From NCBI RefSeq assembly GCF_006345805.1, contig NC_043018.1, positions 10,292,001 to 10,356,000 on the forward strand: DNA of 64,000 nucleotides. The letters run 5' to 3'. Numbering within the stretch: the first letter of the stretch is position 1; each line of letters opens with the position of its first letter. Below, piece after piece: positions 1-64,000 of the stretch. A model generated the notes under the pieces. The model saw only the letters and a list, made by a program, of their open reading frames with translations, searched no databases and was not told where the DNA came from. The stretch is from Octopus sinensis. Lineage: Eukaryota. Both the position numbers and the translations under genes were made by a program.

Positions 1-152
1 TTTACGTCCCTGTCACTTAGCAGTTCAGCAAAAGAGACTGATAGAATAAGTACTAGGCTTACAAAGAATAAGTCCTGGGGTCGATTTGTTCGACTAAAGG
101 CGGTGCTCCAGCATGGCCGCAGTCAAATGACTGAAACAAATAAAAGAGTAAA
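1..152 (+). mobile_element. SINE family A, 3' part
   Basis: Matches the 3' half of full copies (cacttagcagttcagcaaaagagactgatagaataagtactaggc...cagtcaaatgactgaaacaa) and ends in an aaagagt tail. Confidence 0.85.
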
Positions 153-173
153 AGAGTATATATATACACACAC

Positions 174-241
174 ACAAGGATAAGCATATTAAAAGGGGTC
201 CATGGGAAAACTCATTTCAATAAAATGGTTGGGAACCACTG
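174..241 (-). mobile_element. hAT-type MITE fragment
   Basis: Reverse complement starts CAGTGGTTCCCAACC and matches the copy at 17029-17118. Confidence 0.6.
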
Positions 242-369
242 ATGGGAACCATTGATCTAATGTATCCCTTCTCATTGTTGTTTGGGCATATGACAGACTT
301 CATCCAGCAGATAAATGATCAATGACATTCCAAATGTGACCATCCTGTCTTTTATTTATTTATCTTTTA

Positions 370-768
370 CTCGCAGTATCGCCCAGCGTTGCTCGGGTTT
401 GTAAGGGAAATAACTATATAAGCATTTTTAGAGATGTAAAGTATAATAGCCATCTCAATATGGCTAACCACAAAGGGGGGGGGTGTTACTGTAGCTTTTT
501 ACATTCTGAGATTTAATAATACATTTTTAGAGAGTTACTTCCCTTATATAAACCGAGCGAAAATGCATTAAAAATACGGAAAAATTATGGTAAATTTTTT
601 TTTAAATAGTAGACTCATCGTAGACGCGCGCTAATACCCAGAAGGGCTCGATATGAATCACGACTATAAGATACCCGCTTTTGGTTAAACTGCACCACAA
701 AATGTGGGAATAGTTAGGAATCTAAATCGTAGGAGACAGACACACAACTTCACTTTCATATATAAAGA
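370..768 (-). mobile_element. Non-autonomous Helitron-like element
   Basis: On the minus strand: 5' TC (tctttatatatgaaag), subterminal hairpin cccgagcaacgctggg, and a 3' CTAG degenerated to CGAG, between A and T. Confidence 0.7.
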
Positions 769-967
769 TTTGTTTCAGTTTTTTTTACTGTGACCATACT
801 GGGACACCACGGTGAAAAGTTTTGGTCAAAGAAATAAACTTCAGGACTGATTTTTTAGGCCTGGTACATATCGTATCGATTTGAAGTAATCTGCTCTCCT
901 TGGAATGATGGAAGTTGCACAAAATAATGGTTTATTCTTTATGTTGAAAATCTGTATGGTTAGCTGC

Positions 968-1144
968 TTCCGAGGAGAACTAGTCAATTACATTGTCCCC
1001 AGGGTTTCACTGGTACTTAATTCTTTGACCCCGAAAGGATGAAAGGCAAAGTCGACTTTGGTGGAATTTGAACTCAGAATATAAAGACAAAATACTGCTG
1101 AGCATTTCATTAAGCATACTAACGATTTTGCCAGCTCGCCACCA
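968..1144 (-). mobile_element. SINE family B (tRNA head, gcctttcatcctttcggggtcgat core)
   Basis: Matches the full copy at 15660-15890. Confidence 0.8.
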
Positions 1145-1157
1145 TCAAATGATGATG

Positions 1158-1195
<38 letters not shown>

Positions 1196-1317
1196 CATCA
1201 TCATCATCATCATCGTTTAACGTCCGCTTTCCATGCTAGCATGGGTTGGAATAATAATAATAATAATAATCCTTTCTACTATAGGCACGAGGCCTGAAAT
1301 TTTGGTGGGGGGGAATC

Positions 1318-1534
1318 TATTTCTTTACTACCCACAAGGGGCTAAACACAGAGGGGACAAACGGATTAAGTCAATTACATCGACCACAGTGTGTAACTGG
1401 TACATATTTAATCGACCCTGAAAGGATGAAAAGCAAAGTTGACCTCGCCGGAATTTGAACTCAGAACTTAACGGCAGACGAAATACGGCTACGCATTTCG
1501 CCCGGCGTGCTAATGTTTCTGCCAGCTCGCTGCC
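1318..1534 (-). mobile_element. SINE family B, full copy nested in an older B-type copy (1235-1715)
   Basis: Full-length match, flanked by a ~17-bp TSD (tttggtgggggggaatc / tttggtgtggggggaatc). Confidence 0.9.
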
Positions 1535-1734
1535 TTTGGTGTGGGGGGAATCAATTAGATCAATCCCTGTATGCTACTGGTACTTAATTTATCGACCCCG
1601 AAAGGATGAAAGGCAAAGTCAACCTCAGTAGAATTTGAACTCGGAACTTAAAGACAGATGAAATACTGCTAAGCATTTCATCCAACATGTTAACGATTCT
1701 ACCAGCACACCACCTTATATGATAATAATAATAA

Positions 1735-2202
1735 TAATAATAATAAAGATTTCCAATTTAGGTACGAGGCCAGTAATTTTGGGAAGGGGTTAGGTTGATT
1801 ACATCGACCCTAGTTTTCAACTGGTACTTATTTTATCAATCCGGAAAGGATGAAAGGGAAGGTCAACCTCAGTGGAATTTGAACTCACAACGTAAAGATG
1901 GACAAAATGTTGTGAAGCATTTGCCTGGCGTGCTAATGATTCTGCCAGCTTGCTGCCTTAATGATATTAATAATAATAATAATAATAATAATGGTTTGCA
2001 AATTTTGGCACAAGGCCGGTACTTTTGGGAGTAGAGGTAAGTCCATCACATCGACCCCAGTTATCAACTGGTACCTATTTTACCAACTCCGAAAGGCCGA
2101 AAGGCAAAACCAGTCATGGCGGAATTGGAACTCAGAATGTAAAGACGATTGAAATGCCGTTAAGCATTTTGCCCTGCATGGTAACAATTTGACCAGCTCG
2201 CC
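1735..2202 (-). mobile_element. Two further B-type SINE copies with (ATT)n tails
   Basis: Cores at about 1795-1958 and 2040-2202, each preceded on + by (AAT)n. Confidence 0.75.
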
Positions 2203-2376
2203 AATATTAACGATGATGATGATGATGATAAAAGCGTTGAGATAAACGAGATGGTCATGACTGGAACGTCTTTGATTACAGGTCTGTTGAATCAAAGTCG
2301 GACTAGGAGAGGAAGAAGTCTAAACAACAATTTAAACATTCCTTTGTAAATTCCGTCCAAGTGTTTTAAATTCTTA

Positions 2377-2592
2377 ATTTACATTATTTACATTGACAAA
2401 TATTTGTCCTCATCTTGTTTGTTGTTAACACAACGTTTTGGCTGATATACCCTCCAGCCTTCATCAGGTGTCTTGGGGAAATTTTGAACCTGGGTTCTCA
2501 TTCCTAAGGTATTTTTCGAGGTTATTATTATTATTATTATTAATATTATTATTCAGGTCACTGCTTGGAATTGAACTTGGAATCTTGGAATT
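2377..2592 (-). mobile_element. Hammerhead-bearing short element (family H1) with tRNA-like B-box head
   Basis: Minus strand reads gttcaattcc-aagcagtgacctg-(AAT)n-cctcgaaaaataccttaggaatgagaaccc-gacac CTGATGA a ggctg..cagcc AAAA cg tt gtgtt. G12 is mutated to A. Homologous to 3443-3632 and 52076-52223. Confidence 0.75.
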
Positions 2593-3243
2593 AAGAGCAG
2601 GGGCTACTAACTCCAAGATTCCGAATTCGATTCCAGGCAGTGACCTGAATAATAATAATAAGAAGAAGAAGAAGAAGAAAAAGAATAATGCCCTGATGCA
2701 GTACCAAGCAGTGGCTCTCGTGGTTTCTGATCTTAACTGATTGGAAGTGTTATCATGTACATTGTTTTGTCTTGGTATAAAAGATGGGCTACAGCAAATA
2801 TTCTGCTCAATACCACAGATTTGCTTGTCAGTTGTTTGACCTTAACCAGTTGAGCATGTCCCTTGGTGGCTGACGATATGTGCATCTCTGATCACGAGCA
2901 GAAGTAGTGGGGGAGCACCATAGCCATGTGTTTAGAGGGATTCTTTGGGGTTTGAATAATTCACCTCTGGAAACATGGGTGTTTTGTTCAACATCCTTAA
3001 ACAACCCTTATTCAAGGACCTTTTGAACAGGATGGGTTACTTGACCAGAAGAAAATTCTAACTGGGCCCCACTTGCAAGGTCATGTGCTGTTTATCTTGA
3101 TATGAGATCACCATGTCGCGCACATATGGCAGTGATGCATGTGCCTAGTGTACCCTTATCAGACGGGTAGTCATGATGGGTATACTGGGCTTCGTATATT
3201 TTACCCTAGTGTCACTTTGATGGCATGCACTGCTCTCTCACTC

Positions 3244-3286
<43 letters not shown>

Positions 3287-3289
3287 TCA

Positions 3290-3442
3290 AGAACACTTAG
3301 CGGTTCGGCAAAAAGAGACCGATAGAATAAGTACTGGGCTTATAAAGAATAAGTCCTGTGGTCGAGTTTCTCGACTAAAGGCGGTGCTCCAGCATGGCTG
3401 CAGTCAAATGACTGAAACAAGTAAAAGATTAAAGAGAGAGAG
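3290..3442 (+). mobile_element. SINE family A, 3' part
   Basis: Matches the family A 3' half. Confidence 0.85.
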
Positions 3443-3632
3443 TAACAACAACATCGAAAACTACCTTAGGAATGAGAACCCAGGTTCGAAATTTCCCCCA
3501 AGGCACCTGATGAAGGCTGGAGGGTATATCAGCCGAAACGTAGTGTTAATAAACAAGATGAGGACAAATATCCGTCAAATGTAAATAACGTAAATAATGT
3601 ACATAATTCCTCATCTCTTAAATATAGAACTG
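3443..3632 (+). mobile_element. Family H1 element, headless copy
   Basis: Colinear with 2377-2592 (-) and 52076-52223 (+). Confidence 0.8.
3502..3547 (+). ncRNA. Minimal type I hammerhead ribozyme (Penelope-type), intact core
   Basis: ggcac-CUGAUGA-A-ggcug[10 nt]cagcc-GAAA-CG-UA-guguu. Stem I is 5 bp with two G.U pairs, stem II is 5 bp, and the cleavage triplet is GUA. Confidence 0.8.
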
Positions 3633-4087
3633 TGCTTTAAATTCTATAATAGAAATATAACGATAGTTAACATGGATGTTTAGAACAGATATCAAAATTC
3701 GGTCTGAAAGTAACCACAGAGACAGTAACCATCGCTCTACCTTTTTTAACTTATACATTTTCTTCAAAGTTACTTCCGTCCGAAAAAACAACAGAATTAC
3801 AACAAACAACCAATATTTGATCTTAGAAAACCTGTTTCGAATGGAAGTTGTTGCTTTCTGGAAGAAACTTTTAATCTGAATAAATTCTTTTCTTCTCTTC
3901 CTATTTTACCCATTCTTCGTAATCCCTAATCCCCCTTTGGTTTTTTTTATTTTAGTTTTTCCCCCAAATAGTATCAATATTGAGTGGACCATTCCATTTT
4001 TGTCCAAGGGAGGAGGGAACGTCTGTGCCGACATCAAACACTGAACACGTTGCTATAGTAATTCTTACCACCCCATCACCTCCACTT

Positions 4088-4088
<1 letters not shown>

Positions 4089-4138
<50 letters not shown>

Positions 4139-4185
4139 CTCTCTTTCTCTATCTATCTCTCTCTCTCTATCTCTATCTATCTATC

Positions 4186-4216
<31 letters not shown>

Positions 4217-5035
4217 GTTACTTTCATTCTTTCGCTCTTTCTCTTATTCTTTTTGTCTATTTATTTATCTCTATCACTCTTTCTCTCTCTATCTCTCAAT
4301 ATATTCATCAGTCTCTCTTACTTTCTCCCTCTCTTTTTACCCCTACTACCGTCTCCTTCATTGTCTATCTCTATCACTTTCTTTTTCTCTCTCTCTGTCA
4401 GACTATTTATCTATTGATCTCCTTCCCTCTTCTTACTTTCCCCTTCCCTCTTCATTTCTCCGTCCTAATGTATTTCATTCTCTCTCTTTCTAGATAGATA
4501 GAGAGATGTATATTGCTTTTTACTCTCCTTGTCTCTCTTATCCTTTCTTATCCTCTCTCTAACTGTTCTTTTTACTCCCTCTGTCCCTCTTTCTATCTGT
4601 CCTTTTTACTCTCTCTCTCTCACTATCTGTCCTTTTTACTCCCTCTCTCCCTCTTTCTATCTGTCCTTTTTACTCCTTCTCTCCCTCTTTCTATCTGTCC
4701 TTTTTACTCCTCTCTCTATCTGTCATTTTTACTCCCTCTCTCCGTCTTTCTATCTGTTCTTTTTACTCCCTCTCTTTCCCTCTCTCTATCTGTCATTTTT
4801 ACTCCATCTCTCCGTCTTTCTATCTGTCCTTTTTACTCCCTCTCTTTCCCTCTCTCTATCTGTCATTTTTACTCCATCTCTCCGTCTTTCTATCTGTCCT
4901 TTTTACTCTCTCTCTTTCCCTCTCTCTATCTGTCCTTTATACTCTCTCTCTTTCTCTCTCTCTATCTGTCCTTTTTACTCTCTCTCTCTTTCCCTCTCTC
5001 TATCGGTTATGTTTACTCCCTCCCTCTCTCCCCCT
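4089..5035. repeat. (CT)n/(CTAT)n microsatellite grading into a ~28-35 bp polypyrimidine minisatellite
   Basis: Repeated unit tctatctgtc(c/a)tttttactcc(c)tctct from about 4560 to 5035. Confidence 0.9.
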
Positions 5036-5087
5036 CTCTTAATCACTTTCTTTCTCTCCTCCCTCCCCTTCTCGCTTTCCATCCTTA

Positions 5088-5095
5088 TGACGTCA
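5088..5095. promoter_or_regulatory. CRE palindrome TGACGTCA upstream of putative TMEM258 exon 1
   Basis: Perfect CRE motif 46 nt before the ATG. Function is inferred. Confidence 0.4.
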
Positions 5096-5140
5096 CTACC
5101 GGTCCAGGCCTTCCTTCATGTCAACCAGTTCCTCTCCAAA

Positions 5141-5143
5141 ATG
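5141..5143 (+). CDS. TMEM258: TMEM258 exon 1 coding part (ATG only)
   Basis: ccaaaATG|GTAAGT has a strong start context and donor. A phase-0 join to exon 2 gives [10 protein letters not shown], matching the MELEAMSRY-like family N-terminus. The 18.8-kb intron is inferred. Confidence 0.65.
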
Positions 5144-6305
5144 GTAAGTTTCTCTTCTTCTCTGCTCGACCTCCAATATTATTTTCCCATCGATATTTTA
5201 CATAAATTCAACTCAAACCAATTACTCCAAATATTCTAATTAATTATCAAACTTCAATTAACACCCAATCACGAATATTTCTCTCCTAATTCAACAAAAA
5301 CCTCTTCTTTTTCAGCAGTAAATTCTCCAGTTTTCCCGAAACCGCTTCAAATTGTTACACGTTGCATAAAAACACACAGACACACACACACACGCCTTCT
5401 TTCATGCATCTCTGCCTTTATAATGTCCATGATATCGATCTTGATGTTATACTACACTAACCAACGTTATTTCAAAAGATTACATGATTTTAATGTAATC
5501 GTAGACGTTCCAGAAGTGGCCATCACGATTTTTATGCAGACAGCGGCGTATCAAGCATTGAATGAATGCATCTTATAATACAATTACGGTTGTTGCTTTG
5601 CCCTCACCCTCCCCTTCATTCATCGGGTCAGCTGTGGATTAGGGAGACCCACGACCCAAAAGGCATTCCATCCATGACCGTCCTGTTTATAAGGATATGT
5701 TGCACTATATATGAATGTGGGAATCGGAAGAAATTTTCAAGGAAATAAATTGTAAAGAAGTGAAAAAGTTATGGAGCGGGGTTAAATGTTTCGAAACTCT
5801 GCCTGTGTGTGTGGTTCGAGTGAAGATTTGTGTGCTATTTCTAGCAGGTCGAGTGACCACGTAGACGCTCCGTTCTTTTACACGTATACTATTGTTGGCG
5901 AATACGCATACCTGGGTGTTTAGGGTTATGGTTACGCTGAAAACGGGTGGTGTGCATATTCTTTACCTCCGCCCTAGTGTTGTTACATAGCTCCAAGTCA
6001 GCCCCGATCGAACCGACCCATAATTTAACGTCGTTCCATCCGTGACCATTCGTTAGAGAGAGAGAGAGGGCGGATATTAAGTTAGCCAGTGTTACTATTT
6101 TTCAAGTTAGTATAAGATGTGAATTGAAAAAGATTTGGTCGCTATTTCTAGTACGTTGAATGACTGCGTTGGCCGTTTATTTGGTCCCACGTCACCTCTG
6201 GCACGACAGAGACGTTCCAGTTAATGCCCACCAAGTGTTTTATCCAAACTATATCTAAGATTAGTACATGTAATGAATCTCGTTTAACCCTAAGTCAGCC
6301 CCACG

Positions 6306-6718
6306 GATCTTTTCGGTTTGAACGGCAGTTTTTAACATAATTTCTAGGTAACTAAACACTTTTAAACTTCGTATACTGGTAGAATGTGTTTATAAAACAT
6401 CTTTTTCTCTTGGTTTTCATGAGAAAATTCTATAGTTTGTAAGATATTTGTTGTTTTTTTCTTCAATTTCAACCAATCACTGACGTTCATTGAGGTAAAA
6501 AAAAACATCTGTGCCGTATGAATGTCCCCCGTTTAAGAAACAGATTGTGTTTATTTACATTTGTGAAGAAAACCAGATACCCTCCCCCCCCCCCAACTCT
6601 AACTAACCCTAACCCTAAAATAGATTGAAATGCAATAGATCAATACTAGGGTCATAATTATGGGTGACAATTTCATATGACACCGCTAGAAAAAACTGCT
6701 GTTCAAACCGAAAAGATC
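6306..6718. mobile_element. MITE with ~28-bp TIRs
   Basis: gatcttttcggtttgaacggcagttttt ... aaaaactgctgttcaaaccgaaaagatc, flanked by acg/acg. Confidence 0.8.
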
Positions 6719-7030
6719 ACGGCCCCACTCCAACGAAAATTGGACGAAAGACGCTCCAGCCACGACCACCAGGCTTTTATTCAGACATAATATACCTAGG
6801 ACTACGTTATCGAATGTGACCTTCCTTCCCAGGTTAACTTTGGTCAAGCTGACTTATGATCAAACACATCCTACCTGTAATCAACCTGCCTTTTTCTCAG
6901 ACATAGTTTAGTTTAGACTACATTATCAAACGTCCTGTTTTTTTTTTAAGACGGTTGTGTAAGTTTGAGGGCAATTTGGTTGTTATATCTAGCAGCTGAG
7001 GTTATCATCTGTAGTCTACCCTCTACTCAT

Positions 7031-7440
7031 ACTCTTTACTCTTTTACTCTTTTACTTGTTTCAGTCATTTGACTGCGGCCATGCTGGAGCACCGCCTTTA
7101 GTCGAGCAAATCGACCCCAGGACTTATTCTTTGTAAGCCTAGTACTTATTCTATCGGTCTCTTTTGCCGAACCTCTAAGTGACGGGGACGTAAACACACC
7201 AGCATCGGTTGTCAAGCAATGCTAGAGGGAGAAACACAGACACACACACGCATATATATATATACATACATATATACGACAGGCTTCTTTCAGTTTCCGT
7301 CTACCAAATCCACTCACAAGGCTTTGGTTGGCCCAAGGCTACAGCAGAAGACACTTGCCCAAGATGCCACGCAGTGGGACTGAACCCGGAACCATGTGGT
7401 TGGTAAGCAAGCTACTTACCACACAGCCACTCCTGCGCCT
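7031..7440 (-). mobile_element. SINE family A, full length
   Basis: tRNA-like head aggcgcaggagtggctgtgtggtaag...ggttcagtccc, a central ccttgggcaag-type box, internal (TA)n and an aaagagt tail. Confidence 0.9.
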
Positions 7441-7689
7441 ATGTGACATCACTTTTATGTCCCCTTTTCCATGCTGGCTTGGGTTGGACAGGTTTCTCTG
7501 AGACAAACAAATTTGCTTTCATTTCGCAGGTGCAGTGTGACTGGGTGGTAAGATGTTTGCTTCTCAACCACACGGTTCCAGGTTCAGTCCTACTGTGTGG
7601 ATCCTTGAGAAAGTGTCTTCCTTGGGCTGACCAAATCCTTGTGAGTGGATTTGGTCGACTGAAATTGAAAGAAGCCCATCAATTATATA

Positions 7690-8050
7690 TATATCATCAT
7701 CATCATCATCATTTAGCGTCCGCTTTCCATGCTAGCATGGGTTGGATGGTTCAACTGGAGTCGGGGAAGCCAGAAGGCTGCACCAGGCCCAGTCTGATCT
7801 GGCAATGTTTCTACGGCTGGATGCCCTTCCTAAACGCCAACCACTCCGTGAGTGTAGTGGGTGCTTTTTATGTGCCACCAGCACAGCTGCCAGACGGGGC
7901 TGGCAACGGCCATGATCAGATGGTGCTTTTTACGTGCCACCGGCACAGAGGCCCGTCGGTGTCATTATCAACGTCTGGCATGGGTCAGACAGTTTGACCA
8001 GAGTTGGCAAGCTGGAGAGCTGCACCAGGCTCCAGTCCGATTTGGCATGG
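7690..8050 (-). mobile_element. RTE LINE 3'UTR fragment
   Basis: Matches the 3'UTR of the RTE at 51030-51634 and has a (GAT)n tail. Confidence 0.85.
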
Positions 8051-9178
8051 TTTCTACAGCTTTGTCCCCAACCACTGCTTGGCAACTGGTGCTGGTGTGT
8101 TAACAGCTCCATAACTTAGCAGTTTGACAAAAGAGAATGATAAAATACCGGGCTTAAAAGAAAATATAAGTACAGGGGTTGATTCATTCGGCTAAAAATT
8201 CTTCAAAGTGATGCCCCAGCATGGCCACAGTCTGATGACTGAAACAAAAGAATAAAAGATATTACCAGATACCTTTCCTGTCACCAAGCCTATCATTGCT
8301 TCTTTATAACTCACAAAGACATGGTGTACTTATCCGAAAAGCAATTATATTCATATGAGGGGCAGAACTGGAAGGTAGCATTGTATGTTGTCTTACTCAG
8401 ACGTAGTCTATTTAGCCTTACATTAAGCAATGTGACCTTCTTTTATAAAAAGATGATAGGTGTGTATTTGAGGAGATTTTAGCTGGTATTTCTAGCAGGT
8501 TTCTGCATTTGTTTATGCAAATATCTAATACACATGTGTAGATGCAGGCAAGACTATGGGGTTAATAAGCCTGCTTTTCAAATGCATGGTTCCGGGTACA
8601 GTCCCACTGTGTGGCACCTTGGGCAAGGGTCTTCTGCTATAGCCCCAGGCTGACCAAAGCCTTGTCAGTAGATTTGATAGAAGCAAGCTAAAATATCCTG
8701 TCGTATATATGCATGCATGTTTGTTTTTCTTTGAGTTTTATTCAAAGCGAAGGGACTTCTCATTGTTTGTAAATATTAGGTTGAATTGAGTTTGAACTCT
8801 CAATGCACACAGCTGTATGTCTCTATTTGGAGAATCTTTGGAATGTCTCACAGATCTCCACTGTGCCACTCATATTTTGAATTTGGAGAATGAGCATCAG
8901 TTTCTTATTTTGTTCTTTCTTTAAAAAACATGTATTTCTAGGATTTTGTGTAAATTTGTAGATGCATAACCTAATGCACCCCTGATGATAGGTACAAATA
9001 AAAACTTATAGCCAGGCTGCAAGGGCCGTAGGTTCCACATTAGTTTGCTATAAATGTTCTCTTTTTTTCTGGATGTTTGATGGTACATTTACATCCATTG
9101 GGCAGCTGACCAATCATTTTTACGTCCACTTTACATACTGGCATGAAATGGACAGCTCAGGGTGCTGCTACTGCTGCT

Positions 9179-9554
9179 TGTTTGTTTGTTGAGCGAATGG
9201 TCTTCGTCCCAGAGCTCGCAGTGGGAGAAGTCCGAATCGTGGTCCTTTGCTATCCGTAAGACCTGCAGAAGAGAAAGCAGGTCAACCCCCGACACCGAAA
9301 GCATCGACGGATGGATGAATGCGCATCCAGGCTCAGCGGTTGTGTAGGAAGTCGGGGACAAGAAACAGGAAGAAAGAGTGAGAGAAAGTTGGGGCGAAAG
9401 AGTACAACAGGGGTCGCCACCACCCCCTGCTGGAACCTCGTGGAGCTTTAGGTGTTTTTGCTCAATAAACACACACAACGCCCGGCCTGGGAATCGAAAC
9501 CGCAATCCTACAACTGCGAGTCCGCTTCCCTAACCACTGGGCCATTGCGCCTCC
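9179..9554 (-). mobile_element. SINE family C (tRNA head ggaggcgcaatggcccagtggttagg), tail variant 1
   Basis: 13-bp TSD tgctactgctgct at 9166-9178 and 9555-9567. The head is shared with 39958-40343. Confidence 0.9.
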
Positions 9555-9819
9555 TGCTACTGCTGCTCCCAACAGACAGATGTTCAGGTGTGCCATTTGG
9601 CCTGCTTTCTACAACTGGATACCCTTACGGAGTGTACCGGATGTGTTTTCTCGTGACACCTATACTAGAGAGGTTGATTAAAGGGAGCTCATTCTCTGCT
9701 CATTTGCCAACCACTTTACATTGAATTCTGGGTCCATTTTTCTGACAGAAGTATTAGAGAAATTGTTTCACTCACTGGTCCCTTTTGAATGGGGGCTGAA
9801 TTTAAATTCTGAATATCAA

Positions 9820-10039
9820 CCCTTTAGCATTCAGTTTACTCTGTCAAATTCAATGCTTATTTATTCACACTGTTTTGGATTAATCCTGCATTATTTTATA
9901 GCTTTGCAGTTTCAATGATGTGATTGTTTATTTTTAGAATTACATTGTAGGATAGGTGTGAGAGGCTGGATCTGGCCAGTTTGAACATAAAACAGGTTGA
10001 ATACCTTGGCTGGATATAACTGGTTTAAATACTAAAGGG
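9820..10039. mobile_element. piggyBac-like MITE
   Basis: TIR CCCTTTAGCATT...AATACTAAAGGG with TCAA/TTAA flanks. Several other copies occur in the window. Confidence 0.75.
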
Positions 10040-10861
10040 TTAAGTGTCATAACTAAATACCACCATCATCATCATCATTATTCAGCATCTGCTTTCCATG
10101 CTGGTATGGGTTGGATGGTTTGAGTGGAACTGGTTAGCTGGAGAGCTGTAACCAGTCTGGTTTGGTGTGGTTACTAAAGCTGGATGGCCTTCTTAACATA
10201 ACGCCAACCACTCCAGGTGTGCAGTGGATGCCTTTCACATGTCACCATCACAGGTGCTTTTTACATGTCACCAGCACTGGTCATGACTATCATTTCACCT
10301 GGCTTGGTGTCTCTTCTCAAACACAGCAAATCACCAAAGGGTCTCGATCACTTGTCATCATTTCTGTGAGACCCAACATTTGAAGATCATGCTTCTGCTT
10401 CTGCATCTCATCTCTTCCTGGGTCTCCCTCGTCCACAGGTTCCTTCCACTGTAAACAGCTTCATGGTGTGCTTTATGATCCAACAAAGGAGCTTCTACAT
10501 GGTTACTTGATCTGCTAGAAATTCCAACTAAATCTCACTCAACTCTCAAGCAGCTTTAAAAAAAAAATGAAGAGCATCTAGGCTCGTGTAATCTTCTAGA
10601 ATACATTACTATGTCTGTGGGGAGAAAATGCAGAAGTTATGGTTGTGACTGGTGGACCTTTGATCATAGGCCTGCTTGATCTACGTTGACTTTGGACTAA
10701 ACAGTAACAGCTTCTTAGATTTGGTACTTGGTATCTTCCTCAGTGACTGGTGTAGAGGCATCGGTGATCCGTATCGGAGATGGTATGATACAGCCATTTT
10801 GGTACTACCCGTTCAGCATTTTTGATTTGATACTGATTTATTTGATTGCAGACATTTTAAT

Positions 10862-11330
10862 CATCATCGTTTAACGTCTGCTTTTCATGCTAGCATGGGT
10901 TGGACGGTTCAACTGGGGTCTGGGAAGCCAGAAGGCAGCACCAGGCCCAGTCTGATCTGGCAGTGTTTCTACAGCTGGATGCCCTTCCTAACGCCAACCA
11001 CTCTGTGAGTGTAGTGGGTGCTTTTTACGTGCCACCAGCACAGGTGCCAGACGAGGCTGGCAAACGGCCACGATTGGATGGTGCTTTTTACGTGCCACCG
11101 GCACAGGTGCCAGACGGGGCTGGCAATGGCCACGATTGGATGGCGCTTTTTACGTGCCACCGGCACGGAGACCAGACGAGGCTGGCAAACGGCCATGATC
11201 GGATGGTGCTTTTTACGTGCCACCGGCACGGAGGCCAGTTAGGGTGGCGCTGGCTACGGCCACGATCGGATGGTTCTCTTACATGCCACCGGCACTGGTA
11301 TCACTGCTACAAATTCCATTGATGTTGATT
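10862..11330 (-). mobile_element. RTE LINE 3'UTR fragment with expanded internal repeat array
   Basis: (GAT)n tail and about five ~57-bp units containing ggtgctttttacgtgccaccggcac. Confidence 0.85.
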
Positions 11331-11364
<34 letters not shown>

Positions 11365-11981
11365 ATGTGAGTATATTTCTCTTTATGTGTATGATGAGAA
11401 GTGTTTGTTTCAATCATGTTCAGTTAAGACATTGTAATGTCTCACTCTCTCTTCCTCACACACACTCTCTATATCTGTATGTGTTTATTCCTGTGTATGT
11501 GTGTCTGTATGTTTATCTCCAGTGCTAAAAAGTACCAGTGTTTAAATAGCTGTGCTAATCATTTAATTCCGGTCAGTGACGAGTGCCAAAAGGGCAAAAG
11601 AACTGCTCTAGAAAGAGCCTTTTGATGCCATTGCAGAGACATCGAAATTCTGACAGTAGCAGCAGTCAATGATTATAGCCCAGCTAATTAGAAAAAGTAT
11701 TAATTGACTTAAATGAGATACAGTTTGGGTTTGTGCTATGTTCGAACACCACTGATGAGTTCTGATGAGTGAAATAATTTTGGAGAATTTCTCAGCCAAG
11801 AGCAAGCCACTAGCTTTTGTTGACCTAGAAGTGACCTTTGGTTGGATTCCATTTGTTTGTAGGCTTTGAGCTTACTAAGAAAACCATTTGTAGATGAATG
11901 GTGAGAGCTATGCAAGTCCTAAACAGGGTTTATGAGAGCAATGAGCAGAGGAATTTGGATGCAGGTTTTCAGCCCCATCCA

Positions 11982-12343
11982 TCTCTCTATATATAAACAG
12001 CAAAATGTCTGAGTGTGTGTTCTGTATACAAATCCACAATTTTTCAGTTAGAGGGCTCGCACTTTCTATGGTCATTCAAAACCGTCCAAGGGTGGTCGTG
12101 CACATCTTTACATTTCCTCAGTCACCCTGCAAAGCCATTGAAAAATCAATAGAAGTGCCTTTTTGGATATTTCTATCCAAAACCCAATCAAAATGCCCAA
12201 AACTTGATACGCCAATTGAATGCCAGTTAGCTGTATGGGATTGGTCGGAGATTTGGACAGTACTCGTGTGTATGTGCGCATGCATGCAGCTGTATATGCA
12301 TGCACTAGCACTATGACCCGGCAACACCGGGTCATAGTGCTAG
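11982..12343 (+). mobile_element. Non-autonomous Helitron-like element
   Basis: A|TC 5' end, 3' CTAG|T, and a terminal 17-bp hairpin. A second copy lies at 34981-35348. Confidence 0.85.
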
Positions 12344-12364
12344 TTTTATTATAATTCTCTAAAC

Positions 12365-12614
12365 CAGTGGTTCTCAACCATATTCTACCTGTGGATCCCT
12401 TTGAAGCTTATTTTACTCAGGTGGACTCTCACAACTGGTCCATGTTTGAATAATGCTATTATAATTTTTAATTATATATTACTAGGAATTTTATAAGAAA
12501 ATTAAAATATTTCGTGTATTGTAGAAGCGTAACCAATTTATTGCACATAAATTTTAATAACAAGATCTTATAGGGACCCCCAAGGGTCATACAGACTCTG
12601 CTTAAGAACCACTG
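12365..12614. mobile_element. hAT (Charlie-like) MITE
   Basis: TIR CAGTGGTTCTCAAC...TAAGAACCACTG with a degenerate 8-bp TSD ctctaaac/ctcttgac. Confidence 0.7.
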
Positions 12615-12695
12615 CTCTTGACTATGATTGCAGGTAAGCTCACCACCATCAATTCACCGTGAAGAAGGTTTACTGAGGAAATATATCCATAGTAT

Positions 12696-13108
12696 ACTCT
12701 CTTTACTCTTTTACTTGTTTCAGTCATGTGACTGTGGCCATGCTGGAGCACTGCCTTTAGTCGATCACATCGACCCCAGGATTTATTCTTTGTAAGCCTA
12801 GTACTTATTTTATCAGTCTCTTTTTTGCCGAACCTCTAAGTTACAGGGATGTAAACACACCAGCATCGGTTGTCAAGCGATGTTGGGGGGACAAACACAG
12901 ACACACAAACACGCACATACATATATATATATATATATACACACACGACAGGCTTCTTTCAGTTTCCGTCTACCAAATCCACTCACAAGGCTTTGGTTGG
13001 CCCGAGGCTATAGTAGAAACACTCACCCAAGGTGCCACGCAGTGGGACTGAACCCGGAACCATGTGGTTCGTAAGCAAGCTACTTACCAGACAGCCACTC
13101 CTGCGCCT
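12696..13108 (-). mobile_element. SINE family A, full length
   Basis: Colinear with 7031-7440. Confidence 0.9.
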
Positions 13109-13474
13109 ATCTCACCATTAATAGATAAAAACTATTTTATTGGGGAAAAAAAACAGTGAATTGATAACGATGAACTTTCCATGCAGTGAATGGATGACAA
13201 TGGGTTTCTTGGCCTTGCTTGATGATAATTGATTGGGTCTTCACTTGATGCTTTCATAGTCAAATTGGCCAGATGAAAAGTTCCAAACAGAGAAGCGAAG
13301 ATCAAAACCAAAAGGTTTCAAGAAGTGGCACTGGTAAAGACAAAAGTCTTGGCAAGAAAAGCTCAGGAACTTTATTGCTATCTGAGAAGGGTTTCTATTT
13401 GAAATGCAGAGAATCCTGGTGTGTAGTACACTGAACTTGGGGAAAGGGTTGTGTGCTCCATGTAGAGTGTCAGT

Positions 13475-14745
13475 CATCATCATCATCGTTTAATGTCCAC
13501 TTTCCATGCTGGCATGGGTTGGACGGTTTGACTGAAGCAACGGTCACGCTCGGATGTGCTTTTAACGTTCCACTGGCACGAGTTCCAATCAGGCGGTACT
13601 GTCATCAGCCGCGTCAGCAATTTTGGTTTGATTTCTCTTGCATCAATAGGTCTCTGCAAGCAAAGTTTATTGTCCAATGAATAAGGGGTACTCATAAGTG
13701 GGGTGGTTACACCCCACATTCGAATGTGTTTTAAACATTCCACTTGCACGAGTGCCAATCATGCTGTGCTGTCATCAGCCACATCAGCGATTTTGATTTC
13801 ACTTGCCTCAATAGGTCTTCGCAAACAAAGTTTATTGTCCAATGAATGAGGGGTATTCATAAGTGGGCTGGTTACACCCACTGGCATAGGCCATGGGCTA
13901 TGGTCTCACTTGCCTTGTCAGGTCTTCTCAAGCACAGCATATCTCGAAAGGTCTCGGTCACTAGTCATTGCCTCGGTAAGGCCCAATGTTCGAAGGTCAT
14001 GCTTCACCACCTCATCCCAGGTCTTCCTGGGTTTATCTCTTCCACAGGTTCCCTCAACTTCTAGGGTCTGACACTTTTTCTCACAGCTGTCCTCATTCAT
14101 TCACAACGCATGACCATATCAGCGCAGTCATCTCTCTTGCACACCACATCTGATGCTTCTTAAATCCAACTTTTCTCTCAGAGCATTTGCACTCTGTCGT
14201 GTATGCACACTGACATTACACATCCATTGGAGCATACTGGCTTCATTCCTTGCAAGCTTACACATGTCCTCAGCAGTCATGGCCCATGTTTCACTGCCAC
14301 ATAACATGGCTGTTCGTACACATGCCTCATACAGTGTACCTTTTATTCTGAGCGAGAGGCCCTTTGTCACCAGCAGAGGTAGGAGCTTTCTGAACTTTGC
14401 CCAGGCTATTCTTATTCTAGCAGCTACACTTTCAGAGTATCCACCCCCACTACTGACTTGGTTTCCTAGGTAATGGAAGCTATCAACTATTTGTAGTTTT
14501 TCTCCCTGGAATATGACAGAAGCTGTTCTCTGCACATTTTCAGTGTTTACAGCATCTAAGCATCTGCCACAGACAAAAACTATCTTCCCAGTTAGCCTCC
14601 CTTTGATATTGCTGCACCTCTTATGCATCCATAACTTACACTGGGTACATCTTATGGAGTTTCTACCTATGCCTTTTCTACAGATGCTGCTGATATTGAC
14701 CTTTCTGACCTTGCAGTTTTCAGCTCTACTATTTCTAATTCCATG
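13475..14745 (-). mobile_element. RTE LINE 3' fragment (C-terminal ORF plus partial 3'UTR)
   Basis: HKRCSNIKGRLTGKIVFVCGRC...YEACVRTAMLCGSETW...GRDKPRKTWDEVVKHDLR, homologous to 50200-51030. Confidence 0.9.
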
Positions 14746-15547
14746 ATTCTCAACTGGAGTTCATGTGGCCCTTGGGGATCCACATAAAATCTTGTTAATA
14801 TTTATCTCCAATAAACCGGTTATACTTCTGCAACACACAAAATATTTTTAGCAATTTTTTTACTTAATTCCTAATAACGTTTCATTGTAAAAATATAAGC
14901 ATGGAATGGTTAGGAGGGTCCGTCCAAGTAAAATAAAATCAAAAGGAGCCCAGGGCGAAAAATGGTCGAGAACCATTTGTCTAATTCTTCATTTGATCCA
15001 CCTACAACAGGTAGATCGTCATTGTACAGGAACCACCATGGCAGCCGGTGTTTGACTCCTCTGTTATGTCATGAAGAATTATGGTAAACAGGAGTGGGGG
15101 CTGAGAACTGAGTCCTAATGGACATCTGCCTACACACTAAATTCCTCACTTAGCTGGTTATTAACTCCCACTTTGCTAATAACACCTCTGTATATGGCTG
15201 TCAGGGCTCTCATTAGCCATTTCTCTACCCATCCATTTCCTGAGTGACCAACAGATTATGGAACTGCATCAAAGACCTTCTCAAGTGAGTTCTCTTGTAG
15301 CTGCCTTGCTTAAGAAGTGGGCATTGATGCTGTAGAACATACAGTTTCCTGTACTTCAGATCACTTCATGGTCCCAGTAAACACAATGCAAACAGCTTTG
15401 CCCCAGGAGATGGGACGATCGAGATGGCCTGGAACAGCCACTCCGTCTCACAGGACTGGCACATCTGGATGCTTTTATGCTCAAGCACAAACACTCATTG
15501 CATCAAATCTATGATTAACTTTCCTGTAAACTTCACACCCAATTTCA

Positions 15548-16210
15548 TGGGCGTGGCTGTGTTGTAAGAAGCTTGCTTCTCAACCACATGGTTCTAGGTT
15601 CAGTTCCATTGCATGGCACCTTGGGCAGGTGTCTTCTACTATAACCTCAGGCAAACCAAGGCGGCGAGCTGGTAGAAACGTTAGCACGCTGGGCGAAATT
15701 CGTAGCAGTATTTCGTCTGTCGTTACGTTCCGAGTTCAAATTCTGCCGAGGTCGACTTTGCCTTTCATCCTTTCGGGGTCGATAAATTAAGTACCAGTTA
15801 CGCACTGGGGTCGATGTAATCGACTTAATCCCTTTGTCTGTCCTTGTTTGTCCCCTCTATGTTTAGCCCCTTGTGGGTAGTAAAGAAATATATAACCTCA
15901 GGCAAACCAAAGCCTTGTGAGTGGATTGGTAAATGGAAACTGGAAGAAGACTGTCATGTGTATATGTGTGTGTGTGTGTGTATATATATCTATGTGTGTG
16001 TTTCTGTGTTTGTCCCTACCACCACTTGACAACTAGTGGTGGAGTGTTTATGTCCCTGTAACTTAGCAGTTCAGCAAAAGAGACCAATAGAATAAATACT
16101 AGGCTTTAAAAAAAAGTACTGGGGTTGATTCATTTGACTAAAAAAATTTCTTCAAGTCAGTGCCCCAGCATGGCCACGATATCTATTGCCTGGAACAAGT
16201 AAAAGATATA
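15548..16210 (+). mobile_element. SINE family A interrupted by a family B SINE
   Basis: Family A sequence lies on both sides of 15660-15890. Confidence 0.8.
15660..15890 (+). mobile_element. SINE family B, full length
   Basis: Perfect 20-bp TSD tataacctcaggcaaaccaa at 15640-15659 and 15891-15910. Confidence 0.95.
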
Positions 16211-17028
16211 AGATAATCATTAAGTTCACTGACTGCCATTAATTTGGTAACCACCCTTCAGGTTGGTTGTCGTGGGTTTTGTCTTGGCGCCAGCACTAAG
16301 GAGGTTGTCTTGTTCCCATCAAACCTAAAAAGCCATCACTATCCTATCGTGTCTCTATCTCCCCTATTACTTGACAGAGTATGCCGGGTTCATTTCATCA
16401 TGTCGTTGGGCTAGAAAAGTTGTCATGAGACTGAAGTTTTCTTTTGATCTCACCTTATTTCCATCCATTCTCCAACCACTGCACTTGGTTCATTTTATCA
16501 TAGCACCAGTTCTGTATAGTAAACCACTGAATATCATCTATGATCTTGCAAACTATGTAGTGGTCCTCTATTGTGCTTTTATCTCTCAACACCTGACGCA
16601 GTGACTACCTCACTCAACGCTGTACCCTCACCCTGTTAAAGGATCTAGGCTTGGGAGTTACTTGGTGTCCTTATAAAAAAAAACTCCCATGACAGTGCCA
16701 TGTAGAAAGCACCCAGTACACTTTGTAAATTGGTTAGCGCTAGGAAAGGCCTCCATCCATAGAAACCATGTCAAAACAGGCAGGGGGCCCAGGCAGCTCT
16801 CCAGCTGACCAGCTCCTGTCAGCCCGTCCAACCCATGCCAGTTTGGAAAATGGGCATTAAAGGATGATGATGATGATATAAACACATACTGACTAAACAG
16901 AACAAGAGGGGACATGTGGGATGGGGAACCACTGAAGTGGTCACAGGATGTGTGACAAAAGATTTCAGGCAAAGGACTCTAAAATACGAACAACAATAAA
17001 GCTGAAGTGAAAATCAGGGCTGTAGCAC

Positions 17029-17118
17029 CATGGTTCCCAACCCTTTTACTTAAATGAGTTTTCCCACAGACCCCTTTTAATATGCTCATCCTTGTGGACC
17101 CCAGGTTGGAAACCCCTG
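17029..17118. mobile_element. Short hAT-type MITE
   Basis: catggttcccaacc...ggttggaaacccctg; same family as 174-241. Confidence 0.6.
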
Positions 17119-17383
17119 ATACAGTATATAGTGCATGTGTTTATTTGATGGGGATAAATGACAATCTTGAAATGTAACAATATGTGTTTCAACACGCAAT
17201 TTCACATCAGGAATCTTGCAAGCAAGCCTTATAAGGGCAATAACACCCAAGTTTTCTGCTGTTTTAATGAGAAAACTGCATTTGAAATATTACTTTCTTG
17301 CCTGTATCGTACGCTACTCGTTCGACGCTTGTAAAAAAATGAATATAAGGTTGATTATATACACAAATGGTTGCTATATATAG

Positions 17384-17440
<57 letters not shown>

Positions 17441-17457
17441 ATATTATATATATATAT

Positions 17458-17743
17458 ATATTGTTATATTTCGGAATGGTCATATTGCCAGTTTAGCCAA
17501 TAAAAACACACGCACTATATATTTGGTGTTATTTTGCTTCAGTGATATTTATTTTTTACATTAATCTTAATCTTATTTCGGCCAAAGAGTGTCACAGGAG
17601 TGTGACGAAAGAACTTTGGCCGAAATAAGATTAAGATTAATGTAAAAAATAAATATCACTGAAGCAAAATAACACCAAATATATAGTGCGTGTGTTTTTA
17701 TTGGCTAAACTGGCAAAATGACCATTCCGAAATATAACAATAT
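17458..17743. repeat. 130-bp near-perfect inverted repeat with 26-nt spacer
   Basis: Arms 17458-17587 and 17614-17743, with one mismatch seen. Confidence 0.95.
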
Positions 17744-17903
17744 CTGTTTCAACACACGACTTCACATAAAAAATCTTGCACAACAAATATTTAAACGTAC
17801 TATATATATATATATATACATACATTTCAATATGTGACCTCGTGAGTACCGCTGGCGATTTTTTTCCTCTCTCTTCCCTTCTCGGGATCTTTCCTTCTCC
17901 TTT

Positions 17904-17938
17904 GTTTCCGACGAAGAGCTCCGCTCGAAACGTTGAAC
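17904..17938 (+). ncRNA. Penelope-type minimal hammerhead motif, family H2 (U4 to C variant)
   Basis: guuu-CCGACGA-A-gagc ucc gcuc-GAAA-CG-UU-gaac, inside a ~210-bp element flanked by (TA)n. Confidence 0.6.
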
Positions 17939-18041
17939 CCTCCTTCTTCCCTTCTTCCTGAGCGTCCAATAATACTTTATTTGTTCCACGTCCTCGCGTT
18001 GTTGTGTTTTTTTTGTGTTTTCTTGTTTGGATTAACTTTAT

Positions 18042-18101
<60 letters not shown>

Positions 18102-18263
18102 TGAATAAATATATATATAAATAAATATGTATATAAATATGTATATATATATATATATATTATATATATACATAGTTTAAATTTACAGAAAACAAATGAT
18201 GATGACAGGTGAGGGAACAACAAGCAGGTGTATTAATTTGATGCTTGGGAAGAATTGAAAATT

Positions 18264-18299
18264 CTTTGACATTTCGAACCTGTGCTCTTCGACAGAAAG
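18264..18299 (-). ncRNA. Penelope-type minimal hammerhead motif, family H3 (A6 to U variant)
   Basis: cuuu-CUGUCGA-A-gagc acag guuc-GAAA-UG-UC-aaag. A more decayed relative lies at about 55215-55310. Confidence 0.55.
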
Positions 18300-19092
18300 G
18301 GTTCAGAGGTAAAAAAATGTGTTAGGATTAATGGTTCAACATGATGGGGTGACCGGAAGAAAGAAGCTGAGTGGAAGGGAGATAACAACGGTGACCCGGC
18401 TGAACTAGGGTCTGCAAGCACGTTTGTGTATGAGTGAATGGGAGTGAGCACATGTGAATGTTTGTGTGGGCAAGCTTAAAATTATGTGGACCCGCGTGTG
18501 CGTGGGTATGGGAGCATGTGTGTATGTGCATATGAACATGTGTGTATGTGTGTGAAGCTTTCCTTCTAGTGTTTGTATGAGCTTTTGATAGTTTCTTGTG
18601 TTAGAGACAAGGATCCATTCAGGTTTTTATAACATGCCTTGTGTCTCCAATTTTTGATATCTTGGCATCTGAAGCAGCTGGAGATACAATAATTTGACCG
18701 AAAGAACTGGCTATTACAAGCAAAAATGTTTGAATTGCATAATAGTGGGTTTTCTCAAATTTATATATATTATATATTTATATTGTGAAATTTGATTTAA
18801 TACTAAATTGAATTTTTCCCTTTAAGTTTGGAGTTATACTCCCTAATATTATTATTATTATATATATATGTGTGTGTGTGTGTGTTGGCATTAGGAAGGG
18901 CATACAGCTGTAGAAACACTGCCAAATCAGACTGGAGCCTGGTGCAGCCTACATGGCTTCCAGACCCTGGTCAAACCGTCCAACCCATGGAAAATGGACG
19001 TTAAATGATGATGTGTGTATATATATATATATGTGTGTGTGTATGTATGTATATATATATATGTATGTATGTGTGTGTGTGTATATATATAT

Positions 19093-20161
19093 TGAAACCT
19101 TAGCGACTGAAGAAGGGGTTTTTCGTTGTGTTAACTGTCCTGTACTCCATTTTTTGTTTTTAAAAAGATGTCCTGTTCCTTTGGTTTGTGTCTATGTTTT
19201 TCATCTCTCTATGTGTTCAACGTCCTTTTGGTGTCCTGTACTCATATATGCGTGTATATGTACATGTAGAGGTAGGTACGTACATATATGTTTATATATA
19301 TGCATATGTTCTATTTTATTAACATATTATACGACTAAACGCACGCACCCTCTTAAGTAAGATTGTTCTGTATATCAAGTTCGCCTTGATATTAACTCTC
19401 ACGCGCACTCTGCCCTTTCTTTCTTTCTTTCTATCCCATCCCCTTTTCGTCTTTTTTCCCTCACTTAACTTGTCTCTTCCTCTCTCTCTCATTCTTCATT
19501 CTCTCTCTCCCCCTCATCATTCTTCATGGTCTCCTCGCACCATTCCCCTTCTTCTCTCCCTTCCTCTTGCTCCTCCTCCCCCATTCCCGTCGTCCATCTG
19601 CGACGATACTTCCGCCGTAACTGCTAACGGTCTTTCTCGCCCGCCTTTTAAGGCTACTGGACGACTTTTCCTGCTCTCTCGTCGTTCACAAAAAATTCAG
19701 CGTTTGCAATACTTTTTCGTTCGGCGTCAACAGCCCTTCTTATCTTGTTCTCCCTGTCCTGTCTTTTACTGTTATATATATTTTTTTACTGTTTATATTT
19801 TTGTACTGTCATTACTGTCTCGTTTTTTTACCATTTTTTTACCCCTCTGCGAAAAGATCTCAGGATTTTAATTGATTTGCTTTTCGCAGGAAGGAAAGTT
19901 TCTTGTCGAAGATACGTCTCGCTTTTATCCTTCGAAACAGAGAGTAGATGAAACCTTAGCGACTGAAGAAGGGGTTTTTCGTTGTGTTAACTGTCCTGTA
20001 CTCCATTTTTTGTTTTTAAAAAAATGTCCAGTTCCTTGGTTTGTGTCTATGTTTTCGTTTCTCTTTGTGTTCGACGTCCCTTTGGTGTCCTGTACTCATA
20101 TATGCGTGTATATGTACATGTAGAGGTAGGTACGTACATATATGTTTATATATATGCATAT
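19093..20161. repeat. ~215-bp direct repeats (19093-19307 and 19949-20161) enclosing a ~640-bp CT-rich segment
   Basis: Both copies start tgaaaccttagcgactgaagaagggg and are colinear. The whole unit is flanked by (TA)n. Confidence 0.85.
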
Positions 20162-20176
20162 ATTTTATTTCTTTTA

Positions 20177-20217
<41 letters not shown>

Positions 20218-20239
20218 TCATCATCATCATTTAACATCC

Positions 20240-20720
20240 ATTAAAAGGAACTTCTTCCACGGGTTCCTTCCACTGTTAGGATGTGACACTTCTTCACATA
20301 GCTCTCCTCATCCATACACAGCACATGACCATACCAGCGCAGTCGTCTCTCTTGCACACCACATCTGATGCTTCTTATGACCAACATTTCTCTCAGGATG
20401 CTTACACTCTGTCGTGTGTGCACACTGACATAACACATTCAACGGATCATACCAGGTTCACTTCTTTTAAGCCTTCGCATGTCCTCAACAGTCATGGCTG
20501 ATGTTTCTCTGCTGTTTAGCATGGCTGTTTGCACACATGCATCGTACAGTCTACCTTTAACTCTGAGTGAGAGGACCTTTGTTACCAGCAGAGTTAGGAG
20601 GTTTCTGAACTTAGCCCAGGTTATTCTTATTCCAGTGGCAATGCTCTCAGAGCAGTCACCCCCCCCCACACACACACACACTACAGACTTGGTCACCTGG
20701 GTAGCAGAAGCTATCAACTA
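20240..20720 (-). mobile_element. RTE LINE C-terminal fragment
   Basis: RITWAKFRNLLTLLVTKVLSLRVKGRLYDACV...RRLRWYGHVLCMDEES. Confidence 0.85.
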
Positions 20721-21524
20721 CTTGTTTATACTTCCAGCACTGAAGAGTAATCATATATACATATTAATCATCATCGTTTAACGTCCGTTTTCCGCGCTAG
20801 CACGGGTTGGACAGTTCGACCGGGGTCTGGGAAGCCAGGGGCTGCACCAGGCTCCAGTCTGATCTGGCAGAGTTTCTACAGCTGGATGCCCTTCCTAACG
20901 CCAACCACTCCGCGAGTGTAGTGGGTGCTTTTTATGTGCCACCTGCATAAATAAGGAAATGGAGAAGCACATTAGTTGGCTCATCAGCATTAGGATATTA
21001 AAATGTTGATTTATATATGTGTATATATATATATATATCAAATATAAATTAAAAACGGAACACAAAGGATATCGCAGTACACGTGTTTCAAGCTATATAT
21101 ATATATACACACACAAACACATATATATACATCTATACATTTAAAAAAATAAATATATATATATGTACACATATATATACACATATATAATGCATACATG
21201 AATCTATACATATATATATATATACACACACACATATATATGCATATAAGTCTGTACATACACATATATACATATGCATCTATATGTATACATGTATACA
21301 TCTATATATATACATAATATTATTACAAATTTGGGATTTTACCAATAGAACCACAACTCCTATTTCAGGATAACCTTATTGTAAGGAATACACACAGAAA
21401 GTTATGTCCAATAAAATAATATAAGCATTTTAAAAAAACCTACTATAAAATACAATAAAATTATTTGAAAAAATCTATATAACTTAGCTGTTACTAGTCT
21501 GTGGGGAAAGAAGGTACTTTTAAT

Positions 21525-21610
21525 CAATGCTACCCGTGTTTCTGCACTGGTGGGGAGTTTATAAACGCTATACCTAATTCATAATTCCACCAGTGCGTCC
21601 TCAGGCTATT
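21525..21610 (-). ncRNA. Degenerate hammerhead motif, family H4
   Basis: uagc-CUGAGGA-c-gcacuggugg[33 nt]ccaccagugc-a-GAAAC acgg GUA-gc, with a perfect 10-bp stem II. Confidence 0.5.
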
Positions 21611-21949
21611 TATCTTATTTTTATTATTATTAACGGATCAATGCTAAAAATACATATTATAAGTCCTATTAAATAGAAAAATAAGAATTTGAATACAAAT
21701 ATAATAAAATAAAAATATAATAAAGATATATAAATTACAAATATATTTTTAAAGAATACAAAAAATAAACAAATTAAAAAATTTTTTTTAATTAAACACA
21801 TAAAATTACATTACCTATATATATATATATAGAGAGAGAGAGAAAATGCTAAACCTAAGGAAACCTTCAGCGATTGTATTATAAACACATCAAATCCTAC
21901 AACCTATCTATATAAACATTACAGGAATTAATAATTATATATATATATA

Positions 21950-22478
21950 TGGTGGCTGCCCCCTCGTTATTGAGTATGGCCATTGCACGAAGCTTAATCA
22001 ATGTTATCGTTCAATGCCTGTGCAAGAAGATTTTTTTTTTTTAAAGTGAGGAAAAGCTGTGCATTGAGTCAATCCCACTCACTAAGCAACAGCAGCCATG
22101 ATCCGAAAAGAAGAACAAGTCAACATCATCAGTAACCACTGAGCCGCAGGTTTTATGTCGGAGTCATCCCAGTTACCTGAGTTACCTTCTCTTAGAAGGA
22201 TGCCCTAACAAAGGCTAGGAGTCCTTCACTCCCAATGGTTTAACCACACGATCGGGTATTCAGTTCGATTATTTCTATGTCCTCGCGCATGATACATCCT
22301 TAAGACATTTATTGGATGGCCGTTGACGGGTTCTGTTTTTGATCCCGCAGGGTGTTCAATAAACACCCTCTTCACCAAGCAAGCTTGGTGGGGTTGCCGG
22401 TTTAGTCGCCGCCGACCCGACCATGCAACAGATTGTACTGGGTTACATGTTACCAGTAGCACTCAAGAGTAACCTGAC

Positions 22479-22480
<2 letters not shown>
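21950..22480 (-). mobile_element. Probable LINE (RTE-like) 5'UTR remnant
   Basis: GC-richer, hairpin-rich segment with a gggcatccttctaagagaaggtaactc...aaaacctgcgg motif that resembles RTE 5'UTRs. Family assignment is inference. Confidence 0.4.
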
Positions 22481-22527
<47 letters not shown>

Positions 22528-22965
22528 ATATATATACACATACATACTCATATATGAGGTGGTTTCACAAGGTTCCTGGACTAGTTTAATAACTGGTACT
22601 TATTCTATCAGTTCTTTTTGCCAAACTGCTAAACTATAGGGACGTAAACACACCAACACCTGTTTTCAAGCAACAGTGGGGGACAAACACAGACACAAAG
22701 ATGCACATACCTAAATAATTATCATTACTATTATGTAAAAGTGTCGTAAGTCCAAAATGTTGCTTTTTCAGAAAACAAAGAAATATTTTCGCCATTCCAT
22801 CACAAAACTGTTGTTCTACAGTTTGACAATTTTTGGTATCTTGGCATCTGGAGCAGCTGGAGATACGATAGTTTGACTGAAAGAACTGCTTATTGCAAGC
22901 AAAAATAAATATTGAAAAATATGCATTTGGCCAAATTTCAACATACCTCAGCTTAACATAATAGT

Positions 22966-23014
<49 letters not shown>

Positions 23015-23016
<2 letters not shown>

Positions 23017-23580
23017 ATCATCATCATCATTTAACGTCCGCTTTCCATGCTAGCATGGGTTGGATGATTTGACTGAGGTCTGACAAACCAGACTCTAATC
23101 TGATCTGGCAGAGTTTCTACAGCTGGATGCCCTTCCTAACGCCAACCACTCCGAGAGTGTAGTGGGTGCTTTTACGTGCCACCGGCACGAGGGCCAGTTT
23201 GGTGGTACTGGTAATGGCCATGCCCAAATGGTGCTTTTTACATGCCACCTGCACAGGAGCCAGTCCAGCGGTACTGGCGACGACCTTGCTCGAATATTTC
23301 ACATGCCACCAGCACAATTGCTGCTAAGGTGACGCGTTAATGATCACACTTGAATGGTATGATTAACGTGCCATCGGCACGAAGGCCAGCTTGTTGCTCT
23401 GGCAACGATCTCACTCGTATGGTACTCTTAGCGCTCCACTAGCAACGGATGCCAGTCACTGAATTTGATTTCGACTTCGATTTCACTTGCCTCAACTGGT
23501 CTTCACAAGCAGAGTTTAGTGTCCAATGAAGGAAAGGCATGCACAAGTGGACTGGTTACACCCTTAGCATAGGCCATGGT
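23015..23580 (-). mobile_element. RTE LINE 3'UTR fragment (variant repeat units)
   Basis: (GAT)n tail plus a gtgcc..ggcac unit array. Confidence 0.8.
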
Positions 23581-23982
23581 CATACATAATAAAAAAGAGT
23601 ATGGAGACTTGTACTTTCAGAATATTTATTTTATAGGTGCCAATTCCATCCGTCAGTCTCAGAAGTTCTACTATTCCTCTGACTTAGTCATTTAATGAAA
23701 ATCAATGAAACTCCACCATATATTGGAATTTATTTAAATCCTACTATGTCTTGTAATTAGCCGACTCCGCCCTGTTTAGTAATCCTGTGAATTCCACCAT
23801 GTCTTATAATTACGTAAACTCTGCTGTGTTCTTGTAACGAGCAAATTTCACCTTTTACTGTAATTAACAAACTCCTGCAAGTTTTATAATTTACGAACTG
23901 ACCATTGTTTTGTAATTAACCAGTTCCATCATGATTTCTAATTGAATCAACTCACCTGTGTGTGTTTCTTCTTATTTTTCAG

Positions 23983-24095
23983 ACAACGCTGGAATCAATG
24001 AACCGTTTTGTCAGCCCTATCAACCCTGCTGTCTTCCCCCATTTGACGGTGGTGTTGTTGGGGATTGGAATCTTCTTCATGGCTTGGTTCTTTGT
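23983..24095 (+). CDS. TMEM258: TMEM258 exon 2
   Basis: ttatttttcag| [38 protein letters not shown] |GTATCCTTT; 113 nt, ending in phase 2. Near-identical to the family motif [19 protein letters not shown]. Confidence 0.95.
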
Positions 24096-24235
24096 GTATC
24101 CTTTTGGTGAATTGCAGAGAGCAGCGTCGTCGGTCGATGGTTGTTGTGGCGCCAGTTGTTAGTGTGTCTCTCCGTATTGACACAGGGTTAATGCTGTGCT
24201 GCTGTTATTAATGTGAATGTATTGATACAGTGTGG

Positions 24236-24810
24236 AGGTGCATGGATTAGTGGTTAGGGTAGTCACATTGTGATCATAAGGTAGTGAGTTCAATTCCTTG
24301 CAACACATTGTGTCCTTGAGCAAGACACTTTATTCCACATTGCTCCGGTCCTCTCAGCTGGCAAAAATGAGTTGTACCTGTATTTCAAAGGGCCAGCCTT
24401 GTCACATTCTGTGTCACACTGAATCTCCCTGAGAACTATGTTAGGGGTACACGTGTGTTCGTTACACACGTAGTTCACTGACTGAAGAGGGTGTGAGGGC
24501 TCATGTCTTAGTGGTTAGGTTGTTTGGCTCATGGTTTTGAGTTCAATTTTTGGCTGTGCATTGTGACCTTGAGCAAGACACTTCATTTCACGTTGCTTCA
24601 GTCCACTCAGCTGGCAAAAGCGAGCATACCTGTAATTCAAAGGGACCAGCCTTGTCGCATTCTGTGTCACGCTGAATCTCCCTGAGAACTACATTAGGGG
24701 TACATGTGTTTGTGGAGTGCTCAGCCACTTGCACATTAATTCTATGAGCAGGCTGTTCTGTTGATCGGATCAACTGGAACACTCATCATAGCAACCAATA
24801 GAGGGCCAGT
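24236..24810 (+). mobile_element. Two SINE family D copies (tRNA head, tgtgtccttgagcaagacac box, C-type tail)
   Basis: Copies at about 24236-24470 and 24505-24810. The tail is shared with 39958-40343. Confidence 0.75.
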
Positions 24811-24825
24811 TAGTTATTGATACGT

Positions 24826-25040
24826 ATTTCTTTACTACCCACAGAGGGGGACAAACAAGGACAGACAAACGGATTAAGTCGATTACATCGACCCCAGTGC
24901 GTAACTGGTACTTAATTTATCGACCCCGAAAGGATGAAAGGCAAAGTCAACCTCGGCGGAATTTGAACTCAGAACGTAATGGCAGATGAAATACAGCTAC
25001 GCATTTCGCCCGGTGTGCGAATGATTCTGCCAGCTCGCCA
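24826..25040 (-). mobile_element. SINE family B
   Basis: Matches 15660-15890. Confidence 0.9.
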
Positions 25041-25787
25041 TACGGTATTAAAGGTGTGAATGCTATTGGTACAATATTAGTGATGTGTTGGTGTTATGGA
25101 TGTAGTTGTTTTACTACAGTATTAGTGATGTAGTGGTGTTACCGACATGGCAGTTTTAGTACAGTATTGGTTGATGTGACGGTAGACAGAGATTTAGGGA
25201 TGTGGTGGTGTTACCAAACACCTGCCTGAATGGAGTCGTCTCTTCTCCACCCAATCTACTCAAAACACACTGAAACAATTTGCCTTATCTGGGCTGGGTA
25301 TCGCTGTTTTAACCCTCTTAGCATTCAGATTACTCTGTCATATATATCCTTGTTTATTCACGCTGTTTTGAATTAATTGTGCATTATCTCAGAGCGTTGA
25401 GATTTCAATGATATCTTTGTATATTCTGAGAATGATATTGTAGGATGGGTATGAAAGGCCAGATCTTGACAGTTTGACCGTAAAACAAGTAGAATGTTTG
25501 GCTTGGAATGGAATATTTAACTCTTTAACTTAATCATGCAGTGTCTCATAGCTTTGAGCTTTCAAAGATGATGTGATTGTTTATTTGTAGAAATAGACAT
25601 AAGTTTCAATAAACTACAAAATATAAATATCCACACCTGAACACCTGAAACGTACCTGTTATAACTCTTTATCTAGCTTTGAATGTACGTGAAGGTATTT
25701 AGAATGGCCAAACTTATTTCTGAAAATGTGCTAAGCACTGATGTTTAATCAATAAGGATAGGGGCGAGGTTAATGCAGTAAAAATAG

Positions 25788-26347
25788 TGGGGGGGGGGGT
25801 CGGTGAGGCCCCATTTAAGTGGCCTTTCAGAAATTGAACCGTTATGTAAACCTCGAGGAATGTGAAGACGCAGGCTGGAAAGCAGAGCATTTTCCAATCG
25901 AAGTTGGATGTAGAGGGTTTGTTGGACACAGTGTGAGACGACTGTTGTTATCATTGGGCCTAACTCATCGTAAAGTCAATACCACCATGACCGATATCCA
26001 AACTACAGTGGAGAAGGCTAGCCACTGGATTTGGTTAAAAAGAGACGATGAACGATGACTAGGATATTGAGCTTTATTTGATAACCAGCTGATCTAGCAA
26101 GCGGGGCCTCATATCAGTGAGTGGGAGGGCCGGTGCGCATTGATGCCGTCGAGAGGTAGGCCCCAAAACGGCACGCATTCTCTCCTGATGACCCCATACA
26201 CTTGCTGGCTTCTGGTATGCGGAGTTTTTGACTGGTAGCACTTGCATGTGCAAGTTGTTTGCAAGACATATACTCCGTAGGAGTTCATGGTATGAAATTT
26301 ATTGTCATTGCTCCAATTTGATTGCCAATGCCATGTATTTAGTTTAA
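25788..26347 (+). mobile_element. 5'-truncated RLE-type non-LTR retrotransposon (HERO-like)
   Basis: KYxxLxEEC-like RYVNLEEC..GWKAEHFPIEVGCRGFVG...EKASHWIWLKR, with a 16-bp TSD aatgcagtaaaaatag at 25772-25787 and 26348-26363. Confidence 0.8.
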
Positions 26348-26622
26348 AATGCAGTAAAAATAGGGCGTCAGTGGTGTCCCAATTAGGCGGCCCTTAAAAA
26401 AAAGACACCCTGAGGACATTCCCTGGGATTAGGGGAATTGCTGGTTTGAGTTTCGTTGTCCTTGCACCAACAGTCTAGGAGGAGGTAAACATAAAAGCAT
26501 AACAGACAGAGAAACATCACTCATGTTTATAATCGGATGACATTGTAGGGTAAGTGTGAGAGTCTTGATCTGGCCAGTTTGAACATAAAACAGAATATTT
26601 AGGGTGGAATTGGCTGGTTTAA

Positions 26623-26813
26623 CCCTTTAGCATTCAGATTATTCTATCAAATGGATTTGAATTTATCCTGCTTTATCTTGTAGCAATGGTGTGATTATTG
26701 TTTTCTTAGAATGACATTGTGGGGTGGGTGTGAAAGGCTGGATCAGGCTGGTTTAAAAATGATACAGGTAGAATTTTGGGGAGCTGGATGTGGCCAGTTT
26801 AAACACTAAAGGG
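26623..26813. mobile_element. piggyBac-like MITE
   Basis: TTAA|CCCTTTAGCATT...AACACTAAAGGG|TTAA. Confidence 0.8.
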
Positions 26814-27370
26814 TTAATTAAAAGAGAAGCAAACCTTAGTCAAATTTCTTCTAGGATTCCCCAATTTTCAAAGGTGATGGTCACTTTGACCAGTTGTCAC
26901 CAGGTGGGATCTCTGAACAAACCACCCAAACATCTTTCACACTGTCAAAATTTGCTACAGTATGGCCTACGTAATTAACTCTCATTTCACAATTTAATTT
27001 TTTTAATTAACAAATGCTTTTTCTTAGATAATTATTGGATTTTAATGTAATAGCTTTATAAAACAAATGCTAAATATCAGTTTTCTTCAAATTATGTTTT
27101 AAAAATATATTTAAATGGAATTAATTAAACTGTTTCAATATTTTGCAAAAGATCAGATAACAGTTTTATTTTTGTCTTTTTTACAACCATTTTTACAGAA
27201 ATTGTAAAATTTCCTGTTATATTTCTCTGACTTATTTTCTTACAAATATTTACAAGAATAATTTTCTCTGTTTTCTAATCATTTTTATGAAAGAAAAACA
27301 TACGTAGATAATATTAAATGGTCCGCTACGTACATACACACACATATATATAAACACACGTACATACATA

Positions 27371-27403
<33 letters not shown>

Positions 27404-28954
27404 TACATACATACATACATAAATACATAATATATATATATATATATACACATACACTCATACATGATACATATATATATATATATATACATACATACAT
27501 ATATAAATACATAATATATATATATACACATACACTCATACATGATTGATATATATATATATATATATACACATACACACACATACACACATATGTAATG
27601 TGTGTGTGTGTGTTTGTATAAATATATACACACACACACATATATATAATTTGTACACAACAGTAATGGTGGATTTTCTTTCAAATATTAACAATACTGT
27701 TTTATTGCAGATGAATATCTTTTTGTCTGTTTGTTGTTGTTTTTGCAAAGAATTATATGAAGTGAGGAAACAAATAATCTACAGAATAATCAACCATTTT
27801 AATACAGATATTAAATTTTTTTTTTTTTTACCTTTATTCTCTTCTGTGCCAACATGGCTTATAGATATTGAAGATATAAAATATAATCAACAATGGGTTT
27901 TTTTTTAAATTAAAAATTTTTTTTTTTTTTATCCCTCGCTGAATTATAATAGAACTGAAAGAAAACATTAACATTTGTAAACAAATGTATTGTGAGCAAA
28001 AGAATTGGTGTATTTCAGTGGAATAAAAGATTAAAGTGAGGAAATTTGAACATTAAAAGCAATCAGACAATCCATTAGTCTGACAGAGATGGAATTTCAT
28101 CAGTTTATTCATGATGTTGACAAAAACCAAGTTTTTCACGGCAAAAATCTGCAACACGAACATCCGTGTGAAGATGTCGTCGTCATCATCGTCATCATTT
28201 AGTGTCTCCCATTTTACAATTACAAGAGTCAGACAGAATTCTGTCTGACAGAATTTTTAAAATCGGATGCCCTTCCTGTCACCCACCTTCATCTGTCCTC
28301 CAAGCAGGTAATATTTCCCCCATGACCTAGACATGTTTTTCATGGAGGACTGGAAATGAACAAACTCACTTGTATGTTGTTGATACACATTTACAACCAT
28401 CAGGTGATGTCTAGCGGACACACACACATATACATATACAATGGGCTTCTTTCAGTTTCCATCTACCAGATCCACTCACAAGGCTTTGGTTGGCCTGGGG
28501 CTATAGTAGAAGATACCTGTCCAAGGTACCACTCAGGGGGAAACCTACTACACAATCTCTCAACACAACAATTAACAAACCTCCTTCCCTCCAGATATCA
28601 ACACCCCCAAATAGCAACCTGAGCCCACCTAAACCACACATAGAACTTCCCAACACAACCCCATATACATAACACCACATATCTATAATTTCATTAAAGA
28701 CATTTCTCTGAAAATCTCCACAGAGACAGCTCAGTTTTTCAGCCAATGAGGTAAGATCTTGGGAGGGAAACCCTCAGAGGTTTTCATACCTCGAAGTGGA
28801 GCCAAAATCAATATCTGTTTATCAATTCTCATTCTTCTGCCTGTCCTTTCTGCTCTCGTGAAGGTGCATAGATTAGTAGTTAGATCACAATTGCAAGGTC
28901 GGGAGTTTGAAAACTGGTGGTATGTCAGTGTCCTTGAGCAAGACACTTTATTTC

Positions 28955-29255
28955 ACTTTAAAAAAGCACCATCCGAACGTGGCCGATACCAGCGCTGCCT
29001 TGACTGGCTTCCGTGCCGGTGGCGTGTAAAAAGCACCAATCCGATCGTGGCCGTTGCCAGCCTCGCCTGGTACGTAAATAAGCACCCACTACACTCAGGG
29101 AGTGGTTGGCGTTAGGAAGGGCATCCAGCTGTAGAAACTCTGCCAGATCAGACTGGAGCCTGGTGCAGCCTTCTGGCTTCCCAGATCCCTGGTCAGACCG
29201 TCCAACCCATGCTAGCATGGAGAATGGATGTTAAACGATGATGATGATGATGATT
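28955..29255 (+). mobile_element. RTE LINE 3'UTR fragment
   Basis: Matches 51300-51634 and has a (GAT)n tail. Confidence 0.85.
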
Positions 29256-29518
29256 GCTCCAGTCCACTCAGCTAGCAGAAATGAGCAGTAACTGTATTTC
29301 GAAGGGGCCAGCCTTGTCACATTCTGTGTCACGCTGAATCTCTCACAGAACTACGTTAAAGGTATGTGTGTCTGTGGAGTTCTCAGCCACTTTCACATCA
29401 ATTGCACAAGCTGGCTCTCCCCACTGATCAGATCAACTGGAACCTCCATTGTCATAACTGGCAGATTGCCAGTTATTATATGAAAACATTAAAATATTAA
29501 TTATTATTTAAAATTTAT

Positions 29519-29905
29519 AGGCGCAGGAGTGGCTGTGTGGTAAGTAGTTTGCTTACCAACCACATGGTTCTGGGTTCAGTCCCACTGCGTGGCACCTTGG
29601 GCAAGTGTCTTCAACTATAGCCTCAGGCCGACCAAAGCCTTGTCAGTGGACTTGGTAGATGGAAACTGAAAGAAGCCCGTCGTTATATGTATATATATAT
29701 ATATGTGCGTGTGTCTGTGTTTGTCCCCCCAACATTGCTTGACAACCGATGCTGGTGTGTTTGTCCCCGTCACTTAGCAGTTCAGCAAAAGAGACTGATA
29801 GAATAAGTACTGGGCTTACAAAGAATAAGTCCCGGGGTCAAGTTGCTCGATTAAAGGCGGTGCTCCAGCATGGCCGCAGTCAAATGACTGAAACAAGTAA
29901 AAGAG
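29519..29905 (+). mobile_element. SINE family A, full length
   Basis: Starts aggcgcaggagtggctgtgtggtaag. Confidence 0.9.
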
Positions 29906-30149
29906 TATATATACATTTCTATAGTTTTTTTTAACCCCTCCATTGCTAAATTGAATTTCATGATTATTCCAGTTGCAGTTTTAAATATCTACCAAAATAT
30001 ATAGAATCAGTATTTTCTGCCAAGTTGTGTTGCTTCAGTGAACTTGACTCATCTCAACAGAAAATGGTTTTAAACATGATATTCCTCAACAAAAAATAGG
30101 CCGATATATAAAACTGATTTCCAAAATGAAAGGGTTAACTATATTTCCC

Positions 30150-30529
30150 TTTTACCTTTTATTTGTTTCACTCATTAGACTGTGGCCATGCTGGAGCACC
30201 ACCTTGAAGAATTTTTTTGTCAAGCGAATTAACTCTAGTACTTTTCTAGTCTCTTTTGCTGAAGTACTAAGTTAGCGGGATGTAAACATACCAACACCAG
30301 ATGTCAAGTGGTGGTGGTGGTGGTGGTGGTGGGAACAGACACAAAGACACACTCACATATATCTATGACAGGCTTCTTTCAGTTTCCATCTACCAGATCC
30401 ACTCACAAGGCATTGGTTGGTCCAAGGCTATTGAAGAAGACACTCACCCAATGTGTCAAGCAGTGGGACTGAACCCGGAACCATGTGGTTGGGAATCAAG
30501 TTTCTTACCACACAGTCATACCTGTGCCT
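30150..30529 (-). mobile_element. SINE family A (diverged)
   Basis: Colinear with family A. Confidence 0.8.
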
Positions 30530-30788
30530 CACCATCATCGTCCTTTAACGCCCAATTTCCATGCTGGCATGGGCTGGATGGTTTGACCAGAGGTGGGAAG
30601 CTCCACCAGGTTCCAGTCTGATTTGGCTTGGTCTCTATGGCTGGAGGCCCTTCCTAATGCCATCCACTTTACCGAGTGTGCTGCATGCTTTTAATGTGGG
30701 CCCCAGTGCAGGACTCTTGAAGGCTAATCCTCTTCACCCGGTGGGGAGTGACCTTAACACTTCTGCTGTGGAGAACAGTCATCTAGAG

Positions 30789-31007
30789 CAGTGCTTTTCA
30801 AACTTTTTGCTGGAGCGGAACCCCAAGAAAATATTTCACTGGCTCGAGGAACCCCTGTGCAATAATTTAATAGTCTTATGCACACATATCTGCACAGGAG
30901 ACTTAAAAATTACTGCCAATTTTAGCAGTTTTGTAACTTCTTGCAGAACCCCTGGACTGTACTGGTGGAACACTAAGTTTCCGCGGAACCCTGGTTGAAA
31001 ACCACTG
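30789..31007. mobile_element. hAT (Charlie-like) MITE
   Basis: TIR CAGTGCTTTTCAAAC / GTTGAAAACCACTG and a perfect 8-bp TSD ATCTAGAG. Confidence 0.9.
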
Positions 31008-31471
31008 ATCTAGAGTAGAGCAAGGTGCCAGCTTTCCCCAGTCCTCTCACATCTCATCTGAAAGGTTCAGCACCCTGAGGTCGTCCTTCAGTACTTTGTC
31101 TTTCCTCTTTCTGGATCTCCCTTTTTCCACAAGTTCCATCCACTTCGAGTGAACGACACTTTATGGAGCTGTCAGCATCATTGAATTTTTCTACAGAAGC
31201 CCCAAAAGACATAACATCAGCATTTCATGATAAAACTTTTTTTCCTTTTTTGATATTTACATAATAAAATAATTTAGCCAGTCTCTAACAGTTGCCAGAG
31301 TGCTGCCAGTTTTATGCCGTCTCTGGAAGCTGGCACGCTTAACTCAAGATATATGAGGAACAGTTAGGCGGAGGGACTGAAGCTACCTTTTCTGGCATGC
31401 CCTTTTGCATCTCAAACAAAAACTCAATGCTCCAAGTCCCCAGAGCAGTTCATTTGTAGTGGCACTGGGAG

Positions 31472-31717
31472 CAGTGTTTCCCAACCATTTTCCTTACCTA
31501 TGGATCGCTTTTGATGCCTCTTTTATTCAGACTGAACCTCATGGCCATTTGATGTTTAAAAAAATCCTATTATATTTTTATACTTAAAGGAATTATATAA
31601 AGAATATGTAAGGGAGAAAATTGTCAAAGTACTTTGTGTATTGTTGCACATAAATTTTAACAATAAAATCCTTTATGGACTGCCAAGGGCCGTAAGGACC
31701 CTTGTTGAGCATCACTG
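31472..31717. mobile_element. hAT-type MITE (old)
   Basis: cagtgtttcccaacc...gttgagcatcactg; no TSD retained. Confidence 0.5.
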
Positions 31718-32339
31718 TACCAGAAAAAAGAAACAAAACAAGGCCTGTCCCCAAACTCTGGCTGGCATTTTTTAACCCAGCAGCATGTCTCCTGCAAGAC
31801 CACTGTCCGAACTATGGAAGAGAATTCCATGCATTGCACAGAGCTTTAGTTATCTTGTTTCCTACTCTACAGTTAATCCTTCCAAAATCCCCTGCCAAAA
31901 TTTTCAAAATCCTCTTTTCCTCCACTTCATATCAATGAGGTTTTTTTTTGAGCAAAATCTCCTTTTGTTCCCCTACTTTCCTTGCCAAGCCCACACTGCA
32001 CACACTTGGCAAACCTCCTACAGTTCTATCCCCTTCCGACCTTCCAAGTACACACCCCAAGTGCTTCTGTTTACTTCAGATCAACCAGGCCCCCCAACCT
32101 CAGTAATATTGCTTGCAAACCTAAAGCTAACCCTTATAACTAAACGGTTCAATTTCCTCCGCTACAGGGATCTCCTCGGATATTTATGAACACACTTCAG
32201 TATGTACCATTCCAAGGAAGACCATCAATTCCTCAAACCCTGTCAACTATTGCCTCATAACATCTCTCCCCCCTCTCTCTCTCTCCCTTTCTCTCTCTCT
32301 CTCTCTCTCTCTCAATGATCACCAGTAGTGATTTTGTAA

Positions 32340-32550
32340 AAACAAATCCCCTAGTGATAAACTTTCCTACATCACTGACCGATGGGCTCTACCCGAGAGA
32401 AATTTGTTGAAAATAGTTGTCACTCTTGACATTAACAAAGCTTTTGACCCTGTCTCATATATAAATTTCTTATCAAAACTGCCCACCAACAGGCTGCACC
32501 CATTCCTTCTTAAATTCAGTTTCCTTCAGATCACACAACATCAAAAAACA
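32340..32550 (+). pseudogene. Decayed CR1/Jockey-like RT remnant
   Basis: LDINKAFDPVSY..FLSKLP resembles the RT motif LDxSKAFDxVxH..LLxKL. Confidence 0.45.
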
Positions 32551-32844
32551 AAAACGAAATAAAATGTGATGAGGTTAACTCTGTAAATAGGATAACTCAA
32601 ATGGCTAAAGTTATCTCCCTTCATATCTGTTCTTCCATAGATTCACTTCAGATGAAAATCTCCAAGAAAACACTCAGTTATTCCTCAATCCATTTTTTTC
32701 CTTACTGTTTTTTTTTTTTGCTGTCTTCTCTGCACAACAAATGCAAATTTAACAAATCTAAATCTCTCATGTGTCAAGCTTCAGAAATTAAATTTCAGCT
32801 CCTGCCTATTGCTACATGTGTATCGTTCCTTAACTTGGCATCAG

Positions 32845-32971
32845 ATATGAAGTCACATCAACCAAATTCTCACGAGATATCTACAAAGAGCTTCTGGTAT
32901 CATTATTTGCCTCTGTTTTCATGGGTTTTGGTGTTTTGTTCCTGTTACTCTGGGTCGGAATATATGTATGA
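32845..32971 (+). CDS. TMEM258: TMEM258 exon 3 (to stop)
   Basis: |a [41 protein letters not shown]. The frame completes the phase-2 Val codon of exon 2. Confidence 0.95.
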
Positions 32972-34739
32972 CATTTGGACAGGTAAGAATCAGTGTTTTT
33001 TTACCTGCTTCCATTCACTTCACCCTTTTCATACCAACCTGTGCTAAGACTCTCTCGCTGGTTCTAACGATGCAAATTCACCATTGTAAAGTAATCTAAA
33101 TTAAGACCTTTCATTGAAACTTCTTGCTAATATATTTTCAAAATCAGTCGAAACAAAGACATTATATTTCAATGGACATATGGTAACAAAAGCGTTACTA
33201 GTTTATATTCAATTTTTTTTACTATAATAAATAATTTGTTTATTTCGCAGTTTAGGCTGAATGACTCTTGTTTTCAGTTTTTTACATCAGTTTTTGTCTT
33301 ATTCAGTAATACAAATAGACACGCACACATATATACATTTCAAAAAATCAGATTTACTTCTGGTTTTTTCATGCTGGCATGGGTTGGAAGGGTTGTCATA
33401 TTTGTAATAATTTCTTATTGAGAGTTTTCATTGACTAATACTTGAAGGTGTCATTTAGCTTGGTTTCTACAGCTACATGCCCTTCCCATCATTAGTCACT
33501 TTACAGTGTGTATGTACTGGGTGCATATTTATACCCTGGACTCACCTGTTGTCTACAACAGGTGGAGGTTCTGCAGTTTTTTGCTGAACAACCTGCACAG
33601 GTGACTTGTTTATAGTGATCAAACGTATGTGCTGTACATCAGCTCACCTGCCTCTATCAAATAAACATTGGCCAAACAGGTGCATGGTGTACCACGTATC
33701 AGGTGACAAAGTGATCAAAGAGCAGCCTGAGGTGGTGAAGTGTCTTGCTCAAGAACACAAAGCACCACTTGATCCAGATATTGAAATCACAACCTTGCAA
33801 TTGCGAATGCAGCATGCTTGACCACTAGGCCATGCACCCTCACTTATGTACATACCTACATACACTACACTTTACATTTTGTTTACTTGTTATTGCACAT
33901 ATTGAATCCTTCAAATGTTTTCTCATACAAAGATCATCGTCATCATCGTTTAACGTCCGTTTTCCGTGCTAGCACAAGTTGGACAGTTCGACCAGGGTCT
34001 TGGAAGCCAGGAGGCTGCACCAGGCTCCAGTCTGATCTGGCTGTGTTTCTACAGCTGGATGCCCTTCCTAACACCAAGCACTCCGAGAGTGTAGTGGGTG
34101 CTTTTTATGTGCCAGGGGAGGCTGGCAGCGGCCACAATCAGTTGGTGCTTTTTACGTGCCACCGGCACAGAATCCAGTCAAGGCGGCGCTGGCATCGGCC
34201 ACGTTTGGATGGTGCTTTTTATGTGCCACCGGCACAGGTATCACAACTACTATTTCCATTTGATATTTATTTCGATATTGATGTACTTGACTCAATAGGT
34301 TTCCTCACTCTTCAAAAACTATAGATACACCCATACACAGAGTCTGGTTCCGCCTTCCAGCTTGCCAGCCCTGGTCAAACCGTCCAACCCATTCCAGCAT
34401 GGACAATGGACACTAAATGATGATGAACGATGCTGGTGCCAAGTAAAAAGCACCTGTTATACTCTGTGAAGTGGTTGGCATTAGGAAGATAATCCAGCTG
34501 TAAAAACCTTGCCAAAACAGACCGTGGAACTTAATGTAGCCCCTGGCCTTGCCAGTTCCTCTCAAGCCATCCAACCCATGCCAGCATGGAAAAACGGACA
34601 TTAAATGTTGATAATGATGATGATGATTATTATATAGATGTATATAATAAATGTTTCCACATACCACAATGTGTGCATACATAAATTTTCTTTTTTATTT
34701 ACTTATTTTGATAAATAATGGTTTGTTTTATATTTCCAG

Positions 34740-34825
34740 AGATCATTCTGATGGATGGCTGATAGACTGGAGTGAAAAACATTCAACAAAATTCATTCAA
34801 TAAAATCTATACTGTTTCTACATAC
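34740..34825 (+). other. TMEM258: Probable TMEM258 3'UTR terminal exon
   Basis: Donor AG|GTAAGA at 32983, acceptor tttgttttatatttccag| at 34739, and AATAAA at 34799-34804 followed by T/G-rich sequence. Confidence 0.6.
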
Positions 34826-34980
34826 TCTTGACTGTGTCATTACTTTACAGTGTGTATACATGGATGTATATATGTGTGTGTATTTTTAATGATGGTATTA
34901 ACTAATAATGGATATCAATGACCATCTAATTAAACCCCATGTTAACCACCAGGTGAATTACTTCTGCAATGGTGATGTCA

Positions 34981-35348
34981 TCTCTCTATATATAAACGGC
35001 AAAATGTGTGTGTGTGTGCATGTCCTTTATACAAATCCACAATTTTTCAGTTTGAGGGCTCGCACTTTCTATGGTCATTCAAAACCATCCAAGGGTGGTC
35101 GTGCACATCTTTACATTTCCCCAGTCACCCCTCAAAGCCATTAAAAAATCAATAGAAGTGACTTTTTTGTGAATTTTCTATCCAAAACCCAATCAAAATG
35201 CCCGAAACTTGATACGCCAATTTAATGCCAGCTAGCTGTGTGTGATTGGTCGGAGATTTGGACAGTACTTGCGTGTATGTGCGCACGCACACAGCTGTAT
35301 ATGCATGCTCTAGCACTATGACCCGGCGTTGCTGGGTCATAGTGCTAG
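34981..35348 (+). mobile_element. Non-autonomous Helitron-like element
   Basis: Colinear with 11982-12343; A|TC...CTAG|T. Confidence 0.85.
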
Positions 35349-35762
35349 TACTGGTTATATAATGTTAACTTATTTTTGCATTATTAATGTCAAGTAAGGT
35401 GAAGCTTACAGACTTGTCTGTGACATGGAGATGAGATGAGCCTCTGTCACATTATACTGCTCCACATGTTGGTACAATGCTGTAACACTGCTTCGCATGT
35501 CAAGCAAAACTTCTTGAGAACATGTTCCAATGGCCAGATGCCCTTCATGATGCCAACTTGATTTTAATGGTTTTCGCACATTGAATCAGCAAGTGGAGTG
35601 TTTTGTTTATGGAGCATATAAATGTCACCTATGTCCAAGTAGTGTTAATGTTTGTGTGTGTATGTATATGTATATATATAACTAATGTAGGATAAAATTT
35701 TTTTCGGGAAAAAAATTTCATCAATGGCCAGCATATCAAAAAATACCTTTAAAGGTTAAATT

Positions 35763-36121
35763 TATAAATAATTTACAAAAATAAGGGCAAAAGAAAAATT
35801 CTAATGCCAAATATGCCGAAAAAAATACAAAAATTGTCAATTAACCATTATAATTTATGTGTCTCGAAACAAACCGATAGAAATTTCTAAAAAATTCGTT
35901 ATTACCGTATTGGACCAATTTAGGAGTTAATTCATAAGAGGAGAAAATTCTTATGAACTAACTCCGAAATTGGTCCAATACGGTAATAACGAAAGTTTTT
36001 AGAAATTTCTATCGGTTTGTTTCGAGACGCATAAATTATAATGGTTAATTGACAATTTTTGTCTTTTTTTCGGCATATTTGGCATTAGAATTTTTCTTTT
36101 GCCCTTATGATGTAAATTATT

Positions 36122-36124
<3 letters not shown>
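35763..36124. mobile_element. Foldback/palindromic MITE
   Basis: ~170-bp arms (to 35939 and from 35949) around a 9-nt loop, with few mismatches. Confidence 0.85.
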
Positions 36125-36159
<35 letters not shown>

Positions 36160-36163
<4 letters not shown>

Positions 36164-36830
36164 ACTAGAATAAGAATAGCCTGGACAAAGTTCAGAAAGC
36201 TCCTACCTCTGCTAGTGACAAAGGGCCTCTCACTCAGAGTGGAACGTAGACTGTATGATGCACATGTGCAAACTGCCATGCTACATGGCAGTGGAACATG
36301 GGCCATGACTGTTGAGGACATACGTAGACTTGAAAGAAATGAGGCTGGATGTGTAATGCCAGTGTGCACACAACAGTGTAAGCATCCTGAGAGAAAAGTT
36401 TAAGAAGCATCAGATAAGGTTTGCAAGAGAGACAACTGTGCTGCATATGGATGAGGACTGGTGTGAAGAAGTGTCACTCCCTAATGAACGTTGGGCCTCA
36501 CAGAGGCAATGACAAGAGACCGAGACCTAATGAGATATGCTGTTTGAGAAGACCAGGCAAGTAAAGTGAGATCACAGCTGTAGCCTACACCAGTGTCACA
36601 TAACCAGTCCATTTAAAAAGCACCTTTGAATTGTCGGGTGACATGCCTTGCTTGAGGAGACCTATTAGGTTAGGTAAAATGGAAATTGTAGTTGTTGCTG
36701 ATGCCAGTGCTGTCTCACTGGCTCCCATGCTGGTGGCATGCAATAGGCACCATTCATGCATGGGTCGTTGCCAGTGCTGCCTGACTGGCTCTGCATGCTG
36801 GTGGCGTGTAAAAAGCACCATCTGAAAGTG
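36160..36830 (+). mobile_element. RTE LINE 3' fragment
   Basis: RIRIAWTKFRKLLPLLVTKGLSLRVERRLYDAHV..., followed by partial 3'UTR. Confidence 0.8.
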
Positions 36831-38264
36831 GTCAATGCCAGATGAAGAGGAGAGGCAGGTATGCATGGACAAGCTGGCAGAAACGTTAGCATGCCGGGTG
36901 AAATGCGTAGCCGTATTTCGTTACGTATTACGTTCTGAGTTCAAATTCCACTGAGGTCGACTTTGCTTTACATAATTACAGTCGATATTTATTGTATATA
37001 TGCTTGATTGCTTGATGGGGCTGGAGTCACTCCAGGTTAGTGGTCCCAAGCTAGTGGCCATCATGTGTTGAGCTGACCAGGTTTACCAGTGCTCCCCATT
37101 GTTGGTGGTCCCATACCGACCCCTCTGCATCTCTTCCATGATAACATCAAGCCTCTGGAGATTTTCCTTAATCACGTCCAGCCATTTGGTGCGGTGACTA
37201 CCATGAGGCCTCTTCCAGTCCACAGTCACTATATTGAACAAGAGTATGGACATGGTAGGATGATCTGGCTGGTGGCAGAGAACATGTCCGTATCAGTGCA
37301 TGCAGTGGATGGCTATGAGGCAGGAGGCTGCAGGTTGGTGAGTGTGTGTGTGTAGTTCTTTGTTGGAAACGTAATGGTACCATCTAATGTTCTCAGTTCT
37401 CAGGGCACCTGAGAACCATCAATCTTCCTTGCCAGGGTCTTCATGAGGGGCTATCTGGCTATGTTTCTGCTCCATAGAGAACAGAGATGAGCAACACTTG
37501 GTGCCATTTTATTCAAAAGACAAATGGAGGAATATTCAAACAGAATTCAATATACCATCATCATCATCATCGTTTAACGTCTGCTTTCCATGCTAGCATG
37601 GGTTGGACGATTCAACTGGGGTCTGGGAAGCCAGAAGGCTGCGCCAGGCCCAGTCTGATCTGGCAGTGTTTCTACAGCTGGATGCCTTTCCTAACGCCAA
37701 CGATGTGCAATATAAAGAATTAGTAATTCACCAGCAAAGTATACGATAACAATAATATATACATTAGTTTCAAATTTTGGGGTGTGGGGTAAGTCCATTA
37801 CATCAACCGCAGTACGCAACTGGTACTTATTTTATCAACCCTGAAAGGATGAAAAGATAAAGTTTGACTTTGGTAGGATTTGAACTAAGAATATAAAGAC
37901 GAACAAAATTCCACTAAACAATTTGCTTAGTGTGCTAACGCTCCTGCCAGCTCACCGCGCTATCAATTATGCATATATCGCTATGGTTCCATACAATTAT
38001 TTCAGTATTGCACAATGCACGGCCAGTGTGTTTCTATCAATAATGTATCAGTGACTTTCGACAAATTTGCAGGTCACAAGCAAGAAATAATCTTCAATAG
38101 AAATGCAAATAACAAAACTAATTGCACAGCTTTTGAAGTTATCCCATTTATTAACGATCCAATGAATTCAAGCTTCGTTCTGTTTTCCTTTAACTTGGTA
38201 ACATGTTTTCTATTAAAACATTGAAGATTCTCTTTACAAATTTTGGTCCTTAATTTCAGCTTAA

Positions 38265-38635
38265 CCATTTAGCATTTAAACTGACCATATCAGCCCTAAC
38301 TTCTCGTTTTATGTTTGAACATGCCAGATCCAGCCTTTTACATTTACCCTACAATCATCATCATCATCATCATCATCGTTTAACGTCTGCTTTCCATGCC
38401 AGCATGGGTTGGACGATTTTGACTGAGGGCTGGCGAACCAGATGGCTGCACCAGGCTCCAGTCTTGATCTGGCAGAGTTTCTACAGCTGGATGCCCTTCC
38501 TAATGCCAAGGATGCCCTCTAAAATTAAACAATCACATCATCGAAATCTCAAAAGCTATGAGATAATGCAGGATTAATTTAAAACAATGTCAATGAATAA
38601 GGATTATATTTGACGGTAATCTGAATGCTAAAGGG
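38265..38635. mobile_element. piggyBac-like MITE interrupted by an RTE 3'UTR fragment (38355-38510)
   Basis: TTAA|CCATTTAGCATT...AATGCTAAAGGG|TTAA. Confidence 0.75.
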
Positions 38636-38896
38636 TTAAACCAGCCATATTCAACCCAGATATATTTTACTTGGTTTATGTTCAAACCAACCAGTCAGCA
38701 CCAGGCTCCAATCTGATCTAGCAATGTTTCTACAGCTGTATGCCTTTCCTAACGCCAACCACTCCGAGAGTGTAGTGGGTGCTTTTTATGTGCCACTGGC
38801 GGCCCTGGCATCGATCACATTTAGATTGTGCTTCTTACATACCACCGGCACTGGGTCCAGTCAAGAGGTGTTGCCATGTAGCCAGTCAGGTAAACC

Positions 38897-39124
38897 TATT
38901 TCTTTACTACCCACAAGGGGCTAAACACAGAGAGGATAAACAAGGACAGACAAACGGATTAAGTTGATTATTTCAACCTCAGTGCGTAACTGGTACTTAT
39001 TTAATCGACCCCGAAAGGATGAAAGGCAAAGTCAACCTCGGCGGAATTTGAACTCAGAACATAACGGCAGACGAAATACCGCTAAGCATTTTGCCCGACG
39101 TGCTAACGTTTCTGCCAGCTCGCC
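38897..39124 (-). mobile_element. SINE family B
   Basis: Matches 15660-15890. Confidence 0.9.
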
Positions 39125-39344
39125 AGTCAGGCAAACCTGGCATCAACCACATTCGGATGGTGCTTTTTACATGCCATTGGCACAGGAGCCAGTTTGGGGG
39201 CATTGGCCACAGCTACAATATTGGTTTTACTTGACTCAACAGGTCTTCTCAAGCATATCATATTACACAACGTATCAGGGGTACTCTTAACTGGGCCGAT
39301 TGCTTGGTGCCTTTAGGATAAAATATGACAACAATAACCCTCGG

Positions 39345-39539
39345 TTAGTTGACTGTGGCCATGCTGAAGCACCATCTTTAGTCGAACAATTTGATCCCAG
39401 AGTTATTCGTTGTAAGCCTAGTACTTATTGTATCAGTTTCTTTTGCTGAACCACAAAGTTACGGGGACGTGAACACACCAACATCAGTTGTCAAGTGATG
39501 GGGGGGGGGGGTCAAGCACAGTCACAAACAAATACACAC

Positions 39540-39578
<39 letters not shown>

Positions 39579-39732
39579 CGATGGGCTTCTTTCAGTTTCC
39601 GTCTACCAAATCCACTCACAAGGCTTTGGTCGGCCTGAGGCTATAGTAGAAGACACTTGTCCAAGGTGCCACGCAGTGGGACTGAACCCAGACTCATGTG
39701 GTTGGTAAGCAAGCTACTTACCACGCAGCCAC
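39345..39732 (-). mobile_element. SINE family A
   Basis: Colinear with family A. Confidence 0.85.
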
Positions 39733-39957
39733 TATATATATATTTATATATAAATTAATTTCAACAACTAGGCGCAATGTAATACCATAAAGGAAAAATA
39801 AAAGGAATCATTTACAACTAAGAATGCCAAAGTACCTACATTGCTAGAAATAAGAGTTAAGAGCACAACATATTTGTGACAGGGGAGCTAACCACCCCAT
39901 GACTGTCTGGAATCAGCAGACAAAGCTTGGTTTTCCCTCTTCTGTAGACATCATCAG

Positions 39958-40343
39958 TGGAGGCGCAATGGCCCAGTGGTTAGGGCAGCGGACTCACGGT
40001 CGTAGGATCGCGGTTTCGCTTCCCAGACCAGGCGTTGTGAGTGTTTATTGAGCGAAAACACCTAAAAGCTCCTCGAGGCTCCGGCAGGGGATGGTGGTGA
40101 TCCCTGCTGTACTCTTTCACCACAACTTTCTCTCACTCTTACTTCCTGTTTCTGTTGTACCTGTATTTCAAAGGGCCGGCCTTGTCACTCTCTGTGTCAC
40201 ACTGAATATCCCCGAGAACTACGTCAAGTGTGCACGTGTCTGTGGAGTGCTCAGCCACTTACACGTTGATTTCACGAGCAGGCTGTTCCGTTGATTCGGA
40301 TCAACCGGAACCCTCATCGTCGTAACCGACGGAGTGCTTCCAC
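39958..40343 (+). mobile_element. SINE family C, tail variant 2
   Basis: tRNA head ggaggcgcaatggcccagtggttagg and a 12-bp TSD agacatcatcag at 39946-39957 and 40344-40355. Confidence 0.9.
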
Positions 40344-40469
40344 AGACATCATCAGCAGTGACTGCCCAAACGGTCGATGGATTGGTCAGCACTAGGGCTC
40401 GCAAAAAGCCAATAATTCCCAAAACCGAGTTCAAGTATAAGTAATTCTCAAAACCGGTTTTCACGTATA

Positions 40470-40727
40470 CTACTTAAGAAGAGTGGTCCCGGTGCACGCA
40501 CTCGCGCATCCGCGCTAGCTAGTCGTGACTAGTTGATCCTTAATTTGTGTTTTTGTGTTTTATCTACTTTGTTTTAAAAAAAATTATTTACTTTATGTAA
40601 AAAAATTATTTATTTTGTGTTTTATTTACTTTGCTAGGTGGTCGTTGTAGGATCGACTAGTCACGACTAGCTAGCGCGGATGCACGAGTACGCGAGTGCG
40701 CGCACCGGGATCACTCTTCTTAAATAG
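40470..40727. mobile_element. MITE with ~70-bp GC-rich TIRs, TA-flanked
   Basis: TA|ctacttaagaagagtggtcccggtgc... / ...gcaccgggatcactcttcttaaatag|TA, with an AT-rich core. Confidence 0.8.
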
Positions 40728-41106
40728 TACCCGAATTCTTTAGAGATTTCAAATCCATCTGTTACCATCTTGGGCTCTTCATTCATTTTCTTCATTGCGC
40801 TTGTGTATTCACAAATGAGTCCATTACCTTCATAAGTAGATGGGGCAACAGTAACACTTGTTTTCAGGTTTCCTCCTATTTCATTTTCTTCGTATAATTC
40901 TGTTGTGTTCTCAGCATAATGTTCAGGAAATAATCTCCAATATGTTTGTTCAGCATACTTCCTTAAATGTTGTTTCGTTAAAAAATAGAAAAGGTCCAGA
41001 AATTGACTCACCTTTAAATTTCCTTGGGTTATGTAAATACCTCAAGAGAGTCAAGGTTTCGACATTTCTTCTCTTATTATATCTATGCATAAGTCTTTCA
41101 CGAAGA

Positions 41107-41917
41107 AAAACGAGGAAAAACCCAGCGTCCACCTACTCCCTCCACAACACTAATCTCAAAAAGTCTTCGTGTGAACGTGCCCTGGGTGTTATTGTCGACA
41201 GCGATTTGCGTTGGACAAAACACATCGCTAAAATTGCCAAGAAGGCTGAAGGTGTCTTGGCATCACTCACCAAGTCCTTTGTGAGCCACTCTCTGGCTAT
41301 CTATCTGCGGCTTTATATAGCTATGGTAAGACCTCACCTGGAGTTTGCATCACCGGTCTGGAGCCGCTATCTTGCCCAAGATATCAATTATCTGGAAGCC
41401 ATTCAGCGACGTGCAACCAAAAGAATACCCTCCATCAGGCATTTGCCATATTCTGAATGCCTTATTTCCCTGGGCATGGACACATTGAAACTCCGACGTC
41501 TGGCAGCTGACTTGGCAGACACCCATAAAATTATCAACCATCTTACAAACCTTTTCAAACTCCACCCGTCTAACACCCGTGGACATATTTACAAAGTCAG
41601 AAAACAGCACAGCTCCCATGACTTTTGGAAACATTTTTTTCACTCTGAGAGTTGCTGAAGCATGGAACAAACTACTGGCATCAGTTGTTAGTTGTCGGAG
41701 CACTGCATCCTTCAAAACTTTCATGCTTCCTGAGATTCGCCAACACTACACCTGATTTTCTCTCCTCCATACACACACAAGCATGTATCTGACTCATACA
41801 TTGTTCGCTTTCCAGACATTTGTACATTACTGCATATACTCTATATGCACTTTCTGACAAGTTGTGGTGCAACTGAGCACTGTATACAATAATTTCATTA
41901 TTTTTATTATTATTATT
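41107..41917 (+). mobile_element. 5'-truncated CR1/L2-like LINE inserted in the hAT fossil
   Basis: ERALGVIVDSDLRWTKHI...LYIAMVRPHLEFASPVWS...LEAIQRRATKRI...LKLRRLAADL, an (ATT)n tail and a 4-bp duplication aaga. Confidence 0.9.
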
Positions 41918-42457
41918 AAGATTTAGAGCCAAAGGGTTGCCGACGATATTAAGTTTATTCAATAAAAATTCTGTAGAATATTCCGCTTTCAGTAAACCCG
42001 TATCATCAGCGCAAATAGCCTTCAAAATAATTTCTACTGAATGCAGAATTCCATATAGTAAATTGAGAGATTTCCATTCTTCGTCAGCGACAGCATCTGT
42101 GGAAAGTTCTGCTTGTAGAGCATTTGGAATGCAGCTTTTCAATTTCAAAAATCTCTCAATCATATGGAATGTGCTATTCCACCGAGTTCTGCAATCCAGT
42201 ATAAGTTTATATTCTCTGTTATCAAAGTTCGCTCAAACAAAATCTTGCAAAATTTCATTTTTTGTAGGAGATTTACGGAAAAGTTTTGAAATTTTTCTTA
42301 CCTTATTTAAAACTTTGTTAAATTCAGGTTTTAGTTGGGGAAAACAAGCATTTTCGTGAGCCAAATCTGTTTGACAAAGTATGTCCTGCTGGCTTATGTC
42401 AGCTTCATCATCACCATCGTCTGTTATGGCGATCACTGTCATCTGTTATGGTGATCT

Positions 42458-42868
42458 CTTACTTTTTTTTTTACTTGTTTCAGTCATGTGACTGTGGCCA
42501 TGCTGGAGCACCGCCTTTTAGTCGAGCAAATCAACCCCAGGACTTATTCTTTGTAAGCCTAGTACTTATTCTATCAGTCTCTTTTGCCGAAATGCTAAGT
42601 TACGGGGACGTAAACACACCAGCATCGGTTGTTGAGCGATGTTGGGGGGACAAACGCAGACACACAAACATATACACACACATACATATATATACATATA
42701 TACGACGGGCTTCTTTCAGTTTCCGTCTACCAAATCCACTCACAAGGCATTGGTCGACCTGAGGCTATAGTAGAAGACACTTGCCCAAGGTGCCACGCAG
42801 TGGGACTGAACCTGGAACCATGTGGTTGGTAAACAAGCTACTTACCACACAGCCACTCCTACGCCTAC
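42458..42868 (-). mobile_element. SINE family A, full length
   Basis: Colinear with family A. Confidence 0.9.
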
Positions 42869-43155
42869 TTCAAAAAATTTAGTGTTACTTCTTGGAATGA
42901 ATCTGGAACTGGTTATTACATATGCTCAACGGGGAAAGATCACCCGAGTGAAGACTAACAGCATCCCCTTGACTTTCTATGAATAAACTCAGTTACCTGC
43001 AAATTCAAAGAGTCAGCCAGGGTTAGCGAAGGAGATGACAAGGTGCTGATCTAAGGTTCAAGGTGAAAGAAGGTGAGAATTAATATGTTGCGATATGTTT
43101 CAATGAAACAGACAGCACTCTCAACTAAAGGCGACCGACAACAGTTCAGTTCAGT

Positions 43156-43395
43156 TATATTTTTATAGTTTGAAATTTTTAAGTTTTTAAAATTTTTTTA
43201 TCTAACCAAAAAGTATAAAAAAGTTAAATATAATATAATATAATAATGTATTATATTATATTTAACTTTCTATACTTTTTGGTTAGATTAAAATTTAAAA
43301 AAATTAAAAGCTTAAAAATTAAAAAAATTAAAAGCTTAAAAATTAAAAAAATTAAAAATTTTAAAACTTAAAAATTTCAAAATATAAAAATATAA
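43156..43395. repeat. AT-rich foldback palindrome with internal tandem repeats
   Basis: atctaaccaaaaagtata..aagttaaatataatataata / tattatattatatttaactt..tatactttttggttagat, plus outer arms. Confidence 0.75.
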
Positions 43396-43568
43396 AAATT
43401 TATAAATATAAATTTAAAAATTTTAAATTTTAATAATTTAAATTTTAAATTTTATATTTATATATATATATTGTATATTGTATTAATTATATTTTTTGTT
43501 TTTTATGTTTTGGTTTATGTCTATCACTGTTTGAATTGCCTAATAGTGGTTTTGTCTCTAATTTAATT

Positions 43569-43605
<37 letters not shown>

Positions 43606-43624
43606 ATATATATCTGTTGTTTTT

Positions 43625-44065
43625 TACTGTTTACTTGTTTTGGTCATTAGAATGTGGCCATGCTGGGGCACTTCCTTCAACAGATTTTAGTTGAATGACC
43701 CAACACCAGTACTTAATATATTAAGCTTGATACTTATTCTGTTAGTTTCTTTTGCTGAACTGCTAAGTTATGGAGACGTAAACATACAAAATGGTGTGTT
43801 TCTGTCCCTGTAAGCAACAAGCAAGGGGGGACACAAAGGTACACACATACATACACACACACACGCACGCATATGCACGTGCACGCACACACACATATAC
43901 ACGACATGATTCTTTCAGTTTCCATGTAGCAAATCCAGTCACAAGGCTTTGGTCAACTCGTGACTATAGTAGAAAACACTTGCCCAAGGTTCCAAGCAGT
44001 GAGACTGAACCTGGAACCATGTGGCTGGGAAGTAAACTTCTCACCACCCAACCATGCCTTCCCCT
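43625..44065 (-). mobile_element. SINE family A (diverged)
   Basis: Colinear with family A. Confidence 0.75.
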
Positions 44066-44103
44066 GCATATATATTTAAACACATGTGGATGTATATGTA
44101 TAT

Positions 44104-44337
44104 ATATTTCTTTACTGCCCACAAGGGGCTAAACATAGAGGGGACAAACAAGGACAGACAAAGGGATTAAGTCGATTACATCGACCCCAGTGCAAAACTG
44201 GTTCTTTATTTAATCGACCCTGAAAGGATGAAAGGCAAAGTCGACCTTGGCGGAATTTGAACTCAGAACGTAACGACAGACAGAATACCGCTAAGAATTT
44301 CGCCCGGTGTGCTAACGTTTCTGCCAGCTCGCCGCCT
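44104..44337 (-). mobile_element. SINE family B
   Basis: Matches 15660-15890. Confidence 0.9.
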
Positions 44338-44710
44338 TAGCCATATGTATATATGTGTATATGTATGCCTTTGTTTTGAGTGTGTGTATGTGTTTGTGTG
44401 TGTATGTGTTTGTGTGTGTATGTGTTTGTGTGTGTATGTGTTTGTGTGTGTGTGTGGGAGGGGTGCACATGTGCCTGTATTCCGGGTGTGTTAAATGTCT
44501 GTATAAAGCTATGCCAGGTTTATAATCAAAATCAAATATATCCTGTTTACTCTGTAAATAATCAAATATTGATCACTTGAGTCAGTAATGAGGTGAGATA
44601 ATGGTTAAATCTTCTCAAGGAATATCTTCAGAAAAATTTATGTCTGTTGTCTTTGATAGATAGAGGGTTCGATCCATTGAAAGCTAATCCTGTTAGCTAT
44701 ACACTGGAGT

Positions 44711-44866
44711 CTTCCTGGGTCTATCTCTACCCCAGATTCCTTCAACTGTTTGGGAATGGCACTTCTTCACACTTCTCTCCTCATCCATCAGTAGTACCTG
44801 ACCATACCAATGCAAACGTCTCCATTGCAGTTCTATATTTAAGAGACAAGGAATTATGTACATTAT
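44711..44866 (-). mobile_element. H1-RTE chimeric junction fragment
   Basis: The reverse complement is near-identical to 52190-52342. Confidence 0.8.
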
Positions 44867-45134
44867 AGTCTAATCCAATAATAGTCTAATCCAGAGTCAA
44901 TCGTATAAAGATGGGATTAATGACAGGACCATTGTGGAGTCTTGAGTGAAACTCCCTAATGAGAACAATGGCAGACGCGATAATATGCTGAACATTAGAA
45001 GTGAACAAAACTACCCCAGGCATACACATACACCTAACACTATCAAAAAATACAATAACAAGAGCCTCATATGTAGGGTGGCCACCACTGAAGAAGGAAA
45101 TGCTCTAATGTTAACAACCACACAACACATAATT

Positions 45135-45527
45135 GTTTCTACTATAGGCGCAAGAGCTGAAATTTGAGGGAGGGGGATAGTCAATTCCATCAACCCCAGT
45201 ACACAACTGGTACTTAATTTATCGATCCCGAAAGGATGAAAGGTAAAGTCAGCCTCGGCGGAATTTGAACTCAGAATATAACAGCAGATGAAATACCTAT
45301 TTCTTTACTACCCACAAGGGGCTAAACATAGAGGGGACAAACAAGGACAGACAAACAGATTAAGTCGATTACATCGACCCCAGTGCGTAACTGGTACTTA
45401 TTTAATCGACCCCAAAAGGATGAAAGGCAAAGTCGACCTCGGCAGAATTTGAACTCAGAATATAACAGCAGATGAAATACCACAAAGTGTTTCGCCCAGC
45501 ATGCTAACGTTTCTGCCAGCTCCCTGC
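45135..45527 (-). mobile_element. Two tandem B-type SINE copies
   Basis: A partial copy at about 45135-45297 and a full copy at about 45298-45527. Confidence 0.85.
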
Positions 45528-45686
45528 CTTACCCACACTACACGTAATAATGCCCAAAGTAATAGGAATTCCATGACTACTCTATGGTACAATGCTGGAT
45601 TTGGGAAACAAATAATTTCCAATATTAAGAAGCAGCTCTACACCATGATCCAGAAAATTCTTCCCCAGAATTGCTTACCAATCACA

Positions 45687-45780
45687 TGCTGCTGCTGCTG
45701 CTGTTGTTGTTGTTGTTGTTGTTGCTGCTGCTGCTGTTGTTGTTGTTGTTGTAGTTGTAGTAGTAGTAGTAGTAGTAGTA
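45687..45780. repeat. Compound (TGC)n(TGT)n(TAG)n microsatellite
   Basis: Seen directly. Confidence 0.95.
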
Positions 45781-45948
45781 GAAATACAGTGAGAAAGAGG
45801 ACATGTGAAAGACAGGATTAAAATTTGTTTCTAGGTTGTTGTTGAGCACACCAGTGCAATCGTTGGAGAAGGTTTCTGAAGATGGATCGATTTCATTTCG
45901 ACCAGGTTGTTAACCGGCTGCATAAACGATGGGTAATGACTAGTTTAA

Positions 45949-46168
45949 CCCTTTAGCATTCAAGCTGGCCATATCTGGTCCAAATACTCTACCTGTTTTA
46001 TGTTCAAACCAGCCAGATCCAGCCTCTCACACCTACCCCACAATATCAGTCTAAAAATAACCAGTCACATTATTGAAACTGCAAAGCTACGAGATAATGC
46101 AGGATTAGTTGAAAACAATGTGAACAAATAAGGATTGCATTCGATAGAGTAAATTGAATGCTAAAGGA
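45949..46168. mobile_element. piggyBac-like MITE
   Basis: TTAA|CCCTTTAGCATT...AATGCTAAAGGA|TTAA. Confidence 0.8.
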
Positions 46169-47798
46169 TTAAATTGGCCATATTAAAGCCCAAATATTCA
46201 ACCTGTTTAATGTTCAGATTAACCCGATCTGACCTCTTACGCCTACCCTACAATGTCAATCTGAAAATAAACAATCAGGTTGCATTTGACAGAGTGATCT
46301 GAATGCTAAAGGGTCAAAGTGAATTGAACTATCGAATGGTTCTTCCCACATTGTCATTGCTTCAGTTACAACACACAGTCTCAGAATAAGGCACTTGCTA
46401 CACAAGCACAGCTCTAAAAATTGTTATATTTATGATCTCAGTGCCAACATCGCCATTTCTATATAAACCAGAACTATAGTTCCCAAAATACAATTCCTCA
46501 CCTTCATTATCCTATTTATAGGAGTTTCAAGTCTTGGCACAGGACCAGCAGTTTTTGAGGGGAGGGGGAAGTGGATTGCATTGATCTCAGTGAAAGTAAA
46601 GATGAAAGTAAAGATGTAAAGATGGACAAAATGTTTATATCACATGACTATAATAGGGGGGGTCACATGACTATAGTAGGGAGTCACATGACTATAGTAT
46701 ATCACATAATTTTTTTTCTTCAACAGATCATTAAAATTCTGCTAAATTGCTATTAAACCCACCTTTTTCTCATAATTTCAGTATTCAAAATAAAAAACAC
46801 AACTTTATACTGAGTGTATGTGTGTATGTGTGTGTGTGTGTGTGCATCAGTTGCGGAGACAGGTTCCAAAGTTAGGGGAAGCAAGCACATAAAAAAGACA
46901 CAATGACAGATCATTATCCTTATCATCATCATCCTTTAACATCTGTTTTCCCTGCTGGCATGGGTTGGGCAGTTTGACCAGAGAGCTGCACCAGGTTCCA
47001 GTCGGATTTGGCATGGTTTCTATGGCCGGATGTTCTTCCAAATCTCAACCACTTTACAGTGTGTGCTGGATGCTTTTTATGTGACACTGGCATGGGTGCC
47101 ATTCCATGGTGCTGGCACAGGTGCATTCTATGCGGCATCGGCACGAGTGCTTTTTATGTGGCACCACCACAGGACTTTTGCAGGAGGAGCAGTATTTACA
47201 CTCCTACTGTGGAGGACGGGTCTTTTTGAATACAGTAAGGCACCAGATATCTCAGTCCCTTGTCATCTTCTGAGACTGCCCTTCAGTACTTCAGCCCATG
47301 CCTTCCTGGGTCTCCCTCTTCCACGAGTTCCATCCACTTTGAGTGATCAACACTTCCTTATATGGCTGTCTACGTCTATCTGCATCACAAGACCAAACCA
47401 GCGCAGTTTCCTCTCTCTTGCACATCTTATTCTTCTCGTCCCCAACTTTTCTCTCAACATACTAAAGCCCTGTTGCACATGCACACTTACGCTGCGCATC
47501 CAGTCAAGTATACACACCAAATAATTATTAACTCATTCCTCTAATATTACATGAAATATTCCATTAGTTGTAATAAACTTAATTGCATTCTACATTAATT
47601 TCATGTCTCATTAACAATCTCATTATGTATGAAGCTTACAACTACTGATAGAGTTGCGAGCATATACGAAGAAAAAAAAGGCACCATGACAGTTTCTAAT
47701 TAATTTTTCCTATATTACATGAATTATTCCATTTGCTGTAATATCATCATCATCGTCGTCATCATCATTGTCATCATCATCATCATTAGAATCATTTA

Positions 47799-47963
47799 GG
47801 TGCAGGAGTGACTGTGTGGTAAGTAGCTTGCTTACCAACCACATTGTTCAGGGTTCAGTCCCACTGCGTGGCACCTTGGGCAAGTGTCTTCTACTATAGC
47901 CTTGGTCTGACCAAAGCCTTGTGAGTGGATTTGGTAGAGGGAAACTGAAAGAAGCCTGTCATA

Positions 47964-48003
<40 letters not shown>

Positions 48004-48215
48004 GTGCGTGTATGTTTGTGTGTCTGTGTTTGTCCCCCTAGCATTGCTCGACAACCGATGCTGGTGTGTTTACGTCCCCATAACTTTGCGATTCAGCAAC
48101 AGAGACTGATATAAGCACTAGGCTTACAAAGAATAAGTCCTGGGGTCGATTTCTTCGACTAAAGGCAGTGCTCCAGCATGGCCACAGTCAAACGACTGAA
48201 ACAAGTAAAAGAGCA
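47799..48215 (+). mobile_element. SINE family A
   Basis: Colinear with family A. Confidence 0.85.
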
Positions 48216-48595
48216 AAGGAGTCCATTTTCCATGCTGCCATGATTTGGCTGGTTTGGACTGGAACTGGTAAGCCAGAGAGCTGCCCCAGGATCCCGTCTG
48301 ATTTTGGTTGGGTTTCTACAGCTGCATGGCCTTCCTAATGCCAACCACTCCTTTATAAATATCAAAAAGAAAAAAAAGAAAAAGAGATTTTAATTTCTAT
48401 AACCATGAGATTCTTCATTCTCGTTAACCCTTCACCTCTTCAAAACCATATTCCAGATGAACCACATTGCCTATGTGTTTACTCATTTATTTACTAATCA
48501 ATATCTTTAATCTTTCATCTCTTACTCATTTCAGTCATTAGACTGGGGCCATGCTGGGGCACTGACTTGAATTTTGAATTGAATGAATTCGGGCC

Positions 48596-51500
48596 AACAT
48601 ACCAGCCAAATTGACTACATCCTTACAAGGCAAAGGGAGAGATGGCTGCTTATAAATGCCAAAACCTTCCCAGGTGAAGAATGTACCCCACAACATAGAC
48701 TGGTAGTTTAGTGACTTTAGGATCAGGACTAGGAGGACAACCAGAAGACGACAAATATGGAGAAGAAGGATCTGGAAGCTTAAAGATCCTGCAAATGGAC
48801 AGAGATTTAGGGACATATTACTTGAAGCCTCTGACGAAGTAGAAGGGGATAGAGCATCACAGGGGGTAGAAGACAGCTGGACGTTTCTAAGGGACAACCT
48901 GCTGAGAGCCACTGACCAGATCTGTGGCTGGTGCAAAGTCCCCTCTCGACCTAGAATAACGTGGTGGTGGAACAATATTGTAGACAGGGCTATTAGAGAA
49001 AAGAGACAGGCTTGGAAGGTCTGGAAAAATGGGGGTAGCAGGGGATTGTATCAGACTGCCAAAAGAGAAGCTAGGAGACAGGTTTATTTAGCCAGAGGGG
49101 AAGCAGATAAGAAAAAATTTGCCAATGTTCTGCGCCGTGAGGACCAAAGACTGGAGGTGTTTCGTGTTGCAAGACAGTGTGTGAGAGAGAATCGTGATGT
49201 GGTAGGAGAGAAGTGTGTTCGCATGGAAGATGGTTCACTTGCGCTAAATGAGGATGCAAAGAGAGAGGTTTGGAGATGCCACTATGAAAGGTTGCTGAAT
49301 GAAGAAAATGAATGGGATAAAGAGAGTCTGCCGAATGTTGACCCAACAGAGGGACCAGCTATCCGAGTTGATAGTTCCATGGTAGCTAAGGCAATTAGAA
49401 GCATGAAGACAGGGAAAGCCCCAGGCCCATCAGGAATCACTGCTGAGATGCTCAAAATGTCTGGTAGTGTCGGCTATAGCCTAGTCACCCGTATAGTTAA
49501 TCAGGTGATACACAAAGGGGTCATACCCAATGACTGGTGTAGCAGTATAATAGTCAACTGCTACAAAGGTAAAGGTGATGCCCTAGATACAAATAACTAC
49601 AGAGGTATCAAGCTGTTGGACCAGGTGATGAAGGTTACGGAGAGGGTCATAGCCCAACTAATTAGAGAGAGAGTTAGTTTAGATGAGATGCAGTTTGGGT
49701 TTGTGCCAGGGAAAAGTACTACTGATGCTATATTCCTGGTAAGGCAGCTGCAGGAGAAATACCTAGCCAAAGATAAGCCCCTGTACCTGGCTTTTGTTGA
49801 CATGGAGAAAGCCTTTGACAGGGTCCCCCGATCCCTTATCTGGTGGGCAATGAGGAAACTAGGGATAGATGAATGGTTAGTGAGAGCTGTGCAAGCCATG
49901 TACAGGGACGCCGCTAGTAGGGTGAGGGTTGGAAATGTGTACAGTGAAGAATTCGGGTAGAGGTAGGGGTCCACCAAGGCTCAGTACTCAGCCCCCTCCA
50001 TTTATCTTAGTCCTCCAGGCAATAACGGAGGAATTCAAGACAGGATGCCCTTGGGAGCTCCTCTATGCTGATGACCTTGCTCTAATTGCTGAGTCGCTAT
50101 CAGAACTGGAGGAGAAGTTTCAGGTGTGGAAACAAGGATTAGAATCGAAGGGCCTCAGAGTCAATCTAGCTAAAACCAAAGTCGTAATCAGTAGGAAGGT
50201 AGACAAATCACAAACACCTTCAGGTAGATGGCCCTGCTCGATCTGTAGAAAAGGTGTAGTAGTAGAAACTCTATAAGATGCACCAAGTGTAAGCTATGGA
50301 CACATAAGAGATGCAGCAATGTCAAAGGAAGGCTAACTAGGAAGATGGTTTTTGTATGTGGCAGATGCTCAGGAACAATAAACACTGAAAATGCTCTGAG
50401 ACCAACTTCCGTCACTTTCCAGGGAGAAAAACTAGAAATAGTTGATAGTTTCCGTTACCTAGGTGACCAAGTCAGCAGCGGGGGCGGGTGTGCTGAAAGT
50501 GTAACTGCTAGAGTAAGAATAGCTTGGGCAATGTTCAGAGAGCTCTTACCTCTACTGGGACAAAAGGCCTCTCGCACAGAGTGAAAGGCAGACTGTATGA
50601 TGCATGTGTACGAACAGCCATGCTACATGGCAGTGAAACATGGGCCATGACTGCTGAGGATATGCGTAAGCTCGCTAGAAATGAAGCCAGTATGCTCCGA
50701 TGGATGTGTAATGCGGTACTCACACTCGGCAGAGTGTAAGTACCTGAGAGAAAAGCTGGACCTAAGAAGCATCAGTTGTGGTGTGCAAGAGAGACGTTTG
50801 CGCTGGTATGGTCATGTGGCGAGAATGGATGAAGATAGTTGTGTGAAAAAGTGCCACACCCTAGCGGTTGAGGGAACCTGTGGAAGAGGCAGACCCAGGA
50901 AAACCTGGGACGAGGTGGTGAAGCACGACCTCCGAACTTTAGGTCTCACTGAGGAAATGACTAGAGACCGAGACCTCTGGAAGTGTGCTGTGCGCGGAGA
51001 AGACCCGGCAGGACAAGTGAGTCCATAATCCCGTGGCTTCTACATGGGATGGAGCCAGCCTACGTATGCATACTTCCCTTCTTGGGACACAAAACTCTAC
51101 TTGTGAAGACGTGATGAGGCAAGTGAGGATCAGAATCGAAATCGATCAATGGAATTGCGGATGTGCTACCAGTGCCAGTGGCATGTCAAAACTCTGCTTG
51201 TGAAGACCCGTTGAGGCAAGTGACGATCAGAATCGAAATCGATCAATGGAAATCGATCATCAATGGAAATTGCAGATGTGTTACCAGTGCCGGTGGCATG
51301 TAAGAGAACTTTCCGTTTCGCGACCGTTGCCAGCACCGCCCCGTTTCGTGTCCGTTGCCAGCCTCGCCTGGCCCTCGTGCCGGTGGCACATAAAAAGCAC
51401 CATCCGTTCGTGGCCGTTTGCCAGCTCTGTCTGGCACCAGTGCGGGTGGCACGTAAAAAGCACCCACTACACTCACGGAGTGGTTGGCGTTAGGAAGGGC

Positions 51501-51634
51501 ATCCAGCCGTAGAAACACTGCCAGATTTGACTGGGCCTGATGAAGCCTTCTGGCTTCACAGACCCCAGTAGAACCGTCCAACCCATGCTAGCATGGAAAA
51601 CGGACGCTAAACGATGATGATGATGATGATGATG
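48596..51634 (+). mobile_element. 5'-truncated RTE-clade LINE (APE C-terminus, RT, Cys-rich region, 3'UTR, (GAT)n tail)
   Basis: SQIDYIL..QHRLV (APE end); NCYKGKGD..NYRGIKLL..QFGFVPGKSTTDAIF..FVDMEKAFDRV..HQGSVLSP..LLYADDL (RT); RLRWYGHV..GRGRPRKTW. A few frameshifts are present. Confidence 0.95.
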
Positions 51635-51654
51635 ACCCCAACACTTATTTTATG

Positions 51655-52075
51655 TTTAAAAAAAATTTTTTATATTTCATGTTTTTATATTTGTATATTT
51701 TGTATATATTTAAATATTTTTATATTTTATACTTTTTATATTATCCTATTTCTTATATTTTTATATTTTTCATATTTTTATATTTTTTATATTTTATATT
51801 TTTTATATTATCATATTTCTTATATTTCTATATTTTTCATATTTTTATATTTTTCATATTTTTATATTTTTTATATTATATTTCTTATATTTCTATATTT
51901 TTCATATTTTTATATTTTTCATATTTTTATATTTTTTATATTTTTATATTTTTATATTTTATATTTTTTATATTTTTATATTTCATATTTTTTATATTTT
52001 ATATTTTTTGTATTATCATATTTTATATTTTTATATTTTTTATATTGTATATTTTTCATATTTTTATATTTCATA
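51655..52075. repeat. AT-rich tandem (ATATTTTT-like) low-complexity array
   Basis: Seen directly. Confidence 0.9.
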
Positions 52076-52713
52076 TAAAAATACCTTAGGAATGAGAACC
52101 CAGGTTCAAAATTTCCCCAGCCAAAACGTTGTGTTAACAACAAACAAGATGAGGACAAATATCCATCAAATGTAAATAATGTAAATAATGAACATAATTC
52201 CTTGTCTCCTAAATATAGAACTGCAATGGAAACGTTTGCATTGGTATGGTCAGGTACTACGGATGGATGAGGAGAGATGTGTGAAGAAGTGCCATTCCCA
52301 AACTGTTGAAGGAATCTGGGGTAGAGATAGACCCAGGAAGACATGGGACGAGGTGGTCAAGCATGACCTTCGTATGCTGGGCCTCACAGAGGCTATGACG
52401 AAAGACCGAGACCTCTGGAGATATGCTGTGACTTGTAGTTAAGATACCCGTGCCGGTGACACGTAAAAGCACCACCTGATCATGGCCTCTTGCCAGCCTG
52501 CTCTGGCCCCTGCGCCAGTGGCACGTAAAAAACACCCACTACACTCACGGAGTGGTTGGCGTTAGGAAGGGCACCCAGCTGTAGAAACACTGCCAGATCA
52601 GACTGGAGCCTGGTGCAGCCTCCTGGCTTCCCAGACCCTGGCCGAACCGTCCAACCCATGCCAGCATGGAAAACGGACGTTAAACGATGATGATGTTGAT
52701 GATGATGATGATG
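52076..52713 (+). mobile_element. Chimera: family H1 element (hammerhead core deleted) fused to an RTE 3' end
   Basis: H1 sequence runs to aaatatagaactg (52223), then RTE KRLHWYGQV..RPRKTWDEVVKHDLR, 3'UTR and (GAT)n tail. Confidence 0.8.
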
Positions 52714-52844
52714 AATGGCATGTTGTATGAAACTTAAAACTCCTGATTTAATCAACTAAAGAGTGAAAAAACCTTGTTGGAAAAGCACCAATTCTGAAAG
52801 TGGTCCATAGTAGGGGTAGTTGCCTCCCTTGTTTCCCCTTCAGC

Positions 52845-56520
<3,676 letters not shown>

Positions 56521-56525
56521 AGTAT

Positions 56526-56573
56526 CCAATAATGGCGCCATTGATTTCAAGTAATCTTTACAAGTTTATAAAA
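56526..56573 (+). promoter_or_regulatory. CCAAT and TATAAAA boxes upstream of the secreted-peptide gene
   Basis: CCAAT at 56526-56530 and TATAAAA at 56567-56573, 73 nt before the ATG. The TSS is not known. Confidence 0.4.
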
Positions 56574-56645
56574 ACCTTTGTGAGTCTTTAATTGAAGAAA
56601 CGTCAGAACACAGAGAATAATTTCAATAGAAGGAACTGGTGAATT

Positions 56646-56730
56646 ATGGCGGAACACAAATTGCTTGTTTCTTTGATTCTGACCATTCTGAGTTTGGATT
56701 TTGTCATCTTGGTGGAAAGTCAGGCAGCAT
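56646..56730 (+). CDS. Signal-peptide exon of an unrecognised secreted Cys-rich protein
   Basis: MAEHKLLVSLILTILSLDFVILVESQAA plus 1 nt, then |GTAAGA (phase 1). It has a hydrophobic core and small-residue cleavage region. Confidence 0.75.
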
Positions 56731-57125
56731 GTAAGATAACAGAATTCTTATTTTGCCATTCTTTGATATTTGTATTTGTGTGTGTGTGTGTGTGCGTGTG
56801 TGTGTGTGTGTGTGGTGTGTGTGTGTGTGTGTGTTACAAGGTTCCTAATAAGAAGTCGTGTGTTGAAACAGATATGGTTGCATTTTGGGACGGTCATTTC
56901 ATTTATTTTCTTTTGCCAAATAATTACACACACTGTATATTTTTTCTTCACTCATTTATTACTGTTCTTATTCTACACAAACACACACGTATGACTGGCT
57001 CCTCCTGTGCCGGTGGTACGTAAAAGTCACCCACAACACTCTCGGAGTGTCATGGTTAACATATAACAATACAAATCATAAACTGTAACATTCAGTCTGC
57101 TCTACTGAATCCATACACACATATA

Positions 57126-57545
57126 GGTGCAGGAGTGGCTGTGTGGTAAGTAACTTGCTAACCAACCACATGGTTCCAGGTTCAGTCCCACTGCGTGGCA
57201 TCTTGGACAAGTGTCTTCTGCTATAGCCCCGGGCCGACCAATGCCTTGTGAGTGGATTTGGTAGACAGAAACTGGAAGAAGCCTGTCGTATATATGTATA
57301 TATATATATATATAGTGTGTGTATGTGTTTGTGTGTCTGTGTTTGTCCCCCTAGCATGCTTGACAACCGATGCTGGTGTGTTTAAGTCCCCGTCACTTAG
57401 CGGTTCGGCAAAAGAGACCGATACAATAAGTACTGGGCTTACAAAGAATAAGTCCCGGGGTTGATTTGCTCGACTAAAGGCGGTGCTCCAGCATGGCCAC
57501 AGTCAAATGACTAAAACAAGGAAAAGAGTAAAGAGAAAAGAGATA
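57126..57545 (+). mobile_element. SINE family A
   Basis: Colinear with family A. Confidence 0.9.
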
Positions 57546-57784
57546 TAAAATATCTAAGAGTATATTTTTTGCCTCTGAAGATATGATGCTCCTGTCATAT
57601 AAATATAAATTTAATATTTACTTAATATTTCTTTAGTATTGATTGAAACAGCTGTAAGGAATGATGATTAATTTGCTGTTAATTATAAACAATTATTAAC
57701 TTCCCAATCTCCATTTTCTTTTTCTTCTTTTATATGAATATAAACTATATTTTTTTTTTACATATACACCTATTATTTTAAGGA

Positions 57785-58015
57785 AATTAATTCCCTAAAA
57801 ATACTAGGTATATATATATATACACACACACACATGCAAACATATAGACAAACAGATAGATAGATAAATACATACGTACATATATACATGTGTGTATGTA
57901 TATATATATATGTATACATATATGTATACATGTATGTGTGTATAAATTAATTCCCTAAAAATACTAGGTATATATACATATATATATATATATCTTGCAC
58001 AACAAATATTTAAAC

Positions 58016-58056
<41 letters not shown>

Positions 58057-58155
58057 TGCAAACATATAGACAAACAGATAGATAGATAAATACATACATA
58101 TATACATGTGTGTATGTATATATATATAAGTATACATGTATGTGTGTATAAATGA
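57785..58155. repeat. Local tandem duplication of a microsatellite-rich unit
   Basis: aaattaattccctaaaaatactagg occurs twice. The second unit carries atcttgcacaacaaatatttaaacgta, also seen at about 17773-17800. Confidence 0.7.
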
Positions 58156-59093
58156 GTGTGTGTGTGTATGTGTGTATCTGTATCATCATCATCATCTTCA
58201 TCATTCCTCACCATTCCTTGCTTTATTCAACGTTAGAAATTATTATCCATTATTAAATCTCTGATAATTTTAGTTTACAATCTGAAAAAAAAAATCTTAT
58301 CAAATTCTTCTACACACATTTCCTTCATATTTTTTTCTCTTTCTGTTTGGTTTCCATCAAATTCTTCAACATCCACTTCATCTTCTGCTCACCATTAATT
58401 CAATTTAACTCAAACATCAATTAATATTTTTCTCTGATATTTGTTATTCAATCAAATCACAAACGTTTGCATTGTGTATTTCACAGAACCTATTCTTGCT
58501 TTTCAAGTCTTAACCATTTCTTTAAAGAATTCCTTCTTGTCAATGGAAGTCAATGAATTCATAACAATAAACAGATGAGATATGTCTATCCAAGAGGTTC
58601 TCATGTTATTCGTTGTCGCTACTTCATAACATTATTCTCATTTTTACCTTTTACTTGTTTCTCTCCTTCGGCAGCGGCCATGTTGGGGCACTGCCTTGAT
58701 GATGGGATTTTAGTTGAATAAATTGACCCCAGTGATTTTTTTTTTGTTAAATCCTCGCATCTATTCTTATCAGTGTCTCATGCCAGACTGCTAAGTTAGA
58801 AGAACATAAATAAACCAACACTGGTTGTCAAGTGGTGGAGGGGAGAAACACAAACACAAAAACTCCCCACCACAGACACACAAAAATACATCATCATCAT
58901 CATCATCATCATTATCATCACCATCATTCAAGATCCTTCTTCCATGCTGGCATGGGTTGGACGGTTTGACAGGAGCTGGTCAGGCAGAAGACTGCCCCAG
59001 ACTTCTGTGTCTGTTTTGGTAGGGTTTTTAATGGCTGGATACCCTTACAAACACCAGCCACCCCGCAGAGTGGGGTATATATATATATATATT

Positions 59094-59512
59094 ACTCTTT
59101 TACTTGTTTCAGTCATTTCACTGCAGCCATGCTGGAGCACTGCTTAATAGTTGAGCAAATCGCCCCCAGAGCTTATTTTTTGTAAGCCTAATACATATTC
59201 TATTGGTATCTTTTGGCGAACTGCTAAGTTACGGGGACGTAAACACACCAGCATTGGTTGTCAAGCAATGCTGGGGGGACAAACAGACACACAAACATAT
59301 ACACACACACATAGGCAGATATATATATATATATATTTATATACATATACAACGGGCTTCTTCCAGTTTCCGTCTACCAAATCCACTCACAAGGCTTTGG
59401 TCGGCCCGAGGCTATAGTAGAAGACACTTGCCCAAGGTGCCACGCAATGGGAGTGAACCCGGGACCATGTGGTTGGTTAGCAAGCTACTTACCACACAGC
59501 CACTCCAGTGCC
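59094..59512 (-). mobile_element. SINE family A
   Basis: Colinear with family A. Confidence 0.9.
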
Positions 59513-59514
59513 TA

Positions 59515-60592
59515 TATCATCATCATCATCATCATCGTTTAACGTCCGCTTTCCATGCTAGCATGGGTTGGACGGTTCAACTGGGGTCTGGGAAGCCAGA
59601 AGGCTGCACCAGGCCCAGTCTGATCTGGCAGTGTTTCTACAGCTGGATGCCCTTCCTACCGCCAACCACTCCATGAGTGTAGTGGGTGCATTTTACGTGC
59701 CACCGGCACAGGTGCCAGACGAGGCTGGCAAACGGCCATGATCAGATGGTGCTTTTTACGTGCCACTGGCATGGGGACCAGACAAAGCTGGCAACGGCCA
59801 CAGTCGGATGGTGCTTTTTACATGCCACCGGCACGGAGGCCAGTCGGGTGGCGCTGGCTATGGCCACGTTCAGATGGTTCTCTTATGTGCCACCGGCACT
59901 GGTATCACAGCTACAAATTCCATTGATGTTGACAGATTACGATTTTGATTTTGATTTTCACTTGCCTCAACAGGTCTTCACAAGTGGAGTTTTGTGTCCC
60001 AAGAAGGAAAGTAATGCATAAGTGGGCTGGCTACATCCCAGGTATAGGCCACGGGATTATGGCCTCACTTGTCCTGCCGGGTCTTCTCACGCACAGCATA
60101 CTTCTAAAGGTCTCGGTCTCTAGTCATTTCCTCGGTGAGACCTAAAGTTCGAAGGTCGTGCTTCACCACCTCGTCCCAGGTTTTCCTGGGTCTACCTCTT
60201 CCACAGGTTTCCTCAACCGCTAGGGTATAGCACTTTTACACACAACTATCTTCAGCCATTCTCGTCACATGACCATACCAGCGCAAACGTCTCTCTTGCA
60301 CACCACAACTGATGCTTCTTAGGTCAAACTTTTCTCTCAAGGTATTTACACTCTGTCGAGTATGAACACTGACATTACACATCCATCAGAGCATACTGGC
60401 TTCATTTCTTGCAAGCGTATGCATATCCTCAGCAGTCACGGCCCATGTTTCACTACCATGTAGCATGGCTGTACGTACACATGCATCATACAGTCTGCCT
60501 TTTACTCTGAGCGAGAGGCCTTTTGTCACCAGCAGAGGTAAGAGCTCTCTGAACTTTGCCCAGGCTATTCTTACTCTAGCAGTTACACTTTC
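59515..60592 (-). mobile_element. RTE LINE 3' fragment (ORF end plus full 3'UTR)
   Basis: Matches 50500-51634. Confidence 0.9.
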
Positions 60593-60904
60593 GATATATA
60601 TATTAAAATTTATAGGACAAAAAGATGGAATGAACAGGCTTTAATTGAAATCACAACAATTGTTTCTGTACATTAATAACAGCTGTTGCTGAGTTTTCCA
60701 TATCATAAATATTATTTTATTATATAAATATGATCCAGCAAACAGTAGCGTATGGTTGCCAGTAACTGTAGAGGAGCTTTGATATGTACATTATAAGGTT
60801 ATTACCTACATGATATTAAATTACATACATATACACATACAAACACACATACATACACAGATACACACATACATACATACATACACACATACACACATAC
60901 ATAC

Positions 60905-60935
<31 letters not shown>

Positions 60936-60962
60936 TACTACATACATACAACACATACACAT

Positions 60963-60999
<37 letters not shown>

Positions 61000-61947
61000 T
61001 ACATACATACATACATACATACATACTGTTGATTTCATGTTGAGAGTGTGAAAGAAACTGGTGCAGATTCTCCAAATCCAATCTATGAGTGGCACAATAA
61101 AGATCTGTAAGATATTCCAAAATTTCTCCAGCCGAGATTCTTTAGGTGAATAGATGCACACACCAACTCAACCACATATTTATAAACGCTGGGGTCTCTC
61201 TTAACTGAAGTAGTCTTGTCGCTTTGTTAGCGACCGGCTTGAGCCCTCTCAGAAACTGAAATAAAACTCAAAGAAAATCATACATTCATACACACACACA
61301 CCTCTCTGCAGGGATGATGCATTGGCAATATCAAGAGAGGCAAACAGCCATACACTAGATAGGCTTAGAAAGGGCCTCACCGGCACCATGAATTCCTTTG
61401 GACTGAAGGCTATGATGGTGGATTTCCTTATGTGACCCTGGACTTGGAGTCTGGTGCCTATAGAGGACCAGTCACCATATTTCATTCCATATTGACTACC
61501 TCTGACGAGTGTAGGGTTATCTAATCGGATTGTTACCTAACCCTCTGTTGTACCCCAAGTATGAAACTGATTGGTAAGATCAGCCATGATGGTAATATAA
61601 TACTGTACACTACGGATAATATATATACATACACACACACACATGAGCTTTTTTCAGTTTTCATCAACCACGTCCACTCATAAAGCTTTGATTGGCTCAG
61701 GGCTATCATAGAAGGCACTTATCCAAGATACTACACAGTGGGACTGGAATCAAGACCACATTGTTGAAAGGACTATTGTTATTACCTGTCTTAGCGAAGG
61801 TTGAGGTATTGTTTTCAGTTGTGTTTGTTTGTTTGTTCGTGGACAAGATATCTCAAGAACTGCTGAATGGATTCAGATGAAACATCATCATCATCATCAA
61901 CGTCATCATCAGTGCTAATATTTTTAATATTTTACTCTTTCTTTCAG

Positions 61948-62055
61948 GTAAGGAATGCTTCAATGGTAAAAATGATTGTTCAAATGTGTACCCATGTGGT
62001 AACCATGCTCTCTGCTTCACCGACGGAACATTATACTGCATTGAACCCATCATAG
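61948..62055 (+). CDS. Six-cysteine module exon of the secreted protein
   Basis: tttactctttctttcag| (T)GT=C KECFNGKNDCSNVYPCGNHALCFTDGTLYCIEPII g|GTAAGT. It is 108 nt, phase 1-1 and open in the frame set by exon 1. Confidence 0.8.
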   Translation, partial: VRNASMVKMIVQMCTHVVTMLSASPTEHYTALNPS

Positions 62056-62103
62056 GTAAGTAGACTCTTCCAATCTAATAGAGTGGGCTGTTCCATTTTA
62101 TAT

Positions 62104-62330
62104 ATACAAGGGAGTACTGAAAAGTCCCTGGATTTGGATAAACGAATATATAGGATGATCAGTTGATTATGATTTTATCCAACATATTCCCCTCTCAGAT
62201 TCATACACTTATTTATTGTGGTGGTCCTTCAGTTTTTCTAAGTCCTAAAAAGGAACTTGGAAGGTCGCGTCTCCAACTAGACCTTTCATGATACCCTCGA
62301 AGCAGGAATTCTTCAGCACCCCCCCCCTCA
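62104..62330. mobile_element. Mariner-like terminal fragment
   Basis: agggagtactgaaaagtccctgg..., resembling mariner TIR ends. Assigned by recognition only. Confidence 0.5.
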
Positions 62331-62427
62331 TACATGCAGAACTTTAGAAAACAGTAGCAAATGGAGTGGGGAGGCGACAGGTAGGTCAGATAAATTAAAT
62401 TAAGGTTGATCATTGAGATATGTACAT

Positions 62428-62990
62428 AGGTGCAGGTGTGGCTGCGTGACAAGAAGTTTGCTTCTCAACAACAGGGTTCTAGGTTCAGTCCCACTGTGTG
62501 GCACCTTGAGCAAATGTCTTCTACTGTAGCCTTTGGCTGACCAAAGCCTTGTGAGTGGACTTGCTAGATGGAAACTAAAGGAAGCCTGTTGCATATGTAT
62601 TCTTTTGTCTCTTTTACTTGTTTCAGTGATTTGACTGTGGCCATGCTGGAGCAAAGCGTTTTAGTCGAACAAATCGACACCAGGGTTTATTTTTTTGTAA
62701 GCCTAGTTCTTATTCCGTTGGGCTCTTTTGCCGAACCACTAAGTTACGGGGACGTAAACACACCAACATCAGTTGTTAAGCAATGGTGAGAGAAGAAACA
62801 CAGACATGCAAACATATATATATATGACAGGCTTCTTTCAGTTTCCATTTACCAGATCTACTCACAAGGCTTTGGTCAGCCCGAGGCTATAGTAGAAGAC
62901 ACTTGCCCAAGGTGCCACGCAGTGGGACTGAACCTGGAGCTATGTGGTTGGATAAGGAAGCTACTTACCACACACCCACACCTGCACCTT
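62428..62990. mobile_element. Inverted pair of family A SINEs (+ 5' half 62428-62600; - near-full 62605-62990)
   Basis: Heads at both outer ends face inward. Confidence 0.8.
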
Positions 62991-63029
62991 ATATATATAT
63001 ATATAAACGAGTGTGACCATTGACAGAGT

Positions 63030-63505
63030 GGCTAACCGGGTTCCATGCCAGTGGCACTTAAAAGGCACCATTTGAGTGTGATCGTTACCAGCATCGCCTT
63101 ACTGGCACTTGAGCCCCGTGCTAGTAGGGTGCTAAGAGCACCATCCGAGCATGATCGTTGCCAGAGCAGCTAACTGGCCTACATGCTGGTGGCACATAAA
63201 AGGCAACATTCGAGCATGATCGTTACCAGTGTCGCCTTACTGGCACCTGTGCTGGTGGCATGTATAAAAAGATTTGAGCGAGGTCATTGCCAGTACCACC
63301 TGACTGGCCTGTGCCAGTGGCACATAAAAGCACACACTACACTCTCGGAGTGGTTGGCATTAGGAAGGGCATCCAGCTGTAGAAACTCTGCCAGATCTAG
63401 ATTGGAGTCTGGTGCAGCCATCTGGTTCGCCAGCCCTCAGTCAAATTGTTCAACCCATGCTAGCATGGAAAGCGGACGTTAAACGATGATGATGATGATG
63501 ATGAT
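63030..63505 (+). mobile_element. RTE LINE 3'UTR fragment (variant units)
   Basis: gtgcc..ggcac units and a (GAT)n tail. Confidence 0.8.
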
Positions 63506-63574
63506 ATATATATATACATATATGTATATATATATATATATATGTATTTATGTGTGTGTGCCTTTGTGTGTATC

Positions 63575-63785
63575 TTTGTATCCCACCATCACTAGACAAC
63601 CGGTGTTGGTGTGTTTACATCCTTATAACTTAGCAGTTAGAGGGGTGTAAGCAAAAGAGACCAATAGAATACATACCAGGCTTTAAAAATAGGTACTGGG
63701 GCCAATTCTTCAAGGCAGTGCTCCAGCATGGTCACACTCTAATGACTGAGACAACTAATAGATAAAAGGTTAAAGATATACATAC
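63575..63785 (+). mobile_element. SINE family A 3' part (diverged)
   Basis: Matches the family A 3' half. Confidence 0.7.
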
Positions 63786-64000
63786 ACACAAAAAAATCGT
63801 CTTCAGATGTGGATTTAATTTTTTCATATGTGTCTACAAAAGTGGAAAAATTGATGCCTGTTGATCTGATGATCCAGCCTTCTGTATCTGCATTGGCTTG
63901 TAAAATATACAATAGTACTATGCAGTTTATAGCTTATATGTAAAATAATGCATTATACATTAAAATAAAGTATTTTTACATGATATCAACTGGTAAAATA

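Follow-up and report, generated by a model that had tools for sequence, protein, structure and literature searches.

LOC115223160 of Octopus sinensis: a single-copy, Octopus-restricted gene for a predicted secreted protein with two six-cysteine modules

The window analysed here, a 64,000-nucleotide stretch matching O. sinensis chromosome CM016880.1, holds the promoter, the signal-peptide exon and the first cysteine-module exon of an annotated, uncharacterised, single-copy gene restricted to Octopus. We give this explanation as a whole, including the fold and the target binding proposed below, a probability of about 0.6. Taken by itself, the claim that LOC115223160 is a real gene for a secreted Cys-rich protein is very probably correct.

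All features described lie on the forward strand. The start codon is the ATG at 56646, with an in-frame TGA two codons upstream. Coding exon 1 (56646-56730, 85 nt) ends in phase 1 at ..GCA GCA T, followed by the donor gtaaga, and codes for the signal peptide MAEHKLLVSLILTILSLDFVILVESQA and A28, its last base being the first of the Cys29 codon. Intron 1 (56731-61947, 5217 nt, phase 1) has GT..AG borders, with the acceptor tattttactctttctttcag at 61947/61948. Some 50 nt past its donor comes a (TG)n microsatellite, and a (CAT)n run sits directly 5′ of its acceptor. Coding exon 2 (61948-62055, 108 nt, phase 1-1) ends at ATC ATA G before gtaagt and encodes the N-terminal six-Cys module C29-KE-C-FNGKND-C-SNVYP-C-GNHAL-C-FTDGTLY-C-IEPII. 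The first 1945 nt of the phase 1 intron 2 (62056-64000; 2900 nt in total) complete the window. The original prediction had placed both exons exactly here. They have consensus splice sites, and splicing yields the very peptide foreseen, MAEHKLLVSLILTILSLDFVILVESQAA-CKECFNGKNDCSNVYPCGNHALCFTDGTLYCIEPII, in which the junction divides the first Cys codon into T and GT. The predicted framework, C-x2-C-x6-C-x5-C-x5-C-x7-C (spacing 2, 6, 5, 5, 7), is likewise found in the spliced product; it is correct for exon 2 but covers only half of a 12-Cys protein.

With 100% identity, this 64-residue product matches residues 1-64 of the RefSeq protein XP_029649447.1 (exon 1, residues 1-28; exon 2, residues 29-64), the 103-residue "uncharacterized protein" of O. 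sinensis LOC115223160. The gene, which had been thought to look unannotated, was therefore already annotated and had not been missed, and the small, signal-peptide-bearing, disulfide-rich protein expected from a spliced gene is this one. The downstream exons were placed in window-equivalent coordinates (the extended locus is the window shifted by 46645, with 100% identity across a 17,355-nt overlap). Exon 3 (64956-65072, 117 nt, phase 1-1), about 0.95 kb past the window end, encodes a second six-Cys module, the kind of further module exon that the prediction had proposed to look for. Exon 4 (from 66493, about 2.5 kb past the window end) contributes to the coding sequence only the AA that completes the split stop codon T/AA, and is followed by AATAAA. 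The rebuilt CDS thus comprises four exons and three introns, all phase 1, with consensus splice sites throughout.

Annotated orthologues exist in O. vulgaris and O. bimaculoides, and three separately deposited annotations, on which the splicing described here rests, give the same CDS. O. bimaculoides has the identical four-exon layout and O. vulgaris the matching three coding exons. Intron 1 interrupts the same codon position in both (3550 nt and about 7.7 kb, respectively), and exons 1 and 2 share phases and splice sites, exon 2 also its length. Judged from sequence, the exon pair is more than a chance arrangement, because of the RefSeq identity, the recurrence of these exons, with their phases and splice sites, in two further species, and the conserved promoter and exon 1. 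A collection of 15 billion proteins contained no RNA-derived (Logan) copy of this protein. Neither of two gene identifiers was mentioned in the searched full text of papers, nor was the O. sinensis identifier found in two searched supplements; the peptide strings had no match in full text of papers or in one salivary-gland supplement.

Upstream of the ATG, the CCAAT and TATA motifs noted in the prediction are present. The CCAAT box (56526-56530, ~120 nt 5′ of the ATG) is the same in O. sinensis and O. bimaculoides, and its putative function is judged solely from motif and conservation. The TATA box TATAAAAA (56567-56574, 72 nt 5′ of the ATG) is kept in O. bimaculoides, and we infer that transcription starts at about 56595-56600. 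The 160 nt 5′ of the ATG are 94% identical between the two species, compared to 79% for the next 300 nt, and promoter plus exon 1 reach 98% identity over 256 nt, compared to 74-90% for nearby introns.

The coding exons have diverged unequally between the same two species. Exon 1 shows one non-synonymous and no synonymous change. Exon 2 shows 11 non-synonymous and 2 synonymous changes with all Cys kept, giving a dN/dS of ~1.3 from small counts. Since its identity (88.9%) is no better than that of the flanking intron (88%), the case for exon 2 being coding comes from its preserved frame, splice sites and cysteines; the chance of keeping all Cys and acquiring no stop under 13 random substitutions is ~0.07 (12 differences observed). 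The dN/dS of module 2 is 0.31, which indicates that this module is under purifying selection.

The precursor begins with a hydrophobic leader. Its n, h and c regions were assigned by eye, on the basis of K5, a hydrophobic core of 18 residues whose mean Kyte-Doolittle value is 2.76, and the residues S-Q-A at positions -3 to -1. The leader would be cut after Ala27 and the protein secreted. The mature part, ~76 residues and ~8 kDa, is acidic (pI 4.45; 8 D+E versus 4 K+R), with a single conserved N-x-T sequon (N89). No dibasic processing site was found in the precursor. All 12 Cys are invariant across the Octopus orthologues, one six-Cys module per symmetric exon, and six disulfides may lock the protein into a compact, protease-resistant extracellular form.

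The proposals that the protein is lineage-specific and its module unfamiliar both held. Among 5.8 billion clusters and 1.84 billion protein representatives, orthologues were found in Octopus only, and searches of Pfam and the PDB with the protein sequence gave no known-domain match; on these searches, the protein is lineage-restricted. The idea of a duplicable symmetric module fared less well: the exon is indeed symmetric (phase 1-1), but there is no sign of duplication, neither module is related to the other, and a search for paralogues in the window, its flanks and the protein databases found none.

The N-terminal module would thus far represent an orphan fold. It shares with EGF-like modules six Cys in ~36 residues on a symmetric phase 1-1 exon, and by eye its ..P-C-x2-x-A-x-C-x3-G-x3-C.. 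stretch locally resembles the central EGF hairpin. However, it lacks the C-x-C motif, its spacing differs, no EGF or other Pfam domain matches even at E 10, and, unlike genes for EGF-like mosaic proteins, the octopus gene ends after one further module.

The sole non-octopus match of interest among the 1.84 billion representatives was a bacterial secreted protease with four repeats (E 8.9e-4). The in-window module plus exon 3 Cys67 could then be a metazoan version of this repeat, a bacterial Cys-rich element that is widespread and undescribed, by shared ancestry, transfer or convergence, with a domain boundary that is not the exon boundary. This is the strongest of the alternatives, although we consider it unlikely. 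The repeat, of which ~100 copies occur across 35 bacterial and archaeal MAG loci, lies C-terminal to secreted trypsin-like/PPC proteases. Identity is 39-46% over ~40 residues, including (D/E)P-I/L-I/V-DVC-x-V. Allowing a single 1-residue gap, the alignment pairs all six Cys (C-x2-C-x6-C-x5-C-x5-C-x15/16-C), and G-x-x-D-C and the ending Y-x-x-(D/E)-P-x-(I/V)-D-V-C are shared. The family HMM scores the octopus module at 15.3 bits, a value reached by 30 of 20,000 Cys-fixed shuffles, and hhalign gives a probability of 78% (P 1.8e-5, 42 columns). However, these follow-up statistics are post hoc, because the match had been singled out as the top result of an exhaustive search. Moreover, its E-value adds up four near-identical repeats, 15-23 bits for a single domain falls short of database significance, and Cys-rich profiles match one another readily. 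C59 of the octopus module has no counterpart in the repeat, whose GDCD and GL motifs are missing from the octopus sequence. The octopus module is single and intron-split, whereas the bacterial repeats stand in tandem in large proteins. The alignment itself spans an intron and puts Cys67 in module 1, which clashes with the 6+6 exon-module and defensin parse. The resemblance is suggestive, and homology is not established.

Module 2, encoded outside the window, has a beta-defensin-type Cys array, C-x8-C-x3-C-x11-C-x4-CC. Its AF2 model (pLDDT 74.3) contains three beta-strands. A Foldseek search of the PDB with this model gave four matches, none significant (E 4.9-9.6), among them an avian beta-defensin domain; a poor whole-protein model (pLDDT 62.7) gave none. 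A three-stranded beta-defensin-type fold for module 2 is a tentative proposal, with slightly less than an even chance of being right; a furin-like/TNFR-type fold is a weak alternative. The toxin-, defensin- or inhibitor-like character named in the prediction is a candidate label, whose defensin-like side belongs to this out-of-window module and is supported at the level of the Cys array and a low-significance fold match. The best match (TM 0.53, rmsd 2.6 A, 33 columns, E 4.9) was helianthamide (PDB 4x0n_B), a sea-anemone beta-defensin-fold alpha-amylase inhibitor like magnificamide. Its Cys array (C-x9-C-x3-C-x12-C-x4-CC), its acidic-rich, non-cationic composition and the x-K-x-P-x tail following the CC pair are all similar to those of the octopus protein. 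However, the sequence similarity is not significant, with only 3 non-Cys identities, the two animals belong to different phyla, and helianthamide has no counterpart of the N-terminal six-Cys module of the octopus protein. The C1-C2 loop of helianthamide carries Y-I-Y-H, which we take to be its active-site-binding motif, whereas the octopus loop reads AVPDVETA. Helianthamide acts through tight binding of a protein target (PMC6835510).

By analogy, the octopus protein may be a non-lytic target-binding effector or ligand, a reading to which we give roughly even odds. A narrower version, quite unlikely, makes it a signalling, pheromone or reproductive ligand (of egg, sperm, mucus or gland) for a same-species receptor, not directed at prey or microbes. 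The gene is single-copy, with no tandem toxin or antimicrobial-peptide family, and genus-restricted; its product is small, acidic, glycosylatable and disulfide-rich, and rapid non-synonymous change is confined mainly to one module. Water-borne protein pheromones of molluscs, like reproductive proteins, typically show these traits. The protein is also absent from one searched posterior-salivary-gland database supplement. However, searches revealed no similarity to a known pheromone or hormone family, and this version overlaps the preferred reading, since both make the protein a target binder and differ only in the owner of the target.

A still less likely alternative is a defensin-type antimicrobial peptide, a relative of big or beta-defensins that kills microbes by binding membranes or cell-wall precursors. 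The two-part layout after the signal peptide, the six-Cys C-terminal array with its x3 and x4 loops and terminal CC (C-x6-C-x3-C-x13-C-x4-CC in big defensins) and the avian match favour it. Moreover, a phase 1 intron sits 2 codons 5′ of the first Cys of module 2, and beta-defensin and big-defensin genes have in common a phase 1 intron just 5′ of the Cys-rich domain (PMC7203481). Big defensin genes have been reported in Octopus genomes (PMC7203481), but those were unannotated, whereas LOC115223160 is annotated. Against this reading, defensin peptides are cationic and the octopus protein is acidic; its N-domain carries six Cys, unlike the hydrophobic, Cys-free N-domain of big defensins; and it lacks a dibasic propeptide site. 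The near-invariant big-defensin residues are all absent, the big-defensin C-domain HMM scores the module at -6.6 bits (below 995 of 1000 Cys-fixed shuffles), hhalign gives a probability of 0.3%, and neither PF14862 nor the beta-defensin Pfam models match. The protein is unlikely to be a cationic antimicrobial peptide.

Finally, it is highly improbable that the exons are a spurious or decaying gene model, as the intron-like conservation and dN/dS of exon 2 and the missing RNA-derived copy might suggest, or that exon 2 belongs to a larger EGF-type mosaic protein, of which phase 1-1 Cys-rich exons are typical, since the three annotations agree, frame, splice sites, 12 Cys, split stop and promoter are conserved across species, module 2 is constrained, Pfam gives no match, and the CDS ends at the exon 3/4 junction, so that no larger protein is possible.

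In organisation only, the gene recalls conotoxin-type genes, with a strongly conserved signal-peptide exon and a Cys scaffold that persists while one module rapidly changes its other residues. It differs in being single-copy, in lacking a propeptide and processing sites, and in its 12 Cys in two modules. A near-invariant signal peptide, a variable module 1 and a constrained module 2 form a pattern usual for secreted effector genes. Because the protein is acidic and without sequence similarity to cationic defensins, its most likely mode of action would be binding of a specific extracellular protein target (an enzyme, receptor or channel), as it is for the sea-anemone beta-defensin-fold inhibitors and toxins, with membrane disruption less likely.

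The gene opens on the + strand with an ATG at 56646, as read from the sequence and its translation, with an in-frame TGA two codons 5′ of it. A CCAAT box (56526-56530, +) and the element TATAAAAA (56567-56574, +) lie 5′ of this ATG. Exon 1 contributes 85 nt up to position 56730, where it ends GCA GCA T|gtaaga at a phase 1 junction. A phase 1 intron of 5217 nt, with the acceptor tctttctttcag|, separates it from exon 2 (61948-62055, +, 108 nt), which ends ATC ATA G|gtaagt, again in phase 1. The first Cys codon of the N-terminal module (module 1) is split T|GT over the exon 1/exon 2 junction. These exons, their splice sites and the 64-residue product agree base for base with the original prediction, as does the 2-6-5-5-7 Cys spacing of the exon 2 module.

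The 64-residue product was compared with 5.8 billion protein clusters and fell into a single one, with 100% identity over 100% of the query. Its members are XP_029649447.1 of Octopus sinensis ('uncharacterized protein LOC115223160', 103 residues), XP_014775150.1 of O. bimaculoides (LOC106872590) and two models from O. vulgaris, CAI9739107 (103 residues) and CAI9739106 (113 residues); all entries are named just 'uncharacterized' or 'hypothetical'. The gene had looked unannotated, but it is already in RefSeq, with catalogued members in the two other species. A tblastn search with the full protein showed that its last 39 residues are absent from the window, and they were found 3′ of it in the fetched locus, on the O. 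sinensis chromosome CM016880.1, whose 17,355-nt overlap with the window is 100% identical and puts the window at about 10,292,001-10,356,000. The proposed downstream search for 3′ exons thus located both missing exons past the window end. In window coordinates continued beyond that end, exon 3 occupies 64956-65072 (+, 117 nt, phase 1-1; ttccttccag|AT GTT ... CCA TCA T|gtaagt), and exon 4 begins at 66493 (+) after ttttgcag|, contributing only AA to the coding sequence, with AATAAA 12 nt further on. The last intron therefore splits the stop codon T|AA, at 18427/19848 of the fetched O. sinensis locus L001 (65072/66493 in window coordinates) and at 14380/15814 of the O. bimaculoides locus L002. 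The four exons joined give the RefSeq protein exactly. The precursor consists of a signal peptide, module 1 with 6 Cys from exon 2, and a second module (module 2) from exon 3 with the array C-x8-C-x3-C-x11-C-x4-CC. The six-Cys framework first described is therefore correct for exon 2 but covers only half of the protein; the central proposal of a gene for a secreted Cys-rich protein was largely right.

The structure is conserved in two further Octopus species. The O. bimaculoides gene has four exons that match those of O. sinensis in length, phase and splice sites; its stop codon is split in the same way, and the nearby AATAAA is conserved as well. The O. vulgaris locus (L038), reached through the 113-residue isoform, has the coding exons of O. 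sinensis and one alternative isoform. In the latter, exon 3 is cut short at an internal donor following ..CKA (L038 ~13917) and spliced to a terminal exon 3.7 kb downstream (L038 17649-17708), so that the CC pair is lost; the transcript is probably minor or non-productive, and its presence suggests that the annotation was built on transcripts. All 12 Cys are invariant among the three species and the leader is kept in each. Between O. sinensis and O. bimaculoides, the promoter and exon 1 are 98% identical over 256 nt, both boxes included. In the same comparison the signal peptide shows one non-synonymous and no synonymous difference (dN/dS not defined), module 1 shows 11 and 2 (dN/dS about 1.3), and module 2 three and three (dN/dS 0.31).

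The possibility that the gene model is an artefact was weighed against these data. Exon 2 is 88.9% identical between the two species against 88% for its intron, and thus shows no excess conservation; the protein collection holds no RNA-derived copy of the protein. The chance that 13 random substitutions in exon 2 would keep every Cys and create no stop is about 0.07. Taken together, the conserved leader, the fast-changing module 1 and the constrained module 2 indicate that the gene is real, and an artefact is very improbable.

The introns vary several-fold in length from one species to another. Intron 1 measures 5.2 kb in O. sinensis, 3.55 kb in O. bimaculoides and about 7.7 kb in O. vulgaris, and intron 2 measures 2.9 kb in O. 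sinensis (window 62056 onward; L001 15411-18310) and 0.5 kb in O. bimaculoides (L002 13744-14263). The exon-proximal parts remain alignable, and the size differences are presumed to be caused by repeat insertions. The intron flanks are 74-90% identical between O. sinensis and O. bimaculoides. Long (TG)n, (CA)n and (TA)n microsatellites flank the gene; these tracts and a (CAT)n run lie at window positions 52750-54320, 56060-56510, 56778-56835 and 61883-61911. One microsatellite ends about 135 nt 5′ of the ATG and another begins about 50 nt inside intron 1. The (CAT)n run stands directly 5′ of the exon 2 acceptor and is represented in O. bimaculoides by an expanded (CCT)n(CAT)n tract. Elsewhere the window holds a retroelement reverse-transcriptase fragment (49046-49960, +; Pfam RVT_1, E 9e-13), and related downstream pieces with a Cys/His-rich motif occur as two oppositely oriented copies, at 50249-50368 (+) and 14128-14649 (-). 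Several copies of a short interspersed repeat with the recurring translated tag ACLPTTWFRVQSHCVAPWASVF, which appeared as tblastn noise, lie at 7347-7412 (-), 39649-39714 (-), 42773-42838 (-) and 47826-47891 (+), and further related copies give FYVPPAQ-type ORFs. A strongly strand-skewed, CT-rich low-complexity block at 3980-5240 produces spurious long 'SLSLSL' ORFs; the GC skew and AT skew of 4001-6000 are -0.46 and -0.35.

Signal peptides are recognized by a positive n-region, an h-region of 7-15 or more hydrophobic residues and small residues at -3 and -1. By inspection and hydropathy, the leader (MAEHK / LLVSLILTILSLDFVILV / ESQA|A) shows a charged n-region, a hydrophobic core of 18 residues with a mean Kyte-Doolittle value of 2.76, and S-Q-A at -3 to -1. 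The protein would be secreted via this leader. The mature protein has about 76 residues, a mass of 8.07 kDa, 12 Cys and one conserved N-T-T sequon. It is acidic, with 4 K+R against 8 D+E and a pI of 4.45 (4.05-4.7 in the three species), and the protein has no dibasic site (KR, RR, KK or RK). These properties argue against both a neuropeptide precursor and a cationic antimicrobial peptide.

Relatives were sought by sequence and by structure. No Pfam match was obtained at E 10 for the 64-residue product, the full precursor, the mature protein or module 2, and no NCBIfam match was found; SEHBP (E 0.013) and UNC80_N (E 0.18), sub-threshold Pfam matches of the O. bimaculoides orthologue only, were dismissed. 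Against PDB sequences, the protein, module 1 and a profile of module 2 gave only chance matches, collagen IV NC1 (E 0.53) and R-spondin (E 1.2). Word-indexed searches of the 5.8 billion clusters returned the Octopus cluster alone. When 1.84 billion representatives were scanned exhaustively with HMMER, this cluster and two bacterial repeat proteins were all that came back. Foldseek with the whole-protein model, which is poor, gave nothing usable. An EGF-like domain has six Cys with C-x-C between the fourth and fifth and matches Pfam EGF models; module 1, with its spacing of 2, 6, 5, 5 and 7, no C-x-C and no Pfam EGF match at E 10, is not of this type. Internal duplication was rejected, since the two modules showed no similarity to each other by blastp. 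The window and 12 kb downstream of it, scanned by tblastn with the full protein and for Cys-rich ORFs, hold no paralogue or extra module, the scan returning only microsatellite 'CVCVCV' noise, and the same holds for the 10-kb flanks of the gene in two species. Neither the gene identifiers nor the peptide strings occur in the full text of the papers searched; the O. sinensis identifier is likewise missing from the supplements searched, as are the peptide strings from a salivary-gland supplement.

For module 2, the best reading is a β-defensin-type fold, to which we give a probability of about 0.45. β-defensins (trans-defensins) share the array C-xn-C-x3-4-C-x9-13-C-x4-6-CC with a C-terminal CC doublet, and the array of module 2 falls within this pattern. 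Their fold is a three-stranded antiparallel β-sheet with disulfides C1-C5, C2-C4 and C3-C6; AF2 predicts three strands for module 2 alone (pLDDT 74.3). Foldseek of this model against the PDB gave four matches with E-values of 4.9-9.6. The best was helianthamide (4x0n_B; TM 0.53, rmsd 2.6 Å, E 4.9), and the others were two DR5 Cys-rich domains and AvBD11[1-40], an N-terminal β-defensin domain; TNFR and furin-like alternatives also turn up for the module. The PDB chain of helianthamide shows the array C-x9-C-x3-C-x12-C-x4-CC, compared to C-x8-C-x3-C-x11-C-x4-CC in octopus. The residues Y-I-Y-H are visible in the C1-C2 loop of the PDB chain, whereas the octopus counterpart is AVPDVETA. Module 2 therefore lacks the segment with which helianthamide-type α-amylase inhibitors enter the amylase active site.

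Helianthamide is a β-defensin-fold protein that acts by tight enzyme binding (PMC6835510), and β-defensin and big-defensin genes have in common a phase 1 intron directly before the Cys-rich domain (PMC7203481). Intron 2 is likewise in phase 1, 2 codons 5′ of Cys67, which is weak evidence for a defensin lineage because phase 1 introns are common. Big defensins (C-x6-C-x3-C-x13-C-x4-CC) have this intron and the x3 and x4-CC features in common with module 2. However, membership of the big-defensin family was rejected at the sequence level. An HMM of 15 big-defensin C-domains gave module 2 -6.6 bits, a score surpassed by 995 of 1000 Cys-fixed shuffles, hhalign gave a probability of 0.3%, and the Pfam models Defensin_beta and Defensin_big (PF14862) did not match at E 10. 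Moreover, big defensins have a hydrophobic, Cys-free N-domain and a dibasic propeptide site, whereas the octopus protein has a 6-Cys N-module, without similarity to big-defensin N-domains, and no such site. Cationic defensin membership was rejected on the lack of net positive charge.

A relationship of module 1 to a bacterial repeat, suggested by sequence comparison, is unlikely and stands as a lead rather than a result. P0006, a bacterial secreted protease, combines a trypsin-like and a PPC domain with four Cys repeats at its C-terminus; these are 39-46% identical to octopus residues 30-70 (including EPIIDVCAV against DPIVDVCVV). GTDB genomes were scanned for the repeat, and about 100 copies came to light in 35 MAG loci, from Myxococcota, Acidobacteriota, Desulfobacterota, Gammaproteobacteria and others. 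In these bacterial and archaeal loci (L003-L037) the repeat is ~47 residues long, tandem (P0006 residues ~595-816) and often C-terminal to secreted proteases, with the consensus ..C-x2-C-GP-C-xxG-x-GDCD-xD-xEC-xxGL-xC-..VGA-xFGF-xP-x-VDVC. The repeat is matched by no Pfam or NCBIfam model and seems to constitute a separate domain family, so far undescribed. It is defined by C-x2-C-x6-C-x5-C-x5-C-x16-C with the motifs G-x-G-D-C-D, G-L-x-C and P-x-(I/V)-D-V-C. All six Cys align in octopus (C-x2-C-x6-C-x5-C-x5-C-x15/16-C), C59 being extra; the framework and the ending motif are shared, but GDCD is reduced to D-C and G-L is absent. In post hoc comparisons, an HMM built from the four repeats of P0006 gave octopus 22.9 bits (0 of 5000 Cys-fixed shuffles as high) and hhalign 78% (P 1.8e-5), whereas an independent 100-copy HMM gave only 15.3 bits (30 of 20,000 shuffles as high). 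The link is held at the level of a lead because the best of an exhaustive search was chosen and the E-value sums four similar repeats. P0005, a bacterial protein with Ig-like repeats and the motif DGSYYCAVPDGETS, was rejected, its score being chance summed over repeats. Under the bacterial parse Cys67 would, moreover, belong to module 1, at odds with the defensin parse. That Cys29-Cys67 is the first animal copy of the repeat, phase 1 exon-shuffled onto a β-defensin-fold module in an octopus ancestor, is more doubtful still; if true, the protein would be an acidic two-module secreted effector, genus-specific and without counterpart elsewhere.

LOC115223160 is thus a conserved, spliced gene present in single copy, whose acidic two-module product, found in Octopus only, carries a leader and 12 Cys. 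Six disulfides would make a stable extracellular protein, which may act by binding a specific target rather than by membrane lysis. An inhibitor or toxin-like effector is our tentative first candidate for its role. A signalling or reproductive ligand is less probable, a structural or other role is unlikely and an antimicrobial, disfavoured by the acidic composition, more unlikely again.

Cephalopod genomes are rich in lineage-restricted secreted proteins without an assigned role, among which the genes behind the venom, skin, sucker, immune and reproductive innovations of the group may be sought. The present gene, annotated but unstudied, was not missed and would not surprise a specialist; the family is new and undescribed, and its class, the lineage-restricted secreted disulfide-rich proteins, is a familiar one. 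It is a clean and compact example: a single-copy gene of four exons whose promoter is conserved and whose two disulfide modules are each the size of an exon. The predicted stable 8-kDa scaffold may be of use as a binder or inhibitor. If the β-defensin fold of module 2 is confirmed, it would represent an acidic, non-canonical molluscan use of this scaffold, joined to a new module, and would bear on the spread of defensin-type domains by exon shuffling.
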